Source of the DNA: a virus
Length of the DNA: 64,000 bases
Virus genome (UHGV): UHGV-0090252
Direction: 5' to 3' (one strand)
The translations under genes were made by a program, and so were the position numbers. Positions 1-64,000 of this stretch are shown in pieces (positions within the stretch are counted from its first letter, which is position 1; every line of letters starts with the position of its first letter). The notes below the pieces were generated by a model. That model was not told where the DNA came from. It did no database searches and saw nothing but the letters and a program-made list of their open reading frames with translations.

Positions 1-94
1 GGTAGTTAGTCTCAGCTACATTAAAATGAGACTTACCTTTTTAAAAGGTCTTTAAGAGGGTCTTTTAACAAGGTATTGTATGGTGTAGTTTGGT

Positions 95-135
95 TAGGTA
101 TGGTTAGGTGTGGTAAGGTAAGGTATGGAAGGATG
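95..135. repeat. GT-rich imperfect tandem repeat (GGTTAG/GGTATG/GGTAAG/GGAAGG units)
   Basis: Direct reading: ggttaggtatggttaggtgtggtaaggtaaggtatggaaggatgg, upstream of the promoter-like site. Confidence 0.4.
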
Positions 136-179
136 GCAGTAGCCTTATAAAAAATCTGCCAAATAAGCTATAAAATCTG

Positions 180-208
180 TTGACAAGTCAGGTGTTATAG
201 CTTATTTT
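180..208 (+). promoter_or_regulatory. sigma70-like promoter (TTGACA, 17 bp spacer, TATTTT)
   Basis: Perfect -35 hexamer at 180-185 and AT-rich -10 at 203-208, about 45 bp upstream of the first ORF. Confidence 0.4.
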
Positions 209-252
209 TATACTCAATGTAATACAAAATTTAATATAACTTTGAGGTCATT

Positions 253-636
253 ATGAAAAAGATTTTATTAGCTGCTGCAATGGTTATGACAATGAGTTTA
301 CCAGTTCATTCAACAGAACTACCAAATGTGAACTTATCAGGCGTCCCAGAGGATACTTGTCAGATTGTAAAGGGTGTTGCTCTAGCGAATGGTGAGCTAC
401 TTAAACCAATCTCTGAAGAGTCTTTAACAGAGATGACTGATAAGGTGACTGACTACCAGTATCGTGTTCTTGCAGAGTATTTCCTGCAATCTGCAAACAT
501 TAAAGAGAAACACCGTGATGATATTGATGTACAGGCTATGCTCAACCACCGTATCCAGTTTAAAGAAGATTTGATGCAAAAAGCTATGTATGGTGTTGAG
601 TATTTCTTAGAAAACAGAAGCTGCACAGGTATCTAA
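253..636 (+). CDS. hypothetical secreted protein (N-terminal signal peptide)
   Basis: ORF 127 aa; GAGGT RBS 6 nt upstream; N-terminus MKKILLAAAMVMTMSLPVHS is signal-peptide-like. Confidence 0.6.
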   Translation: MKKILLAAAMVMTMSLPVHSTELPNVNLSGVPEDTCQIVKGVALANGELLKPISEESLTEMTDKVTDYQYRVLAEYFLQSANIKEKHRDDIDVQAMLNHRIQFKEDLMQKAMYGVEYFLENRSCTGI

Positions 637-637
637 T

Positions 638-850
638 ATGGCTCTTAAAAAGTTACATCCCAGAAGCGGTTATGGTAAGATAATTGACGATACAGACGGC
701 TTTACGGTCTTTACAGTTATCTGTCAAGATGATTCACAGATTGAAAAGGCTCTTGATGATTATCTTAACGATGAACGTGAAAAGGTTAGGGCTACAAACA
801 TAGATTCATTGATTGACACTTCACGCAAACGGAAGAAGAAAGATGAATGA
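638..850 (+). CDS. hypothetical protein
   Basis: ORF 70 aa starting 1 nt after the previous stop; lysine-rich C-terminus. Confidence 0.45.
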   Translation: MALKKLHPRSGYGKIIDDTDGFTVFTVICQDDSQIEKALDDYLNDEREKVRATNIDSLIDTSRKRKKKDE

Positions 851-1142
851 GGTTTTTGACCCTTATGCTCCACAAGATGATTGGGAGGCTGATAGAGAGG
901 CTGAAATGGAGAGTTATATTTGTCCAATGGATGTAGACGAAATGAGAGACTTCGTTGCACATCGTTTTAAGAGAGAGATTAAATCCAGAGGTCTTTCTCA
1001 AGAGCAAGTCGCTAAAATTTGTGGTATCTCTCAGGCTCGTGTATCCAACATAATCCACCTCACTGGTAACGTCTCCCTTGAGTATATGTTGGAAGTATGC
1101 GAAAAATTTGGTGTTAATTTTAATTTAAGGTTGGCAGATTAA
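843..1142 (+). CDS. putative HTH DNA-binding protein
   Basis: Start moved to ATG at 843 (ATGAATGA overlap with upstream stop, AG-rich RBS); helix-turn-helix-like segment LSQEQVAKICGISQARVSNI. Confidence 0.5.
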   Translation: MNEVFDPYAPQDDWEADREAEMESYICPMDVDEMRDFVAHRFKREIKSRGLSQEQVAKICGISQARVSNIIHLTGNVSLEYMLEVCEKFGVNFNLRLAD

Positions 1143-1143
1143 T

Positions 1144-1503
1144 ATGAAACGTGAAAACATTATCCACTCTGAAAACTTCGCATTAGGGTTTTATGGTGTA
1201 CCTACTCACCTTGAAAAGTATTATGGTGTAAAGATTCTTTCCAATCTCATTATGGCTTACAAAGATGGTAAGATTAAGCATACTGAGAAGAAACGTGTCA
1301 TGGGTTATATGGCTGTAGGTTCAGCAATCTCGAACATTAAGTTGGAAACAACTAGCAGTCAGATTGTAAAAGACCACTTCATCAAAGAGCTTTACCAGAA
1401 TCTTGATGGTGTAGATGTTCAAGCTGTTTGGTTGGATGTTGATGGTCATAACTACACAAGTTTTGTTTTCAAAAACGATGACATTAAGTGCTTGTTCCCA
1501 TAA
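1144..1503 (+). CDS. hypothetical protein
   Basis: ORF 119 aa, tightly packed after previous gene. Confidence 0.5.
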   Translation: MKRENIIHSENFALGFYGVPTHLEKYYGVKILSNLIMAYKDGKIKHTEKKRVMGYMAVGSAISNIKLETTSSQIVKDHFIKELYQNLDGVDVQAVWLDVDGHNYTSFVFKNDDIKCLFP

Positions 1504-1516
1504 TAGGTGATTAACT

Positions 1517-2032
1517 ATGATTGATATCTTCTTACAAGATGCTCATGCAGATTTCCTTAAAGAGATGCTTAAAAAGTTTATGGCTTCACAGTATGAGAAT
1601 GAAGCATCTTTTAAAATAGTTACATGTGGCGATGAAGCTGGTTTTGTTGAGATTGAGCATGAAGGTACTGGAAAGACTGTTTGTAAGTTACCTGATAGTA
1701 TGTTCTCTAAAACGTTCTTAACAAAGACTAGTATAAATGTTAAGCTTGTACCACAGATTGAAACATACTCTGGTACAGATTATCCTAAAGGTTTCAAGTC
1801 ACTGATGAAGTACTTCTTAGATGACTTTGTGAGTAATCTTCTGAGGGAGGTAAAAGAAAGTCGTACAGTGTTAACTGTAGAGAACATAGGAGGAACTATC
1901 AGGGTCACTTCTGACTGTTTTGTTATGAGCCTCTTCGACTTCGTTCCTAAGAATTTTGATGGTATTCTGGATGAAGAAGATGACTGTGTAGACTTTATAT
2001 TGGTTCTTGAGCCAGTTTTTGAGGTTAAATAG
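1517..2032 (+). CDS. hypothetical protein
   Basis: ORF 171 aa. Confidence 0.5.
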   Translation: MIDIFLQDAHADFLKEMLKKFMASQYENEASFKIVTCGDEAGFVEIEHEGTGKTVCKLPDSMFSKTFLTKTSINVKLVPQIETYSGTDYPKGFKSLMKYFLDDFVSNLLREVKESRTVLTVENIGGTIRVTSDCFVMSLFDFVPKNFDGILDEEDDCVDFILVLEPVFEVK

Positions 2033-2293
2033 ATGAAAATTGAACACTGCTATGAGTCTGATGGAACACCTATCCGATGTCCACATTGTGGATGTACAGA
2101 CTTACAAGGTGAGGTAAGTGAAATAGTCAACGGTCATATTGCTGAAGAGAGTACAAGGTGTACAGGATGTAATGAAATCATTGCTTTCTGGGCTTATGGT
2201 TTATACCAACCTACACCACACTTAATCTACCATAGCAATAAAGCTGTGAAGAATGTTATCAACTGGTTTATTAAGAAAGGGTTTACAAAATGA
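2033..2293 (+). CDS. small zinc-ribbon-like protein
   Basis: ORF 86 aa with CPHCGC ... CTGC cysteine pairs; 4-nt overlap with the DHFR gene. Confidence 0.45.
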   Translation: MKIEHCYESDGTPIRCPHCGCTDLQGEVSEIVNGHIAEESTRCTGCNEIIAFWAYGLYQPTPHLIYHSNKAVKNVINWFIKKGFTK

Positions 2294-2835
2294 TTAAATT
2301 AATCTTTGCAAGTGGTGAAAATGGGGAGTTTGGTACTCCAACTGGTATGCCGTGGCCTCGACATAAGCAAGATATGCAAGAGTTTAAGAGACTCACTAAA
2401 AACAACTTAGTAGTTATGGGCAATGAGACTTTTAAGACTCTGGGTAGTAAGCCTTTACCTGAACGTGAAAACCTTATCTTAACAAACTCTGTACCTTATT
2501 ATGGTATAGATTTTGGTAAAGAAGATGTAATGTATGCTAAGGCCAGCAAAGAGTCCTTTGGAGCATTTTTGAAGTATCTTGATAGCTCTATTGATGAAGA
2601 TGTCTTTGTAATTGGTGGTGCAGGTGTTCTTGTCGATGCTTTACCATATGCTGGTGTAGTTTTCCATACAGTTTTCCATAAAGTTACTGAAGAGACCACT
2701 GTGTATTTACCTTTTGAAAACTTCTTTGATAAGCTGTATGATAACCGTGTATTTGCAAAGGTGCAGTCGAGACCTTCAGATGATGGTAAAGCAACCTTTG
2801 AAATCTATGTTCCACAAGTAAAAGGACACTTTTGA
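2290..2835 (+). CDS. frd: dihydrofolate reductase
   Basis: 181 aa; N-terminus LIFA..GxxxGMPW and overall length match the DHFR family; immediately upstream of thymidylate synthase. Confidence 0.8.
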   Translation: MIKLIFASGENGEFGTPTGMPWPRHKQDMQEFKRLTKNNLVVMGNETFKTLGSKPLPERENLILTNSVPYYGIDFGKEDVMYAKASKESFGAFLKYLDSSIDEDVFVIGGAGVLVDALPYAGVVFHTVFHKVTEETTVYLPFENFFDKLYDNRVFAKVQSRPSDDGKATFEIYVPQVKGHF

Positions 2836-2836
2836 T

Positions 2837-3736
2837 ATGTCACAAGCTGATTTGAGTTACAAAAATATCCTGAACCATGTTTTATCCGTTGGTGAACTGC
2901 GTACTACACGAACTGGAGATGTTATCTCTGCATTTGCTCCACCAAAATTTCGTTTTGATATGCGTACTGGTTTCCCACTCTTAACATCTAAACAGGTGTT
3001 TACACGGCAAGTTATTGGGGAAGCTTTATGGTTCCTGAATGGTGAGAATAAACTTGGTGAACTCCGTTACCGTACTTGGGGTGAAAATGATGGGGAACGT
3101 TGGACTATCTGGTCAGATGATTTTAAACGCTGGTTAAGCTCTAACTATTCTTCTGAGCAAGACTGGTTAGAAGATGCAGGTGGGAGAATCTACGGGGTTC
3201 AGTGGAGAAACTTTGAAGGTCATAACGGTTGTGTTGTAGACCAGTTAGAGACCTTAGTAACGAAGATGAAAGGTGATATCACAGACCGTTACATGCTTGT
3301 TAATGCTTGGAATGCAGCAGATATTGCAGCTAACTCAATGGCTTTAGCACCTTGTCATGTTCTGTTTCAGATTTATATCACTAACGAAGGTGAGGTTGAC
3401 TTACAATGGTATCAACGTTCTGTAGACACCTTTTTAGGTCTTCCATTTAACATTGCATCTTATGGTTTTATTCTGGAAGTACTTTGCAAGATGACTGGAT
3501 ATACTCCACGGTACTTGATAGGTGTCTTTGGGGATACTCAGATTTATCAGAACCATATGAAGCAGGTTTATGAACTGATGAACAATAAAGAGTTCCATGC
3601 GCCTACTTTTGAGATTGGTGTGCAGCTTAACACGCTAAGTGACCTAAAACACCTTACCGCAAGTGATTTTATTGGTGGTATTAGCAACTACCAACATGCA
3701 GGAAAGATTGAAGCACCTCTGTCAGTAGGTAAGTAA
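2837..3736 (+). CDS. thyA: thymidylate synthase
   Basis: 299 aa; catalytic-site region ALAPCH and LPFNIASYGFIL match ThyA signatures. Confidence 0.9.
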   Translation: MSQADLSYKNILNHVLSVGELRTTRTGDVISAFAPPKFRFDMRTGFPLLTSKQVFTRQVIGEALWFLNGENKLGELRYRTWGENDGERWTIWSDDFKRWLSSNYSSEQDWLEDAGGRIYGVQWRNFEGHNGCVVDQLETLVTKMKGDITDRYMLVNAWNAADIAANSMALAPCHVLFQIYITNEGEVDLQWYQRSVDTFLGLPFNIASYGFILEVLCKMTGYTPRYLIGVFGDTQIYQNHMKQVYELMNNKEFHAPTFEIGVQLNTLSDLKHLTASDFIGGISNYQHAGKIEAPLSVGK

Positions 3737-3739
3737 AAC

Positions 3740-3776
3740 AAAAAAAAAAAAAAAAAGGCTCCCGTAAAAAGGAGCC
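3740..3776. terminator. bidirectional rho-independent terminator with A17/T17 tract
   Basis: A17 homopolymer 3740-3756 followed by hairpin GGCTCC-cgtaaaaa-GGAGCC and a T-rich run; sits between convergent genes. Confidence 0.7.
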
Positions 3777-3783
3777 TTAAATT

Positions 3784-4155
3784 TTATTTTTCAGTATTCT
3801 TTGTGTTCTTTTCAGTAATAGCTTGGAGGGCTGATACTGATTGAGCCAGATTATTCACACTGTCAGAGAATTTATCAAGAGTTTTGGTAAGTTTTGCATT
3901 CTCACCCTTAACATTCTCTAACTGAACTTTCTGGTTCTCCATCCCTAACTGAATAAGTCTTATGTCAGACTGTAAATCACGAATAGCTGAGTAATTAGAT
4001 TTGCTATAATTATCTAGCTGCTGTAATTTTGTTGTGACAGACACCTCTTGCTTACCACTTGAAACTTGCATCGTGGTATACATCCCAATAACACTAAAAA
4101 TACCAACAACAATTGCACCAATATTATTTTTAAAAGCTTCCTCTATCCACTTCAT
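3784..4155 (-). CDS. membrane-anchored coiled-coil protein (function unknown)
   Basis: 123 aa; N-terminal hydrophobic helix IGAIVVGIFSVIGMY then heptad-rich region; downstream of the tail fiber genes. Confidence 0.45.
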   Translation of the reverse strand: MKWIEEAFKNNIGAIVVGIFSVIGMYTTMQVSSGKQEVSVTTKLQQLDNYSKSNYSAIRDLQSDIRLIQLGMENQKVQLENVKGENAKLTKTLDKFSDSVNNLAQSVSALQAITEKNTKNTEK

Positions 4156-4350
4156 TTATTTCTCCCCCTTAAAAGCTTTTTCTAAGTTATCTACGAATTC
4201 ATCATCAATAGGGGTGTCTGTCTTACCCGCAAGGTATCTTGCAAGCTTAAAGAACACTTTCTCAATCATGTATTCACTTAGAAGAGATAAAATGAGTTTC
4301 CAGAAGAAACTACCTAGATTTTTTAGGAGAATTGCTAGGATTGTAGGCAT
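4156..4350 (-). CDS. small membrane protein (holin-like, speculative)
   Basis: 64 aa with N-terminal hydrophobic segment; adjacent to the previous gene. Confidence 0.4.
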   Translation of the reverse strand: MPTILAILLKNLGSFFWKLILSLLSEYMIEKVFFKLARYLAGKTDTPIDDEFVDNLEKAFKGEK

Positions 4351-4429
4351 TTAATCACCTCATCAGCCAAGATGGTGAGAATACCTATAAAGAATATTAA
4401 CACCATCTTAACAATCAGTCAATAAGGGA

Positions 4430-6763
4430 TTAAGCAGTCCTCACCCAAGCCATTAACTTATAGAACTGGTTAGTAACACTAAATGCTGAACCAGAACCTG
4501 TACCACCAGTGTTACCACTAACTGTATGACTGTGAGCACCAATACCAACACTGTGAGCATGGTTACCAGCAGAAGCGGCAGTACCACTTACAGAGTGGGT
4601 GTGAGCACCGTTAGCATCGGTGTAACCCGGCCCTGTACCAATGTAACCACCACCACCACCGGAATAGTGCTGTGAGTTCTGACCAATCCACGAAATAGAG
4701 TGGCTGTGGTTACCAGCAGATGAAGTAGAACCACTTACAGAGTGGGTGTGAGCACCAGTCGTGTTAGTGTTTTTTGTTCCGTAGTCAAAAGACGAAGTAG
4801 TAGCAGAAAAACTGTGTGTGTGTGAAGGTAAGTTACCAACAGATAACGTTACAGAATCTGAACCACCAGTTGTAGCAACATCTGAACCGTTAGCTGCTGC
4901 AATCCTGATTGTTCTACCTACACCATTGTTAAGGTACGTCCAAGTTAGACCAGGCAGTGCTGTATTAGGGTTAACGTTACTGTTAAACCACGTTACAATA
5001 CCAACAGGGTAGATTTTATTAAGGTCTGTTGAATCACTTACTGCCTGTGCAATCTTCTGGTCAGTTTCTGCTTTAGTGTATGCACCAATATCTGAAGGGG
5101 TTGGCTTCTGTGCAGTTGTGTACACCATAGCCCAACTTTTCTCAAAGCCATCACCATCTCTTGATGTCCTATACCACATACCACCATTCGCCCATTTAAA
5201 TCTTAGCTGCGCAGACGGTGTAGATGACTCAGACCCCTGATATAACTGAAGTAAAAGATTTGATGATGTAGCTCCAGTCTTGACATTATACAGCCCTGTC
5301 TTAGCATCCCAAGCAATAGCAGCATCATTATCACCTTCACCAGTTTTTCCTGCATACATGTATCTGGCGTTTGATGCTGAACCGGTATAGTACCTTTTAT
5401 CTAGGTTAGTCCAGTCTGATGGTTGAACCTGCCCAGTGATTGTTACATTCTTATTAAACTGGATATAGTTCTCTCTAAGAGACAGTTCAGTACCTAACAC
5501 CATCTCCCTGATAGTAAAGTTTCCTGAAGCATTAGTACCCATAAACCACTTTTTAGCACCATCAGAAGTATAACCTTGCAAGAACAAACCACCAGTATCA
5601 TTTACCCCTTGAAGCCTAATACCCTCTCCATCAGCCTTAATAATCTGACCTTGAGAAAAAGTATTCTTAGCATTAATTTTTGCAAGAGTGCTTAATGTTG
5701 CTGCCGGAATATATCTAGAGTCAATGTTAGTCCAATCTGAAGGTTGAACTTGACCAGTTACAGTTAGTGTTTTATTGATATTAACACTTGTCCCTACAGT
5801 AATCTTGCCACTAGTTTTGTAGTTTTCTAGAGCTACGTTATCACCTTCGTTACTATTACCAATGTACCATCTGTTGACACCTGTGCTATCAATTGCTTTA
5901 ATGTACAATGGTTGTGCAGCATTGGCATTCTGTAGCCTAATTGCTTCACCATCTTTTTTGAAAACACTCAGTTGGTTGAATGTATTAGTGCCGTTAAAAG
6001 TGTTATTACCAGCCAACTTTGCAAATCTTTGATTAGCCAATGTTTGGGTAAAGTATCTATCATCTAGGTTAGACCAGTCTGAAGGTTTAACCTGACCAGT
6101 GATATTTAAATTCTTATTAGAATTAATACCTGCTGAATCCAATGTCAATGTCGTGCCAGAGGCTTCATTTGATAATCCAAGAACATTTGAAGTATTAAAT
6201 CCAACATACCATTTATTAGTTCCAGATGGGTCTTGACCTCTAACATAGAGAGAAGGGCTATCAGTTGCACTTCTTAACAACAGTGCTTGACCATCTGCTA
6301 CAATTGTCTGCCTAGACTTAAAAGTATTTAGTACTTCTAATCTAGCATATCTAGCATCATTCTCAGCATTAGTTCTCATCCCAAGTTCATTAGGGCTTGG
6401 CTTATTAAGAGTATGATAAACAGTTGCAGACCTTGAAGCATCTGCAATAGTTAGTTTAAGACCATTTGCATTAATTTTAAAAGTCTTTAAAACATCCCCC
6501 ATAGTAATCTCAGAAGAGCCTGTAGGGTCAAAGACTGCCTTACCACCATAAAGTAACTTAACAATCCCTAAGTCACCCGTCATAGTGCTACCAGCAATCT
6601 GAACAAATCTTTCTAGTTTAAAAGACGCTAAGAAGTCTTGATAGGTCATTCGACGGTCTTCATCACCCAGCATTTCAGGTCTCTTTTTAACCCTGACATG
6701 AAGGAGGTCGTCTGAACGAATTGTATCAATTGAGTTTAATTCACTCAACTTGTAATCTGCCAT
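4430..6763 (-). CDS. tail fiber protein (long) with internal tandem repeats and C-terminal HxH array
   Basis: 777 aa; three ~105-aa internal repeats (ITGQVxPSDW[ST]N[IL]DxRY); C-terminus rich in HTHS/HSHS/HAHS motifs like metal-binding fiber tips; C-terminal AFSV..W..RTA shared with the next gene. Confidence 0.8.
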
Positions 6764-6809
6764 TATAAATTTTCCTCTTAAAAGGGGCTATACAGCCCCT
6801 GTAAAGAAA

Positions 6810-7958
6810 TTAAGCTGTTCTCTGCCATACATACAATACGAAGGATGGCTGTTCAACGCTAAACGCTTGACCAGAACCAGTTGTGCCAGTTGTGCCAGAG
6901 TGCGAATGCTCACCTGCTCCGGTTACTGTTACTGTTGCTGAGTGGTTGTGGGAACCAATTGCAACAGAATGGCTGTGAGCACCAATCCCCACTGTGTGAT
7001 TATGCGCACCAATTGCTACAGAGTGAGTGTGGTTGTTAGCTGTTGTCAGCGTAGCTCTTGGGTCATAGCTTGCCCCCTCAACTGATAAACCTCTCCAACC
7101 ACCATCAGCATAACCACGATTAATGAATGTTGTTTGTGTTAAACCAGCAGCACTGGTTGTTCTGTTACCATAGTCATAAGTAGATACAGTCTTTGTTCCA
7201 TAGTCAAACGTTGTAGTCCCTTTAGTACCGTAGTCAAAAGCACTGATAGAGGCCGTTGCACCGTGTGTGTGACCACCACCAGTGACGTATACTGAGTGAG
7301 TATGTGCAGGAATGTTGTTAACTGTCAGTGCAGTAGTCTGCGAACCAAACGTTGAACCAACTGGCCTAGAAGCACTATCATAACCTACAAGTGCTCTTCC
7401 TTTTGAAACTAACTCCCAAGTACCTCCACAAATTAAATATGTAGAAGGGTTTGCAGGATTCATAGAGAGATGGATAGTACCTACTGGATAAGAAGCCTGA
7501 ACAGCCTTGTACAAGTTATTTACTGCTCTTGCTGTAGCATACTTATCTGCATCCTCATTATAAAGGTTAGATGTCACCCAGTTCTGAACATTGCTTAACC
7601 CAACCTGTGCCTTAGTAGTATTGTGTGGGTTGCTCTTATCATCAATATGCTGTTGAATAAGATTATTAACCTCTTCTGAAGACATAATCTGTAGATTCGC
7701 TCTTGCCTCAGCTACATTAACAATATCTGATAAGTTATTTTCAGCAACTAACTGGAGAGCATTAATAACGTTATCTAAACCAATTTGTGTCTTAGTAACA
7801 CCATGTGGGTTATTTCTTAGGCTTGAGTGTGGAGCAAGTAATTGCTCAAGAGTACATCTCTTATCCTCGATACCCTGTTTAAGATGGAAGATATCACTAA
7901 GGTCAATTGGTAAGGCTGCTTGAGGCAAGGCACTAATTTGAATTTCACCTACTGCCAT
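6810..7958 (-). CDS. tail fiber protein with C-terminal HxH array
   Basis: 382 aa; repeated HTHS/HNHT/HSHS motifs and the same C-terminal AFSVE..VWQRTA module as the long fiber. Confidence 0.75.
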   Translation of the reverse strand: MAVGEIQISALPQAALPIDLSDIFHLKQGIEDKRCTLEQLLAPHSSLRNNPHGVTKTQIGLDNVINALQLVAENNLSDIVNVAEARANLQIMSSEEVNNLIQQHIDDKSNPHNTTKAQVGLSNVQNWVTSNLYNEDADKYATARAVNNLYKAVQASYPVGTIHLSMNPANPSTYLICGGTWELVSKGRALVGYDSASRPVGSTFGSQTTALTVNNIPAHTHSVYVTGGGHTHGATASISAFDYGTKGTTTFDYGTKTVSTYDYGNRTTSAAGLTQTTFINRGYADGGWRGLSVEGASYDPRATLTTANNHTHSVAIGAHNHTVGIGAHSHSVAIGSHNHSATVTVTGAGEHSHSGTTGTTGSGQAFSVEQPSFVLYVWQRTA

Positions 7959-7960
7959 TA

Positions 7961-15982
<8,022 letters not shown>

Positions 15983-15983
<1 letters not shown>

Positions 15984-16222
15984 TACATTTTTCCTGCTCT
16001 TCTAAGTTCGTTGTAAGCAATTTCCTCTTTATACGACCTCTGAATCTCAAGAAATTGTCTCAATGATAATAAATCAGAGAATGTCATAGCAAAGAGTTGG
16101 TCAAGTGTTTCTTTACACCCTTCCATACCATAAATAGCAAGCACAAATTTCATCTCGTCTGCTTCTTCATAGGTTGCCTCTACAGCAGCATCAGTTAGTG
16201 GTGTCTGTAGAGTGTTACCCAT
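15983..16222 (-). CDS. tail assembly chaperone, -1 frameshift extension
   Basis: 79-aa ORF in the -1 frame relative to the upstream chaperone; the -1 frame is open from the slippery site to this ORF. Confidence 0.55.
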
Positions 16223-16224
16223 GT

Positions 16225-16623
16225 TTACTGAGAAGTTAGGCTTTTGAAAATGCTTGCTTCGAAAAAACTTCCGAAGTTTGCCTCCAGCGCAAATGCTAAG
16301 TAATCAATGAACTCACCGTAGTTTGCTTGGAAGTACGTATCAATATTAAGTGGGAAGTCGTCAACAGTTGCCCCTTGAAATAATAAGGTAGCCATCTCTT
16401 CAAGGTTAATTTCTTCAATTCTGTCAAAACAAGCTTCAACAAGTTCTTTAAATGGAACCATCGGAGCTTCCTTCTTACCCTTGTCAGTCAGACTTGATAG
16501 CATCTGTGCAAAGGTTGGAACAACAATTTTACCCAACTTCATAGACATCTTAATACCATCTCTTGCCCCAAGCAGAACGATATTTACTTTCTTACCATTA
16601 ATTACTCTAAATTCTGTTTTCAT
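16225..16623 (-). CDS. tail assembly chaperone
   Basis: 132 aa between tube and tape measure; contains slippery heptamer TTTTTTC near its 3' end. Confidence 0.6.
   Translation of the reverse strand: MKTEFRVINGKKVNIVLLGARDGIKMSMKLGKIVVPTFAQMLSSLTDKGKKEAPMVPFKELVEACFDRIEEINLEEMATLLFQGATVDDFPLNIDTYFQANYGEFIDYLAFALEANFGSFFEASIFKSLTSQ
16261..16267 (-). other. programmed -1 ribosomal frameshift slippery site (U UUU UUC)
   Basis: Minus-strand TTTTTTC about 40 nt before the stop of the chaperone ORF; the -1 frame reads through into ORF 15983-16222 with no stop. Confidence 0.5.
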
Positions 16624-16649
16624 TGTGATTCCTTAATACTTTTAAAAGA

Positions 16650-16686
16650 AACAAAAAAAGGGGAAGACCTTTTAAAGTCTCCCCCT
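16650..16686 (-). terminator. rho-independent terminator after tail tube gene
   Basis: Minus-strand hairpin GGGGGAGAC..GTCTTCCCC followed by a T8 run. Confidence 0.6.
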
Positions 16687-16697
16687 TATAGGATTTA

Positions 16698-17144
16698 TTA
16701 AACACTTGACGCTGGAATTGTAGAAGTGTAGTCTAACTTCTCACAACCAAAAATCCAAGTTTTAGAGTTCTGGTCACGACCAAGTTCAATCTGTGGTAAC
16801 TCCTGCAACCAAGCGTTAATACCAGTTGCCAGAACAGAGCCTGATGGGTCGTAGATTACGAAGTTAGAAGAGATATCTTCTTCAAGTTCCATATTGTCTT
16901 GTTTAGCTTGAATTGCAGAAAGCATCTGGTTAGAGAGAGAAGTCTGCATTAACTCAATCTCAATAGTACCTGTCTTGTCTGCATTTCGTGTCAGAGCAAC
17001 CTGACCACCTGCACCAACAACTGGTGTCACAAGTGGTGATGTTCTCTGTAGACGCAAGAATGAGTCTGGAGCAAAGCCTTCAATAGCAATGCCGTTCCAG
17101 CTACATACAACGTCTTTAGGGGAATATTGCTGATACATAGCCAT
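16698..17144 (-). CDS. tail tube protein
   Basis: 148 aa directly downstream of the sheath gene. Confidence 0.7.
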   Translation of the reverse strand: MAMYQQYSPKDVVCSWNGIAIEGFAPDSFLRLQRTSPLVTPVVGAGGQVALTRNADKTGTIEIELMQTSLSNQMLSAIQAKQDNMELEEDISSNFVIYDPSGSVLATGINAWLQELPQIELGRDQNSKTWIFGCEKLDYTSTIPASSV

Positions 17145-17159
17145 TCCAATTTACCTCTA

Positions 17160-18512
17160 TTATTCGTAAGCCACTGTACCTTTCAAGTCAACATCCAAGA
17201 TAGCCCCTGCTAAGATACCTGCGAAGGTAACGTCTTTCAGGATACGCGCTTTCTTGTCTGCTAAAGCAACTTGAGAGGCTTTAGGAACATTAACTGTGTA
17301 AGATGACAGGAAGTTTCTGTTGACTGCTCTTTGCAGAGAGGTTTCAATGACTTGACGAATACGGGTAATACCAGTATCATCATAAGTAATCTTACCACCC
17401 TTCTGGTTAATTAGCAAGTCTCTCAGAGAAGTTTTCAGGTCTGATTCTAACCAGTCAACACCACGGACGATATCAATCCATTCCCCACCAGAAGTAATCC
17501 CTCTACGAACCACTGGAACACCGCCATCAAGGTCAATAAAGTTACAGTGACGTACATCTAAAGCAGACTTCTGAATACTTGTCAGAGGTCTCTGATTAGA
17601 TGGTTGTAGAGAAGCTGCTACACCAGTTAACTGAGCATTACCCCAAGCAATTGAACCTGCATCATATGGAGCACCATAAGCAATGTATGCCATCTCTGGG
17701 TAATCTTCTGCTGCTGCGTGATGCCACAAGCAAACTGTACGAGTATACATACTCTTAGCAAGCTGTGCTGGAACATCATTTGCACTGTTTAATTCTGTAC
17801 CTTGTAGTGCTGATACATCAGAGTTGGCTGTAAAGAAGATTTTCTTACGAGCCTGAATCTCAGAAGCCATTGCTAAGACAAACTGTTGAGTTCTGTCTTC
17901 TGCTGCAATGAAATACCAGTCAGTAGAATAAGCTTCAATGGCTGCCAGAGCAGTTGCTGCTGTATCGGCAGTTGTACCTGCAATATATACAGTCTGTGCT
18001 GTGGTTGTTACTTTCACAAAGTCATTATCGCCAGCTTTGGTAATAATCATTGTGGCAGAAGCACCACTACCAGTTACGTTCACAGAAACCTTATCTTTGA
18101 TTGTTGGGTCAGCTTCAATCTGTGTTTTAAACTGTTGCAAAACTACCTCAGCAGTATCTGAGCTTTGTGCTGTATACTGGAATGGTTGAGAGATTCCACC
18201 GCCAACAGCGACAGTAATTGAGTAGTCTGTACTTTCGGTAACGGCATCAGGAATTGATACAGTGTACTGCATAGCACGTCTACCAATATAAAGCTGAGTT
18301 ACTTTAGGAGTCTGACTCCAAAGTTGTTTAGCAGCCTTATATGCAGCAGACCTCTCATCGAAATCTTCAGCAACTTCAGTTAAGGAAGTGTAGCCACGCA
18401 CTCTTTCTTCAAAGTTATCTGTTGAAGCTAAGAATAGTGGCAAACCAAAACCTTCTCTTGTAGTTCCTGCGGTGTTCAATGTAATATCTACATTAACAAT
18501 TGGATTCCACAT
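17160..18512 (-). CDS. tail sheath protein
   Basis: 450 aa; size and position in a contractile-tail module. Confidence 0.75.
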   Translation of the reverse strand: MWNPIVNVDITLNTAGTTREGFGLPLFLASTDNFEERVRGYTSLTEVAEDFDERSAAYKAAKQLWSQTPKVTQLYIGRRAMQYTVSIPDAVTESTDYSITVAVGGGISQPFQYTAQSSDTAEVVLQQFKTQIEADPTIKDKVSVNVTGSGASATMIITKAGDNDFVKVTTTAQTVYIAGTTADTAATALAAIEAYSTDWYFIAAEDRTQQFVLAMASEIQARKKIFFTANSDVSALQGTELNSANDVPAQLAKSMYTRTVCLWHHAAAEDYPEMAYIAYGAPYDAGSIAWGNAQLTGVAASLQPSNQRPLTSIQKSALDVRHCNFIDLDGGVPVVRRGITSGGEWIDIVRGVDWLESDLKTSLRDLLINQKGGKITYDDTGITRIRQVIETSLQRAVNRNFLSSYTVNVPKASQVALADKKARILKDVTFAGILAGAILDVDLKGTVAYE

Positions 18513-19112
18513 TTATTTTACCCCTTTGGAGTCTACATCTAGATGGATAGTATATTCTGGTGGCTCTTGTCCTTCTTCATAAACCAACTCACCATCAACA
18601 ATGACACGCTCAATAATACTTCCACGTTCATCCTTCAGGACTGAGTTTTTTACAAGAGTTACAACAAGAGGCGCAGAATTTTCGAAATCTGTATTGAGAT
18701 AAGTATAGTCATTCGGGATAGCTCCAGTGTCTAGTACTGTAGCTCCTGTTTCTTCAAGGATTAAATCTCTGACTGAACTCATCTCTAATCGTTGTTTAAG
18801 CTCAAGCATAATACTGTGAGCACCTTTACCATTTACCGTAATCAATACAGGAATCTGAAAAGCAATTCTGTAGCAAACTACATCATCCTCAACAAACTTA
18901 TCAAGAACCCAACCATAAGGTGTTGCAGCATCTTGACAATATACGGTAATAAATGGCTGGTCAGGTTTTAAACCTTTGTCATTTGAGTTATCAGAAGGGT
19001 AAGCTCTAATTACGTTTGGTCTATTATTTTTATCACGAGCTAGTCTGTGACCAATAACATCCACTAAGGTTCTAACTAGACCTTTTTCAAGTTCTGCTGT
19101 TTCTAACTGCAT
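18513..19112 (-). CDS. tail completion/neck protein
   Basis: 199 aa between the head and tail modules. Confidence 0.4.
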   Translation of the reverse strand: MQLETAELEKGLVRTLVDVIGHRLARDKNNRPNVIRAYPSDNSNDKGLKPDQPFITVYCQDAATPYGWVLDKFVEDDVVCYRIAFQIPVLITVNGKGAHSIMLELKQRLEMSSVRDLILEETGATVLDTGAIPNDYTYLNTDFENSAPLVVTLVKNSVLKDERGSIIERVIVDGELVYEEGQEPPEYTIHLDVDSKGVK

Positions 19113-19488
19113 TCATTTTATCCCTTCTAATAATGATATATTCATAATGGGACGTATGGGCTAATTGCTGTGACCAATCCATAGTCATAAATACTTCATA
19201 CTCATGACCATCAATCATAACAATATCAGACTCATTCCACTCTACATCATCTGAAGTTCTAAGTTTATATGCGGTATACAGGATTCTTGTATCGGTAAGC
19301 CTGATACCTTCCGGTAAAGCAATCTGTGTACCATTCTTTACAGAACCTTTGATATATGGCTGGGTATTACCTTTGCAGTTAACCTCTACAATATCTTGTG
19401 AAGCTACCCAATCACCATCATCATTATAATAACCGTCTTCAGAGACTTTACGCTTTACTACAAAGCTGTGTCTGTTTAAGAGTCTCAT
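19087..19488 (-). CDS. head-tail connector protein
   Basis: 133 aa. Confidence 0.4.
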   Translation of the reverse strand: MRLLNRHSFVVKRKVSEDGYYNDDGDWVASQDIVEVNCKGNTQPYIKGSVKNGTQIALPEGIRLTDTRILYTAYKLRTSDDVEWNESDIVMIDGHEYEVFMTMDWSQQLAHTSHYEYIIIRRDKMNAVRNSRT

Positions 19489-19967
19489 TTCTTAATACCC
19501 TTCTTAGTAGAAATTTTATAAGCAAGGTTATCTCTTAAGTCACCTGTCTCAACAAGAGGTGCGTTAAAGCCTTTTTTCTTGACTGTGGAAGGTGCGTTAG
19601 GAGGGAGGATAGCAGAATTACCAAAACCTCTTTTAATTGCCTTTTGAGCATTCTTTGCAAATGCTTCTAAGGTATTTGAAGGGTCTGTGTTGAGACTGCT
19701 AAGTTGCTTATATAGATTCTTCTTAGTCTGCTCTAACAAGGTCTGTTTGTTTAGCATCATAGTGATTTCAAACAACCTACGATATACTTTACCAGAAGCT
19801 GAAGGAACACCAATAACTTCTTGTAAATACATTAAAGCAGGATAAGAAAAACCAGAGCTATGTTGACCTTGTTCTTGAAAATACCCAACTTGAGCATTAG
19901 CCGTTTGCAAGTTCTTCATAGCCCCGACTAATTTTGCTCTAGCGGGGTGAATAACCCTTTTAACCAT
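19485..19967 (-). CDS. head-tail connector protein
   Basis: 160 aa. Confidence 0.4.
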   Translation of the reverse strand: MVKRVIHPARAKLVGAMKNLQTANAQVGYFQEQGQHSSGFSYPALMYLQEVIGVPSASGKVYRRLFEITMMLNKQTLLEQTKKNLYKQLSSLNTDPSNTLEAFAKNAQKAIKRGFGNSAILPPNAPSTVKKKGFNAPLVETGDLRDNLAYKISTKKGIKK

Positions 19968-20416
19968 TATTCATCTCGCTCGATAATAAATACGCCATTA
20001 ACACGGTTGCAGTAATCTCTGCCTTCGTATCTGGCAGCATCACCATATTCTGTGTATTTCTTGACAGAGCAAGGATTCTGACGACGCATGTCAATATCAC
20101 ACTGATTAATACCACCTGCATAGGGTAGTCCTGAAACAGAGCTTTTAACAAGGTCGTCATAAACAGCTTTCAGAGACTTGAATCTGGAAGAGTTACGTAA
20201 GTAAACACCACCAACCTTCTCATCTCCCATCTTGGCTACTTGAAAGAGTAAATATTTAAGAGCTTTGATGGCTGCTTTCTTTTCATCCTTTCCAGATTCT
20301 AGATAGAACCACTCTAGCACAGACTGCTCAATAAGAATTTCATCATTATTAGTGTCTGTGCAGAGGATTCTTACTCTATCAAGAGGGTTATTGGCTGGGT
20401 CGCCTGTATAACACAT
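19967..20416 (-). CDS. head completion protein
   Basis: 149 aa. Confidence 0.4.
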   Translation of the reverse strand: MCYTGDPANNPLDRVRILCTDTNNDEILIEQSVLEWFYLESGKDEKKAAIKALKYLLFQVAKMGDEKVGGVYLRNSSRFKSLKAVYDDLVKSSVSGLPYAGGINQCDIDMRRQNPCSVKKYTEYGDAARYEGRDYCNRVNGVFIIERDE

Positions 20417-20437
20417 TCATAACCCTCCTTAAGAATA

Positions 20438-21547
20438 TTATTCTTGAGCGTCAGAACGAACATCTACCAGCAACTGAGGACGTGTGCAGTATGGCAGCAT
20501 GTAAGAGTGAGCTTCAAAGTCAATACCTTCATCACGGTCTTTTTCGTATTCAAATACGTACAACTCCTGACCCAGAGTATTTGCGTAGCCCATCTTCGGA
20601 CATGGAGCGTAAGCTACTTCAAAGATGTTGTTTGCTTCACCAAGCATAGAAACGTTAGGGAAAGCGTGCCCTACACCTACAGTTCCATCCTGAGTAACAC
20701 CATCGATGCTAACCAGAGTATGGGTCTTGCCGCGCTTGTCTTTGAACTTACCGTTGTACTGGACAAACTTAACACCACCGTAGTAGAACGTGTTCATATG
20801 AGCCTGAACACCATCAGAACCACCAGTTCTCAGAGAGCCAGTAATCTGTTGCCATGCCAGCGGAGTCTGCTGTGCAAGGTATGCGTCACGAATCTTCGGA
20901 TGCTTGGTAAGTTTACTGAAGAAAGTTCTGTCAACAACTACGTGAATCTCTTCACCGTTGATTACAGTACCAGTCTTAGCTTCGTCTTCCATGTGCATAC
21001 GTAGGTCTTCGATGTGAGCATCAATATCAGAGTTCGGATTGTCAAGGTCGAAGTAGATAGTCTTCTTAGTTACATCGAACTGTTTGTACAGGTCTGCGTA
21101 CAGAACACCATTAGCGTCGATAACTTTACCCTTCAGAGCTTGCATGAACAAGAACTCACGAGTAATATCGAACTTGGTGCGAATCTTCATCAGCTTCTTA
21201 GCACGAACGATGGCTTCAGTGGTTAGTTCATTTGCAGTACCTGGCTGACGTACACCCTGAATCTCATCAGGAGTAATGCTTTCAACTTCCTTGAAGTACA
21301 TCATTGGGAAGCTGATTTGACGAACACGCTCAGGAGCACTTGTTTCAGCTTTACGGCTAGTGCGGTCTACAGCATCAAGCAAGCTGATATCCCAATCTGT
21401 CAAGTCCATCAGGAAGGTTGTCTGAGTTTGTGGTGCTGAACGGAACAGACCTAAGTTGGAAATATACCCATAAGTGTTTGGGATAGACTGGACTTCACGA
21501 GTCAGGTCAGCAAGTAAAAATCTGCTTTTTTCAGAATTAGTCAACAT
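20438..21547 (-). CDS. major capsid protein
   Basis: 369 aa downstream of the protease/scaffold and decoration-like genes. Confidence 0.75.
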   Translation of the reverse strand: MLTNSEKSRFLLADLTREVQSIPNTYGYISNLGLFRSAPQTQTTFLMDLTDWDISLLDAVDRTSRKAETSAPERVRQISFPMMYFKEVESITPDEIQGVRQPGTANELTTEAIVRAKKLMKIRTKFDITREFLFMQALKGKVIDANGVLYADLYKQFDVTKKTIYFDLDNPNSDIDAHIEDLRMHMEDEAKTGTVINGEEIHVVVDRTFFSKLTKHPKIRDAYLAQQTPLAWQQITGSLRTGGSDGVQAHMNTFYYGGVKFVQYNGKFKDKRGKTHTLVSIDGVTQDGTVGVGHAFPNVSMLGEANNIFEVAYAPCPKMGYANTLGQELYVFEYEKDRDEGIDFEAHSYMLPYCTRPQLLVDVRSDAQE

Positions 21548-21580
21548 TGTAAAATTCTCCAGAATGTCTTATTATTGTTA

Positions 21581-21958
21581 TTACAGGCCAGTTGGTACGA
21601 AATCAATACCTTTAGCAGCCAGAGCTTTCTTGACTTCAGCAGCATTAACGCTTGATTCAAGAGTCAGCAGGTCTTTTAGTTCTGCATCACGGTGGATACC
21701 TACCACTTTCAACTGACCATGATAAGACAGTTGCAGGTCTGCGTAGAAATTAACGATACATACAGAGTCTGCTTGGGCTTCTTCTCCAGCTTGTACCTTA
21801 GTACCATCTGCTTTCAGAACTTCACCTACACGGTATTCTGTTGAAGCAACCGGAGTGTACTCTTTACGAGAGTGGCCTGTTGGGGTAATCTGTTCCCAAA
21901 GAATGATATCATTCAGAGGTTCTCTGTTACCTAACTTAGTAAAACCTTGATATGCCAT
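21581..21958 (-). CDS. head decoration or scaffold-associated protein
   Basis: 125 aa between the protease and capsid genes. Confidence 0.4.
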   Translation of the reverse strand: MAYQGFTKLGNREPLNDIILWEQITPTGHSRKEYTPVASTEYRVGEVLKADGTKVQAGEEAQADSVCIVNFYADLQLSYHGQLKVVGIHRDAELKDLLTLESSVNAAEVKKALAAKGIDFVPTGL

Positions 21959-21969
21959 TATTGTGTTCC

Positions 21970-23316
21970 TTATTTGATAAGAGATTTTAGAGCATTCTGG
22001 AGAGCCAGTTTGCGTTGTTCAGCGGTGTCTTCGGAAGCATTCTTAGCTGGTTCTTTTTCTTCTTCAACCAAATCAGCTTCGCCGTCATTACCCACTTCTT
22101 CCATAGCGTTGGAATGTTCAAGAACAGCACCAGCGGTTTCTTTCAGCTTGGTGATTTCTGATTCTTTTTCTTCCATTGCAGAAGCATGGGACGCGATAGT
22201 TTCATTAAGTTTCTGGTTAGCACCTTCCATAGCATTCATAAACAGAACACTCAGAGGGTTATCAAGACCAGCACCTAAAATAGTCGTTGCAGCTTCTTTT
22301 GCATCAAATCCAAAAGCTTCAGCAGAAGCAGAAATCTTATTAGTCAAATCTGACAAAGCAGCTTCCTGTTCTTTAGCTTTCATTTGAGCAACCTGAAGAC
22401 GCAAAGCTTCTAGTTCTTGCTTTTCTTGTTCAGTCATTTCTTCACCTGAATTGTTAACGTTTAAACTTACAGGAGCCTCTTCAGAACCTTGTAAGTAATT
22501 TAAGAAATCATCTTGAGACATGATTGAGTTAATTAAACCAAGTTCAAGAGCTTCCTGAGCAGAATAAACATTCGCCTCAGTATTCTTTACAGCTTCTTCA
22601 GAGAGATTACGAGATTCAGCTACAAAACCTGTAAAGGTTGCGTAGGTATCATTAATTCTCTTTTGAAGTCTTTCTTTGCTTTCTTCTGAAAGTGCTTGGA
22701 ATGGTGAACCCATACCTTTAAACTCACCAGCCTTGATGACGTTAATTGTTACGCCATTCTTTTCAAATGCTTTAGTTAATTCCTGATGAACCATAATTAC
22801 ACCAATAGAACCAACATCTGCATCTGGTGATGCAATAATTTCTTCAGCAGAAGATGCAAGAGCGTATGCAGCGGAACAAGCGAACTCATCTACATAAGCA
22901 ATAATTTTCTTTTGGCCTCTTGAAGCCATGATGTGACGTGCTAATTCAAAGCAACCTGAAGCTTCACCGCCACCAGAATCAATGTGCAGAACAATAGTCT
23001 TGATTGACTCATCTGCTAAAGCTTCGTCAAAGCCTCTACGCAAACCTTCATAAGAGCTTAATCCACCTGTACACATTGCATCAATGAATGTCATACGATG
23101 GGTTAAACCGCCCATAATAGGGATAATAGCAATGTCATCTTTCACTTTTAAAAGACTTCTTGCTTCACCTTTGGGTTTATCAAAGTTTACTGCTGCTTGG
23201 ACATCACCCAGCAATCTGTTATTCACATAAGTTGCTGCTGAGTGAGCTAATGATTCAGTGGCTAGTAAAGGTTGGTTGAATAATCTATCAGCAAGTCTGA
23301 AGATATTCGAACTCAT
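21970..23316 (-). CDS. prohead protease (S49/SppA family) fused to scaffold-like coiled-coil region
   Basis: 448 aa; N-terminal half has S49 peptidase-like motifs (HIDSGGGE, AYVDEFACSAAYALAS); C-terminal half is Glu/Lys/Ala-rich coiled coil. Confidence 0.75.
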   Translation of the reverse strand: MSSNIFRLADRLFNQPLLATESLAHSAATYVNNRLLGDVQAAVNFDKPKGEARSLLKVKDDIAIIPIMGGLTHRMTFIDAMCTGGLSSYEGLRRGFDEALADESIKTIVLHIDSGGGEASGCFELARHIMASRGQKKIIAYVDEFACSAAYALASSAEEIIASPDADVGSIGVIMVHQELTKAFEKNGVTINVIKAGEFKGMGSPFQALSEESKERLQKRINDTYATFTGFVAESRNLSEEAVKNTEANVYSAQEALELGLINSIMSQDDFLNYLQGSEEAPVSLNVNNSGEEMTEQEKQELEALRLQVAQMKAKEQEAALSDLTNKISASAEAFGFDAKEAATTILGAGLDNPLSVLFMNAMEGANQKLNETIASHASAMEEKESEITKLKETAGAVLEHSNAMEEVGNDGEADLVEEEKEPAKNASEDTAEQRKLALQNALKSLIK

Positions 23317-23327
23317 TTTTACTCACC

Positions 23328-23660
23328 CTATTTGTTTAAATCTACAGAGACTGAAGAGATAACATAGATACCTTCTTCAGCAAAGAATTGAGGTTTGCTA
23401 AGAGCACCAGTTGCCACGCATTTATCGTTAGCATCCCACAAGCTATAGTGTGAGACCGTTGCAGAAGCTGGGACAGTAATGTTAACTGTGTCTTCTGAGG
23501 CAATTAAGCCATTATCCGGTTCAGAAAAATAAATAGCCACTGGCTGAGTAACCTTATTTGCTGTAGGGTCTGCCGTTGGGTCTACATTGTGTAAAATAAT
23601 AGTCGTTGGGGTTAGCGTGGCGAGGATTTTATTCTTACCATCAATAGTTAATGTTCCCAT
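23328..23660 (-). CDS. hypothetical head-associated protein
   Basis: 110 aa. Confidence 0.4.
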   Translation of the reverse strand: MGTLTIDGKNKILATLTPTTIILHNVDPTADPTANKVTQPVAIYFSEPDNGLIASEDTVNITVPASATVSHYSLWDANDKCVATGALSKPQFFAEEGIYVISSVSVDLNK

Positions 23661-24160
23661 TAATTAAACCTTACTTTTTGTTTAAGGACTGTTGAATGGT
23701 TACCAGATTCATCTACCACATTTACAATCATATCATATACTTTGCCTTTGACAAGTACTTTGTAATCATTTTGTGAAAAAATGTATTCAAGTCTGTTTGT
23801 TTCTTTATTAACTGTCATTGGAGATTGAAATGCAGTGTCAAGGGTAATGAAAGCGGCTTCAATGCTATTAACATTGATACGTTTATTCTCGCAGTTATAT
23901 AACTTTACACCCAAAAGGCATGAACTGTCAAATGGAATTTTAACAATTTCACTACAATTTCCTGAAATAAACGGTTTTCCACTCATTGGAGCATCAAGTA
24001 ACCTGCAAATAGTGAAAACGTCAGAGGTTCCACCATCACTTACATAACCTGAAAGGCTGACCCTTGAGCCAGCCTCTACAGATAATTTGTCAGTGATAAT
24101 AAGAACACCTCTATACGAATGCACCCGTGTAGCATTTGAAATAGAGATAACTTCAGCCAT
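23660..24160 (-). CDS. hypothetical head-associated protein
   Basis: 166 aa. Confidence 0.4.
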   Translation of the reverse strand: MAEVISISNATRVHSYRGVLIITDKLSVEAGSRVSLSGYVSDGGTSDVFTICRLLDAPMSGKPFISGNCSEIVKIPFDSSCLLGVKLYNCENKRINVNSIEAAFITLDTAFQSPMTVNKETNRLEYIFSQNDYKVLVKGKVYDMIVNVVDESGNHSTVLKQKVRFN

Positions 24161-25635
24161 TATTTATTTGCCTTATTTGCTGTGCTTGGGTCTTTCGCTG
24201 AAGGTGTCTTTGCAGTACCTTCTCCAGCGGTCTTATAACCATCTCCTGAACGGCTTTGGCTATTTGGAGAAAGCTTTTCAGATACTGGCTGAGACTCATC
24301 AGCAGGAGGAAGACCAATATGCTCTCTAAGCTTGTTAGATAGCTCTTTGTCAACTTCCAAAGCACCTACTGCAACAGTTTTCTGAATATAAGAACCAATT
24401 GCTTCAAGGTCTGGAGTTTCGATATCATCATAAGTGATTTGTACATGTTCTTCATCGTCCCACATATTAAGAGCATAAGTCTGTGCAACTAAATCACGGT
24501 TAATTACGTTCTTAATTTGCTTCAGCAGGATATCTACTGACATTGCTAGTAAGCTCGTCTTAGAATCTGCAAGAGAGAATGAACCGTATTTTGACTGACC
24601 CATAGCAAGAACATCTGACATAAATGCCATCATAATCTGCTTGGAATATCTGTCAATAATAGAACCTGTATCGTATGCTTTAGCACCCTGTCTAGAAACT
24701 AATGAGAACTCGAAAATATCCTCTTTAGTATCTGGGTCAATATATCTAGGCCAGATTAAACCTGCTCTGTCATTAGCAATCATATCGTTAACAACAGTTT
24801 TGCAGTATTGTACGAAAGCTTTCTTTTCAGGTTCTGCATTTTCATCCAGATAATCTGGTGGTAAACCAATTTTTGGCATACCTACCAAGTCTCTTGAAAC
24901 ACCAACAGCTTCATACTCTTCAATCTGTACTTTATATTTCCACGGTACATAAGCATTAAGTAATGGTGAACGACCTTCTGGGTTTCCATATTCATCGTCA
25001 TACTTAAACAGCATGAATTTAGCTCGTGGAAGTTTTCTTGTCAGTGGTCTTTCTCCGAGATTAATTGCTCCAGCAATATGTGAAACATTTCTCAGATTCT
25101 GTCTAACACCAGTAACTTTTCTAAAGTCTTCGTCAAAGTACCACTTATCAAGCGTTGACTGGTTTCTGATTGGCAATTTAGCCCATCCGATTAAACCATC
25201 ATCGAATTTCGATTGGTACTTCCCTTTCTTACCCTGACGCTTCTTATAAACTTTTTCATTAACACAGAACCCATAAGTGCAGAATGACATTACAGAATTA
25301 ATAAAATCTGCCCAATCATGCTCCATGTCATCCATTAAAGAATTAAAGAAGTCTGCTCTTTCAAGCATTTTAGGGTCTTGCTCTTTTCCCTTTGGAGGTA
25401 CGAATCTCCAGTTGACTTTTCTGACAAACATCTTAATAATATTTACAGATGCTGCTACAGCAGGGTCACGCATCATTAATTGGAAAGTTTTAATACTTTC
25501 AGGGAACCTTAGTGCCTGACGAGGTTCTTCATAGATTCTCCCATTCTTAACCTTCAGACCCAAAGAACCTACTTCACCCATTCTAAATGGTGGTAAGCTT
25601 TCTTGTGTTTCTGTAATATCTGCCATTCTTCTCAC
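24160..25635 (-). CDS. portal protein
   Basis: 491 aa immediately downstream of the large terminase gene. Confidence 0.75.
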   Translation of the reverse strand: MRRMADITETQESLPPFRMGEVGSLGLKVKNGRIYEEPRQALRFPESIKTFQLMMRDPAVAASVNIIKMFVRKVNWRFVPPKGKEQDPKMLERADFFNSLMDDMEHDWADFINSVMSFCTYGFCVNEKVYKKRQGKKGKYQSKFDDGLIGWAKLPIRNQSTLDKWYFDEDFRKVTGVRQNLRNVSHIAGAINLGERPLTRKLPRAKFMLFKYDDEYGNPEGRSPLLNAYVPWKYKVQIEEYEAVGVSRDLVGMPKIGLPPDYLDENAEPEKKAFVQYCKTVVNDMIANDRAGLIWPRYIDPDTKEDIFEFSLVSRQGAKAYDTGSIIDRYSKQIMMAFMSDVLAMGQSKYGSFSLADSKTSLLAMSVDILLKQIKNVINRDLVAQTYALNMWDDEEHVQITYDDIETPDLEAIGSYIQKTVAVGALEVDKELSNKLREHIGLPPADESQPVSEKLSPNSQSRSGDGYKTAGEGTAKTPSAKDPSTANKANK

Positions 25636-25642
25636 CTAGCTA

Positions 25643-27259
25643 TCAACGTCTAAGCCCCTCATATGGGTTTCCTCTCACTAAGTCTGTGTGAGCACCCATT
25701 GATGGTGGCTTGAATAATTTAACTTCGTTAAGACTGTTGAAAGCATCACTGGTAGCATCCACTTGGTCATCTTTAGTTTTGCCATCACCACAAAAGCCTT
25801 CAAGCTCTTGAAAGTAAGCTTCATTCCAACTACCTCTCAAGACTTTTACAAGTCCAGCTTCAGAAGCAGCAGAAAATCCCGCAAAGCGGGTAACTTTATC
25901 TTTATTTGTTGGTTTAGCTCTTGCACGATAGCCTTTCTCGGCAAGTTTCCTGATGAGGGATGTTGCGTAGGATTTACCAGCAGCGCCTGGGTCTTGAGGG
26001 ATAAAAATACCAGTTCGCTTACCGTCACTTTCAGCAGTCAAATTAATTTGTGTTTCGACTCCAGAGGGTCTATCTCTAAATCTTACTACATCAATGATAT
26101 AATAGCAACCGTCTTTTTTAGATTTACCCATCTTAACACCTGCTGTCCAGTCTGGATTAGGGTTAACCTCAGATGGTAAAGTTGCTGCTAAGTCCCATGC
26201 TCTAACATCAAATACATCTTCTGGGAGTGAATCAACAATCTCACACCATTGTCTTTGCCAATAGTTTGAACCTTCTGCACGAGCCTTCCAGTTACCGAAA
26301 CGAAGTCTTGCAACGTTTACAGGAGTGTTGTTTTCAAGCTTACCGCGATACTTTGGCTCTAAGAAGTCAAGAATTGGGTTATCATCAATCGTACCAGAGA
26401 TGAAGGTGTATGTTTGAGGAATCTCAAGAGGGAACATTTCAAGAATCTTGTCTCTCTCCCAATCAGAAACCATCACACCATCATTCATTACATACCAACG
26501 AATACGACCACACTTTTCAGGGTCTGGGTAACCTTCTTCATCTAAGAATGGTTCTACCCAATCGTAAATAAAGTGGTCTCTATCTGGGTTCATGGAAATC
26601 TTCATGTATGAATCACCTTCAGCACCAGAACGTAGACGAGTTTGTAGGTATGAAATCTGTGAAGCAGAGAAGTGTGTACCTTCGTCAAAGTAAATAGCTG
26701 AGTATTCAATACCCTGATGACCTTCAGCGTGCTTTTCAAGTTCTAGGTAGGTAAACTTGATAGTTGCCCCAGAAGGGAATGTGATAGTCATTTTCTGCTC
26801 GTGAGGAATCCCACCAAACTTACCAAATAGTTTCTTTGCAGCAGGCCATAAACCACCTTGTAACTGTGTTGTATTTCGACGGAAATATACAGCATTATAG
26901 TTAGGGTCTTCAATAAATCTTAAAGAGTCCATTAACAATGCGGCAGTTTTACCAGCACCAGCAGCACCACCATAGAGAACCAAGTCAGCATTAGTATTTA
27001 AAAAGACCTCTTGAGAACCCGGTTGAGGTGCTACATAGTTCTTATCAGTCATCAATTTAAAGATGAGGCGAACTTGGTCTGGTGTGTATCTTAATAAAGT
27101 CAGAATTTGAGTTGGAAGGAATTTAGAGGGGTCTTTACCGAATGATTTAATAATTTCTTTTACTTCATCAGAAAGCCCCAACTCTCCAGCTAGGACTTTC
27201 CTAACATCTTCCACTCGCTTCTGCTTAACAGCATTTAAGTCCATTAAGCGCCTCCGCAA
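25643..27259 (-). CDS. terL: terminase large subunit
   Basis: 538 aa; Walker A-like LYGGAAGAGKT plus nuclease-domain-length C-terminus. Confidence 0.9.
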   Translation of the reverse strand: MRRRLMDLNAVKQKRVEDVRKVLAGELGLSDEVKEIIKSFGKDPSKFLPTQILTLLRYTPDQVRLIFKLMTDKNYVAPQPGSQEVFLNTNADLVLYGGAAGAGKTAALLMDSLRFIEDPNYNAVYFRRNTTQLQGGLWPAAKKLFGKFGGIPHEQKMTITFPSGATIKFTYLELEKHAEGHQGIEYSAIYFDEGTHFSASQISYLQTRLRSGAEGDSYMKISMNPDRDHFIYDWVEPFLDEEGYPDPEKCGRIRWYVMNDGVMVSDWERDKILEMFPLEIPQTYTFISGTIDDNPILDFLEPKYRGKLENNTPVNVARLRFGNWKARAEGSNYWQRQWCEIVDSLPEDVFDVRAWDLAATLPSEVNPNPDWTAGVKMGKSKKDGCYYIIDVVRFRDRPSGVETQINLTAESDGKRTGIFIPQDPGAAGKSYATSLIRKLAEKGYRARAKPTNKDKVTRFAGFSAASEAGLVKVLRGSWNEAYFQELEGFCGDGKTKDDQVDATSDAFNSLNEVKLFKPPSMGAHTDLVRGNPYEGLRR

Positions 27260-27265
27260 ATAGAA

Positions 27266-27466
27266 TTATTCAGAGTCTGTAGCAGTCTCTTCTTTCTTAA
27301 CTTCGAACTTTGCATCAACAGCATCAAGAAGTGCATCCATAGATGCTTCTTTAATATCAATACCTGTTGCTACAGATAGTCTGTCTGCAATTGCCATGAT
27401 AGTATTCTGCATAAACTCTAACTTCTTGTTAGCTTCATAAAGTTCTTTATAAACGGTCTCGCTCAT
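27266..27466 (-). CDS. small protein upstream of terminase (function unknown)
   Basis: 66 aa; GGAGA RBS. Confidence 0.4.
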   Translation of the reverse strand: MSETVYKELYEANKKLEFMQNTIMAIADRLSVATGIDIKEASMDALLDAVDAKFEVKKEETATDSE

Positions 27467-27502
27467 TATGTTTTCTCCAAATAATTAACCATGTTTCCCC
27501 TT

Positions 27503-27526
27503 AAAAAAGACGGCACAGAGACCGTC
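27503..27526 (-). terminator. rho-independent terminator
   Basis: Minus-strand hairpin GACGG-8 nt-CCGTC followed by T6. Confidence 0.5.
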
Positions 27527-27591
27527 AAGGAGAAACCACAATGTACGTCAGAGACATACTGTATAAGTCTTCCTATAAAGTATAACTCTGT

Positions 27592-27650
27592 AAAAAAGCC
27601 CTGTCTAAAAATACTCTTCGGTAGCGAAAGGAAGAATACTTATAGCAGGG
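27592..27650 (-). terminator. rho-independent terminator closing the tRNA array
   Basis: Long imperfect minus-strand hairpin closed by GCCCTG/CAGGGC, followed by T6. Confidence 0.55.
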
Positions 27651-27688
27651 CATTATTATTATTTTAATTGAGAGAGAGTAAAATAAAT

Positions 27689-27764
27689 TGGAGAATCCGA
27701 AGGGACTCGAACCCTTATAAACCTGTTTTGCAGACAGGCGCATATCCATTTCTGTCACGGATTC
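27689..27764 (-). tRNA. tRNA-Cys (anticodon GCA)
   Basis: Hand-folded cloverleaf; 7-bp acceptor, T-loop TTCGAGT, encoded CCA. Confidence 0.8.
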
Positions 27765-27768
27765 AAAT

Positions 27769-27861
27769 TGGAGGAAGATACCAGACTTGAACTGGTACAC
27801 CGATTTCTCAGCTACTGGCAGTTTAGCAAACTGCTCCCTTACCTTTTAGGGTTAATCTTCC
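27769..27861 (-). tRNA. tRNA-Ser (anticodon GCT), long variable arm
   Basis: 93 nt, type II structure, encoded CCA. Confidence 0.75.
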
Positions 27862-27862
27862 G

Positions 27863-35238: not shown

Positions 35239-35822
35239 CAGTAAGTTTTAATTACAATAGTGATGGCTCTGTATCAATTAACTCACCATATGCAAATGAC
35301 CTACTTAAAGAGCTAGTCAGTCAGTGTGAGCGGGGTCTTCACTATGTTCAAAATTCTTTTAAACAGAAGACTATTGCTAATAACTTGATGCGTGTAACAG
35401 TGACGGCATCGAATCCAAACTATGACTTTGATAGTGAAAGTCCATACTCATTAGTTGCGCTTGGAGAGTCCAGCCAATTCAAACTTGTTTGCCACGACTC
35501 AGAAACATTCCTTAAGGTATTTTCCAACCTTATCCATAATAATAAGTACAGCTACGTTGATGGTAGTGTAAACTTCTATCCAGCAAACTATACATGTTTG
35601 TTGACTGATAATATGAGAAAAAGTAAGCAAGAACCTACAGAAATTTCATTTGATGTGAACTCTAGTCCAGACGCAGAAACAAGTAAGAACTTTGATATGA
35701 GTTACGCATTGTCACTTAGTAAGAAATCCGAGTTCATTGATTATGTCAATGGATTTGGTTTTAAGTTTGATGAGAGTATGAATCTTAAAAAACTTAAGAA
35801 CCTACTTAAGACTAAAGCTTAA
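35232..35822 (+). CDS. hypothetical protein
   Basis: 196 aa ORF. Confidence 0.5.
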   Translation: MLTVSFNYNSDGSVSINSPYANDLLKELVSQCERGLHYVQNSFKQKTIANNLMRVTVTASNPNYDFDSESPYSLVALGESSQFKLVCHDSETFLKVFSNLIHNNKYSYVDGSVNFYPANYTCLLTDNMRKSKQEPTEISFDVNSSPDAETSKNFDMSYALSLSKKSEFIDYVNGFGFKFDESMNLKKLKNLLKTKA

Positions 35823-35830
35823 GTGTGAAT

Positions 35831-35850
35831 AGGGGCTGATGCCCCTTTAA
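35831..35850 (+). terminator. hairpin AGGGGC-TGAT-GCCCCT (weak terminator)
   Basis: GC hairpin followed by T-rich stretch. Confidence 0.4.
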
Positions 35851-35869
35851 CTATTTATAAGGATATTTA

Positions 35870-36241
35870 ATGAAAGCTAAGAGTGCAAAAGACTTTTATT
35901 GCTTCCTACAATCCTATATCAATTCCGTGCAAAATGGTGAAAGGTACAACCTTAATGATGTTATCCCAACACCTTTGACATGGAGACTCAGCAAATGGCC
36001 TGAAGAAGATATTACACCAACAAGCGAACAACGCACCTACAAACCTGAAATCAATATTCCAGATTCTGAGAATCTACTATATCCAATGTTCCATATTGTT
36101 GGTCTTGGAAGATTCCTTATGGATATCCAGTATGTAATTGGTAAGGGTTATAAGGTTAAAGGTATTGTTGTTGGTGATGTATCTCCACATCACAAAGGTT
36201 ATTTTAGACTAAACGCACATTTAGAGGCTAAAAAGAAATGA
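35870..36241 (+). CDS. hypothetical protein, paralog of N-terminal domain of next gene
   Basis: 123 aa; shares motifs with the N-terminus of the Ig-repeat protein (KxKxxxDFxxF..., FxMDxQYxIxxGK). Confidence 0.5.
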   Translation: MKAKSAKDFYCFLQSYINSVQNGERYNLNDVIPTPLTWRLSKWPEEDITPTSEQRTYKPEINIPDSENLLYPMFHIVGLGRFLMDIQYVIGKGYKVKGIVVGDVSPHHKGYFRLNAHLEAKKK

Positions 36242-37623
36242 TTAAAGCAAAGACTTACCCAGACTTCAAAGAGTTTGTGAAGGGCTTCATTGCAAACGTA
36301 AAAGCTGGTAAGAGATATGATTTTAGAGCATATCAAGAGGCTATTTTACCGCTTACCTATAGTTCGTATTGGCCTGAAGCTGATATTGCAGAAGTTGAGG
36401 AGTTTGACTACAAACCAGACTACAAAGTTCCATTTAGTGATGAGTTGCTTTACAGCATTGGTGCTCAAATGAGAACTTCTGACTTCTTCATGGACTTACA
36501 ATATGCAATTATCAATGGTAAAGATGTTGATACAATTTATTGTGAATGGCTGGCAAGAGTTAAACCATTCTCAATGTTGAATGCTAAGTTGAAGGATGCT
36601 GTCAATCCACCAGCAATCACTCAGCAGCCAACCAATCAAACAGTAAATGAAGGTGACACACTTACCCTAAGTGTTATTGCAACTAATGCCACTGGATATC
36701 AATGGAAAAAGGGTGGTGAGGATATCACTAGCGCCACATCTGCAACCTACACAAAACAGTCTGTAGCACCTTCTGATGCAGGTTCATACACTTGTGTTGT
36801 ATCTGGAGAGGCTGGAACAAGTGTTACCTCAGATGCGGCAACAGTTACTGTCAACGCACTGCCTGTGATTACACAGCAACCTTCTAGCCAGACCATCAAT
36901 GAGGGTGGAAACATTAACTTGGAAGTGACTGCAACAGGTGCAACAGGTTATCAGTGGAAGAAAGATGGCTCTGACATCCCTTCAGCTACAGAGGCTACCT
37001 ATAGCAAGTCTGGTGCGCTGCCAGCAGATGCAGGTTCATACACTTGCGTTGTAACAGGTGCAGGTGGTTCTGTTACTTCTAGCCCTGCAACTGTCACGGT
37101 AAATGCTTTGCCAGTTATTACCAAGCAGCCAACCAATCAGGTAGTTAATGAGGGTAGCTCTTTGACACTGAGTGTTGAGGCGACAGGTGCGGAAGGTTAT
37201 CAGTGGAAAAAGGACGATGTGAACATCCCTAGTGCAACTGGTGCGACTTACACGAAAGCTAACGCAGTTCCTGACGATGCTGGTTCATATACCTGTGTAG
37301 TTACTGGTGCTGGTGGTACAACAGTCACATCTAATGCTGCAACAGTTACTGTGAATGCACTTCCGGTAATCACTCAACAGCCAACCAATCAAGAAATCAA
37401 TGAAGGTGAGACCTTAACGCTGAATGTTGTAGCAACAGGTGCAACAGGTTACCAGTGGAAGAAAGGTGAGGAAGACATCCTCGATGCAACTACTGCAACT
37501 TACACCAAAGAAGGTGCAACCGCTGCTGATTCAGGAAGCTACACCTGTGTAGTTACTGGTGCAGGTGGCTCTGTAACATCTAATGCAGCAACAGTTACTG
37601 TTAACCCAGCAGGGGAGGCATAA
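36238..37623 (+). CDS. Ig-like repeat protein (four tandem ~82-aa Ig-like domains), coupled to endolysin
   Basis: 461 aa; repeats of LPVITQQPTNQ..GYQWKK..AGSYTCVVTGAGG; stop overlaps the endolysin start (TAATG). Confidence 0.6.
   Translation: MIKAKTYPDFKEFVKGFIANVKAGKRYDFRAYQEAILPLTYSSYWPEADIAEVEEFDYKPDYKVPFSDELLYSIGAQMRTSDFFMDLQYAIINGKDVDTIYCEWLARVKPFSMLNAKLKDAVNPPAITQQPTNQTVNEGDTLTLSVIATNATGYQWKKGGEDITSATSATYTKQSVAPSDAGSYTCVVSGEAGTSVTSDAATVTVNALPVITQQPSSQTINEGGNINLEVTATGATGYQWKKDGSDIPSATEATYSKSGALPADAGSYTCVVTGAGGSVTSSPATVTVNALPVITKQPTNQVVNEGSSLTLSVEATGAEGYQWKKDDVNIPSATGATYTKANAVPDDAGSYTCVVTGAGGTTVTSNAATVTVNALPVITQQPTNQEINEGETLTLNVVATGATGYQWKKGEEDILDATTATYTKEGATAADSGSYTCVVTGAGGSVTSNAATVTVNPAGEA
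36598..37620 (+). repeat. four tandem ~246-bp coding repeats (Ig-like domain units)
   Basis: Near-identical DNA/protein repeats inside CDS 36238-37623. Confidence 0.7.
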
Positions 37624-38087
37624 TGCAACTCTCAAGAAAAGGCTTAGATACTATTAAGTTCTTTGAAGGTCTGAAGTTAGAGGCTTACGAAGACTCTGCC
37701 GGAATCCCAACAATCGGGTATGGTACAATCCGTATTGACGGAAAACCTGTTAAGATGGGTATGAAAATTACTGCTGAACAAGCTGAACAGTATCTTCTCG
37801 CAGATGTTGAAAAGTTCGTTGCAGCAGTGAACAAATCCATCAAGGTTCCAACTTCCCAGAATGAGTTTGACGCACTTGTAAGTGAAACATACAACATTGG
37901 CATCACAGCTATGCAGGACTCTACATTTATTAAGCGCCACAACGATGGTAATAAGGTAGGTTGTGCAGAAGCTATGCAATGGTGGAACAAGGTTACAGTC
38001 AAAGGTAAGAAGGTCACTTCAAACGGTCTTAAAAACAGACGTAGAATGGAAGCTGACATTTATCTTGACAGTGTATATCCAAAGTAA
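37623..38087 (+). CDS. endolysin, GH24 lysozyme family
   Basis: 154 aa; FEGLKLEAYEDSAGIPTIGYGT matches the catalytic region of lambda-R/T4-type lysozymes. Confidence 0.85.
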   Translation: MQLSRKGLDTIKFFEGLKLEAYEDSAGIPTIGYGTIRIDGKPVKMGMKITAEQAEQYLLADVEKFVAAVNKSIKVPTSQNEFDALVSETYNIGITAMQDSTFIKRHNDGNKVGCAEAMQWWNKVTVKGKKVTSNGLKNRRRMEADIYLDSVYPK

Positions 38088-38096
38088 TATCTTCAT

Positions 38097-38124
38097 AGGC
38101 TCCTTCGGGAGCCTTTTTTATTTT
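38097..38124 (+). terminator. rho-independent terminator after endolysin
   Basis: AGGCTCC-TTCG-GGAGCCT followed by T6. Confidence 0.6.
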
Positions 38125-38138
38125 CTAAGGAGAAAACT

Positions 38139-38537
38139 ATGAAACTTTGGGCTAGTGACTTTGGAACTTTTAAGTACACCCGTAATGGTTCGCTTGTACG
38201 CATTGTAGGTAACAATGTGGTTTCAAGAGGCGACAAGGTGTATACACGGTTTACTGTAGAACTTGTTGAACTGTCACCTATTGAGTCTGTGAACAATGGT
38301 CTGTTCAAGTTTGAGACTTACCATGTAAATGAACACGGACAGTTTAACACTCTAGGTGAAAGTGGCCTTGATATTATTTCAGAACACCCCTTGACAAGAG
38401 AGCAGCTTGCGAGTTACTATAAAACCGTTCTTGAAAGGACTTTGGCAACACATGAGCATGAGGCCAGATATCACATAGAACGTTGTGAAGTTTTAAGAGC
38501 AAAAATCGAACAAGCAGAGAGAGGTTTTTATGAATAA
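38139..38537 (+). CDS. hypothetical protein
   Basis: 132 aa; AAGGAGA RBS. Confidence 0.5.
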   Translation: MKLWASDFGTFKYTRNGSLVRIVGNNVVSRGDKVYTRFTVELVELSPIESVNNGLFKFETYHVNEHGQFNTLGESGLDIISEHPLTREQLASYYKTVLERTLATHEHEARYHIERCEVLRAKIEQAERGFYE

Positions 38538-38934
38538 TATCAGTCAGATTAAAGTTAAAGTCGATGTTAGCCGTTACAGTGGAGATGAAGAATTAGACCT
38601 GCGAGATGCGATTCTCTATGAGAAGGGTGGCAATCTGCATTTACATTTTGAAGGTACAAACACATATCTACACAGATGTCGAGATGATGTAGATGGTTGT
38701 CCTGTTTTTGCTTGGTATAATTTAGAGTTTCCTCTTTATGCAATCCACTATCCAGATGGTGGGGAAGACTGGACAACGCAGTCAATCTTTGATGAGCTTA
38801 ATGGTATTCCAGTTGAGCAAGAAGAGCAAGAAGAGCAAGAACCTGTTGAACTCACCTTCACTTTTATCAAAGAAGAGAAAGTAGGTGACTTGTCAGTAAC
38901 TGAAGCAATTCAAGTCTCACAGGTTATTCGTTAA
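38530..38934 (+). CDS. hypothetical protein
   Basis: 134 aa. Confidence 0.5.
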   Translation: MNNISQIKVKVDVSRYSGDEELDLRDAILYEKGGNLHLHFEGTNTYLHRCRDDVDGCPVFAWYNLEFPLYAIHYPDGGEDWTTQSIFDELNGIPVEQEEQEEQEPVELTFTFIKEEKVGDLSVTEAIQVSQVIR

Positions 38935-39227
38935 TGAGTAAAGTACAGGTTGTTTTCCCTATTTGTGACTTCTCACTAGAGCGTGAACTTGACCTGTACG
39001 AAGAAATTACTGACGAAATTATCTTGTCTGTTGTAGAAGAGGCTATCAAGAAACTATATGGTGGCCTCTTAAACCCATCAAGTAAAAAGCTCAATACTAA
39101 ACAAGTAGCTGATACATATACTTCTTATGATGCCTACAACAAACCTTTTGAAAATACCTGCTTTGACCTTATGGTAGGCAATAACAAAGTCAACTATTTC
39201 TTCGTCAGAGAGTTTAACGATGAGTAA
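38934..39227 (+). CDS. hypothetical protein
   Basis: 97 aa. Confidence 0.5.
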   Translation: MSKVQVVFPICDFSLERELDLYEEITDEIILSVVEEAIKKLYGGLLNPSSKKLNTKQVADTYTSYDAYNKPFENTCFDLMVGNNKVNYFFVREFNDE

Positions 39228-39564
39228 GCTCCATGTAACAGTTTACAAAAACTTCTCAGATATTAAAGAGTCTTTAACAAATAAGCTTGACTTACAACGT
39301 AAAAGACTCTTTTTAATGTATGACATAGACAACTACAACCATCCTAAAGAGTTCAACTACAAAGATGGTACAAAGGTTGTCGAATTTGAAGATTCTGTGA
39401 CGGTGTATGTCAAATATGACTTACCAGCAAAGTACATAGGGATGTTAGAGTATTACATATTCAAACATACAGGTATGCGTGGTGAAGCTGTCAAGATATC
39501 TTCTATAGAAGTTTTTGAGAAACCTAACACACAACTTAAAAAATATTTAATGAGGAAACTATAA
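39220..39564 (+). CDS. hypothetical protein
   Basis: 114 aa. Confidence 0.5.
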   Translation: MSKLHVTVYKNFSDIKESLTNKLDLQRKRLFLMYDIDNYNHPKEFNYKDGTKVVEFEDSVTVYVKYDLPAKYIGMLEYYIFKHTGMRGEAVKISSIEVFEKPNTQLKKYLMRKL

Positions 39565-40145
39565 TGTCCGAAGAGCAACAGGATATCATTCCACAAGTAA
39601 CGCTTGTACAACACTTTGGAAATATTGAAGGGTGTGTTGCACTTTTTCAACCAAGCATCAACTCTCCTGCAAAAGTTTGCAAACTGACTATGAATGTTAA
39701 CAACATCAGTGTTTGCCTTGTTGATGAAGTTCAATATTTCAAGTTTAATGACAGAGAGGTTGATGCTGCACTATTGAAGTACCGAGCAAGCCTCGAAAAA
39801 GACATCGACCACAAAGAACTTGTAACACTGTTTGGTGACCTTCACAAGCTTCTTGAAAAGGTTATGAAGCGCACATATTACATGAACAATGGTTCAATCA
39901 TCACCACTTTGATTTCACCATGTATTTCAGAGCCAATTTTAACTGATGACGGTGGATACTACGTGGTAGCATCAGCAGATTCTGATTGGTGGATGAAGAA
40001 CACAGCACTTAAAACAGTGATTGAGGCTATCCGCGAACATATCCCTTCGTTCAGCCCGTGGAAAGGTAAAAGTGATGATTTCATTGCACTATTGAGTGAA
40101 GAGAGTAACAAGCGTAGTGCATTACTGCCTAAAAAATACTCTTGA
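39564..40145 (+). CDS. hypothetical protein
   Basis: 193 aa. Confidence 0.5.
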   Translation: MSEEQQDIIPQVTLVQHFGNIEGCVALFQPSINSPAKVCKLTMNVNNISVCLVDEVQYFKFNDREVDAALLKYRASLEKDIDHKELVTLFGDLHKLLEKVMKRTYYMNNGSIITTLISPCISEPILTDDGGYYVVASADSDWWMKNTALKTVIEAIREHIPSFSPWKGKSDDFIALLSEESNKRSALLPKKYS

Positions 40146-40170
40146 CCGAGTATACAAAACTGATTATGAT

Positions 40171-40199
40171 GGGAGCTATCGAGAGGTAGTTCCCTTTTT
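40171..40199 (+). terminator. hairpin plus T5 (terminator-like)
   Basis: GGGAGCTA..TAGTTCCC followed by TTTTT. Confidence 0.4.
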
Positions 40200-40228
40200 A
40201 GTTTCTAGAGAAGAGACATGGTAAAAGA

Positions 40229-40447
40229 ATGAAAAAGTTAACTACAGTTGAAGATTACTACAAACTTTCCCTGTTAGAACAGTATCGCAGAAGCCATAAT
40301 ATCAGAAAATGTTATGGTAAGTACGCTGAAGGCGATTTTTACCATTGCTATGATGCAGATTTAAAAGGCGTAACACCTAGAGGGAAAGTTCTGCAAAGAT
40401 TTGTTAACCTTGAATGGAACAAACGATTGAGAGGGGTTGGAAAATGA
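40229..40447 (+). CDS. hypothetical protein
   Basis: 72 aa. Confidence 0.45.
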   Translation: MKKLTTVEDYYKLSLLEQYRRSHNIRKCYGKYAEGDFYHCYDADLKGVTPRGKVLQRFVNLEWNKRLRGVGK

Positions 40448-40947
40448 TTTACGAAGAAAGATATAAGATAGATTACCAGAAGACTGGTCATCATGTCTCC
40501 CTAAGAGTAACAAAACCAAATGGAGATACCGGTATCATAGCACATTTTGGTGGTGATTACTGGTACGGTACAGGTTGCTTTGAAGGCTACAGTCAAGAAT
40601 ACTTGAAAGCTTTCTACAGAGACTTTACAAACGACTACAACATGGTTGTTGATGAAAAGAACAAGTGTATTAAGCATGAACACCATGCCAGAGGATGCCT
40701 AAGTATTGTTATGGTATTGGCGTTCTTCTTAGCAATGTTACTGGTAGTATCAGCAATCAGTTGTATAGCTCAAGACTTGACCATTACACAGATTACTGCA
40801 AAGTTGCATGATGTCTGGTACTTGTATGTTGTTCCTTTAGCTGGTATCATCATCTCACTAATGAGGTTCAGAGTTTATAAGAAACGACTTAAGGATTCTG
40901 AGGTTAAACTTGAAGAGGTAAGTAAAGAATGCAACCTACAATTATAG
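40444..40947 (+). CDS. hypothetical membrane protein (two C-terminal hydrophobic helices)
   Basis: Start placed at ATG 40444 (ATGA overlap with upstream stop; ORF track starts at 40414); hydrophobic helices LSIVMVLAFFLAMLLVV and LYVVPLAGIIISL. Confidence 0.45.
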   Translation: MIYEERYKIDYQKTGHHVSLRVTKPNGDTGIIAHFGGDYWYGTGCFEGYSQEYLKAFYRDFTNDYNMVVDEKNKCIKHEHHARGCLSIVMVLAFFLAMLLVVSAISCIAQDLTITQITAKLHDVWYLYVVPLAGIIISLMRFRVYKKRLKDSEVKLEEVSKECNLQL

Positions 40948-41023
40948 CTGTATGTGTTCGTTTTGCAATCGCTGAAATGATTAACAAGGCAATCTTGAAA
41001 GATGCTTATGGAGAGACTAAGTA

Positions 41024-41248
41024 ATGATTAAAACACCTGTACCAATTTTTGGATTTCCTTCTATAGAAGAGTTTAAAGTTTATCTTGACAAAAACTTCTA
41101 CAACGAGCAGCCTGTTACTTTGCTGAAGAGTGACTTATCAGAGCTTCTTGATATGGTTATCAAGGCAACTCCTGAGAAGGAACCTGAGCAGAAAGCTGAG
41201 GAGAAGACTAGTAAGAAATCCGATAAGAAGACTGAAAAGTCTGAGTAA
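41024..41248 (+). CDS. hypothetical protein
   Basis: 74 aa. Confidence 0.45.
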   Translation: MIKTPVPIFGFPSIEEFKVYLDKNFYNEQPVTLLKSDLSELLDMVIKATPEKEPEQKAEEKTSKKSDKKTEKSE

Positions 41249-41300
41249 TAACTTAGGGGTTACTAGATAGCCCCTTTGTAGAAACTTAGAAGGTAGCGAA

Positions 41301-41723
41301 ATGAAAGAGCTTATTGGTAAAAGATTGACAGTTTACTGCTCTAAAACAAAGAAACCACTCACTTCTGTGAAGGTTTTTGATGTTGACACCACTGGTGTAG
41401 AGTATCCAATCCAATGCACAATAATTACTCCATTCAATGCAGATGATATGGATTTTAAAGAGTGTGAAGTGATATCTTTTAATGCTGATGGGTATTGGAG
41501 AGGTAAGTTAAACAAGCAATCAGAAGATTTTGATATGCAAATCATTATCAATGAAGGCTATATCGGTGTAAAAGATATCCTCGTAGAAGCCTATGAAGAA
41601 GGTATAATTGATATTGTGCATGATGTTGAAAAAGCTTTAAAGCTTGTTATGCCGCATTTAGAATCTGGAAAGCTGACTTTAGAGATGCTTAATAGGGTTA
41701 TTCGGAGAGCTTATGAAAATTAA
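41301..41723 (+). CDS. hypothetical protein
   Basis: 140 aa. Confidence 0.5.
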   Translation: MKELIGKRLTVYCSKTKKPLTSVKVFDVDTTGVEYPIQCTIITPFNADDMDFKECEVISFNADGYWRGKLNKQSEDFDMQIIINEGYIGVKDILVEAYEEGIIDIVHDVEKALKLVMPHLESGKLTLEMLNRVIRRAYEN

Positions 41724-42162
41724 AGAAGTAGTGCAAAGAGCAATGCTTGACAATTCTACTAAAGATGAGATGTACACAGAAATTTGTGATAAGTTGAATT
41801 GCTCAAGACATGCTGCTAAGGTTCTCGTACATTGTTTTATCTGGGAATGCTCAGAACGATACATGGAGCATATGCTTAAGAAAGAGATGGGTGTACAGGA
41901 GCCTATTGTCAAGAAGCATCCTTTACTTACTGGTTGGCAGTATGATATAAGAGAAGTTGAGACAGGTCTTTTAGTAGGTAATGGTACAGTCGGTACAATC
42001 TTTAGTGATGGCTCTTATACAATCTTGCTGAAGAATCCTACTAAGGAGTTTGCAAGACTCGACATGTATCTGTTTAAGGTTGCTGAAGATGACTTTATAT
42101 ATTCTCCAGAGAATGCTTATAAACCAATTTTCAGGGTCTGTAGAGAGGAAGGTGCAAAGTGA
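41713..42162 (+). CDS. hypothetical protein
   Basis: 149 aa. Confidence 0.5.
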   Translation: MKIKEVVQRAMLDNSTKDEMYTEICDKLNCSRHAAKVLVHCFIWECSERYMEHMLKKEMGVQEPIVKKHPLLTGWQYDIREVETGLLVGNGTVGTIFSDGSYTILLKNPTKEFARLDMYLFKVAEDDFIYSPENAYKPIFRVCREEGAK

Positions 42163-42731
42163 TTAAAAGAGACTTGAGAGTTATGGAAAAGGGTGATGTA
42201 AAAGAAGTTGAAGGTAACTACCTAGTACTTGACTGGAGTGATGTTCGAGAAGCATTATCCAAAGAAAGCCTTGACATACTAGAGCAGCTTGTCTTCTCAG
42301 TACGGCATATCAGAGAAGTTAAGAATGGTAAAGAGCCATTAGAAGGAATCTTTGTAGAGAAGTCTTATCCGTTCTATGAAGACACTTTACAGAAAGTTAA
42401 GATGTACTTTAAACAGAAGAACCGTAAAGTGGTCACTATGACATCTCTTGGTGGACAGAATATGTCTATTATGGAAGATATCAACCCTAAGAGACCGAGC
42501 AAAGGTGTCTGTATAAAAATCACAGGGCATGAAGAGTATATCTCAGTGGATGATTTTAGTGTGTTCTGTAATGGTTCTGCTGTCTTTAATGGGTTTCACT
42601 ATGATATCCGAGTGTACCCAATCAAGGGAGATGCTGTTATGATGCAGATATTCGATAACAACAATGGATTCACTCATTTTTATCAGACAACCAAGTCATC
42701 ACTGAAGACAGTTCTGGAAACACTGATTTAA
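42159..42731 (+). CDS. hypothetical protein
   Basis: 190 aa. Confidence 0.5.
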   Translation: MIKRDLRVMEKGDVKEVEGNYLVLDWSDVREALSKESLDILEQLVFSVRHIREVKNGKEPLEGIFVEKSYPFYEDTLQKVKMYFKQKNRKVVTMTSLGGQNMSIMEDINPKRPSKGVCIKITGHEEYISVDDFSVFCNGSAVFNGFHYDIRVYPIKGDAVMMQIFDNNNGFTHFYQTTKSSLKTVLETLI

Positions 42732-42742
42732 AATATCTTAAG

Positions 42743-42773
42743 AGCCTCCTTAATTGGGGGCTTTTTATTTTTT
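42743..42773 (+). terminator. rho-independent terminator ending the plus-strand block
   Basis: AGCCTCC-TTAATTG-GGGGGCT followed by TTTTTATTTTTT. Confidence 0.65.
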
Positions 42774-42789
42774 ATAAAATTTTATCGGT

Positions 42790-44300
42790 TGTACCAACCT
42801 CTGGGTCACCATCATATGTGAATAAAATATCTATCCTTCTTAACAGCCTTCTTAATCTTACTCTCTATATAGTTATATAGTACTATATAGTATCTTAGTA
42901 ACTATCTAGTGGTCTTAATAGCCCTCTGTATAACCCTTCTAACAAGCCCTCTAACAAGCCTTCTAAACAACCTATACAATCACCTTAACCATCTCTCTAT
43001 ACTCTCTTAGAAGCTCCCATACACCTCTTAATCTCTAGGTTAGCTATGACACTCTCTATAGGTGTTCACTAGGTATTACTAAGCCTCTATATAGACTGTT
43101 TTAACAAACTTAACAGGAATATCTTCACAGACCTTATCTCACAAGGTCTAACACGGTACTAACAAGGTATCTTATAAGCCTGTTTCCACCTGTATTTTTA
43201 AAAGACTGTATAGGTAATTATTCAGAATTTTAAAATTTTTATAAAATAGGACTATCAAGTCATTTTTTTAGGGTCTTTGAAGGAACTGAAAAATATCTGT
43301 AGAAGATGTATATCTGCTTGGTAGCCCTTAACAGCTCCCTTACAAGTACTTTGCAGAATTTTAAAATATCATTAACAGTTTCTTAACAGTTCTCACATCT
43401 TCTTAACAACTCTTCAAAGGTCTTAACAGTTTCTTAACAGAACTAACAAGGGTTTAACAGTTTTCTAGGGATTGGTAACAATACCAATTAACAAGTGCTG
43501 AATAGGCTTTACAGAGGCTTAACAGATGACTAACAAGAGCTAACAAGTTAATTTTTAAGAGTTATTTTGTTAAGATAATTAACAAGTCCCTAACAAGTGT
43601 TTAATCTTTTTAACAAGCTATTAACATGGTCACTACTCTTTTCTTATCGTTCCCTTTCCTTTCTTAGTGACTTCTTAAACATACCTCTTAAAAGCTCTTA
43701 AAAGCTCTTTATAGGCTCTTTTAAGTCCCTCCCTAGTATTTACCCCTCAACTGTATGGATAGCTCTTTATAGGGCTTTACAGGAGCTTTTAAGGCTATGC
43801 CAAAGGTTCTTACAAGGTTTTTACGTGGTCTTAACAGAGATTTAACAAGGTGCTAACAAGAATAACTATGTAGGGTTTGTTAAGAAAATGTTAAAAAAAT
43901 GTTAAGGGGGCTAGCATTTACGTAACTTTTAAGCTACTTCAAAGTAACTTTATAACCCCTATAACATACTTTTTAATAGCTATCAAGGGGTTTGTTTAAT
44001 CATTCACAAGATACTAGCCAGCCTATAAGCTTTCACCCTTATAAGGTTCTTTTAAGGCTCTCAGAAGCTTTATAAAGGGCTTTTTAGGGTGGGTTAATAT
44101 GATTGCTTAAGTTAGGGTGATAAGGCTGTTATAGGGCGTTATAGAGCGTTTAAGGGGTTGCCCTTCCCTTTCGGGTTATGGGCTTATATTTAAGTTGATT
44201 TGATAAGAGGTTATAGAGTAGACTATAGAGTTATTGCTTTTTAAGGTCTAGTAAGATTCTGGAAAGGAAAGGGAAAGGGTTTGTATAAGGATTCGATAGA
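42790..44300. repeat. 1.5-kb non-coding region dense in short motif repeats (TAACAG/TAACAAG more than 25 copies; TATAGRG; CTTTTAAG), with a strand-composition switch
   Basis: No ORF of 60 aa or more; left part almost G-free on the plus strand, right part C-poor; lies between convergent terminators. Confidence 0.6.
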
Positions 44301-44303
44301 CGT

Positions 44304-44328
44304 AAAAAAGCCCCTTTGAGTAGGGGCT
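44304..44328 (-). terminator. rho-independent terminator ending the minus-strand small-gene array
   Basis: Minus-strand AGCCCCT-ACTCAA-AGGGGCT followed by T6. Confidence 0.65.
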
Positions 44329-44366
44329 GTTCAGGTATCTGGGGCTAAATAGCCCCGCTGCGTCGA

Positions 44367-44615
44367 TTAGTTAGTGCCTTCTTTGTCGTAGTACAGGGAG
44401 ACAATTTTTTCACCCCAATAGTGAAAAGAATAACCCTCTTTAAGAACTTCCTGTTTTGTTTCCTCCCAGAACTCATTAGAAGGATTATAGTCGCTGATGG
44501 TCTGACTGATAAGACCTTTCACCATTTCAAAGGCGTTATCAGTGCCTGCAATGTCAAATTTAACATCCAGAGAGTAAAAACCAAATTCGTTAACAGTAGC
44601 GCGGATAGTTGCCAT
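44367..44615 (-). CDS. small protein, array gene A
   Basis: 82 aa; ATG immediately follows conserved leader ...AGGAGATTCAAAAATG. Confidence 0.55.
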   Translation of the reverse strand: MATIRATVNEFGFYSLDVKFDIAGTDNAFEMVKGLISQTISDYNPSNEFWEETKQEVLKEGYSFHYWGEKIVSLYYDKEGTN

Positions 44616-44683
44616 TTTTGAATCTCCTAGTTTAAGGGTTTTATTTAGTGGGGAAGGTCATTCCCTCTCCGTTGATTGACAAT
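44616..44683 (-). promoter_or_regulatory. conserved leader type 1 (GC hairpin GGGAAGG/CCTTCCC-like plus SD)
   Basis: Fills the whole intergenic gap; near-identical copies before 6 other genes of the array. Confidence 0.55.
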
Positions 44684-45214
44684 TTACAGATTTTTGATTG
44701 TCTCATCAATATCTTTTTCAATATCTCTCAAAGTTTTTTCTAAGTTCTTGATATTGAAAGATAAGCCTTCTCCCAGTGTCTTAGCGTAACCATTGGGGCG
44801 CAAGTCATGCAGTTCGATTCCTTCCACTTCGAAGAGACTAACCAGCTCACCGCTTACAGTGTAAGCCATTGAAACAGTATTTACAGGGGCTTTATAGAAC
44901 TTGTTTAAGAACTTGATTGAACGCTCATAAGCCATTTTATAGCTATTTAAAAGGTTTTTAACTTGGCTATGAACGTTTTTGCACTCATCCAAGTAAATCC
45001 CTAAGAATAGCGGTAATAATTCTGCTACAGCTTGCATAAAGTGAGAGACTACAACGGTTGCAGCATTACGACGATGAACGTAATAAGCCCCGTTTTCTGA
45101 TTTGGTGATGGTTGCAAAGTGTACCCCATTGCAGCGAAATTCGTAGGTATCTTTGACAGGCTTTGACATTACAGCATTTGAACGAATATAGTTGATGGCT
45201 TTGAACTTGTTCAT
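44684..45214 (-). CDS. hypothetical protein, array gene B
   Basis: 176 aa; conserved leader upstream. Confidence 0.55.
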   Translation of the reverse strand: MNKFKAINYIRSNAVMSKPVKDTYEFRCNGVHFATITKSENGAYYVHRRNAATVVVSHFMQAVAELLPLFLGIYLDECKNVHSQVKNLLNSYKMAYERSIKFLNKFYKAPVNTVSMAYTVSGELVSLFEVEGIELHDLRPNGYAKTLGEGLSFNIKNLEKTLRDIEKDIDETIKNL

Positions 45215-45300
45215 TTTTGAATCTCCTAGTTTAAGGATTTTATTTAGTGGGGGAGGTCATTCCCTCCCGTTGATTAGTAATTTACTTGTTTTGATAGCTG
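45215..45300 (-). promoter_or_regulatory. conserved leader type 1 (hairpin GGGGAGG-6 nt-CCTCCCC plus SD)
   Basis: Perfect 7-bp GC stem about 45 nt before the ATG; followed by a further 140 nt non-coding gap. Confidence 0.55.
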
Positions 45301-45437
45301 ATTGCAAGCAATTTTTTAAGCTTATCTATAAAGAACCTTTTAAGTGAATCCCTTTTAGATAAACCCCCCTCGAACAACATTACCAATGTCAAGGGGTATT
45401 GTCAACACTTTTTTGAAAGTTTTTTGTAAGTTGTTGA

Positions 45438-45779
45438 TTAACTGATGAATATTTTTTCAGGTTTTACATAGCTGATACGTTGGATTTTTAGCAGGTCATC
45501 CCAGATTAGTGCGGCAATATGAGCATAACCGGATTCACGTAGAAGCTTCATTGCTTTACTTCTCGTTTCAAATCGGTTTGCATAGTACTCGCTGCTCAGG
45601 GTTGTTTTCTTCCCTTCATTGTCTACATGAATAATCTGCATTACTTGGAAGGGGCTTACATCCTCGCCTTTATTCCATTGCTCAAAGTATTTTAGGCACT
45701 GCATAGGTGTCATCTTATCACTTACTTGGGTTGACCAAGATGAATCCGGTTTATTGGTGATTACAGTTACATAAGCCAT
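45438..45779 (-). CDS. hypothetical protein, array gene C
   Basis: 113 aa. Confidence 0.55.
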   Translation of the reverse strand: MAYVTVITNKPDSSWSTQVSDKMTPMQCLKYFEQWNKGEDVSPFQVMQIIHVDNEGKKTTLSSEYYANRFETRSKAMKLLRESGYAHIAALIWDDLLKIQRISYVKPEKIFIS

Positions 45780-45870
45780 TTTTGAATCTCCTAGTTTAAG
45801 GATTTTATTTAGTGGGGGAGGTCATTCCCTCCCCGTTGATTGACAATTTACAGACTTTTATCAGGCTTGT
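45780..45870 (-). promoter_or_regulatory. conserved leader type 1
   Basis: Same sequence family as 44616-44683. Confidence 0.55.
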
Positions 45871-46104
45871 CTAGTCTTTTTCAATGATAATTTCATATTG
45901 ACCATCAACACTATCAAAATAAATGCCGTCGTCGTCTTCTGTCTTAAAGTAGCATTGAATATCATCACTTGCGGGGTAGTCTTGCCTTGCTATCTGGCAA
46001 ACTTGAATAGCATTTTCTTTACTTCCTGTAAACTCCTCAAGCCCTTTAAAATCGCATGAATGACCATTACAGATGGAAAGGATGAGATAAATGGTTGTAA
46101 GCAT
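45871..46104 (-). CDS. small Cys-containing protein, array gene D
   Basis: 77 aa. Confidence 0.5.
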   Translation of the reverse strand: MLTTIYLILSICNGHSCDFKGLEEFTGSKENAIQVCQIARQDYPASDDIQCYFKTEDDDGIYFDSVDGQYEIIIEKD

Positions 46105-46111
46105 GATTTAA

Positions 46112-46138
46112 GCCCTCTAAAAGCCCCTACAAGGGGCT
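46112..46138 (-). terminator. hairpin plus U-run (terminator or attenuator inside the array)
   Basis: Minus-strand AGCCCCT-TGT-AGGGGCT followed by TTTTAG; replaces the conserved leader before gene D. Confidence 0.45.
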
Positions 46139-46169
46139 AATTAGTGTTTATAAGGTGATTATATAGATT

Positions 46170-46712
46170 TTAGAAAAAGCTCTTTAAATCTTTCTCTGTG
46201 ATGTTTCCTGTCAGTGTGTCCATGATGTCACAAAAAACCTGAATACTGTCCGACTGTTGAACGCTTTTAGCAAGAAGTTCCAGAGACTCATCAAGATAGT
46301 TTAAATTTGGGTTATCCAGTGAAGGAAGACAAAAAGGCGAAAACATCGCATTAAACTCGGTTACGTAAACCTTTTTAATCCAACTTGCATCAAAGTACTC
46401 TGTAAAACTTGCCACGCCAGACATATTATCACAAGAATAATCATCATTCAGCTCATCCTCTGGAATATCAAGTTCCAAGATAACAATATTTTGAGTTTTC
46501 ATCTGGAAAGCGGCTGTAATAGTGGCATTACCTAATGCTTGCTGAATGCCTTCGGCTGTCATCTCTTCTTCATCGTCGCCATAGATTTTATTTTCTGGAT
46601 ACACGTAAAAATTACCGTCCATGTCCGAACAATTCCATGCGCCTGATGGTTTATCGCCGTTATTAATCAGGTTGAGGAAGTTTTCTTGAGTAGTACCGTG
46701 AAAGCATTTCAT
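46170..46712 (-). CDS. hypothetical acidic protein, array gene E
   Basis: 180 aa. Confidence 0.55.
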   Translation of the reverse strand: MKCFHGTTQENFLNLINNGDKPSGAWNCSDMDGNFYVYPENKIYGDDEEEMTAEGIQQALGNATITAAFQMKTQNIVILELDIPEDELNDDYSCDNMSGVASFTEYFDASWIKKVYVTEFNAMFSPFCLPSLDNPNLNYLDESLELLAKSVQQSDSIQVFCDIMDTLTGNITEKDLKSFF

Positions 46713-46797
46713 TTTTGAATCTCCAGTCTAGGATTTAGTGGTAAAGCTCTTTATCTGGAGCTTAAGATATCAACTTTTAAGCCCCCTGTAAAGTACT
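46713..46797 (-). promoter_or_regulatory. conserved leader type 2 (hairpin GGGGCTTAA-loop-TTAAGCCCC plus SD)
   Basis: Near-identical copies before array genes G, J, K (and hybrid before L). Confidence 0.55.
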
Positions 46798-47001
46798 TTA
46801 TCGGTTATTTTTGACAACTTTTAAAACAGCACGGTAACCTAAGCAATAGGAATCACCGAAGAGCGACCGACCCATGAAGGAGTCCTCTGTAATATCTTTC
46901 GCCGTGACGGTTTTTTCTACGCCGTGAAAAAGAACTACATCCCCGGCTTTAATGTCTTTGATGTGTGTGGTTTCAATGGTTAAGCCGTTAATAATAGCCA
47001 T
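46798..47001 (-). CDS. small protein, array gene F
   Basis: 67 aa. Confidence 0.5.
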   Translation of the reverse strand: MAIINGLTIETTHIKDIKAGDVVLFHGVEKTVTAKDITEDSFMGRSLFGDSYCLGYRAVLKVVKNNR

Positions 47002-47111
47002 TTTAGAATCTCCTAGTTTAAGGGCTTTATGTAGTGGGGGGGATGGTCATTCCCTCCCCGTTGATGTGTAATTTAATATATATATATAAAAACCAGTGTC
47101 AACAAAAATTT
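47002..47111 (-). promoter_or_regulatory. conserved leader type 1 plus (TA)5 tract
   Basis: Type 1 hairpin and SD; atatatatata at about 47078-47089. Confidence 0.5.
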
Positions 47112-47516
47112 TTAAAGTTCTGCATAAATTGCATCACAGATATTACGGAAGTCGTGATTTGACAAATTACGCTGCAACCAAGTGGCGAAAAAGTCAGCGA
47201 TTGCATAATTAGCATCATACTCGACGGATAGCCATACTTTTACGGCGAATCTGAACATTTTTAAATCAAGCTCTTTATTCATTACCTTAGATTTGCCCAA
47301 CATGTCAGCCATTTCATATTGCGCACCGTCTAGCGTGATACCTGCTGCAACGTCAGTTAATGAGTTTTTCACGTTTTCAACGTCTAAGATAACACTTTGA
47401 ATCTTCCCAATAATGTTGTGCAATGTTTCATCAGGTGCTGATGATGTCAGAACATTAATCCGGTTAACTGTCAAACGTGCTTTTAAGATTGATAACTCAC
47501 GGTTATTAATAGCCAT
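47112..47516 (-). CDS. hypothetical protein, array gene G
   Basis: 134 aa. Confidence 0.55.
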   Translation of the reverse strand: MAINNRELSILKARLTVNRINVLTSSAPDETLHNIIGKIQSVILDVENVKNSLTDVAAGITLDGAQYEMADMLGKSKVMNKELDLKMFRFAVKVWLSVEYDANYAIADFFATWLQRNLSNHDFRNICDAIYAEL

Positions 47517-47603
47517 TTTTGAATCTCCAATTTAGGATTTAGTGGTAAAGCTCTTTATCTGGGGCTTACTTTATCGAACTATAAGCCCCCTGTAAAGTAC
47601 TTT
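47517..47603 (-). promoter_or_regulatory. conserved leader type 2
   Basis: Hairpin GGGGCTTA-13 nt-TAAGCCCC. Confidence 0.55.
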
Positions 47604-47876
47604 TTATACTAAATGCAGTTTTTTACCTTTTACTATGATGTAACTTGATGCGCTATTACTTTGCACATCTTGATAAATTCTACGCAAACGGCCTTCGTAG
47701 TATACTTTCCAACTGGTTGGAATCTTTTTCCCGTATCCTGTAGCAGTTTTTTGCAGTCCTGCAAGTTGCCAATCAAGAATATGTTGTTCAGCTTGTAAAT
47801 CCTCGAAGTGCATTACGCCGTTCACATAGTGGCGCAGGGTTACGTTTAAGGTGCGACCGTTGTTAGTAGTATACAT
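47604..47876 (-). CDS. hypothetical protein, array gene H
   Basis: 90 aa. Confidence 0.5.
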   Translation of the reverse strand: MYTTNNGRTLNVTLRHYVNGVMHFEDLQAEQHILDWQLAGLQKTATGYGKKIPTSWKVYYEGRLRRIYQDVQSNSASSYIIVKGKKLHLV

Positions 47877-47966
47877 TTTAGAATCTCCTAGTTTAAGGGC
47901 TTTATGTAGTGGGGAAGGTCATTCCCTCCCCGTTGATTAGTAATTTACTTGTTTTTAAAATCAAAA
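47877..47966 (-). promoter_or_regulatory. conserved leader type 1
   Basis: Type 1 hairpin and SD. Confidence 0.55.
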
Positions 47967-48299
47967 TCAAGATAAATTTTTTCGTTTGCTCAGTTCTTGA
48001 ACAATTACAGCGTAGTAGTCTTTTAAGTCACTGATATTTAAAGCATTTATCAGAGAGTTATAATCATCGACTAACTGAAAATCATCTTTAAAGATGTCGC
48101 TGATTTGATAAGTTCTCGATTGAAATCTGAAACTCATTTCTAACCGTTTTATTTGTTCATCACTTAAACGCTCCAGAAAGCTCATTACAAGGCTATTATT
48201 GACCTGTTGCGTGATTGCCTTACTTGCCAGAGTATAGGCGCTGTACGCCTTATATAGCGCCATAATAGCAATGATTGCAGTGATGCCAGTCATTAGCAT
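47967..48299 (-). CDS. membrane-associated protein, array gene I (translationally coupled to J)
   Basis: 110 aa; N-terminal hydrophobic helix; 7-nt overlap with upstream gene, no leader of its own. Confidence 0.5.
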   Translation of the reverse strand: MLMTGITAIIAIMALYKAYSAYTLASKAITQQVNNSLVMSFLERLSDEQIKRLEMSFRFQSRTYQISDIFKDDFQLVDDYNSLINALNISDLKDYYAVIVQELSKRKNLS

Positions 48300-48589
48300 G
48301 GTGATTCCTCTTTACGTGATACTTTGCCGCTTACAGTTATCTCATAAGATTCTAATAAATCACTTTTAGACTTTACAGGGCTTTTAAAAGTATTATCGTA
48401 AATATTGACTTGCAATACAGGGTTTTTATACTCCCTGCAACTATTCCATAAGCAAATCACTACACGACGGCCTTTAATTTTGCCGTGTAACCATTCCATA
48501 ACATCATGATTATTTCTTGATGTTTCAATGAAATCAATTTTATTAAGTAACTTGCTCAGATTTTCACGAACTTTATTTGATAATTTCAT
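48293..48589 (-). CDS. hypothetical protein, array gene J
   Basis: 98 aa. Confidence 0.5.
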   Translation of the reverse strand: MKLSNKVRENLSKLLNKIDFIETSRNNHDVMEWLHGKIKGRRVVICLWNSCREYKNPVLQVNIYDNTFKSPVKSKSDLLESYEITVSGKVSRKEESPC

Positions 48590-48677
48590 TTTAGAATCTC
48601 CAATTTAGGATTTAGTGGTAAAGCTCTTTATCTGGGGCTTACTTTATCGAACTATAAGCCCCCTGTAAAGTACTTTA
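48590..48677 (-). promoter_or_regulatory. conserved leader type 2
   Basis: Identical over about 80 nt to 47517-47603. Confidence 0.55.
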
Positions 48678-48968
48678 TTAGTTAATTTTCAGCTTTGCAT
48701 GACCTCTCATTGTACGAATGGGGGAGGTTAAGGCTACGCGTCTAATATATGCCTTTTTCGTGTATATATTTGTCTTCCCGATAGTGTTTACACATGTAAA
48801 AAGGTTTATTGGTGAATTTTTTAACTTCAACTGTTTATCAACCTTCACGCCCCACCTTACAGCAGACTGTTTTCCGTTGTCAACAACTTTACCGCATAAC
48901 TTTTTAGCCATAATGCGAGCATCATCACGAGTTTTTGCAGTAATTACAACGTTTTTGATAATAGCCAT
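48678..48968 (-). CDS. small basic protein, array gene K
   Basis: Start set to the leader-aligned ATG at 48968 (ORF track extends to 48983 into the leader). Confidence 0.5.
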   Translation of the reverse strand: MAIIKNVVITAKTRDDARIMAKKLCGKVVDNGKQSAVRWGVKVDKQLKLKNSPINLFTCVNTIGKTNIYTKKAYIRRVALTSPIRTMRGHAKLKIN

Positions 48969-49054
48969 TTTTAAGTTCTCCAATTTAGGATTTAGTGGTA
49001 AAGCTCTTTATCTGGGGCTTAAGATATCAACTTTTAAGCCCCCTGTAAAGTACT
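48969..49054 (-). promoter_or_regulatory. conserved leader type 2
   Basis: Hairpin GGGGCTTAA-11 nt-TTAAGCCCC. Confidence 0.55.
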
Positions 49055-49438
49055 TTATTTGTTAATTTTGAAGATAGTTACATAACCATCGCTACCAATG
49101 ATTTGCGGCACTCCAACTTTTTCTACTGAATAGCCCATATTTTCAAGATGATAAATGGCATCATCATAACCATATGCGCCACCCTGATAACGTCTCTTAT
49201 TGCATTTTATCAGGTTTTTTCCACGTCCTGCAAGTGCATTCAGTATGGTTTTTTCGCTTGAGAGTGTACCATCTATCATGGTTGCCGTGTAATGGTTGAT
49301 TTTATTCCCGTTGATGTCATATTTAAAATTAAATGAGTGAACAACAATTTTATTGCCTTTGAAATTCTCATCAAGTGACTTCTCCAGTACGTTGCGAAAG
49401 TTGTCTTTGTTGATGAATTTCGGTGCACGATAAGCCAT
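49055..49438 (-). CDS. hypothetical protein, array gene L
   Basis: 127 aa. Confidence 0.55.
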   Translation of the reverse strand: MAYRAPKFINKDNFRNVLEKSLDENFKGNKIVVHSFNFKYDINGNKINHYTATMIDGTLSSEKTILNALAGRGKNLIKCNKRRYQGGAYGYDDAIYHLENMGYSVEKVGVPQIIGSDGYVTIFKINK

Positions 49439-49529
49439 TTCTGAATCTCCTAGTTTAAGGGTTAATGTGGTAAAGCTCTTTATCTGGGGCTTAAGATATC
49501 AACTTTTAAGCCCCCTGTAAAGTACTTTA
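49439..49529 (-). promoter_or_regulatory. conserved leader, type 1/type 2 hybrid
   Basis: Type 1 SD-proximal part joined to type 2 hairpin. Confidence 0.5.
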
Positions 49530-49736
49530 TTAGATATCGTAGTAATAAACTGCTGTCTGTCTTATGTGCTTTCTTGTATTTCTTGTAAGGTAGCAATCAG
49601 AGTTGATTGCTGTTTCTACATAGTTGCAATAGTCAGCTTCTGATATTCTAGACCATACGCCACAGATTTGCATGTAAAAACGTTTTACCTTTGTGTTAAC
49701 GTTAGTTGTAACCATCAATTCACGACCGTATAGCAT
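49530..49736 (-). CDS. small protein, array gene M (first gene of array)
   Basis: 68 aa. Confidence 0.5.
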   Translation of the reverse strand: MLYGRELMVTTNVNTKVKRFYMQICGVWSRISEADYCNYVETAINSDCYLTRNTRKHIRQTAVYYYDI

Positions 49737-49790
49737 TTTTAAGTTCTCCTAGTTTAAGGCTGTCGGGCTTGTCGCCCCGTCTGATGCAAA

Positions 49791-49818
49791 TACTATAAAA
49801 ACCCGTTCAAGGAGTCAA
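49791..49818 (-). promoter_or_regulatory. candidate sigma70-like promoter for the small-gene array (TTGACT ... TATAGT)
   Basis: Minus-strand TTGACT and TATAGT with 15-16 bp spacer, AT-rich upstream. Confidence 0.35.
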
Positions 49819-49979
49819 TGAAAATTTTTAAAAATATTTTTGGCAAAAATGTAATGAAACGGGTGCGCGCGATTACCACAAAACAGAACTACAATCAAGA
49901 ATTATTTTTCAATCCGCTACAAATTTTTCTGTTGACTTTTATTTTCAGATGTGGTAGCCTTGTGAGAAATGGCGACAGC

Positions 49980-50200
49980 CCCACCTACACCCACCTACCT
50001 GCACAATTCTCAAATGATTTTTCTTGCCCGACCTGATTTTTCTCTGCACGTTTTGAAAATGAAAAAGCTCTTTGGAGATTACCTGCACAGTTTGAAAATG
50101 AATTTTCTCTTTGGAGTTCAAAATTCTCTCTACAGATTTCTCTATAGAAATATACCTGCACAATTCTGAAATGAAAAAGCCCTCCTTACCTGAAAAATTT
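49980..50200. repeat. four imperfect direct repeats of CCTGCACARTT..AAATGA(AAAAGC) in a non-coding region
   Basis: Direct reading; only short overlapping ORFs on both strands. Confidence 0.5.
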
Positions 50201-50247
50201 ACCAGATAAGAAAGGCTTAGTCTATTGTGAATATCCTACGAAGTTTC

Positions 50248-51033
50248 TTAGTTCTTTGCGTCTAAGAAGGTAACTTCTGGCGAAGAGAAAACTGTCTCGA
50301 TATCCTCATCAGTTCTTGCATAGATGTAGGTGTCTGCATCGCTACCAAATGTCACGGCAATTCTATGATTGCTCTTCGACAGGTGGGTAACTAGAGCGTT
50401 ACTTAGAGACATCTTTTCAACCGGAGGGTTACTTTGATGTATCTTACCTTTTCTTCGTCTGAAGAGGGTAACTGCATTATCCGTGAACACAACTACACCT
50501 GCAAAGTATTCTGGTTCACAGTAGTTCTTCCAACCTGAGCGTAACTTGTGGTACATCTCTCCTTCATAGACATACAGATAAACATCCACACTCTTCATCA
50601 CCTGATTGATGATAACTGTGACAGCTTGAGGGTCAAGTCCACCAATACCTGCACCAATCATAGGTAAACCAACTTTCTTCAACTGATTGACTTCACAGTA
50701 TCTGTTAAGCTGTTTCAAAGATGACTCTAAAGCACTGTATCGTGCATCTTTACCAGTATGAAGTTGGGTGTAAAGGTTAGCTATACGACCTTGTTTTAAA
50801 CGTGCTACAGATAAATTACCTAGTAAATTTTCACAGGGTTTGTGACGAATGCCACCTGCAAACAGGTAAACTTCTGTGTCAGTATCATACACTTTTGGAT
50901 AACGCTTAGAAATAGTTGCTGCAATACCTGCACCCATGAAATTCATACAGTTGCAACCATGACCAATGATATCAAATTTACCTTTATCAAATGCTTCAAA
51001 GATATCACCTTTGATGATTTTTACAATACCCAT
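50248..51033 (-). CDS. macro-domain protein (ADP-ribose binding/processing) with C-terminal extension
   Basis: 261 aa; macro-domain-like motifs GDI..DIIGHGCNCMNFMGAGIAATI and VGLPMIGAGIGGLDP. Confidence 0.65.
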   Translation of the reverse strand: MGIVKIIKGDIFEAFDKGKFDIIGHGCNCMNFMGAGIAATISKRYPKVYDTDTEVYLFAGGIRHKPCENLLGNLSVARLKQGRIANLYTQLHTGKDARYSALESSLKQLNRYCEVNQLKKVGLPMIGAGIGGLDPQAVTVIINQVMKSVDVYLYVYEGEMYHKLRSGWKNYCEPEYFAGVVVFTDNAVTLFRRRKGKIHQSNPPVEKMSLSNALVTHLSKSNHRIAVTFGSDADTYIYARTDEDIETVFSSPEVTFLDAKN

Positions 51034-51234
51034 TTAACATCTCTCCCAAGATTCTTTATCTTCTGAAGGTTTTACACGCTGTCCTTCGTGGTCTACCCAG
51101 ATGCACCCACAACCTTCACAGATTACTGGCATTGCATAGCCAGCCTTAAAGTCATCTTCAGTGATGAGACCTTTTAAGTCACCTGTATCACGTCCGAACA
51201 TTTCGATAGAACAATCTTTGCAGAAGTCAGCCAT
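51034..51234 (-). CDS. small zinc-ribbon protein
   Basis: Start placed at ATG 51234 (MADFCKDC...; ORF track extends to 51312); CKDC and CEGCGC cysteine pairs. Confidence 0.4.
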   Translation of the reverse strand: MADFCKDCSIEMFGRDTGDLKGLITEDDFKAGYAMPVICEGCGCIWVDHEGQRVKPSEDKESWERC

Positions 51235-51454
51235 GAATAATTGCCTCTTGAATGATAATACCTTTACCACAACGACTTTTAAAGTCTTCCAATGGTTCAG
51301 AGATGAAGCCACGTAAGCAGTCAGTGAATACTAAGTTTTTCCTGTAAGCTATCACATCATTTGCTGTAAATGGGATGACCTCATTTCGTCCAATGAACAC
51401 TGCTGACCTGATAAGTTTTCGTGTCTTTTTATCTCTGGCTAGTATTACTTTCAT
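51227..51454 (-). CDS. hypothetical protein
   Basis: 75 aa. Confidence 0.4.
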   Translation of the reverse strand: MKVILARDKKTRKLIRSAVFIGRNEVIPFTANDVIAYRKNLVFTDCLRGFISEPLEDFKSRCGKGIIIQEAIIHG

Positions 51455-51755
51455 AGTTTACCTTCTCAGTTAGCTCATATAAATCAACATGCTCAATACT
51501 GTCAATGTTGATATTAATCTTTTTGAAACGTTCTATCACTTCGTTATCAGTCATCCATATCAGACACCAATGATTCTGGATGGATTCTTCAAGAAGGTCA
51601 ACACAATCTTTAAAAGTTTTTGTATCACTTCTTGTTCCTACTACTGCGATTGTTCCATACAGCCACTTACCATTGCCATAAGTTACTTGTGCTACACCAA
51701 CCTCTTTACCTTTCTCGTAGTAAACGGCTACAAAGTCTCTTCCATTAATCTGCAT
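51429..51755 (-). CDS. hypothetical protein
   Basis: 108 aa. Confidence 0.45.
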   Translation of the reverse strand: MQINGRDFVAVYYEKGKEVGVAQVTYGNGKWLYGTIAVVGTRSDTKTFKDCVDLLEESIQNHWCLIWMTDNEVIERFKKININIDSIEHVDLYELTEKVNYESNTSQR

Positions 51756-51757
51756 AG

Positions 51758-52027
51758 TTACTTCCTCGTTTTGAGAACTGCTAAGATTTCTTTAGAGTCT
51801 GGTAAGAACCATGTGTAGTGATTCTCTTTGATTTCTGGATGAGTGTCAACCTTTATTTTGCAGTCTTTACCGACATGCTTAAGCTGTGCTGTGACACCTT
51901 GCATAAAGATATGACACATCACATTATCCATAATGGTTGGTATGAAGTCAATTCGCATATAAGTTTCTTTTGGTCGTGGTAACAGTAAGTAACCTTCTAC
52001 ATAGAAAGTATCTTCATTCTCTGTCAT
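51758..52027 (-). CDS. hypothetical protein
   Basis: 89 aa. Confidence 0.45.
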   Translation of the reverse strand: MTENEDTFYVEGYLLLPRPKETYMRIDFIPTIMDNVMCHIFMQGVTAQLKHVGKDCKIKVDTHPEIKENHYTWFLPDSKEILAVLKTRK

Positions 52028-52293
52028 TGCTGCTTATTCCCTAATAAAATCATGTCAATAAGGTTGTTAGCTTTGATTGTGCACTGGTAAAAGCCGTCAC
52101 GATAGAACTCAAGGGCTGCTGCTACATCACTGCCTGTGTTGCCTTTGATGATATACCGTGATTCTTCTTGAGTGTACTTATCACTCTCACTTACTTGGGA
52201 GTTTTTGAATGTACTGCTCACTTTGTTCGTTGAACACCCTGACATAGTTATCAGTAACACAAACATTATAAAACTCTGGCTTAGTTTTTTCAT
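52024..52293 (-). CDS. o-spanin-like outer-membrane lipoprotein (overlaps i-spanin-like gene)
   Basis: 89 aa; signal peptide with lipobox-like ITMSGC; starts inside the upstream gene in another frame. Confidence 0.5.
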   Translation of the reverse strand: MKKLSQSFIMFVLLITMSGCSTNKVSSTFKNSQVSESDKYTQEESRYIIKGNTGSDVAAALEFYRDGFYQCTIKANNLIDMILLGNKQQ

Positions 52294-52534
52294 ATGTTAG
52301 TACCTCTTTTGTATGCTTATTCTTAGCAAGCACATCCTTCAAATCATTTTTGTAATTGGTGCTCAATGTTACTAATCCTTCCTGATAAGCATCTTTAGCA
52401 ACACTTATGAGCTTTTGATTGTTTAGCTCAGTTTCAGCAACTTGATAGTCTCTGTAAGAGTATCCTCCCCAGACACCTGCCCCAACTAAGAAAACAATTA
52501 TGAAAGTAGCTTGACAGAACTCTTTAAATGTCAT
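52187..52534 (-). CDS. i-spanin-like protein (N-terminal TM, periplasmic coiled coil)
   Basis: 115 aa; hydrophobic helix ATFIIVFLVGAGVWGGY followed by charged helical region. Confidence 0.5.
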   Translation of the reverse strand: MTFKEFCQATFIIVFLVGAGVWGGYSYRDYQVAETELNNQKLISVAKDAYQEGLVTLSTNYKNDLKDVLAKNKHTKEVLTYEKTKPEFYNVCVTDNYVRVFNEQSEQYIQKLPSK

Positions 52535-52586
52535 TTAACAATCTCCTGAAATGAAAAAGGCTCCCGAAGGAGCCTGTATCTTAACC

Positions 52587-53051
52587 TTAACCGAGGACTT
52601 TAGCAAGGACATTTGCAGCCATCGAAGAAGCTTTTGCAGCAGCAGCTACCCCAGCTTTGACAGTGCTATCCTTGATAGCAGATACCGTTGCAGCATCAGT
52701 AAAGAGGTAAGTAGTTGTTTTAGAACCACTTGTGAAGGAAAGCATAAGAGCAGTTTCCAGATTGAAAGAGCGATACGGAGCACCTTCTTTAACGATACCT
52801 TCAGCACCTAACTCTGAAGCCATACCCATATCATAGATAGTCATCAGGTTTTCTTTGTGTGCAGTCGTTGAACCAGCACCTTTGACGTGTTTCTTAACAT
52901 TCAGAAGAGCACGATACTCTCGGATGTTACCGTCTGCTTTTACATTGACAGCACGGAAGATTTTACCCTCAAAGTTGCTTTTGATAATGTTACGAACTAC
53001 TTCAGATTTGTTTGCTGTAACGTCCAGTGCTACCGTAATGATATTGTTCAT
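52587..53051 (-). CDS. hypothetical protein
   Basis: 154 aa; terminator-like hairpin GGCTCC-cgaa-GGAGCC downstream at about 52557-52574. Confidence 0.45.
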   Translation of the reverse strand: MNNIITVALDVTANKSEVVRNIIKSNFEGKIFRAVNVKADGNIREYRALLNVKKHVKGAGSTTAHKENLMTIYDMGMASELGAEGIVKEGAPYRSFNLETALMLSFTSGSKTTTYLFTDAATVSAIKDSTVKAGVAAAAKASSMAANVLAKVLG

Positions 53052-53061
53052 AAGTTTTCTC

Positions 53062-53757
53062 TCAATGTTTTACTAACATAGTTTTAATGTGTGGAAGGAT
53101 TCTGTTCACCTTCTGCACATTCTTCTCTGTATCTTCTATAAAACATACTATATCAAAGTAAGGCAGAATGCAAGACTGAATCATCCTCACTTTCAAACTT
53201 TCTGCACTTATAGAGTTAGTCCCAAAACCACGCATAAAAAGCATGTAATCATGCTCTATGTAATGCCTTAAAAACATCTCAGTAGGTATTCTCTGAGATT
53301 CACCTCTCGCTGTCAAGAGTCCAATGGCGGCATGATTAGCAATTGCGTCAATGATGTTGAAAACATACGTTGGTTTTGCTCTTACAGAGTCAAGCAAATT
53401 AGTGTACTGTGAAAATGACCCATCAATCAATTCCATTGAGCAATCTTCGTGATTAAAATTTGTAAGAACACCATCAATGTCTGCTAAGATAAGGTTACCT
53501 TTTTCTACAAGGTCTTTATTGACTATGACTAAGCTATCACGACTTACACCTATAGTTTGTCCAGTCTCTTTATCTACAACATTCACAATTGGCTCTGATG
53601 TGTGGAACTCTTCGAGTGAACATACGACTTCTCTTGCGGTGTCTTCAAAATCCCTACACTGTTCTGGAGTACATACACAGGAATCAAGACCTAACTCATG
53701 AGGATGTAAGTCGTAAGCATGACACAGTACTTCATCAGACTTTTTTAATTTTTTCAT
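53062..53757 (-). CDS. HAD-superfamily hydrolase-like protein (putative nucleotidase) with Cys-rich N-terminus
   Basis: 231 aa; LILADIDGVLT resembles HAD motif I (DxDG). Confidence 0.45.
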   Translation of the reverse strand: MKKLKKSDEVLCHAYDLHPHELGLDSCVCTPEQCRDFEDTAREVVCSLEEFHTSEPIVNVVDKETGQTIGVSRDSLVIVNKDLVEKGNLILADIDGVLTNFNHEDCSMELIDGSFSQYTNLLDSVRAKPTYVFNIIDAIANHAAIGLLTARGESQRIPTEMFLRHYIEHDYMLFMRGFGTNSISAESLKVRMIQSCILPYFDIVCFIEDTEKNVQKVNRILPHIKTMLVKH

Positions 53758-54283
53758 GGTTTACCTTAGAAATGTTTGTTGCAAATTCACATTGAGCAAT
53801 AACTTTCATGTTGTTATAGACATCTTGAGAATATTTCTTAGCTTTAGGGATTCTGTACGAATACCCAGCATTATATGATGCTAAAACTTTTTGTAAAGTC
53901 TTCTTTGACTTTGGCTGACCATGCACCTTTGTCCAAAACTCAAGTTCTTTGTGCGTTTCCTTCGCAGCATAGTTAAAGTCTTTTAAGAGTTTCTTTTTAG
54001 CCACATTAGGACTAATTTTGTTACGCTTTACAACAGTCTTCAAGTGATTCTGGAAAATACCATAATCATGTGTCTTTTTATTCTCTACCTTCAGACCTAA
54101 CTCTGACTCTTGTAAGGCTATAGCAGCTAGAGTGATACCCCAACCTTTACCCATGTTGTTCTCACCATACTGGTAAGCTTTTAACATGTTTACTTTTTGG
54201 CTAATTGATAGCTCTGGGCAGTCAACTGCATAAGATAAGTGTGCTGTAAACATTAAGCACAAACCTAGAATCAATTTCTTCAT
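53735..54283 (-). CDS. secreted lytic transglycosylase (SLT domain)
   Basis: 182 aa; signal peptide; SLT-like motifs ALQESELG, YGIFQ, AYNAGYSY. Confidence 0.65.
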   Translation of the reverse strand: MKKLILGLCLMFTAHLSYAVDCPELSISQKVNMLKAYQYGENNMGKGWGITLAAIALQESELGLKVENKKTHDYGIFQNHLKTVVKRNKISPNVAKKKLLKDFNYAAKETHKELEFWTKVHGQPKSKKTLQKVLASYNAGYSYRIPKAKKYSQDVYNNMKVIAQCEFATNISKVNHEKIKKV

Positions 54284-54383
54284 TGGTTCTCCTGTTTAGT
54301 TTATCGTGACAACAATTATACAGCACTCTGCACAAAATACAAATAAAAAAGGCCGCCGAAGCAGCCTTTTAAGAAATTACTTA

Positions 54384-55493
54384 TTAGATTTCACGTTTAC
54401 GCTGAGAGATGAGTTCACCAGCAGTACCAACGATGACATGTAAAGCTTCAGTCTTGCCATCCCATGCTTTCAACACTTTACGTTGATTATCAACGATTGC
54501 TGCAACTTCATAACGAGATGAGCGCATCTTCATATCGTTGTAATCAGTTGGAACAGATACAACATCTCGTGGATGGACACGAACCTTCAGAATTGTATCA
54601 CCTGAGAAACAACGAACATAATCCCAAGCACCAACGTGAAGACCTTGAGAGCAAGTCACGTTACGGTTATTATCAACCATCCAACGTGGCATTTCTACAA
54701 CGTTGCCCAAATCATTAGGCACTCTGTAGGTGTGAGAATCAACCAGCTTGCCTTCACGAGTAGAGACTTTCTTCCAACCAATGATGTAGCCTTCTTCATC
54801 AATTTCAACATCAAGGTGAGATACGAAGCCCCAAAGTTGTTCTACAGAGTCTTTAGATGGGTTTTCCATCAGTTTTTCGAAGAACATCACAAGGCGTTCA
54901 AAGCCTTTATCCCCAGTCTTCATCATGTGAAGAATACGGTCAACCAGAGTAGAACGCATCTCAACAGCACCGTAGAACAGCTTGTCACCTTTGATTGTGA
55001 TAGCACCCTGAGTGAAGTTCTCGATAGACTTACGAATGTTCATCAGTTCAAAGGCTTTCTTAAACTCACCTTTCACAACATGAACTACAATCTCTTGATA
55101 GTTCGGATGAGTAGACTCAACAATTTCAGATTCTGAACCGTAAGTCATAATTACAGAGTCACCAGTAATCATGTACTCTATCTTGTCATCTTTCTGCATA
55201 GCTTCATGCAGTTTATTTACTGGAGCTTTCTGTACAGACTCTTTAACGACCTTTTCAACTTGTTTGCCAGATTTCTTTTTAAAAGTCTTAGCAACTTGTT
55301 TCAAAGTCTTCGTAGCTGGTGTAGAAGTCGCCTTCTTATTACCTTTTAAGGTTGCTTCATGACGCTCTACAGCACGACCAACTGAACGGGTTGAAGTATT
55401 AAATTTCTGTGCAATAGCTGTTTTAGTCAGCTTACCTTCTTTAACCAGTTTGTAAATTTCTGCGTCAATCTGTGCTTTAGTTTTAGTAGTCAT
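54384..55493 (-). CDS. rIIB: rIIB-like protein
   Basis: 369 aa immediately downstream of the rIIA-like gene; assignment by synteny only. Confidence 0.45.
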   Translation of the reverse strand: MTTKTKAQIDAEIYKLVKEGKLTKTAIAQKFNTSTRSVGRAVERHEATLKGNKKATSTPATKTLKQVAKTFKKKSGKQVEKVVKESVQKAPVNKLHEAMQKDDKIEYMITGDSVIMTYGSESEIVESTHPNYQEIVVHVVKGEFKKAFELMNIRKSIENFTQGAITIKGDKLFYGAVEMRSTLVDRILHMMKTGDKGFERLVMFFEKLMENPSKDSVEQLWGFVSHLDVEIDEEGYIIGWKKVSTREGKLVDSHTYRVPNDLGNVVEMPRWMVDNNRNVTCSQGLHVGAWDYVRCFSGDTILKVRVHPRDVVSVPTDYNDMKMRSSRYEVAAIVDNQRKVLKAWDGKTEALHVIVGTAGELISQRKREI

Positions 55494-55572
55494 CTTATTA
55501 CTCTCTCTTGTTAGTTAATAAATCATTTTGTGAGGTTATTCTAAGGGGCTTCAAAGCCCCTTGTCAAACACT

Positions 55573-57939
55573 TTAATCGTAAACTGTTGTACCTTCTGGA
55601 ACACATTTTACATCAAAGCCTAAGAACTTACTCACTTCGATGGGGGACACTTTATTCCAATCTAAATGAGAAAGCAAGAAGTTTTCTTGTTTTCTTTTTG
55701 AAAGGTAGTTTGTCACCTTAATGACCATGCGGTCACCAGCTTTCTTAATTTTCTTGTACAGCTTTGTATCATTGTCAAGGCATTCTTTCAAAGTTTGCAA
55801 TCTACTAATAGTGTAAGTGTATGCAAACGGTGCAGCAACGTATTGGATTTTACCAAACATTGCCTCAACAGCATCTTCATTACCTTCTAAGAAGATAGTT
55901 TTGTTTGTGTCTCGTGAATAGCAATAGCCACGAGAAATCTTCCTGTTATTGAACGTAAAGTTTCTGGCAATAATCCAGCTACTTGTAAGGTCAAGAACAC
56001 CATTCATGTAGATGCGTGTCATATACCTGTTATGATTAATCCAATGAACATCAGTTAAGCTGTCGTTCAAGAGCTTCTCATCTACTTCAATCCAGTCTTC
56101 TGGTATCTTTTTCCAATTTGCTTTTCGGAAAACATAGACTGTCTTTCCAATAACATTAGCAACTGACTTAGCTACATCTTCTGGGGATGAGCAAAAACAT
56201 TCACCATCAACTGTGTCACCAATTGCCTTAATGTAAAGCTGAGGTTCTTCAATTGTGTCTAAGTCCTCTGAAACCTCTTTATAGGAAGCTACACCTTCTG
56301 CTGGAACAGCTTTCCAGAGTTTTACAACACCCCTTACAGCTTCTTTGCGCTGGTAATGGTGCTCCTTATCAGACATTTTCACAATCTTTAACAAGCTTTT
56401 ATCAAGTTTGTGTAGATTGATTAAATCATCTAACTCTTTTTCAGTCGAGAATACAAACACAATACCATTGTATCTGTGGAACAAACTTGACTCGTTGGCG
56501 TAGTCTCGACATGCACCACGCAGAATCTGATTGCGGCCTACAGTCTTCTCAGTACCATTTTTATTGCGACGGTCATTAATAACAAACAAAAACTGTTCAA
56601 TTTGACTTTTACGCATTGCACCAAAGATATTGAACATGCTTGCTTCTTGAGTGTAGGAAAGTGCTGTTGCACGAATCTTACTCTCTAAAGAGTTAAACTT
56701 AACATAAGCAACTGGATTGTATAGGTAGTCAACTTTAGGGATATTGTTTCCTTTGCTGTCAACCTTAATATTGCCTTTGCCGTCACGTTCATAGATGACT
56801 GAGCCGTCTTCTGCGTAGATAATTCCACGACGAATGTTTAGCAATTCTTCTTCCAGAGAATCAAGCTTAACACCTCCCCACTCTAGCTTTGGACACACAG
56901 CATTAAACATTTCTCGTGAGTTCAAACGTAATTCTGCATAAGCCTGTGCAGCATCCATGAGTGTAGGTTGGCTATTAACCCCCTTAATAACATCCCTTGT
57001 AATTGCTTCAGTTATCTTTTTGGTAGCCTCAATGATGACATTTTTTGTCGTATCATTCATCTGCAATGCTTCACGAGAAGCTGCAATAGCCACTGAACCA
57101 ATAGGCATGTAGATGTTTACAAGGTCTACGCTCCTACGGAAAAATTCTGGCAAGACTTTGAAGAAATCATCACCAAGTAATGCTTCCATATTAACTGGGT
57201 AGGCAATATTACCCATTACCACATTAAAATCTGTCCTGTTGCCACTAGAACGCCAGCTTTGCTTATGAATCATAGCATCATAAACACCTTCTTCACGGGC
57301 AATGACGTTCATATCTGCTAACACGTCATCATACACAATGTTACTTTCTGGTTTTACAGCAAAGTATGAGTATACGTGACCAGCCTCTTCAAAGAACTTT
57401 GAAATACGGTGGTCAGCAACTGCCACACGTACAGCTAAGCCATTAGGTTCATTTGTTGGGTTAGTAGTAAGCTTAGTCACTTGAGGGATACCATTCTCAA
57501 GGTAAACAGAGTATTTATTAACAACACCATCAACATAGCTAGACACCGTGAATGACTGAGCAATTGCAAACGGTGACTTTGAGCCGATACCCATTGCACC
57601 AATGTAGTCATTAGAGTCGTTCTTCGTAGAAGCCCCGTAGTTCAGGTACAAACTCATTACTTTGTCATGGGTTAAACCAGTTCCAAAGTCACGGACTTCA
57701 AAGTAAGGCTCAAATCGAGTAGGCAAATGCACATGGAATGGGATGTTCTCTTTTCCAGCTTCTTTCTGAGCATCTACTGCATTACATGACAGTTCACGAA
57801 TCACTGCCCTTTCTTTGAAAGTGTATACACCAGAACTCAGAAGGCTGAACATTTCAGGTGTCATTGTAATCTGTGCTTGAGATGTCTCCAAAGAAGTTGA
57901 ACTCTTAATCACTTCTGCGTGGTCGTTTACCATGCGCAT
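55573..57939 (-). CDS. rIIA: rIIA-like protein (N-terminal GHKL-type ATPase domain)
   Basis: 788 aa; histidine-kinase-like ATPase boxes ELSCNAVDA, DFGTGL, GAMGIGSKS. Confidence 0.65.
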   Translation of the reverse strand: MRMVNDHAEVIKSSTSLETSQAQITMTPEMFSLLSSGVYTFKERAVIRELSCNAVDAQKEAGKENIPFHVHLPTRFEPYFEVRDFGTGLTHDKVMSLYLNYGASTKNDSNDYIGAMGIGSKSPFAIAQSFTVSSYVDGVVNKYSVYLENGIPQVTKLTTNPTNEPNGLAVRVAVADHRISKFFEEAGHVYSYFAVKPESNIVYDDVLADMNVIAREEGVYDAMIHKQSWRSSGNRTDFNVVMGNIAYPVNMEALLGDDFFKVLPEFFRRSVDLVNIYMPIGSVAIAASREALQMNDTTKNVIIEATKKITEAITRDVIKGVNSQPTLMDAAQAYAELRLNSREMFNAVCPKLEWGGVKLDSLEEELLNIRRGIIYAEDGSVIYERDGKGNIKVDSKGNNIPKVDYLYNPVAYVKFNSLESKIRATALSYTQEASMFNIFGAMRKSQIEQFLFVINDRRNKNGTEKTVGRNQILRGACRDYANESSLFHRYNGIVFVFSTEKELDDLINLHKLDKSLLKIVKMSDKEHHYQRKEAVRGVVKLWKAVPAEGVASYKEVSEDLDTIEEPQLYIKAIGDTVDGECFCSSPEDVAKSVANVIGKTVYVFRKANWKKIPEDWIEVDEKLLNDSLTDVHWINHNRYMTRIYMNGVLDLTSSWIIARNFTFNNRKISRGYCYSRDTNKTIFLEGNEDAVEAMFGKIQYVAAPFAYTYTISRLQTLKECLDNDTKLYKKIKKAGDRMVIKVTNYLSKRKQENFLLSHLDWNKVSPIEVSKFLGFDVKCVPEGTTVYD

Positions 57940-57967
57940 AATACTTTCCTCTTAGTTTGCTGTTAAA

Positions 57968-58144
57968 TCACTTATTAAACATTTTACCAGAACCACCACA
58001 CATAGGGCAACAGCCTGCTCTTGTATACCCTTCCCCGTTGCAGCAGTCGCACTTCTTGTGCTCTGCATAGTAATTGCAAAGAAGGTAAACAAATACTGCT
58101 ACACTACCAAGTGACAGTAAAATTTCTATCCAATATGCTTGCAT
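57968..58144 (-). CDS. small membrane protein with C-terminal zinc ribbon (not in ORF track, 58 aa)
   Basis: Own translation: MQAYWIEILLSLGSVAVFVYLLCNYYAEHKKCDCCNGEGYTRAGCCPMCGGSGKMFNK; GAGGTGA RBS. Confidence 0.4.
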   Translation of the reverse strand: MQAYWIEILLSLGSVAVFVYLLCNYYAEHKKCDCCNGEGYTRAGCCPMCGGSGKMFNK

Positions 58145-58473
58145 GACTCACCTCTCATATTTTTGTAAAGGATAAAGCTTCTGTCATGGACGATACTTGT
58201 AGACACTGCAAAGTTACTTTCAAGCATCTGTTTATTTGGATTGTAGAAGTTTTCTTTAAACTCATCAAGAGCAAATTGGTGATGTTGTGGAAGACCTTTT
58301 ACACAGACTTTTATTGTGATTGCTGCTGCAACCTTACCCGTAAGTTCTTCTTTAGCTGCTACTAAAATTTTGTTAAGAAACTTTTTACCATCTTCAGGTT
58401 TCTTAATGTTTTCCCAACGTTCTTCTAGGACAACGTTGATGTTCATCTCTTTGATTTTCATAACTTTTACCAA
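58126..58473 (-). CDS. hypothetical protein
   Basis: 115 aa. Confidence 0.45.
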   Translation of the reverse strand: MVKVMKIKEMNINVVLEERWENIKKPEDGKKFLNKILVAAKEELTGKVAAAITIKVCVKGLPQHHQFALDEFKENFYNPNKQMLESNFAVSTSIVHDRSFILYKNMRGESCKHIG

Positions 58474-58811
58474 GTCCAGTTAACAAGTATACCATCAAAA
58501 CCTTTTGCTAAAGGTACACCCTCATGTTCATAAAATTCAGGATTAACTTCGAATCCACGATTCTCAATATACTCTATCATGTATTCCATTACAAAGCTAA
58601 TCTCTTCATAGTCATCTGGGTCTCTGCCAAAGAACTGTTCTATGACAAACATACCCTCTTTCGTAGCAAACTGACAATGGTGATTATAGATACCTTCACA
58701 GAACTTTTCAAACTTTTCCTTACCGAGAACTTCAAGGATGTCTGTATAGGCAACTTGTAAGTATTTAGGTTGTACAGGTTTCTTGTTAAACCATATAGAA
58801 AGGCTATCCAT
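58467..58811 (-). CDS. hypothetical protein
   Basis: 114 aa. Confidence 0.45.
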   Translation of the reverse strand: MDSLSIWFNKKPVQPKYLQVAYTDILEVLGKEKFEKFCEGIYNHHCQFATKEGMFVIEQFFGRDPDDYEEISFVMEYMIEYIENRGFEVNPEFYEHEGVPLAKGFDGILVNWTW

Positions 58812-58864
58812 AGTTTTCTCCAGAAATTAAAAAGGCTCCCGTAGGAGCCTCTTATCATATACTT

Positions 58865-60646
58865 TTAAAGCTGCTTGTCAATATTGTTTCGAATATCACC
58901 AAGAGTTGTGTAACCGAACTGCTCAGAGTCACTAAAGACTAAACGTAAAGCACAAGCTGGATGTTCAAGTGCATCTGCAAAGCTCTGGAATCCATAGCCA
59001 TCTACAGCTTTCAACTTATCACCATCCCACATAGGTGCTACACCACCAAAAGCAGACTTCTTAACACCACTATCTGTTTTAGGGTCTTTTGCAAGCATAA
59101 TCTCTTTACCACCAATGCTTGCAAGAGTTGCTTTAACAGCAAATGCAAAGGTGTCACGAGTCATGTACTGGTAAGTGTAAGAGCCTACGCCAAACACTAC
59201 GTTAGAGCTTGCAAAACCCATTTCATACAGACGCTTCAGTATTTCGTTTGCACGTTCCAGCGTGATAGAGTCGCCATAGATAAGACCGATATGCTCATCC
59301 AGTACCTTAAACCCTTTAGAGTTGATAGTCCCACCAAAGATGTTGTACAGTGTCTTAATAGCTCCATCAATTTCAGCTACAGGACGTGTTACAACGTTTG
59401 CAGAGCCGTTGATGTAAGCATCTTTCAGCAACACTGTATCGGCTACTTCAAAGTCTTCTCTGTCAACCACCATTTCATAGCCTTCTGCACGTAACCACCC
59501 AGCCATAACATAGTTAATATCTTCAAGCTTCATGTTCAGGACGGTGCTCAACATTGTGTCACTGGCATTCTGCTTGATAAGGTGCTCGTAATAAGCCTTC
59601 TTAGCACACTCTAAGTGGATTGCTTTATAACCTGTGACAATATGTACAGGGTCTCCAGAGTCAGGGCGAATTACCAGCTTACCATCACGTTCCATAATTT
59701 CTTTACGAAGTGCTGGTAAGATTTCTGACACAGTTCTCCAGAAGTTATAAGTATCTGAAACAATACTTGCAATACCAGTTGGGTAAGTTTCTGTTAAGAA
59801 ACGACGGAAGGTTTGTAACTCACCGTTAAAGCGTCTTTCCTCTTCAATCAATTCATTACCACCTTCCCAAGCGATGTTTGCACACATCACAGAGTGTTCA
59901 GTAGCTGGTACAGAACTACCAATGTCAGAGATTGGGTAAGACTGTCCATAGATACGTTTAGCTGTGTATACAGCAGGGAAGCTATCAGTCCCTTTAAAGC
60001 TGGTTAAGTGACCTACAGCGTTAAATGCGTCATCAGTAAAGCCGGACATACCACGCATAGCAAAGTCATGGCACTGATAAGGTAAATGTAAGTCATTGTC
60101 GCAAGTAAGGTCAGCCAACTTCTTACAGATGCGTTTGTAATGTAATGCAATAGTTGCAATGGTGCAAGCCTTCCAAATCTCAGCAGAGAAAGCATCTTCC
60201 AGATACCCTGCTACCCAATGGAAACCTGAAACAGTGTTCTGGAAGACAATCATTGGGACACGCATAGGAACAACTGTACCTTCTTCTACAGCGTATACTT
60301 CAACTGGTAGATAGCCTAAGTCGTGAAGTGCTTCCCAATGCTCTCGACCGATAGCATCTTTACCCAGAACACCATTCATGACTTCTAAGATTTCATCAAT
60401 TGCTTCTTTCTTATCACGTTCAAAGAAAGTGGCGTTCCAGTGGTCTATCAAGTAATCTTTAACAAAACGTTGAATACCAAAAGCCACTACACCGTCAATT
60501 GCTAAAGGACTGTTAAACCATTTATCACTACGTGGTGTCAGGTTGAACATCAAGTATTCTGTTGCACTAGGGTACTGGTAAACATGACCAGATTTGTAAG
60601 CATCTGCGTTTAAACCTGCTGGTACTGCATAAAGTGATTTAGTCAT
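58865..60646 (-). CDS. nicotinamide phosphoribosyltransferase-family enzyme (NAMPT/NadV-like; candidate NARP1 Namat)
   Basis: 593 aa; NAMPT-like motifs DAYKSGH, CHDFAMRGMSG, SFKGTDS, VPATEHS, VSDTYN, IRPDSGDP; longer than canonical NAMPT. Confidence 0.8.
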   Translation of the reverse strand: MTKSLYAVPAGLNADAYKSGHVYQYPSATEYLMFNLTPRSDKWFNSPLAIDGVVAFGIQRFVKDYLIDHWNATFFERDKKEAIDEILEVMNGVLGKDAIGREHWEALHDLGYLPVEVYAVEEGTVVPMRVPMIVFQNTVSGFHWVAGYLEDAFSAEIWKACTIATIALHYKRICKKLADLTCDNDLHLPYQCHDFAMRGMSGFTDDAFNAVGHLTSFKGTDSFPAVYTAKRIYGQSYPISDIGSSVPATEHSVMCANIAWEGGNELIEEERRFNGELQTFRRFLTETYPTGIASIVSDTYNFWRTVSEILPALRKEIMERDGKLVIRPDSGDPVHIVTGYKAIHLECAKKAYYEHLIKQNASDTMLSTVLNMKLEDINYVMAGWLRAEGYEMVVDREDFEVADTVLLKDAYINGSANVVTRPVAEIDGAIKTLYNIFGGTINSKGFKVLDEHIGLIYGDSITLERANEILKRLYEMGFASSNVVFGVGSYTYQYMTRDTFAFAVKATLASIGGKEIMLAKDPKTDSGVKKSAFGGVAPMWDGDKLKAVDGYGFQSFADALEHPACALRLVFSDSEQFGYTTLGDIRNNIDKQL

Positions 60647-60691
60647 CTTTTAATCTCTCTCAAAATGGGGCTTTCAAGCCCCTATAAAGTT

Positions 60692-61573
60692 TCAATCAAT
60701 GGTTGCTACAGTAACTTGGGCGTAATGTGTTAAGCCACGGTCTTTAGCTTCACCTAAAGTGTTTGTAGTGTAGATATGGTCAATACCATTGTCAAGTAAG
60801 TTTTCAACACCTTTAGAGAAAATACCATGAGTTACATAGAGTTCCACACGTTTTGCACCTGCTTCACGTAGGTGTTTAGCTGCCTCTACGAAGGTTCGAC
60901 CACCATCACAGATATCATCAAGAATCATGACAGTTTTATCGGTCAAATCAACATCGTCAAGGATTCGCATACCAGTGATTTCTCCAGTCTTAAGATTGCG
61001 CACCTTAGACATTGTGATATACGGTTTATCCACCTCTTTAGCGGTATCTTCAGTCTTCTTAGCTGCACCTGCATCTGGGGCTACCAAGAAATCAATGCGT
61101 GGGTCACTTGCAAAGTGTACTGCCACATCTTTTTGCTTCATGCTCTGAAAGCACTTAAATAAGTTTTCTGCAACATTACTGTGAGGGTCAAGAGCACATA
61201 CTGCATCAAAGCCCATTGCATTAACTAGGTTGGCAAAGACTTTCAGTGCTGCTGCATCACCTTTGAACATGTGGCGGTCATATCGAGCATTTGGTAAGAA
61301 CCCGAAAACAACGGTTTTCATCGCTGATTTCTGGGGAACAAGACTGTCAACGGCATCCTTAGCCAAAGCTAATGCAAACAGTGTATCCTTGTCATATCCC
61401 TGTACAGTAATTATAACATTATCAATCTTACCAGCATTACGCTCAGTAAACTTAACAAAATCTTCAGAGAAGTTTCCACCAATTTCTCCAGATGGGAATT
61501 GAATGATATTAAATTTTTCTGTGTGGAAGAATTTCTCTTGTGCGGTGACGACGGCTTCAATAACAGTTTTCAT
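60692..61573 (-). CDS. ribose-phosphate pyrophosphokinase-family enzyme (PRPP synthetase-like; candidate NARP1 Adps)
   Basis: 293 aa; PRPP-binding loop VMILDDICDGGRT and Prs-like N-terminal domain; adjacent to the NAMPT-family gene. Confidence 0.8.
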   Translation of the reverse strand: MKTVIEAVVTAQEKFFHTEKFNIIQFPSGEIGGNFSEDFVKFTERNAGKIDNVIITVQGYDKDTLFALALAKDAVDSLVPQKSAMKTVVFGFLPNARYDRHMFKGDAAALKVFANLVNAMGFDAVCALDPHSNVAENLFKCFQSMKQKDVAVHFASDPRIDFLVAPDAGAAKKTEDTAKEVDKPYITMSKVRNLKTGEITGMRILDDVDLTDKTVMILDDICDGGRTFVEAAKHLREAGAKRVELYVTHGIFSKGVENLLDNGIDHIYTTNTLGEAKDRGLTHYAQVTVATID

Positions 61574-61584
61574 AGTTTTCTCTC

Positions 61585-61863
61585 TCAGTCAAAAGTTACG
61601 TTTGTTACTGCCATTGCAGATTTGCATTTTGCAGGGTCTACAACGTGATAAAGTACACTACAGTTACCTGTGCTGTCTGGTACAGGCTTTACCCATTGCT
61701 GCTTTATAGTTGGCTCCCCTAAGTCTTTGTAAGAGCCATCTGTAAAGTTGTTTACCATCTCAAGTGCAATTGGTTCTGGAACATGGCCACGTATCATGTA
61801 CATTTCACAACCATTACCGCCTTCACTGACTAATGGTAAAATCTCCCACTTCTCTTTAGCCAT
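61585..61863 (-). CDS. hypothetical protein
   Basis: 92 aa. Confidence 0.45.
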   Translation of the reverse strand: MAKEKWEILPLVSEGGNGCEMYMIRGHVPEPIALEMVNNFTDGSYKDLGEPTIKQQWVKPVPDSTGNCSVLYHVVDPAKCKSAMAVTNVTFD

Positions 61864-62371
61864 TATAAGTTGCCCTATAAACTGTCTCGAACTTCAACAG
61901 GAGAGATATTGCCAAATCTGTATAGTTGTTGTCAAGCACATCTGGCATATTATTTTTGATATATTTCTCTTGCTCTTCATAGGTCATCTTAGGTGTGCTT
62001 AGAAGGTTGTCCCCTTGCTTCTGGTTATCAAGTTTAGTCTGGATAAACCAGTTTGCACAGTGATGCTCACCACCCTTTGTAACAGGTTTGTGGTGGCCTA
62101 ATGTAAATGTTTGCTTACCTGTATACCTGCAAAGATTGTTCAGTGTTGCAATAGTGTTCTTCACAACACACCATTCATACAGGTTATCTATTGTGTAGTG
62201 TGGGTAATAACGGACAAGTACTCTTTCACGGAAGTTATCACGATTCCAAAGAACCATGTGATTCGAGTTAGAAGGGTCGTATTGGTGGGAGTCAATGAAC
62301 TCTTGACGTTCCTCAAAGCTGAGTCTTAGAACTGACATTGCAGCCGAACGTTTCAGGTTTGACAGATACAT
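61856..62371 (-). CDS. HNH endonuclease (putative homing endonuclease)
   Basis: 171 aa; HNH-like motif GHHKPVTKGGEHHCANW...N. Confidence 0.5.
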   Translation of the reverse strand: MYLSNLKRSAAMSVLRLSFEERQEFIDSHQYDPSNSNHMVLWNRDNFRERVLVRYYPHYTIDNLYEWCVVKNTIATLNNLCRYTGKQTFTLGHHKPVTKGGEHHCANWFIQTKLDNQKQGDNLLSTPKMTYEEQEKYIKNNMPDVLDNNYTDLAISLLLKFETVYRATYNG

Positions 62372-62422
62372 ATCATCTCCAAAATAAAAAGGGAACCTTT
62401 ACAGTTCCCTTATAGTATCTGT

Positions 62423-62743
62423 TTACTGAACTACTTTCAAGATGCTTGTGAATGAAATCTCACTCTCATCCATAAACTCTTTTGCTTCTCCAGTAACTTT
62501 TACAAAGTTATCTAGGCAGATAATCTTCTTATCTTTCTTGCTATAGGTTAGCTTGACCTTTTCGATATCTTTCTTAGAGTTTTTCTCTTCATTAAAGAGC
62601 TTCACAGCTTCTTTAAATGGTAGGTATGAGCCATCATCATCGCTAATAAAACCTGTACCACAATAGTAGAAGTTGTATTCTTTAGCCATAAACTGACACA
62701 GTACGAAAATCTGTAATTTGCGAGTGTTATAGATTTTGCTCAT
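62423..62743 (-). CDS. hypothetical protein
   Basis: 106 aa. Confidence 0.45.
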   Translation of the reverse strand: MSKIYNTRKLQIFVLCQFMAKEYNFYYCGTGFISDDDGSYLPFKEAVKLFNEEKNSKKDIEKVKLTYSKKDKKIICLDNFVKVTGEAKEFMDESEISFTSILKVVQ

Positions 62744-62745
62744 GA

Positions 62746-63003
62746 TTATTTAGCCTTCTTATTACGTTTACGGTTACGAGCTTTCTTAGCTGCTCGTTTA
62801 ATAGCTGCTGCACCAGACGGACGATGGGCTTGTTTCTTACCACCTTTGCCACGGCCTACATAGATACTTTTCATAATCTCATTAGCCAGCTTCTCATCCA
62901 TCTTGAAGTTCTGCATAAGATGAGTCACATCAACTCCAGTGAGCATACCTAATGAAGCTAGTGCTGCTTTTACTTTTGATTTAAAACTATTCCAGATTCC
63001 CAT
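62746..63003 (-). CDS. small protein with highly basic C-terminus
   Basis: 85 aa; C-terminal KRAAKKARNRKRNKKAK. Confidence 0.45.
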   Translation of the reverse strand: MGIWNSFKSKVKAALASLGMLTGVDVTHLMQNFKMDEKLANEIMKSIYVGRGKGGKKQAHRPSGAAAIKRAAKKARNRKRNKKAK

Positions 63004-63347
63004 TTCGTATCTCTCTCAATCTTTTCACAAAATGTTTTAAGTTCTTCTTCAGTGACACCAACAATACTGTCTCCGACGTTTAAATTTGTTTTGTAGAACA
63101 TTGTGTAGTGACCTTTACCGACAACTTCAAATGTTCCAGCCTTCTCAATCTCTGCTAAGGCTTCCATTCCAACATTACCGAAAAGTGAGTTTGTATACTT
63201 TCTCCATTCATCAAGGAGTTCGGTCTTAACTTTGTAAGTACCTAATAAAGCACTGTTAAAAGAAAGAACCATTATTTCACCTTTTCCGTAACCCACTTTA
63301 CGACGAGACTTACTCGGCTCTCCACTGACAATCACCTTGCCACCCAT
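62970..63347 (-). CDS. hypothetical protein (start uncertain)
   Basis: ORF track start 63428 overlaps nrdG by 119 nt; internal ATG at 63347 (GGAG RBS) or 63272 is more plausible. Confidence 0.35.
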   Translation of the reverse strand: MGGKVIVSGEPSKSRRKVGYGKGEIMVLSFNSALLGTYKVKTELLDEWRKYTNSLFGNVGMEALAEIEKAGTFEVVGKGHYTMFYKTNLNVGDSIVGVTEEELKTFCEKIERDTKWESGIVLNQK

Positions 63348-63795
63348 ACTCTTTTCTCCATAGGTTTTGGTTATCAGAACCACGATATGGCTTAACTGTT
63401 GGTTTAGATGAATCATACTTACCATCAATCACCACGTCAACATATTTCATCACATCTAGGTGAATTTTTTCGTGTAGTTGAAAACCTGTCCAGAGCCATA
63501 TAGTCTTCTCTGGGTAAACAGTTTTAACACGTTTGCATATGTCGGTAACCTCTTGAATATTTCTATCATCCAGAGGTTCTCCACCAAGTATTGACAGCCC
63601 ACTGACAGCATCGTCACCCATTAACTGGATGATTCCGTATAGGTTTGCATAAGTGAACACTTTACCAGCATTAAACTTCCAAGACTCCCTGTTAAAACAG
63701 CCTTCACAGTGATGTTTACAGCCAGCTACGAAGAGGCTTACACGAACCCCTTCACCATTAGCTGTATCAAATGGTCGAATCTCCATGTAATTCAT
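63310..63795 (-). CDS. nrdG: anaerobic ribonucleotide reductase activating protein (radical SAM)
   Basis: 161 aa; cysteine cluster CKHHCEGC (Cx3Cx2C) near the N-terminus. Confidence 0.7.
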   Translation of the reverse strand: MNYMEIRPFDTANGEGVRVSLFVAGCKHHCEGCFNRESWKFNAGKVFTYANLYGIIQLMGDDAVSGLSILGGEPLDDRNIQEVTDICKRVKTVYPEKTIWLWTGFQLHEKIHLDVMKYVDVVIDGKYDSSKPTVKPYRGSDNQNLWRKEYGWQGDCQWRAE

Positions 63796-63804
63796 CTAGT
63801 TACC

Positions 63805-63993
63805 TCACCAATACATATAAGTGCTCTGAGCAGCTTTCTTTGGAGACTTGCTATCAATGTCAAAGTCTTCATCTAAGTAGGATGTCTTAGAAAGCTGCCT
63901 TATTTGTGTTCTTGTAAGACGTTTAGTAGCCTTCTTAATCTCTCTACAAGGCTGGCTTGTGAAGTCGTAAGAGCCACCTTTTCTAGACATCAT
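63805..63993 (-). CDS. hypothetical protein at window edge (may be truncated)
   Basis: 62-aa ORF ending 7 nt from the window end; true start may lie outside. Confidence 0.3.
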   Translation of the reverse strand: MMSRKGGSYDFTSQPCREIKKATKRLTRTQIRQLSKTSYLDEDFDIDSKSPKKAAQSTYMYW

Positions 63994-64000
63994 ATCAGAG

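What the first reader, a model, noticed from the sequence alone, without database searches (positions are those of the whole stretch)
50248..51033. Macro-domain protein with a C-terminal extension
The N-terminal ~185 aa match macro-domain motifs for ADP-ribose binding or hydrolysis, followed by a 75-aa tail of unknown function. Macro domains can reverse ADP-ribosylation or process ADP-ribose derivatives, which is relevant to ADP-ribosylating toxins and NADase-based defences.
Basis: partly seen in the sequence, partly recalled or inferred. Interest (0 to 1): 0.5.

Follow-up and report, generated by a model that had tools for sequence, protein, structure and literature searches.

The report
Phage macrodomain enzyme with orphan tail domain
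This FelixO1-like phage gene encodes an ADP-ribose-removing macrodomain, related to the T4 protein that defeats the bacterial DarTG2 DNA-tagging defence, fused to a fast-evolving extra domain of unknown role; it is a recognisable member of a widespread phage family rather than something new in kind.

The parts
50248..51033 (-). Complete CDS, 261 aa plus stop; annotated 'putative phosphatase' (TRIB_124) in phage Tribble and 'O-acetyl-ADP-ribose deacetylase' in SLAM_phiST56
   Evidence: ORF list; 99.8% DNA identity to OX016465; annotations; PHROG 335 at 385.6 bits over the full length
50563..51033 (-). Macrodomain, aa 1-157 (ALC1/TARG1-like class, Gln-type clade shared with T4 Tk.4)
50251..50562 (-). 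C-terminal domain, aa 158-261: linker helix, six beta strands and a short helix; an orphan domain
50764..50766 (-). Codon CAA for Gln90 in the invariant NLYTQ motif; occupies the position of the catalytic Lys of TARG1 (K84), DarG (K80) and PhiKZ AdfM (K78), and of Gln85 in SCO6735
   Evidence: Invariant in A1 and visible in all 169 collected sequences; HMM alignments to TARG1; 4-way alignment; hhalign to SCO6735/BT1257 aligns ANLYTQ with ANMIGQ; SCO6735 numbering verified
50950..50952 (-). Codon for Asn28 in the invariant HGCNC motif; equivalent to DarG N22 and SCO6735 N27
   Evidence: Invariant column; hhalign HGCNC to HVCND; the N22A effect in DarG is reported in PMC5179494
50920..50937 (-). 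MGAGIA loop (aa 33-38), the first glycine-rich ADP-ribose-binding loop
   Evidence: M33, G36 and A38 invariant, G34 and I37 nearly invariant; identical MGAGIA in TARG1
50638..50655 (-). GAGIGG loop (aa 127-132) after P124, the second (diphosphate-binding) loop; Gly131 sits where TARG1 has Asp125
   Evidence: P124, G127 and G129 invariant; alignment to TARG1 PRIGCGLDRL; DarG G119/G121 loop described in PMC5179494
51041..51047 (-). Shine-Dalgarno-like GGGAGAG, 7 nt before the ATG
   Evidence: Sequence read
50177..50218 (-). Intrinsic terminator-like hairpin (17-pair stem, T-run) about 30 nt after the stop codon; ends the transcription unit
   Evidence: Scan; annotated as a terminator in phage Tribble
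51034..51234 (-). Upstream 66-aa Cys-rich gene (CxxC...CxxC) whose TAA abuts the macro ATG; context only, function unknown
   Evidence: ORF and sequence; PHROG 2210 of unknown function, 140 bits; no Pfam hit

Best explanation
The gene encodes a two-domain counter-defence enzyme of a FelixO1-like phage. The N-terminal macrodomain (aa 1-157) binds the ADP-ribose moiety through its two glycine-rich loops. It hydrolyses the ribose-base bond of ADP-ribosylated thymidine that a host DarT2 toxin places on single-stranded phage DNA, which restores replication. It is therefore the counterpart of T4 Tk.4 (AdfM). Catalysis does not use the Lys nucleophile of TARG1/DarG. An invariant Gln (Q90) positions the substrate, as in SCO6735, where a water-mediated mechanism was proposed. 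The C-terminal domain (aa 158-261) is an accessory module specific to Ounavirinae-like phages. It is probably a protein-protein interaction or targeting domain, because it is near neutral in charge, evolves faster, and T4 manages without it. Shown here: the ORF, the fold, the motifs, homology to Tk.4 and SCO6735, and selection on both domains. Inferred: the hydrolase activity, DNA-thymidine as substrate, the anti-DarTG2 role, and any role of the C-terminal domain.
Against: No biochemical or genetic test exists for this protein or for any Felixounavirus. Identity to Tk.4 is only 35%, and macrodomain substrate specificity cannot be read reliably from sequence (PMC9503650). The mechanism for Tk.4 itself is inferred in a preprint, not shown biochemically. 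The SCO6735 residues K34 and K89, which were mutagenised there, are Ala35 and Gly94 here, and SCO6735's 5-residue 'mobile loop' insertion is absent. The N-terminal motif also resembles Poa1p, an Appr-1''-p phosphatase. Bacterial members of the clade are orphan genes with no DarT or other conserved neighbour, so the clade's ancestral role may be more general. The role of the C-terminal domain is entirely unsupported by homology.
Confidence: 0.6

Rival explanations
1. The macrodomain processes soluble ADP-ribose derivatives rather than DNA adducts. Candidates are ADP-ribose-1''-phosphate (the 'phosphatase' annotation), O-acetyl-ADP-ribose, and ADPr-derived immune signals or toxic metabolites made by TIR, Sir2 or RES-type defences. 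It may act together with the phage's own NAD+ salvage genes.
Against: The only genetic phenotype for a clade member (T4 Tk.4) is DarTG2-specific. In HMMER alignments Poa1p matches only the N-terminal half and the distal loop, not the NLYTQ segment. The 'phosphatase' labels are propagated annotations, not tests. The macro gene is not adjacent to, or in one operon with, the NAD salvage genes; rIIA and rIIB lie between them.
Confidence: 0.15
2. It reverses ADP-ribosylation of another macromolecule: mRNA/RNA adducts made by defence ARTs such as CmdT, or Glu/Asp-linked protein ADP-ribosylation by host toxins. DarT2-modified DNA would be at most a side substrate.
For: SCO6735 and TARG1, in the same class, also hydrolyse Glu/Asp-ADP-ribosylated proteins (PMC9411070). 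RNA ADP-ribosylation defences and reversing macrodomains are described in the literature (titles). The added C-terminal domain, absent from T4 Tk.4, could redirect substrate choice.
Against: SCO6735 strongly prefers DNA over protein substrate. No ART gene is annotated in the relatives' regions examined. There is no specific evidence for an RNA or protein target in this clade.
Confidence: 0.15
3. It is a catalytically inactive ADP-ribose reader or sponge, because it lacks both the catalytic Lys and the Asp of TARG1. It would act by binding ADP-ribosylated targets or signals, perhaps bringing the C-terminal domain to them.
For: Q90 replaces TARG1 K84 / DarG K80 and G131 replaces TARG1 D125. DarG K80A is inactive (PMC5179494).
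Against: SCO6735 has the same Gln and no Asp, yet it is the most active of the three enzymes tested, and the Gln is essential for activity. The Gln is essentially invariant across more than 150 clade representatives, which suggests a functional active site.
Confidence: 0.05

Closest known systems
T4 Tk.4 = AdfM (anti-DarT factor Macrodomain; HIDEN-SEQ preprint 10.1101/2025.11.20.689424)
   Same: Same PHROG 335. 35% identity, E 2e-23, over the whole macrodomain. Same HGCNC / NLYTQ / P.IG.GIG motifs. A phage accessory gene.
   Different: Tk.4 is a 155-aa stand-alone macrodomain, whereas the window protein carries an extra ~104-aa C-terminal domain. T4's downstream tk.3 is unrelated to that domain. 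The anti-DarTG2 phenotype is shown for T4 only.
SCO6735 (Streptomyces coelicolor, PDB 5E3B) and BT1257 (PDB 2AFC/2FG1): Gln-type ALC1-like macrodomains
   Different: Only ~24% identity. The 5-residue 'mobile loop' insertion after the Gln is absent here. SCO6735 K34 and K89 correspond to Ala35 and Gly94. They are bacterial single-domain proteins.
DarG2 antitoxin of DarTG2 (T. aquaticus 5M31/5M3E, M. tuberculosis 5M3I)
   Different: Catalytic Lys80 is replaced by Gln. Scores 54.9 bits against a cutoff of 250, and only positions 2-153 of the 338-position model are matched. The C-terminal domain has no detectable similarity to DarG. No adjacent darT.
Chimallivirus AdfM (PhiKZ gp104; Cell Rep 2026, PMC13309987)
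   Same: A phage-encoded stand-alone macrodomain shown to remove DarT2 ADP-ribose from DNA and to protect against DarTG2. Same proposed biological role.
   Different: It is a different macrodomain lineage: 23% identity, E 2e-5. It is Lys-type (MFPTK, K78) and aligns with Q90. It is imported into the phage nucleus and has no C-terminal domain. Two unrelated lineages now share the name AdfM.
Human TARG1/OARD1 (PDB 4J5R, 2LGR)
   Same: Best sequence-profile hit among solved structures (E 5e-18). Identical MGAGIA loop. The same spacing from the catalytic position to the following conserved Tyr.
   Different: The TARG1 catalytic dyad K84/D125 corresponds to Q90/G131 here.
Yeast Poa1p ADP-ribose-1''-phosphate phosphatase (PDB 6LFQ/6LFU)
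   Different: HMMER aligns only the N-terminal ~55-80 residues and the distal loop; the NLYTQ segment is not matched. It acts on a small metabolite.

Membership tests
Macro domain superfamily (Pfam PF01661) | Sequence scores above Pfam's gathering threshold | tested here: met
   30.1 bits against a cutoff of 22, aa 25-141 covering model positions 2-117 of 118
Macro domain superfamily (Pfam PF01661) | Three-layer alpha/beta/alpha macro fold | tested here: met
Macro domain superfamily (Pfam PF01661) | Binds ADP-ribose | not testable with these tools
   Only the two glycine-rich loops (MGAGIA, GAGIGG) are seen conserved
ALC1/TARG1-like macrodomain class | Closest solved relatives are TARG1, DarG, SCO6735/BT1257, Poa1p and ALC1 | tested here: met
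TARG1 / DarG Lys-type hydrolases | Catalytic Lys (TARG1 K84, DarG K80) | tested here: not met
   Invariant Gln90 at that column
TARG1 / DarG Lys-type hydrolases | TARG1 Asp125, the partner of the Lys | tested here: not met
   Gly131 aligns with D125
SCO6735/BT1257 subclass | Gln at the catalytic-Lys position (Gln85) | tested here: met
   hhalign probability 98.4% aligns ANLYTQ with ANMIGQ; Q85 numbering verified
SCO6735/BT1257 subclass | Third ('mobile') loop five residues longer than in TARG1/DarG | tested here: not met
   hhalign places a 5-residue gap in the phage clade after Q-H; the spacing from Q/K to the conserved Tyr is 9 here and in TARG1 but 15 in BT1257
DarG2 antitoxin (NCBIfam NF048014) | Full-length match above the curated cutoff, including the C-terminal DarT-binding domain | tested here: not met
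   54.9 bits against a cutoff of 250; only model positions 2-153 of 338 are matched; the C-terminal domain alone gives no NCBIfam or PADLOC hit
DarG2 antitoxin (NCBIfam NF048014) | Encoded next to a darT toxin gene | tested here: not met
   Neighbours are small phage genes, spanins and rIIA/B; there is no conserved neighbour in 71 bacterial loci either
AdfM, T4 Tk.4 type | Homology to Tk.4 over the whole macrodomain, with shared signature motifs | tested here: met
   35% identity, E 2e-23; 36%, E 2e-25 to ime09 Tk.4; both in PHROG 335
AdfM, T4 Tk.4 type | Protects the phage from DarTG2 / removes DarT2 ADP-ribose from DNA | not testable with these tools
   Shown genetically for T4 only; no data exist for Felixounavirus
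AdfM, T4 Tk.4 type | Single-domain architecture of about 155 aa | tested here: not met
   261 aa with an extra folded domain; only 258 of 2997 phage records with a homologue cover 80% or more of the query
AdfM, PhiKZ gp104 type | DarG-like macrodomain with N23 and K78 | tested here: not met
   23% identity, E 2e-5; K78 aligns with Q90
Poa1p-like Appr-1''-p phosphatase | Phosphatase activity on ADP-ribose-1''-phosphate | not testable with these tools

The most novel reading that the evidence does not exclude
The fast-evolving orphan C-terminal domain is a second, independent counter-defence module. One possibility is a convergent analogue of DarG's C-terminal domain that binds and blocks DarT2 toxins directly; another is an inhibitor of a different host system. 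The protein would then be bifunctional, both erasing the modification and neutralising the enzyme that writes it, with the C-terminal domain tracking host toxin variants.
Probability: 0.15. Interest if true: 0.6.

Novelty: new variant of a known kind. Interest (0 to 1): 0.33.

Why it matters
If the prediction holds, FelixO1-like phages, which are widely used in Salmonella and E. coli typing and therapy cocktails, carry a built-in anti-DarTG2 enzyme. That bears on host-range prediction. The analysis also shows that T4's newly named AdfM belongs to a very large Gln-type macrodomain clade: about 6% of sequenced phage genomes, more than 1,100 clusters at E<=1e-30, plus orphan copies in hundreds of bacterial species. 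This clade is mechanistically closer to SCO6735 than to DarG and is distinct from the PhiKZ 'AdfM'. The only unexplained element is the ~100-aa orphan domain fused to it in Ounavirinae-like phages. It is selected but evolves quickly, which makes it a candidate for a host-interaction module.

Tried and rejected
1. The C-terminal domain as a DarG-like DarT-binding domain: no NCBIfam, PADLOC or Pfam hit, and the DarG models stop at residue ~160. Rejected at the level of detectable homology.
3. The C-terminal domain as a fused copy of the gene downstream of T4 tk.4 (tk.3): hhalign probability 0.2%. The PMBT37 protein has a C-terminal extension of similar length that the profile does not recognise.
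4. A word-indexed homologue search with the C-terminal domain alone returned nothing. The local HMM found it only in close relatives plus P0026 and P0027.
5. Guilt by association in bacteria: 71 loci were analysed and the best neighbour cluster occurs in only 6, which reflects taxon synteny. No ART or DarT partner was found.
6. A link to the phage NAD+ reconstitution pathway NARP3: that paper does not mention macrodomains.
7. 'Inactive because it lacks the catalytic Lys': rejected on the SCO6735 precedent.
8. MAFFT misplaces BT1257's longer loop. This was resolved with hhalign.
9. Literature searches found no study of a Felixounavirus macrodomain or of Felixounavirus against DarTG.

Full report
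OBSERVATION. The window is a FelixO1-like myovirus. A 2.6-kb stretch around the finding is 99.8% identical to Escherichia phage vB_Eco_Tribble (Ounavirinae, Felixounavirus) and 92-95% identical to about 200 other Escherichia, Salmonella and Shigella phages. An ATG-to-stop ORF of 261 aa lies exactly at 50248-51033 on the minus strand. It has a GGGAGAG Shine-Dalgarno-like sequence 7 nt upstream. The TAA of the preceding 66-aa gene abuts its ATG, and a 17-pair hairpin with a T-run lies ~30 nt after its stop codon. That hairpin is annotated as a terminator in Tribble. The gene is the last in a run of small minus-strand genes downstream of rIIA/rIIB. Public records call it 'putative phosphatase', 'phosphatase' or 'O-acetyl-ADP-ribose deacetylase'.

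ACTIVE SITE: A GLN-TYPE CLADE. Across the family the motifs HGCNC, NLYTQ and P.IG.GI.GG are invariant or nearly so. HMM alignments place Q90 on TARG1 K84 and G131 on TARG1 D125. K84 is equivalent to DarG K80, and K80A inactivates DarG (PMC5179494). This is not a dead enzyme signature. S. coelicolor SCO6735 has Gln85 at that position. It removes ADP-ribose from DarT-modified thymidine faster than DarG or TARG1, rescues DarT toxicity, and is inactivated by Q85A/E (PMC9411070). I recovered the SCO6735 and BT1257 sequences from PDB alignments and verified the numbering: Q85 lies in ANMIGQHG. A profile-profile alignment (hhalign, probability 98.4%) aligns ANLYTQ with ANMIGQ. It also shows that SCO6735's 5-residue 'mobile loop' insertion is absent from the phage clade. 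So the protein shares the Gln signature but is not a member of the SCO6735 subclass in the strict sense.

SIZE AND SPREAD OF THE CLADE. An exhaustive profile search found 18,421 cluster representatives at E<=1e-3 and 1,183 at E<=1e-30. The best 150 are mostly 150-160-aa stand-alone proteins. All 169 sequences collected show the [YF][TS]Q motif on inspection. tblastn finds a homologue in 2,997 of 50,697 phage records, mostly large myoviruses of enterobacteria, Pseudomonas, Vibrio and Acinetobacter. In one-genome-per-species bacterial data, 485 loci encode relatives at 31-39% identity. In the 71 loci analysed no neighbour is conserved (the best cluster is shared by 6 loci), so these copies are orphans rather than toxin-antitoxin partners.

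THE LINK TO A TESTED PROTEIN. Among the phage hits is gene tk.4 of T4-like phages. T4 Tk.4 (155 aa) is 35% identical to aa 3-157 of the window protein (E 2e-23) and has the same HGCNC and NLYTQ motifs. The ime09 copy gives 36% identity, E 2e-25. Both proteins fall in PHROG 335. Tk.4 covers profile positions 55-205 and the window protein covers 53-312. A 2025 preprint (HIDEN-SEQ, 10.1101/2025.11.20.689424) reports that tk.4 was the single significant conditionally essential gene of T4 on a DarTG2-expressing host, and that a clean knockout sensitises T4. The authors named it AdfM. Independently, a Cell Reports 2026 paper gave the same name to PhiKZ gp104 and showed that it removes DarT2 ADP-ribose from DNA (PMC13309987). 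I fetched gp104. It is only 23% identical (E 2e-5) and is Lys-type (MFPTK), with K78 in the same column as Q90. The window protein therefore belongs with the T4 lineage and not the PhiKZ lineage.

MECHANISM PROPOSED. The macrodomain binds the ADP-ribose moiety in the cleft formed by MGAGIA (aa 33-38) and GAGIGG (aa 127-132). N28 and Q90 position the distal ribose and the modified base. The ribose-thymine bond made by DarT2 on single-stranded phage DNA is hydrolysed, releasing ADP-ribose and restoring the template. The fold, motifs and homology are shown here. The activity, the substrate and the biological role are inferred from T4 Tk.4 and SCO6735. I put this at 0.6. The rivals are soluble ADPr-derivative processing (0.15), another macromolecular substrate (0.15) and a non-catalytic reader (0.05).

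VERDICT. The protein is an additional, two-domain variant of a known and very common phage macrodomain family whose T4 member was recently tied to DarTG2. Interest is modest. The only unexplained part is the orphan C-terminal domain.

Noticed in passing
window 27689-32580 (minus strand): A cluster of 25 tRNA genes covering most amino acids (two tRNA-Met, two Gln, two Lys, two Ser, three Leu), as is typical of FelixO1-like phages.
   Followed up: no
window 58865-60646 and 60692-61573 (minus strand): A nicotinamide phosphoribosyltransferase-like gene (Pfam NAPRTase plus NAMPT_N) and a PRPP-synthetase-like gene sit just upstream of rIIA, about 8 kb from the macro gene. This is a phage NAD+ salvage module in the same early/accessory region. 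No NMNAT partner was looked for.
   Followed up: partly
window 44608-49759: A repeated intergenic cassette of 85-107 nt (5-8 copies, 61-95% identical) precedes each small minus-strand gene downstream of the macro gene. On the coding strand it reads as a GC-rich hairpin (GGGGAGGGAATGACCTTCCCC), a promoter-like stretch, and then CCTTAAACTAGGAGATTCAAAAATG, which is an RBS plus start codon. These look like modular terminator-promoter-RBS units.
   Followed up: partly
window 49996-50189: Three copies of a ~30-nt repeat (TACCTGCACA.TT...AAATGA...) spaced 73-84 nt apart fill the otherwise ORF-poor 500 bp right after the macro gene. The last copy overlaps the terminator hairpin. Function unknown.
   Followed up: no
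window 51034-51234 (minus strand): A 66-aa Cys-rich protein (CKDC...CEGCGC, zinc-ribbon-like) belongs to PHROG 2210, of unknown function. Its stop codon abuts the macro gene's ATG, which suggests translational coupling.
   Followed up: partly
window 53062-53757 (minus strand): A 231-aa ORF is annotated 'putative polynucleotide kinase' in phage Tribble but has no Pfam match at E<=0.01, so the annotation looks unsupported.
   Followed up: partly
L086:4923-5390 (T4 tk.4) and L087:19518-20006 (PhiKZ gp104): Name collision in the literature. Two macrodomain lineages, Gln-type T4 Tk.4 and Lys-type PhiKZ gp104, are only distantly related to each other. This is inferred from each one's comparison with the window protein and from the 4-way alignment A4; they were not compared pairwise. 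Both were independently named AdfM in 2025-2026.
   Followed up: yes
L003-L082 (bacterial genome loci): Orphan ~151-aa members of the same Gln-type macrodomain clade occur in 485 loci of diverse bacteria (Lysobacter, Ruegeria, Planctomycetota, Verrucomicrobiota, Bacteroidota and others) with no conserved gene neighbour. They may protect against foreign DarT-like toxins, as was proposed for SCO6735.
   Followed up: partly
L085:2498-3280 (Salmonella phage PMBT37): A 260-aa relative has a 45%-identical macrodomain, QGCNC instead of HGCNC, and a C-terminal extension of similar length that the C-terminal-domain profile does not recognise. This could be domain replacement or extreme divergence.
   Followed up: partly

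Follow-up and report, generated by a model that had tools for sequence, protein, structure and literature searches.

A predicted NARP1 counter-defence operon in a FelixO1-like phage genome

Introduction

Two adjacent genes in the virus genome UHGV-0090252 encode relatives of ribose-phosphate pyrophosphokinase (Prs) and nicotinamide phosphoribosyltransferase (NAMPT). Do they serve ordinary NAD+ salvage, or do they rebuild NAD+ that a host defence has destroyed? Here, the window denotes the whole stretch of DNA analysed, 64,000 nucleotides in length.

The two readings call for different chemistry. In classical salvage, a true Prs and a true NAMPT, starting from ribose-5-phosphate and nicotinamide, would yield NMN, which host NadR/PncC would carry on to NAD+, amounting to metabolic boosting and not recycling of ADP-ribose (ADPR). 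In the NARP1 pathway, host NADase defences (SIR2, TIR and SEFIR effectors) would first cleave NAD+ to ADPR and nicotinamide. The enzyme Adps, using ATP, would then pyrophosphorylate ADPR at ribose C1'' to give ADPR-pyrophosphate (ADPR-PP); next, the enzyme Namat would let nicotinamide displace the pyrophosphate of ADPR-PP, giving NAD+ directly. The rebuilt NAD+ would keep phage replication supplied, and the defences addressed would be SIR2-HerA, type I Thoeris, DSR1, DSR2 and SEFIR.

Results

The gene pair is syntenic with the NARP1 genes of Bas63

The window belongs to a FelixO1-like phage (Felixounavirus). Over the locus, its nucleotide identity to phage Tribble was 96.3%, and that to Escherichia phage Bas63 (JohannRWettstein) was 95.7%. 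The two genes are co-oriented on the minus strand, with adps first and a 45-nt spacer between them:

60692..61573, minus strand: adps, predicted ADP-ribose diphosphokinase of the Prs family, 293 aa (NARP1 enzyme 1)
58865..60646, minus strand: namat, predicted nicotinamide ADP-ribose transferase of the NAMPT family, 593 aa (NARP1 enzyme 2)

Gene order and neighbourhood are shared with Bas63 genes 79 and 80, including the flanks (rIIA/rIIB downstream, NrdG upstream), the 45-nt spacer with its hairpin and the downstream terminator. The Bas63 proteins (bas63_0079 Adps and bas63_0080 Namat) have the same lengths as those of the window, 293 and 593 aa, and both alignments were free of gaps. Adps was identical to Bas63 gp79 at 291/293 positions, with two residues differing, and Namat was identical to gp80 at 572/593, leaving 21 substitutions. 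A protein of phage garuso was 100% identical to the window Adps. Judged by sequence and synteny (99% and 96% identity), the two genes are orthologues of the pair that founded NARP1, so the system is already known, and the window holds near-identical copies of the published discovery gene pair. In the published analysis, a Namat homologue lay in the immediate vicinity of 97% of Adps-clade genes. Our literature search found no paper naming both Felixounavirus and NARP1, and a link to Felixounavirus was looked for in the RyDEP paper and none was found.

The original prediction had proposed a candidate NARP1-like Adps/Namat pair, a proposal that the identity and synteny to Bas63 79-80 and the Namat-specific residues described below support. 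The word 'candidate' understated the prior characterisation, and the novelty it implied was overstated.

Adps falls with phage Adps proteins

The 293-aa protein, earlier described as having a PRPP-synthetase fold with the VMILDDICDGGRT loop, matched PHROG 619 ribose-phosphate pyrophosphokinase (E=1.4e-99) and Pfam Pribosyltran and Pribosyl_synth, and it scored above the cutoff of the broad subfamily model TIGR01251 (139 bits vs 113), all of which bear out that description. The loop begins at residue 215, and the other Prs diphosphokinase motifs FPSGE, NARYDR and DPHS are also carried. The catalytic Lys of the flexible diphosphokinase loop is kept as K190 (equivalent to K197 of B. subtilis Prs and K162 of SpbetaL1 Adps); it lies within MSKVRN, which aligned to the HKERK loop of human PRS1. 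However, Adps fell below every NCBIfam Prs equivalog cutoff, the best being NF002095 (114 bits vs 296), with NF002320 at 102 vs 297, which speaks against the true Prs that classical salvage would need. These profile scores, together with the 99% identity to Bas63 Adps, one of the queries by which the clade was defined, place the protein by sequence in the phage Adps clade and not with cellular Prs. The gene is under purifying selection (median dN/dS 0.17).

Namat carries the adenine clamp

The 593-aa ORF had been called NAMPT-family, and PHROG 448 nicotinamide phosphoribosyltransferase (E=2.8e-201), Pfam NAPRTase (E=3.2e-35) and NAMPT_N all agreed. It also passed the cutoff of the NCBIfam equivalog NF006629 (469 bits vs 405), a point in favour of classical salvage; since that model was passed, generic profiles are unable to separate Namat from NAMPT. 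The best PDB sequence matches were 9w5w and 9w5x (E=7e-128), and scores stood at 431 bits to the Namat structure, 179 to Xanthomonas NAMPT 7yqo and ~140 to human NAMPT. With an AF2 model (pLDDT 93.1) as the Foldseek query, the same crystal structures came top (TM 0.95, target-normalised), ahead of NadV and mammalian NAMPT. Both represent SpbetaL1 Namat (PMC12774641), whose fold is shared with the window protein at only 37-38% identity in structural alignment. Canonical NAMPT/NadV (9ke8, human 2gvg) share the phosphoribosyltransferase fold, the core and the catalytic His, but structural and sequence scores to them were clearly lower than to Namat, and they lack the adenine clamp, which in the window consists of two elements:

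59153..59185, minus strand: selectivity-clamp helix (SCH), GSYTYQYMTRD, Namat residues 488-498
60518..60523, minus strand: stacking pair K42-W43 of the selectivity-clamp loop (SCL), following T37-P38-R39 (TPRSDKW, as in Bas63)

The helix fits the published Namat-only consensus, GS-X-Phi-X-Phi-X-Phi-TRD with X aromatic, an adenine-clamp signature reported to be missing from NAMPT (PMC12774641), and it was conserved in 40/40 aligned homologues. In the loop, adenine is stacked by an Arg at position 3 or, where that position holds Lys or Tyr, by the residue at position 4; a Lys at position 3 is reported to leave this stacking to the fourth residue, 'e.g. Bas63 Namat' (PMC12774641). K42-W43 supplies this predicted adenine-stacking residue exactly as in Bas63, whereas SpbetaL1 uses Arg40. 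All clamp residues are identical between the window and Bas63. The contacts defined in SpbetaL1 were likewise present (D15, Y17, F195, R198, D221, H251, R327 and D329, then G458-D459-S460, G488-S489, Y490, Y494 and T496-R497-D498), so that those to NAM, ribose-phosphate and adenine are kept or conservatively replaced (F392 to Y490) and the SCH is the same. The Namat core is likewise under purifying selection, with a median dN/dS of ~0.03 (0.029; Nei-Gojobori, 28 pairs among eight Felixounavirus genes).

NAD+ reconstitution versus classical salvage

Functional evidence comes from the Bas63 genes and from SpbetaL1 homologues, and it is from these, the former 96-99% identical to the window genes, that the NARP1 chemistry and anti-defence phenotype are carried over. 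Deletion of Bas63 genes 79-80 caused a ~20-fold loss of plating on SIR2-HerA and a deeper depletion of NAD+ (Osterman et al., bioRxiv 10.1101/2024.02.11.579819). Co-expression of NARP1 also overrode type I Thoeris, DSR1, DSR2 and SEFIR. The in vitro chemistry, in which ADPR and ATP give ADPR-PP, and ADPR-PP and nicotinamide give NAD+, was established with SpbetaL1 homologues, as the Bas63 protein 'did not purify well' (bioRxiv 10.1101/2024.02.11.579819).

Classical salvage can draw on nomenclature, in that nearly all database records name the pair Prs/NAMPT and the family names in Pfam, PHROG and NCBIfam point the same way. It can also draw on biochemistry: in vitro, Namat retained PRPP-dependent NMN synthesis, roughly half as fast as human NAMPT (PMC12774641), and by analogy the window Namat may have some activity of this classical kind. 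Nevertheless, three published results weigh against it (bioRxiv 10.1101/2024.02.11.579819). Bas63 still prevailed over SIR2-HerA when the host was deleted for both pncC and nadR, so the rescue had no need of either host gene; ADPR-PP (m/z 720.010) accumulated solely with wild-type Bas63, when the defence system was present; and purified SpbetaL1 Adps made ADPR-PP from ADPR and ATP and was judged by the authors not to be a Prs. Together with the adenine-clamp signature of the window Namat, which true NAMPTs lack, and the failure of its Adps at every Prs equivalog cutoff, these results make classical salvage a very improbable account of the pair.

Among related phage systems, NARP2 of Vibrio phage KVP40 (NAMPT + NMNAT) differs in its partner enzyme, which is an NMNAT, whereas the partner in the window is a Prs-family kinase; no NMNAT or NadR was found among the annotations of the syntenic 37 kb of Bas63. 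From orthology, synteny, the published catalytic and specificity residues and the fold, we put the probability that the locus is a NARP1 counter-defence operon of Felixounavirus at roughly 0.93.

An inserted subdomain accounts for most of the extra length of Namat

The NAMPT homologue had been described as about 100 aa longer than canonical enzymes, correctly so, at 593 aa vs about 490-496 aa in short homologues. The extra length comprises an insertion of ~72-77 aa at residues ~343-426, a second of ~14 aa at ~259-273 and small differences elsewhere. SpbetaL1 Namat lacks both insertions (~77 and ~14 aa); the Bas63 insertion is of the same type as in the window.

59369..59620, minus strand: insertion in Namat (residues ~343-426) that forms a lineage-specific subdomain

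The larger insertion forms an ordered subdomain of ~84 residues at a length-variable site, where the 496-aa homologues have a linker of ~20 residues, and no recognisable fold relative was found for it. Most of the divergence from Bas63 is concentrated here: 17 of the 21 Namat substitutions lie in residues 357-421, where entropy is high. Against Bas63, dS was 0.52 in the insertion and 0.16 in the rest of the gene, and the insertion of the window had dS values of 0.52-0.79 compared with 0.12-0.37 in its flanks. This excess of synonymous divergence points to a recombined, more divergent patch. Positive or diversifying selection was considered and ruled out, because the median dN/dS of the insertion was 0.105 (vs 0.029 in the core; 28 pairs, eight Felixounavirus genes), indicating purifying selection weaker than in the core, and because the excess divergence was also synonymous. 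The subdomain would appear to be a structural decoration that leaves the chemistry unchanged; more speculatively, it could serve Ounavirinae Namat in a way particular to this lineage, for instance in regulation or in binding a partner.

The pair probably shares a transcript with two small upstream ORFs

Hairpins bound the pair on both sides and a further one lies in the spacer:

62389..62411, minus strand: upstream terminator-like hairpin at the start of the predicted adps-namat transcription unit, equivalent to Term10 annotated in Tribble
61585..62371, minus strand: two small ORFs between this terminator and adps, of 171 aa (61856-62371) and 92 aa (61585-61863)
60662..60682, minus strand: GC-rich hairpin in the spacer of 45 nt between adps and namat (GGGGCTT-GAA-AGCCCC, then ATTTT)
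58830..58853, minus strand: intrinsic-terminator-like hairpin directly past the namat stop codon, with a ten-pair stem and a T-run

The hairpin past namat is identical in Bas63 and is annotated as terminator Term11 in the Tribble record. From this arrangement, adps, namat and the two upstream ORFs are probably co-transcribed between the two terminators. The stem of the spacer hairpin is also identical in Bas63, with differing flanking bases, and could act in, for example, partial termination or transcript stabilisation.

Both small ORFs were kept in all relatives examined and matched families of unknown function, PHROG 3500 (171 aa) and PHROG 4726 (92 aa). Neither had a significant Pfam match. 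The 171-aa ORF also matched an HNH endonuclease family weakly (phrog_2214, E=5.3e-6), and COG1403 is the annotation of its orthologue in SP-107. A third NARP1 component was sought in the six small ORFs flanking the pair: Pfam returned nothing significant except DUF7390, and PHROGs returned unknown-function families only, apart from the HNH match.

An unlinked macro-domain protein is a possible accessory

A macro-domain protein elsewhere in the window had been suggested to feed ADPR into the same chemistry.

50248..51033, minus strand: macro-domain 'phosphatase', 261 aa, possible NARP1 accessory

The ORF is real (Pfam Macro E=5.2e-7; PHROG 335 E=6.9e-115), its matches, like those of Adps and Namat, lying well outside chance expectation, with a macro domain at residues ~1-165 followed by a C-terminal extension of ~95 aa. 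The idea of a phosphatase, Adpp, that feeds ADPR to the pathway is itself published, as NARP1-AP (bioRxiv 10.64898/2026.01.28.702374), and all three protein families of the NARP1-AP of Vibrio phage Gary (Adps-Adpp-Namat) are encoded in the window genome. In Gary, the phosphatase sits between adps and namat, whereas the macro gene of the window is separated from NARP1 by 7.8 kb, a distance of 15 genes, on the same strand, with Bas63 gene 95 (bas63_0095), 15 genes downstream of gene 80, as its orthologue. The suggested supply of ADPR is partly supported: Adpp homology and the catalytic His are in place, but operon linkage is absent and the family includes the anti-DarT protein AdfM.

The better-placed of two readings is that the protein is unrelated to NARP1 and is an AdfM-like ADP-ribosylglycohydrolase that would clear DarT-type marks from phage DNA. 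Its best-scoring characterised relative was T2 Tk.4 (AdfM; 80 bits, 34% identity). In T4, tk.4 knockout left the phage sensitive to DarTG2, and Tk.4 resembles the DarG macrodomain (bioRxiv 10.1101/2025.11.20.689424). The missing linkage to NARP1 fits this reading too. On the other side, Tk.4 resembles Adpp proteins (77-84 bits) no less than it does the window protein, so the macro family is not cleanly split by function, and the literature searched held no DarT data for Felixounaviruses. We consider this reading plausible, at somewhat short of even odds.

The other reading is that the protein acts in trans as Adpp, an ADPR-1''-phosphate phosphatase that would convert the product of aRES, the RES-domain NAD+ phosphorylases, to ADPR for Adps and Namat, as in NARP1-AP. 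Over the full macro domain it aligned with five NARP1-linked Adpp proteins of the published Table S1 (25-35% identity), and 14 columns of the alignment were invariant. Among these was H25, which corresponds to the catalytic His H24 of Gary Adpp, the residue targeted by the H24A mutation (bioRxiv 10.64898/2026.01.28.702374); the protein is accordingly a Poa1p-like macro domain with the catalytic His. It also matched Pseudomonas phage C11, a listed Adpp carrier (E=1e-13), shares its strand with NARP1, and had full-length matches in 258 phage records vs 260 for the NARP1 locus. Against it, the gene lies beyond the published linkage limit of two genes from NARP1 (bioRxiv 10.64898/2026.01.28.702374), the published NARP1-AP table lists no Escherichia or Salmonella phage, and phage records with a member of the macro family number 2,808, vs 1,546 with an Adps match. 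T2 Tk.4 is just as close, and its counterpart in T4, AdfM, acts against DarTG2. The ~95-aa extension is missing from Adpp proteins. No ADPR-1''-phosphate phosphatase or aRES-rescue data for Felixounaviruses were found in the literature searched, and the text and supplements of the aRES paper do not mention Bas63 or the BASEL phages. We regard an Adpp role as possible but unlikely.

Telling Adpp from AdfM by pairwise similarity was given up, all three groups being about equally distant (27-35% identity). A single macro enzyme may do both jobs. Two bolder propositions, that Felixounaviruses extend NARP1 in trans with their conserved two-domain macro protein as an Adpp-type, perhaps AdfM-bifunctional, phosphatase, and that the ~84-residue Namat subdomain has a lineage-specific role, are speculative and on balance improbable.

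Discussion

Re-identification of NARP1 in this Felixounavirus genome carries little weight as a discovery, and its practical worth is in annotation. Public records, those of the closest genomes included, still name the pair 'ribose-phosphate pyrophosphokinase' and 'nicotinamide phosphoribosyltransferase', and Namat can be told from NAMPT simply by its GS-X-Phi-X-Phi-X-Phi-TRD motif. The macro-domain protein bears on the reach of the system. If it does serve NARP1 in trans, RES-domain (aRES) defences would be overcome by the pathway as well. The published figure of 15% for NARP1 phages with the phosphatase, for which only genes within two positions were counted (bioRxiv 10.64898/2026.01.28.702374), would then be too low.

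The adps-namat pair is a known NARP1 operon

The original prediction placed a NAMPT-family gene next to a PRPP-synthetase-family gene, and both ORFs were found at exactly these coordinates, separated by a 45-nt spacer:

60692-61573, minus strand: adps, Prs-family, 293 aa
58865-60646, minus strand: namat, NAMPT-family, 593 aa

Profile matches agreed with these assignments. The 593-aa protein matched PHROG 448 ('nicotinamide phosphoribosyl transferase', E=2.8e-201), Pfam NAPRTase (3.2e-35) and NAMPT_N, and the 293-aa protein matched PHROG 619 ('ribose-phosphate pyrophosphokinase', 1.4e-99), TIGR01251 and Pfam Pribosyltran and Pribosyl_synth; the predicted PRPP-synthetase loop VMILDDICDGGRT begins at residue 215 of the latter. 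Both proteins aligned without gaps to those of Bas63 (JohannRWettstein), the type phage of NARP1, with 291/293 identical residues for Adps (gp79) and 572/593 for Namat (gp80). The neighbourhood was also that of Bas63: three small ORFs plus the rIIA/rIIB genes lie downstream; upstream are two small ORFs, further small ORFs and NrdG. Together with a complete set of Namat clamp residues (below), this supports the proposed NARP1-like identity: the pair is a known NARP1 operon, already characterised, carried by a phage closely related to the type phage. The flanking genes were ordinary in kind: downstream, rIIA (788 aa), rIIB (369 aa) and a 231-aa protein whose Bas63 annotation is polynucleotide kinase (53062-57939, minus strand); upstream, NrdG, the activase of anaerobic ribonucleotide reductase (63310-63795, minus strand).

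NARP1 was discovered through bas63 genes 79 and 80 by Osterman et al., who judged the Pfam-based annotation (Prs plus NAMPT, yielding NMN) to be wrong (bioRxiv 10.1101/2024.02.11.579819). In that study, Bas63 lacking both genes plated ~20-fold lower on SIR2-HerA with deeper NAD+ depletion, the novel metabolite ADPR-pyrophosphate (ADPR-PP) appeared only with wild-type Bas63 plus the defence system, and rescue was independent of host pncC and nadR. In vitro, the SpbetaL1 Adps converted ADPR and ATP to ADPR-PP, from which Namat made NAD+ with nicotinamide (bioRxiv 10.1101/2024.02.11.579819). NARP1 is also reported to cancel type I Thoeris, DSR1, DSR2 and SEFIR. It had no such effect on type II Thoeris, which does not deplete NAD+. 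By analogy with the near-identical Bas63 orthologues, the window pair would have the same chemistry and anti-defence phenotype.

Megablast of the locus matched 260 phage records, nearly all of them from FelixO1-like myoviruses of Escherichia, Salmonella, Shigella and Citrobacter, led by Tribble (96.3% identity) and Bas63 (95.7%). A 25-kb query returned the same relatives at 92-93% identity and no identical record, and the window therefore falls in the genus Felixounavirus as a new isolate or variant. Its array of 25 tRNA genes (27689-32580, all minus strand) is group-typical and the counterpart of the annotated Bas63 cluster; one 93-nt gene (27769-27861) was called tRNA-Ser (gct) by ARAGORN versus tRNA-Arg (AGA) in the Bas63 annotation.

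Probable transcription unit

Two terminator-like hairpins, each corresponding to a terminator annotated independently in the Tribble record, enclose four genes: ORF171 (PHROG 3500), ORF92 (PHROG 4726), adps and namat.

62411-62389, minus strand: upstream terminator-like hairpin
58853-58830, minus strand: downstream terminator-like hairpin

From this arrangement we infer that the four genes are co-transcribed. Within the adps-namat spacer lies a GC-rich hairpin followed by ATTTT (60662-60682, minus strand), whose stem is unchanged in Bas63 while the flanking bases differ. This may be an attenuator or RNA-stability element and could set the ratio of Adps to Namat. ORF171 (61856-62371, minus strand), which heads the probable unit, matched HNH endonucleases weakly (phrog_2214, E=5.3e-6, motif HHKPVTKGGEHH...N). 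The orthologue in SP-107 has a COG1403 annotation, and among relatives ULIM3 and D4 carry extra annotated HNH genes inserted in this region.

Namat retains the NAMPT-like core and the adenine clamp

The structure paper on SpbetaL1 Namat (PMC12774641, 2026) described a conserved NAMPT-like core and an adenine 'selectivity clamp'. The clamp pairs a helix (SCH), whose consensus GS-X-Phi-X-Phi-X-Phi-TRD (X aromatic) is specific to Namat, with a variable loop (SCL) providing the stacking residue. Residues were mapped through a HMMER alignment to 9w5x and checked in the translated sequence, and all had counterparts in the window protein.

Counterparts of SpbetaL1 Namat residues (left) in window Namat (right)
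D13, Y15: D15, Y17
F189, R192: F195, R198
D215: D221
catalytic His: H251
R306, D308: R327, D329
G360-D361-A362: G458-D459-S460
G390-S391-F392...Y396.T398-R399-D400: G488-S489-Y490...Y494.T496-R497-D498

The window SCH reads GSYTYQYMTRD and the SCL TPRSDKW, the same arrangement as in Bas63 Namat, where Lys occupies SCL position 3 and position 4 stacks (PMC12774641). An AlphaFold2 model made from 40 homologs (pLDDT 93.1, pTM 0.91) had the Namat crystal structures 9w5x and 9w5w as its top PDB matches (TM 0.95 on target), with Haemophilus NadV and mammalian NAMPT ranking behind them. Namat-signature proteins of ~496 aa (GSFTYQYNTRD; P0068, P0074, P0091, P0117 and others) were also encoded on contigs of chromosome size from Klebsiella, Cronobacter, Kosakonia and Erwinia, with identities of ≤48%, consistent with published bacterial NARP1 homologs.

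A macro-domain protein may supply ADP-ribose

A macro-domain ORF had been predicted elsewhere in the window as a possible source of ADP-ribose, and the ORF itself was confirmed:

50248-51033, minus strand: macro protein, 261 aa, macro domain at residues ~1-165

The proposed role has a published precedent. RES-domain defences (aRES) convert NAD+ to ADPR-1''-phosphate, which NARP1 cannot use. A scan of genes no more than two positions from the operon detected the Poa1p-like macro phosphatase Adpp in 15% of NARP1 phages; this enzyme regenerates ADPR, and the pathway so extended is termed NARP1-AP (preprint 10.64898/2026.01.28.702374, 2026). By analogy, it is plausible that the macro protein acts as an Adpp in trans. 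Its macro domain aligned end to end with the Adpp proteins of Table S1 (25-35% identity), with 14 invariant columns including H25, the equivalent of Gary Adpp H24, target of the H24A substitution (10.64898/2026.01.28.702374). However, the gene lies 15 genes from namat, the NARP1-AP table contains no Escherichia or Salmonella phage, and members of the macro family are present in 2,808 phage records versus 1,546 with an Adps match. Moreover, T4 Tk.4 of the same family is the anti-DarTG2 factor AdfM (bioRxiv 10.1101/2025.11.20.689424). Against T2 Tk.4 the macro protein scored 80 bits, compared with 38-76 bits for Adpp proteins, and T2 Tk.4 itself reached 77-84 bits with the Adpp proteins of Gary and phiAbaA1; the Adpp and AdfM options cannot be told apart by pairwise score. 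The ~95-aa C-terminal extension (residues ~167-261; 50248-50535, minus strand) had no Pfam match and is limited to the Felixounavirus group, with 258 records covering ≥80% of the protein against the 2,808 matching the macro domain.

Namat length variation and exchange of the two genes

Namat had been noted to exceed canonical NAMPT enzymes by about 100 aa, and this extra length was located. Alignment with SpbetaL1 Namat splits in two (window residues 5-350 and 427-585), and in a 40-sequence alignment segment 335-430 holds 96 residues here versus 19-24 in the ~488-498-aa forms. A second hotspot, residues 255-280 (59807-59884, minus strand), has 26 residues here, 12 in short forms and ≤50 elsewhere. 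The long form is found across Ounavirinae-like phages, down to ~45% identity. In other lineages the length of segment 335-430 is intermediate or otherwise different, and a second type of long insertion there appears unrelated to the first; metagenomic Namat-signature proteins P0071, P0103 and P0116 carry such a ~100-residue insertion (TPHGE...NRYDKQYY) at the same site. Apparently unrelated long insertions at one site point to independent acquisitions at a single permissive loop. We found no discussion of the insertion in the NARP1 literature covered; because clamp and core are intact, we infer that it leaves the chemistry unaltered.

The insertion was the most variable Namat region among close orthologs, with a dN/dS of 0.105 versus 0.029 for the core, a value that indicates constraint and not diversification. 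Between the window and seven other Felixounaviruses, synonymous divergence was 0.52-0.79 in the insertion (59369-59620, minus strand, residues 343-426) and 0.12-0.37 in the remainder of the gene, while among those seven the insertion was no more divergent than its flanks. Raised synonymous divergence in the window insertion alone suggests a mosaic patch, the recombination tract not reaching beyond the insertion.

Adps retains the diphosphokinase motifs and the catalytic lysine (K190, equivalent to B. subtilis Prs K197 and SpbetaL1 K162), and scored far under all NCBIfam Prs equivalog cutoffs. The PDB copy searched held no Adps structure, the top match being a Prs (E=1.5e-18). Adps matches among phages included a second identity band at ~77-82%, and within Felixounavirus there are two allele types, one starting MKTVIEAV (window, Bas63, Tribble, SP-107) and the other MKTSIRVT (Alf5, TP1, fjerdesal) or MKTSIRVI (P219). 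Their Namat partners differ little (core dN ≤ 0.017). The pairing of both Adps allele types with near-uniform Namat indicates that adps and namat are exchanged independently, consistent with a published report that the two enzymes form no stable complex.
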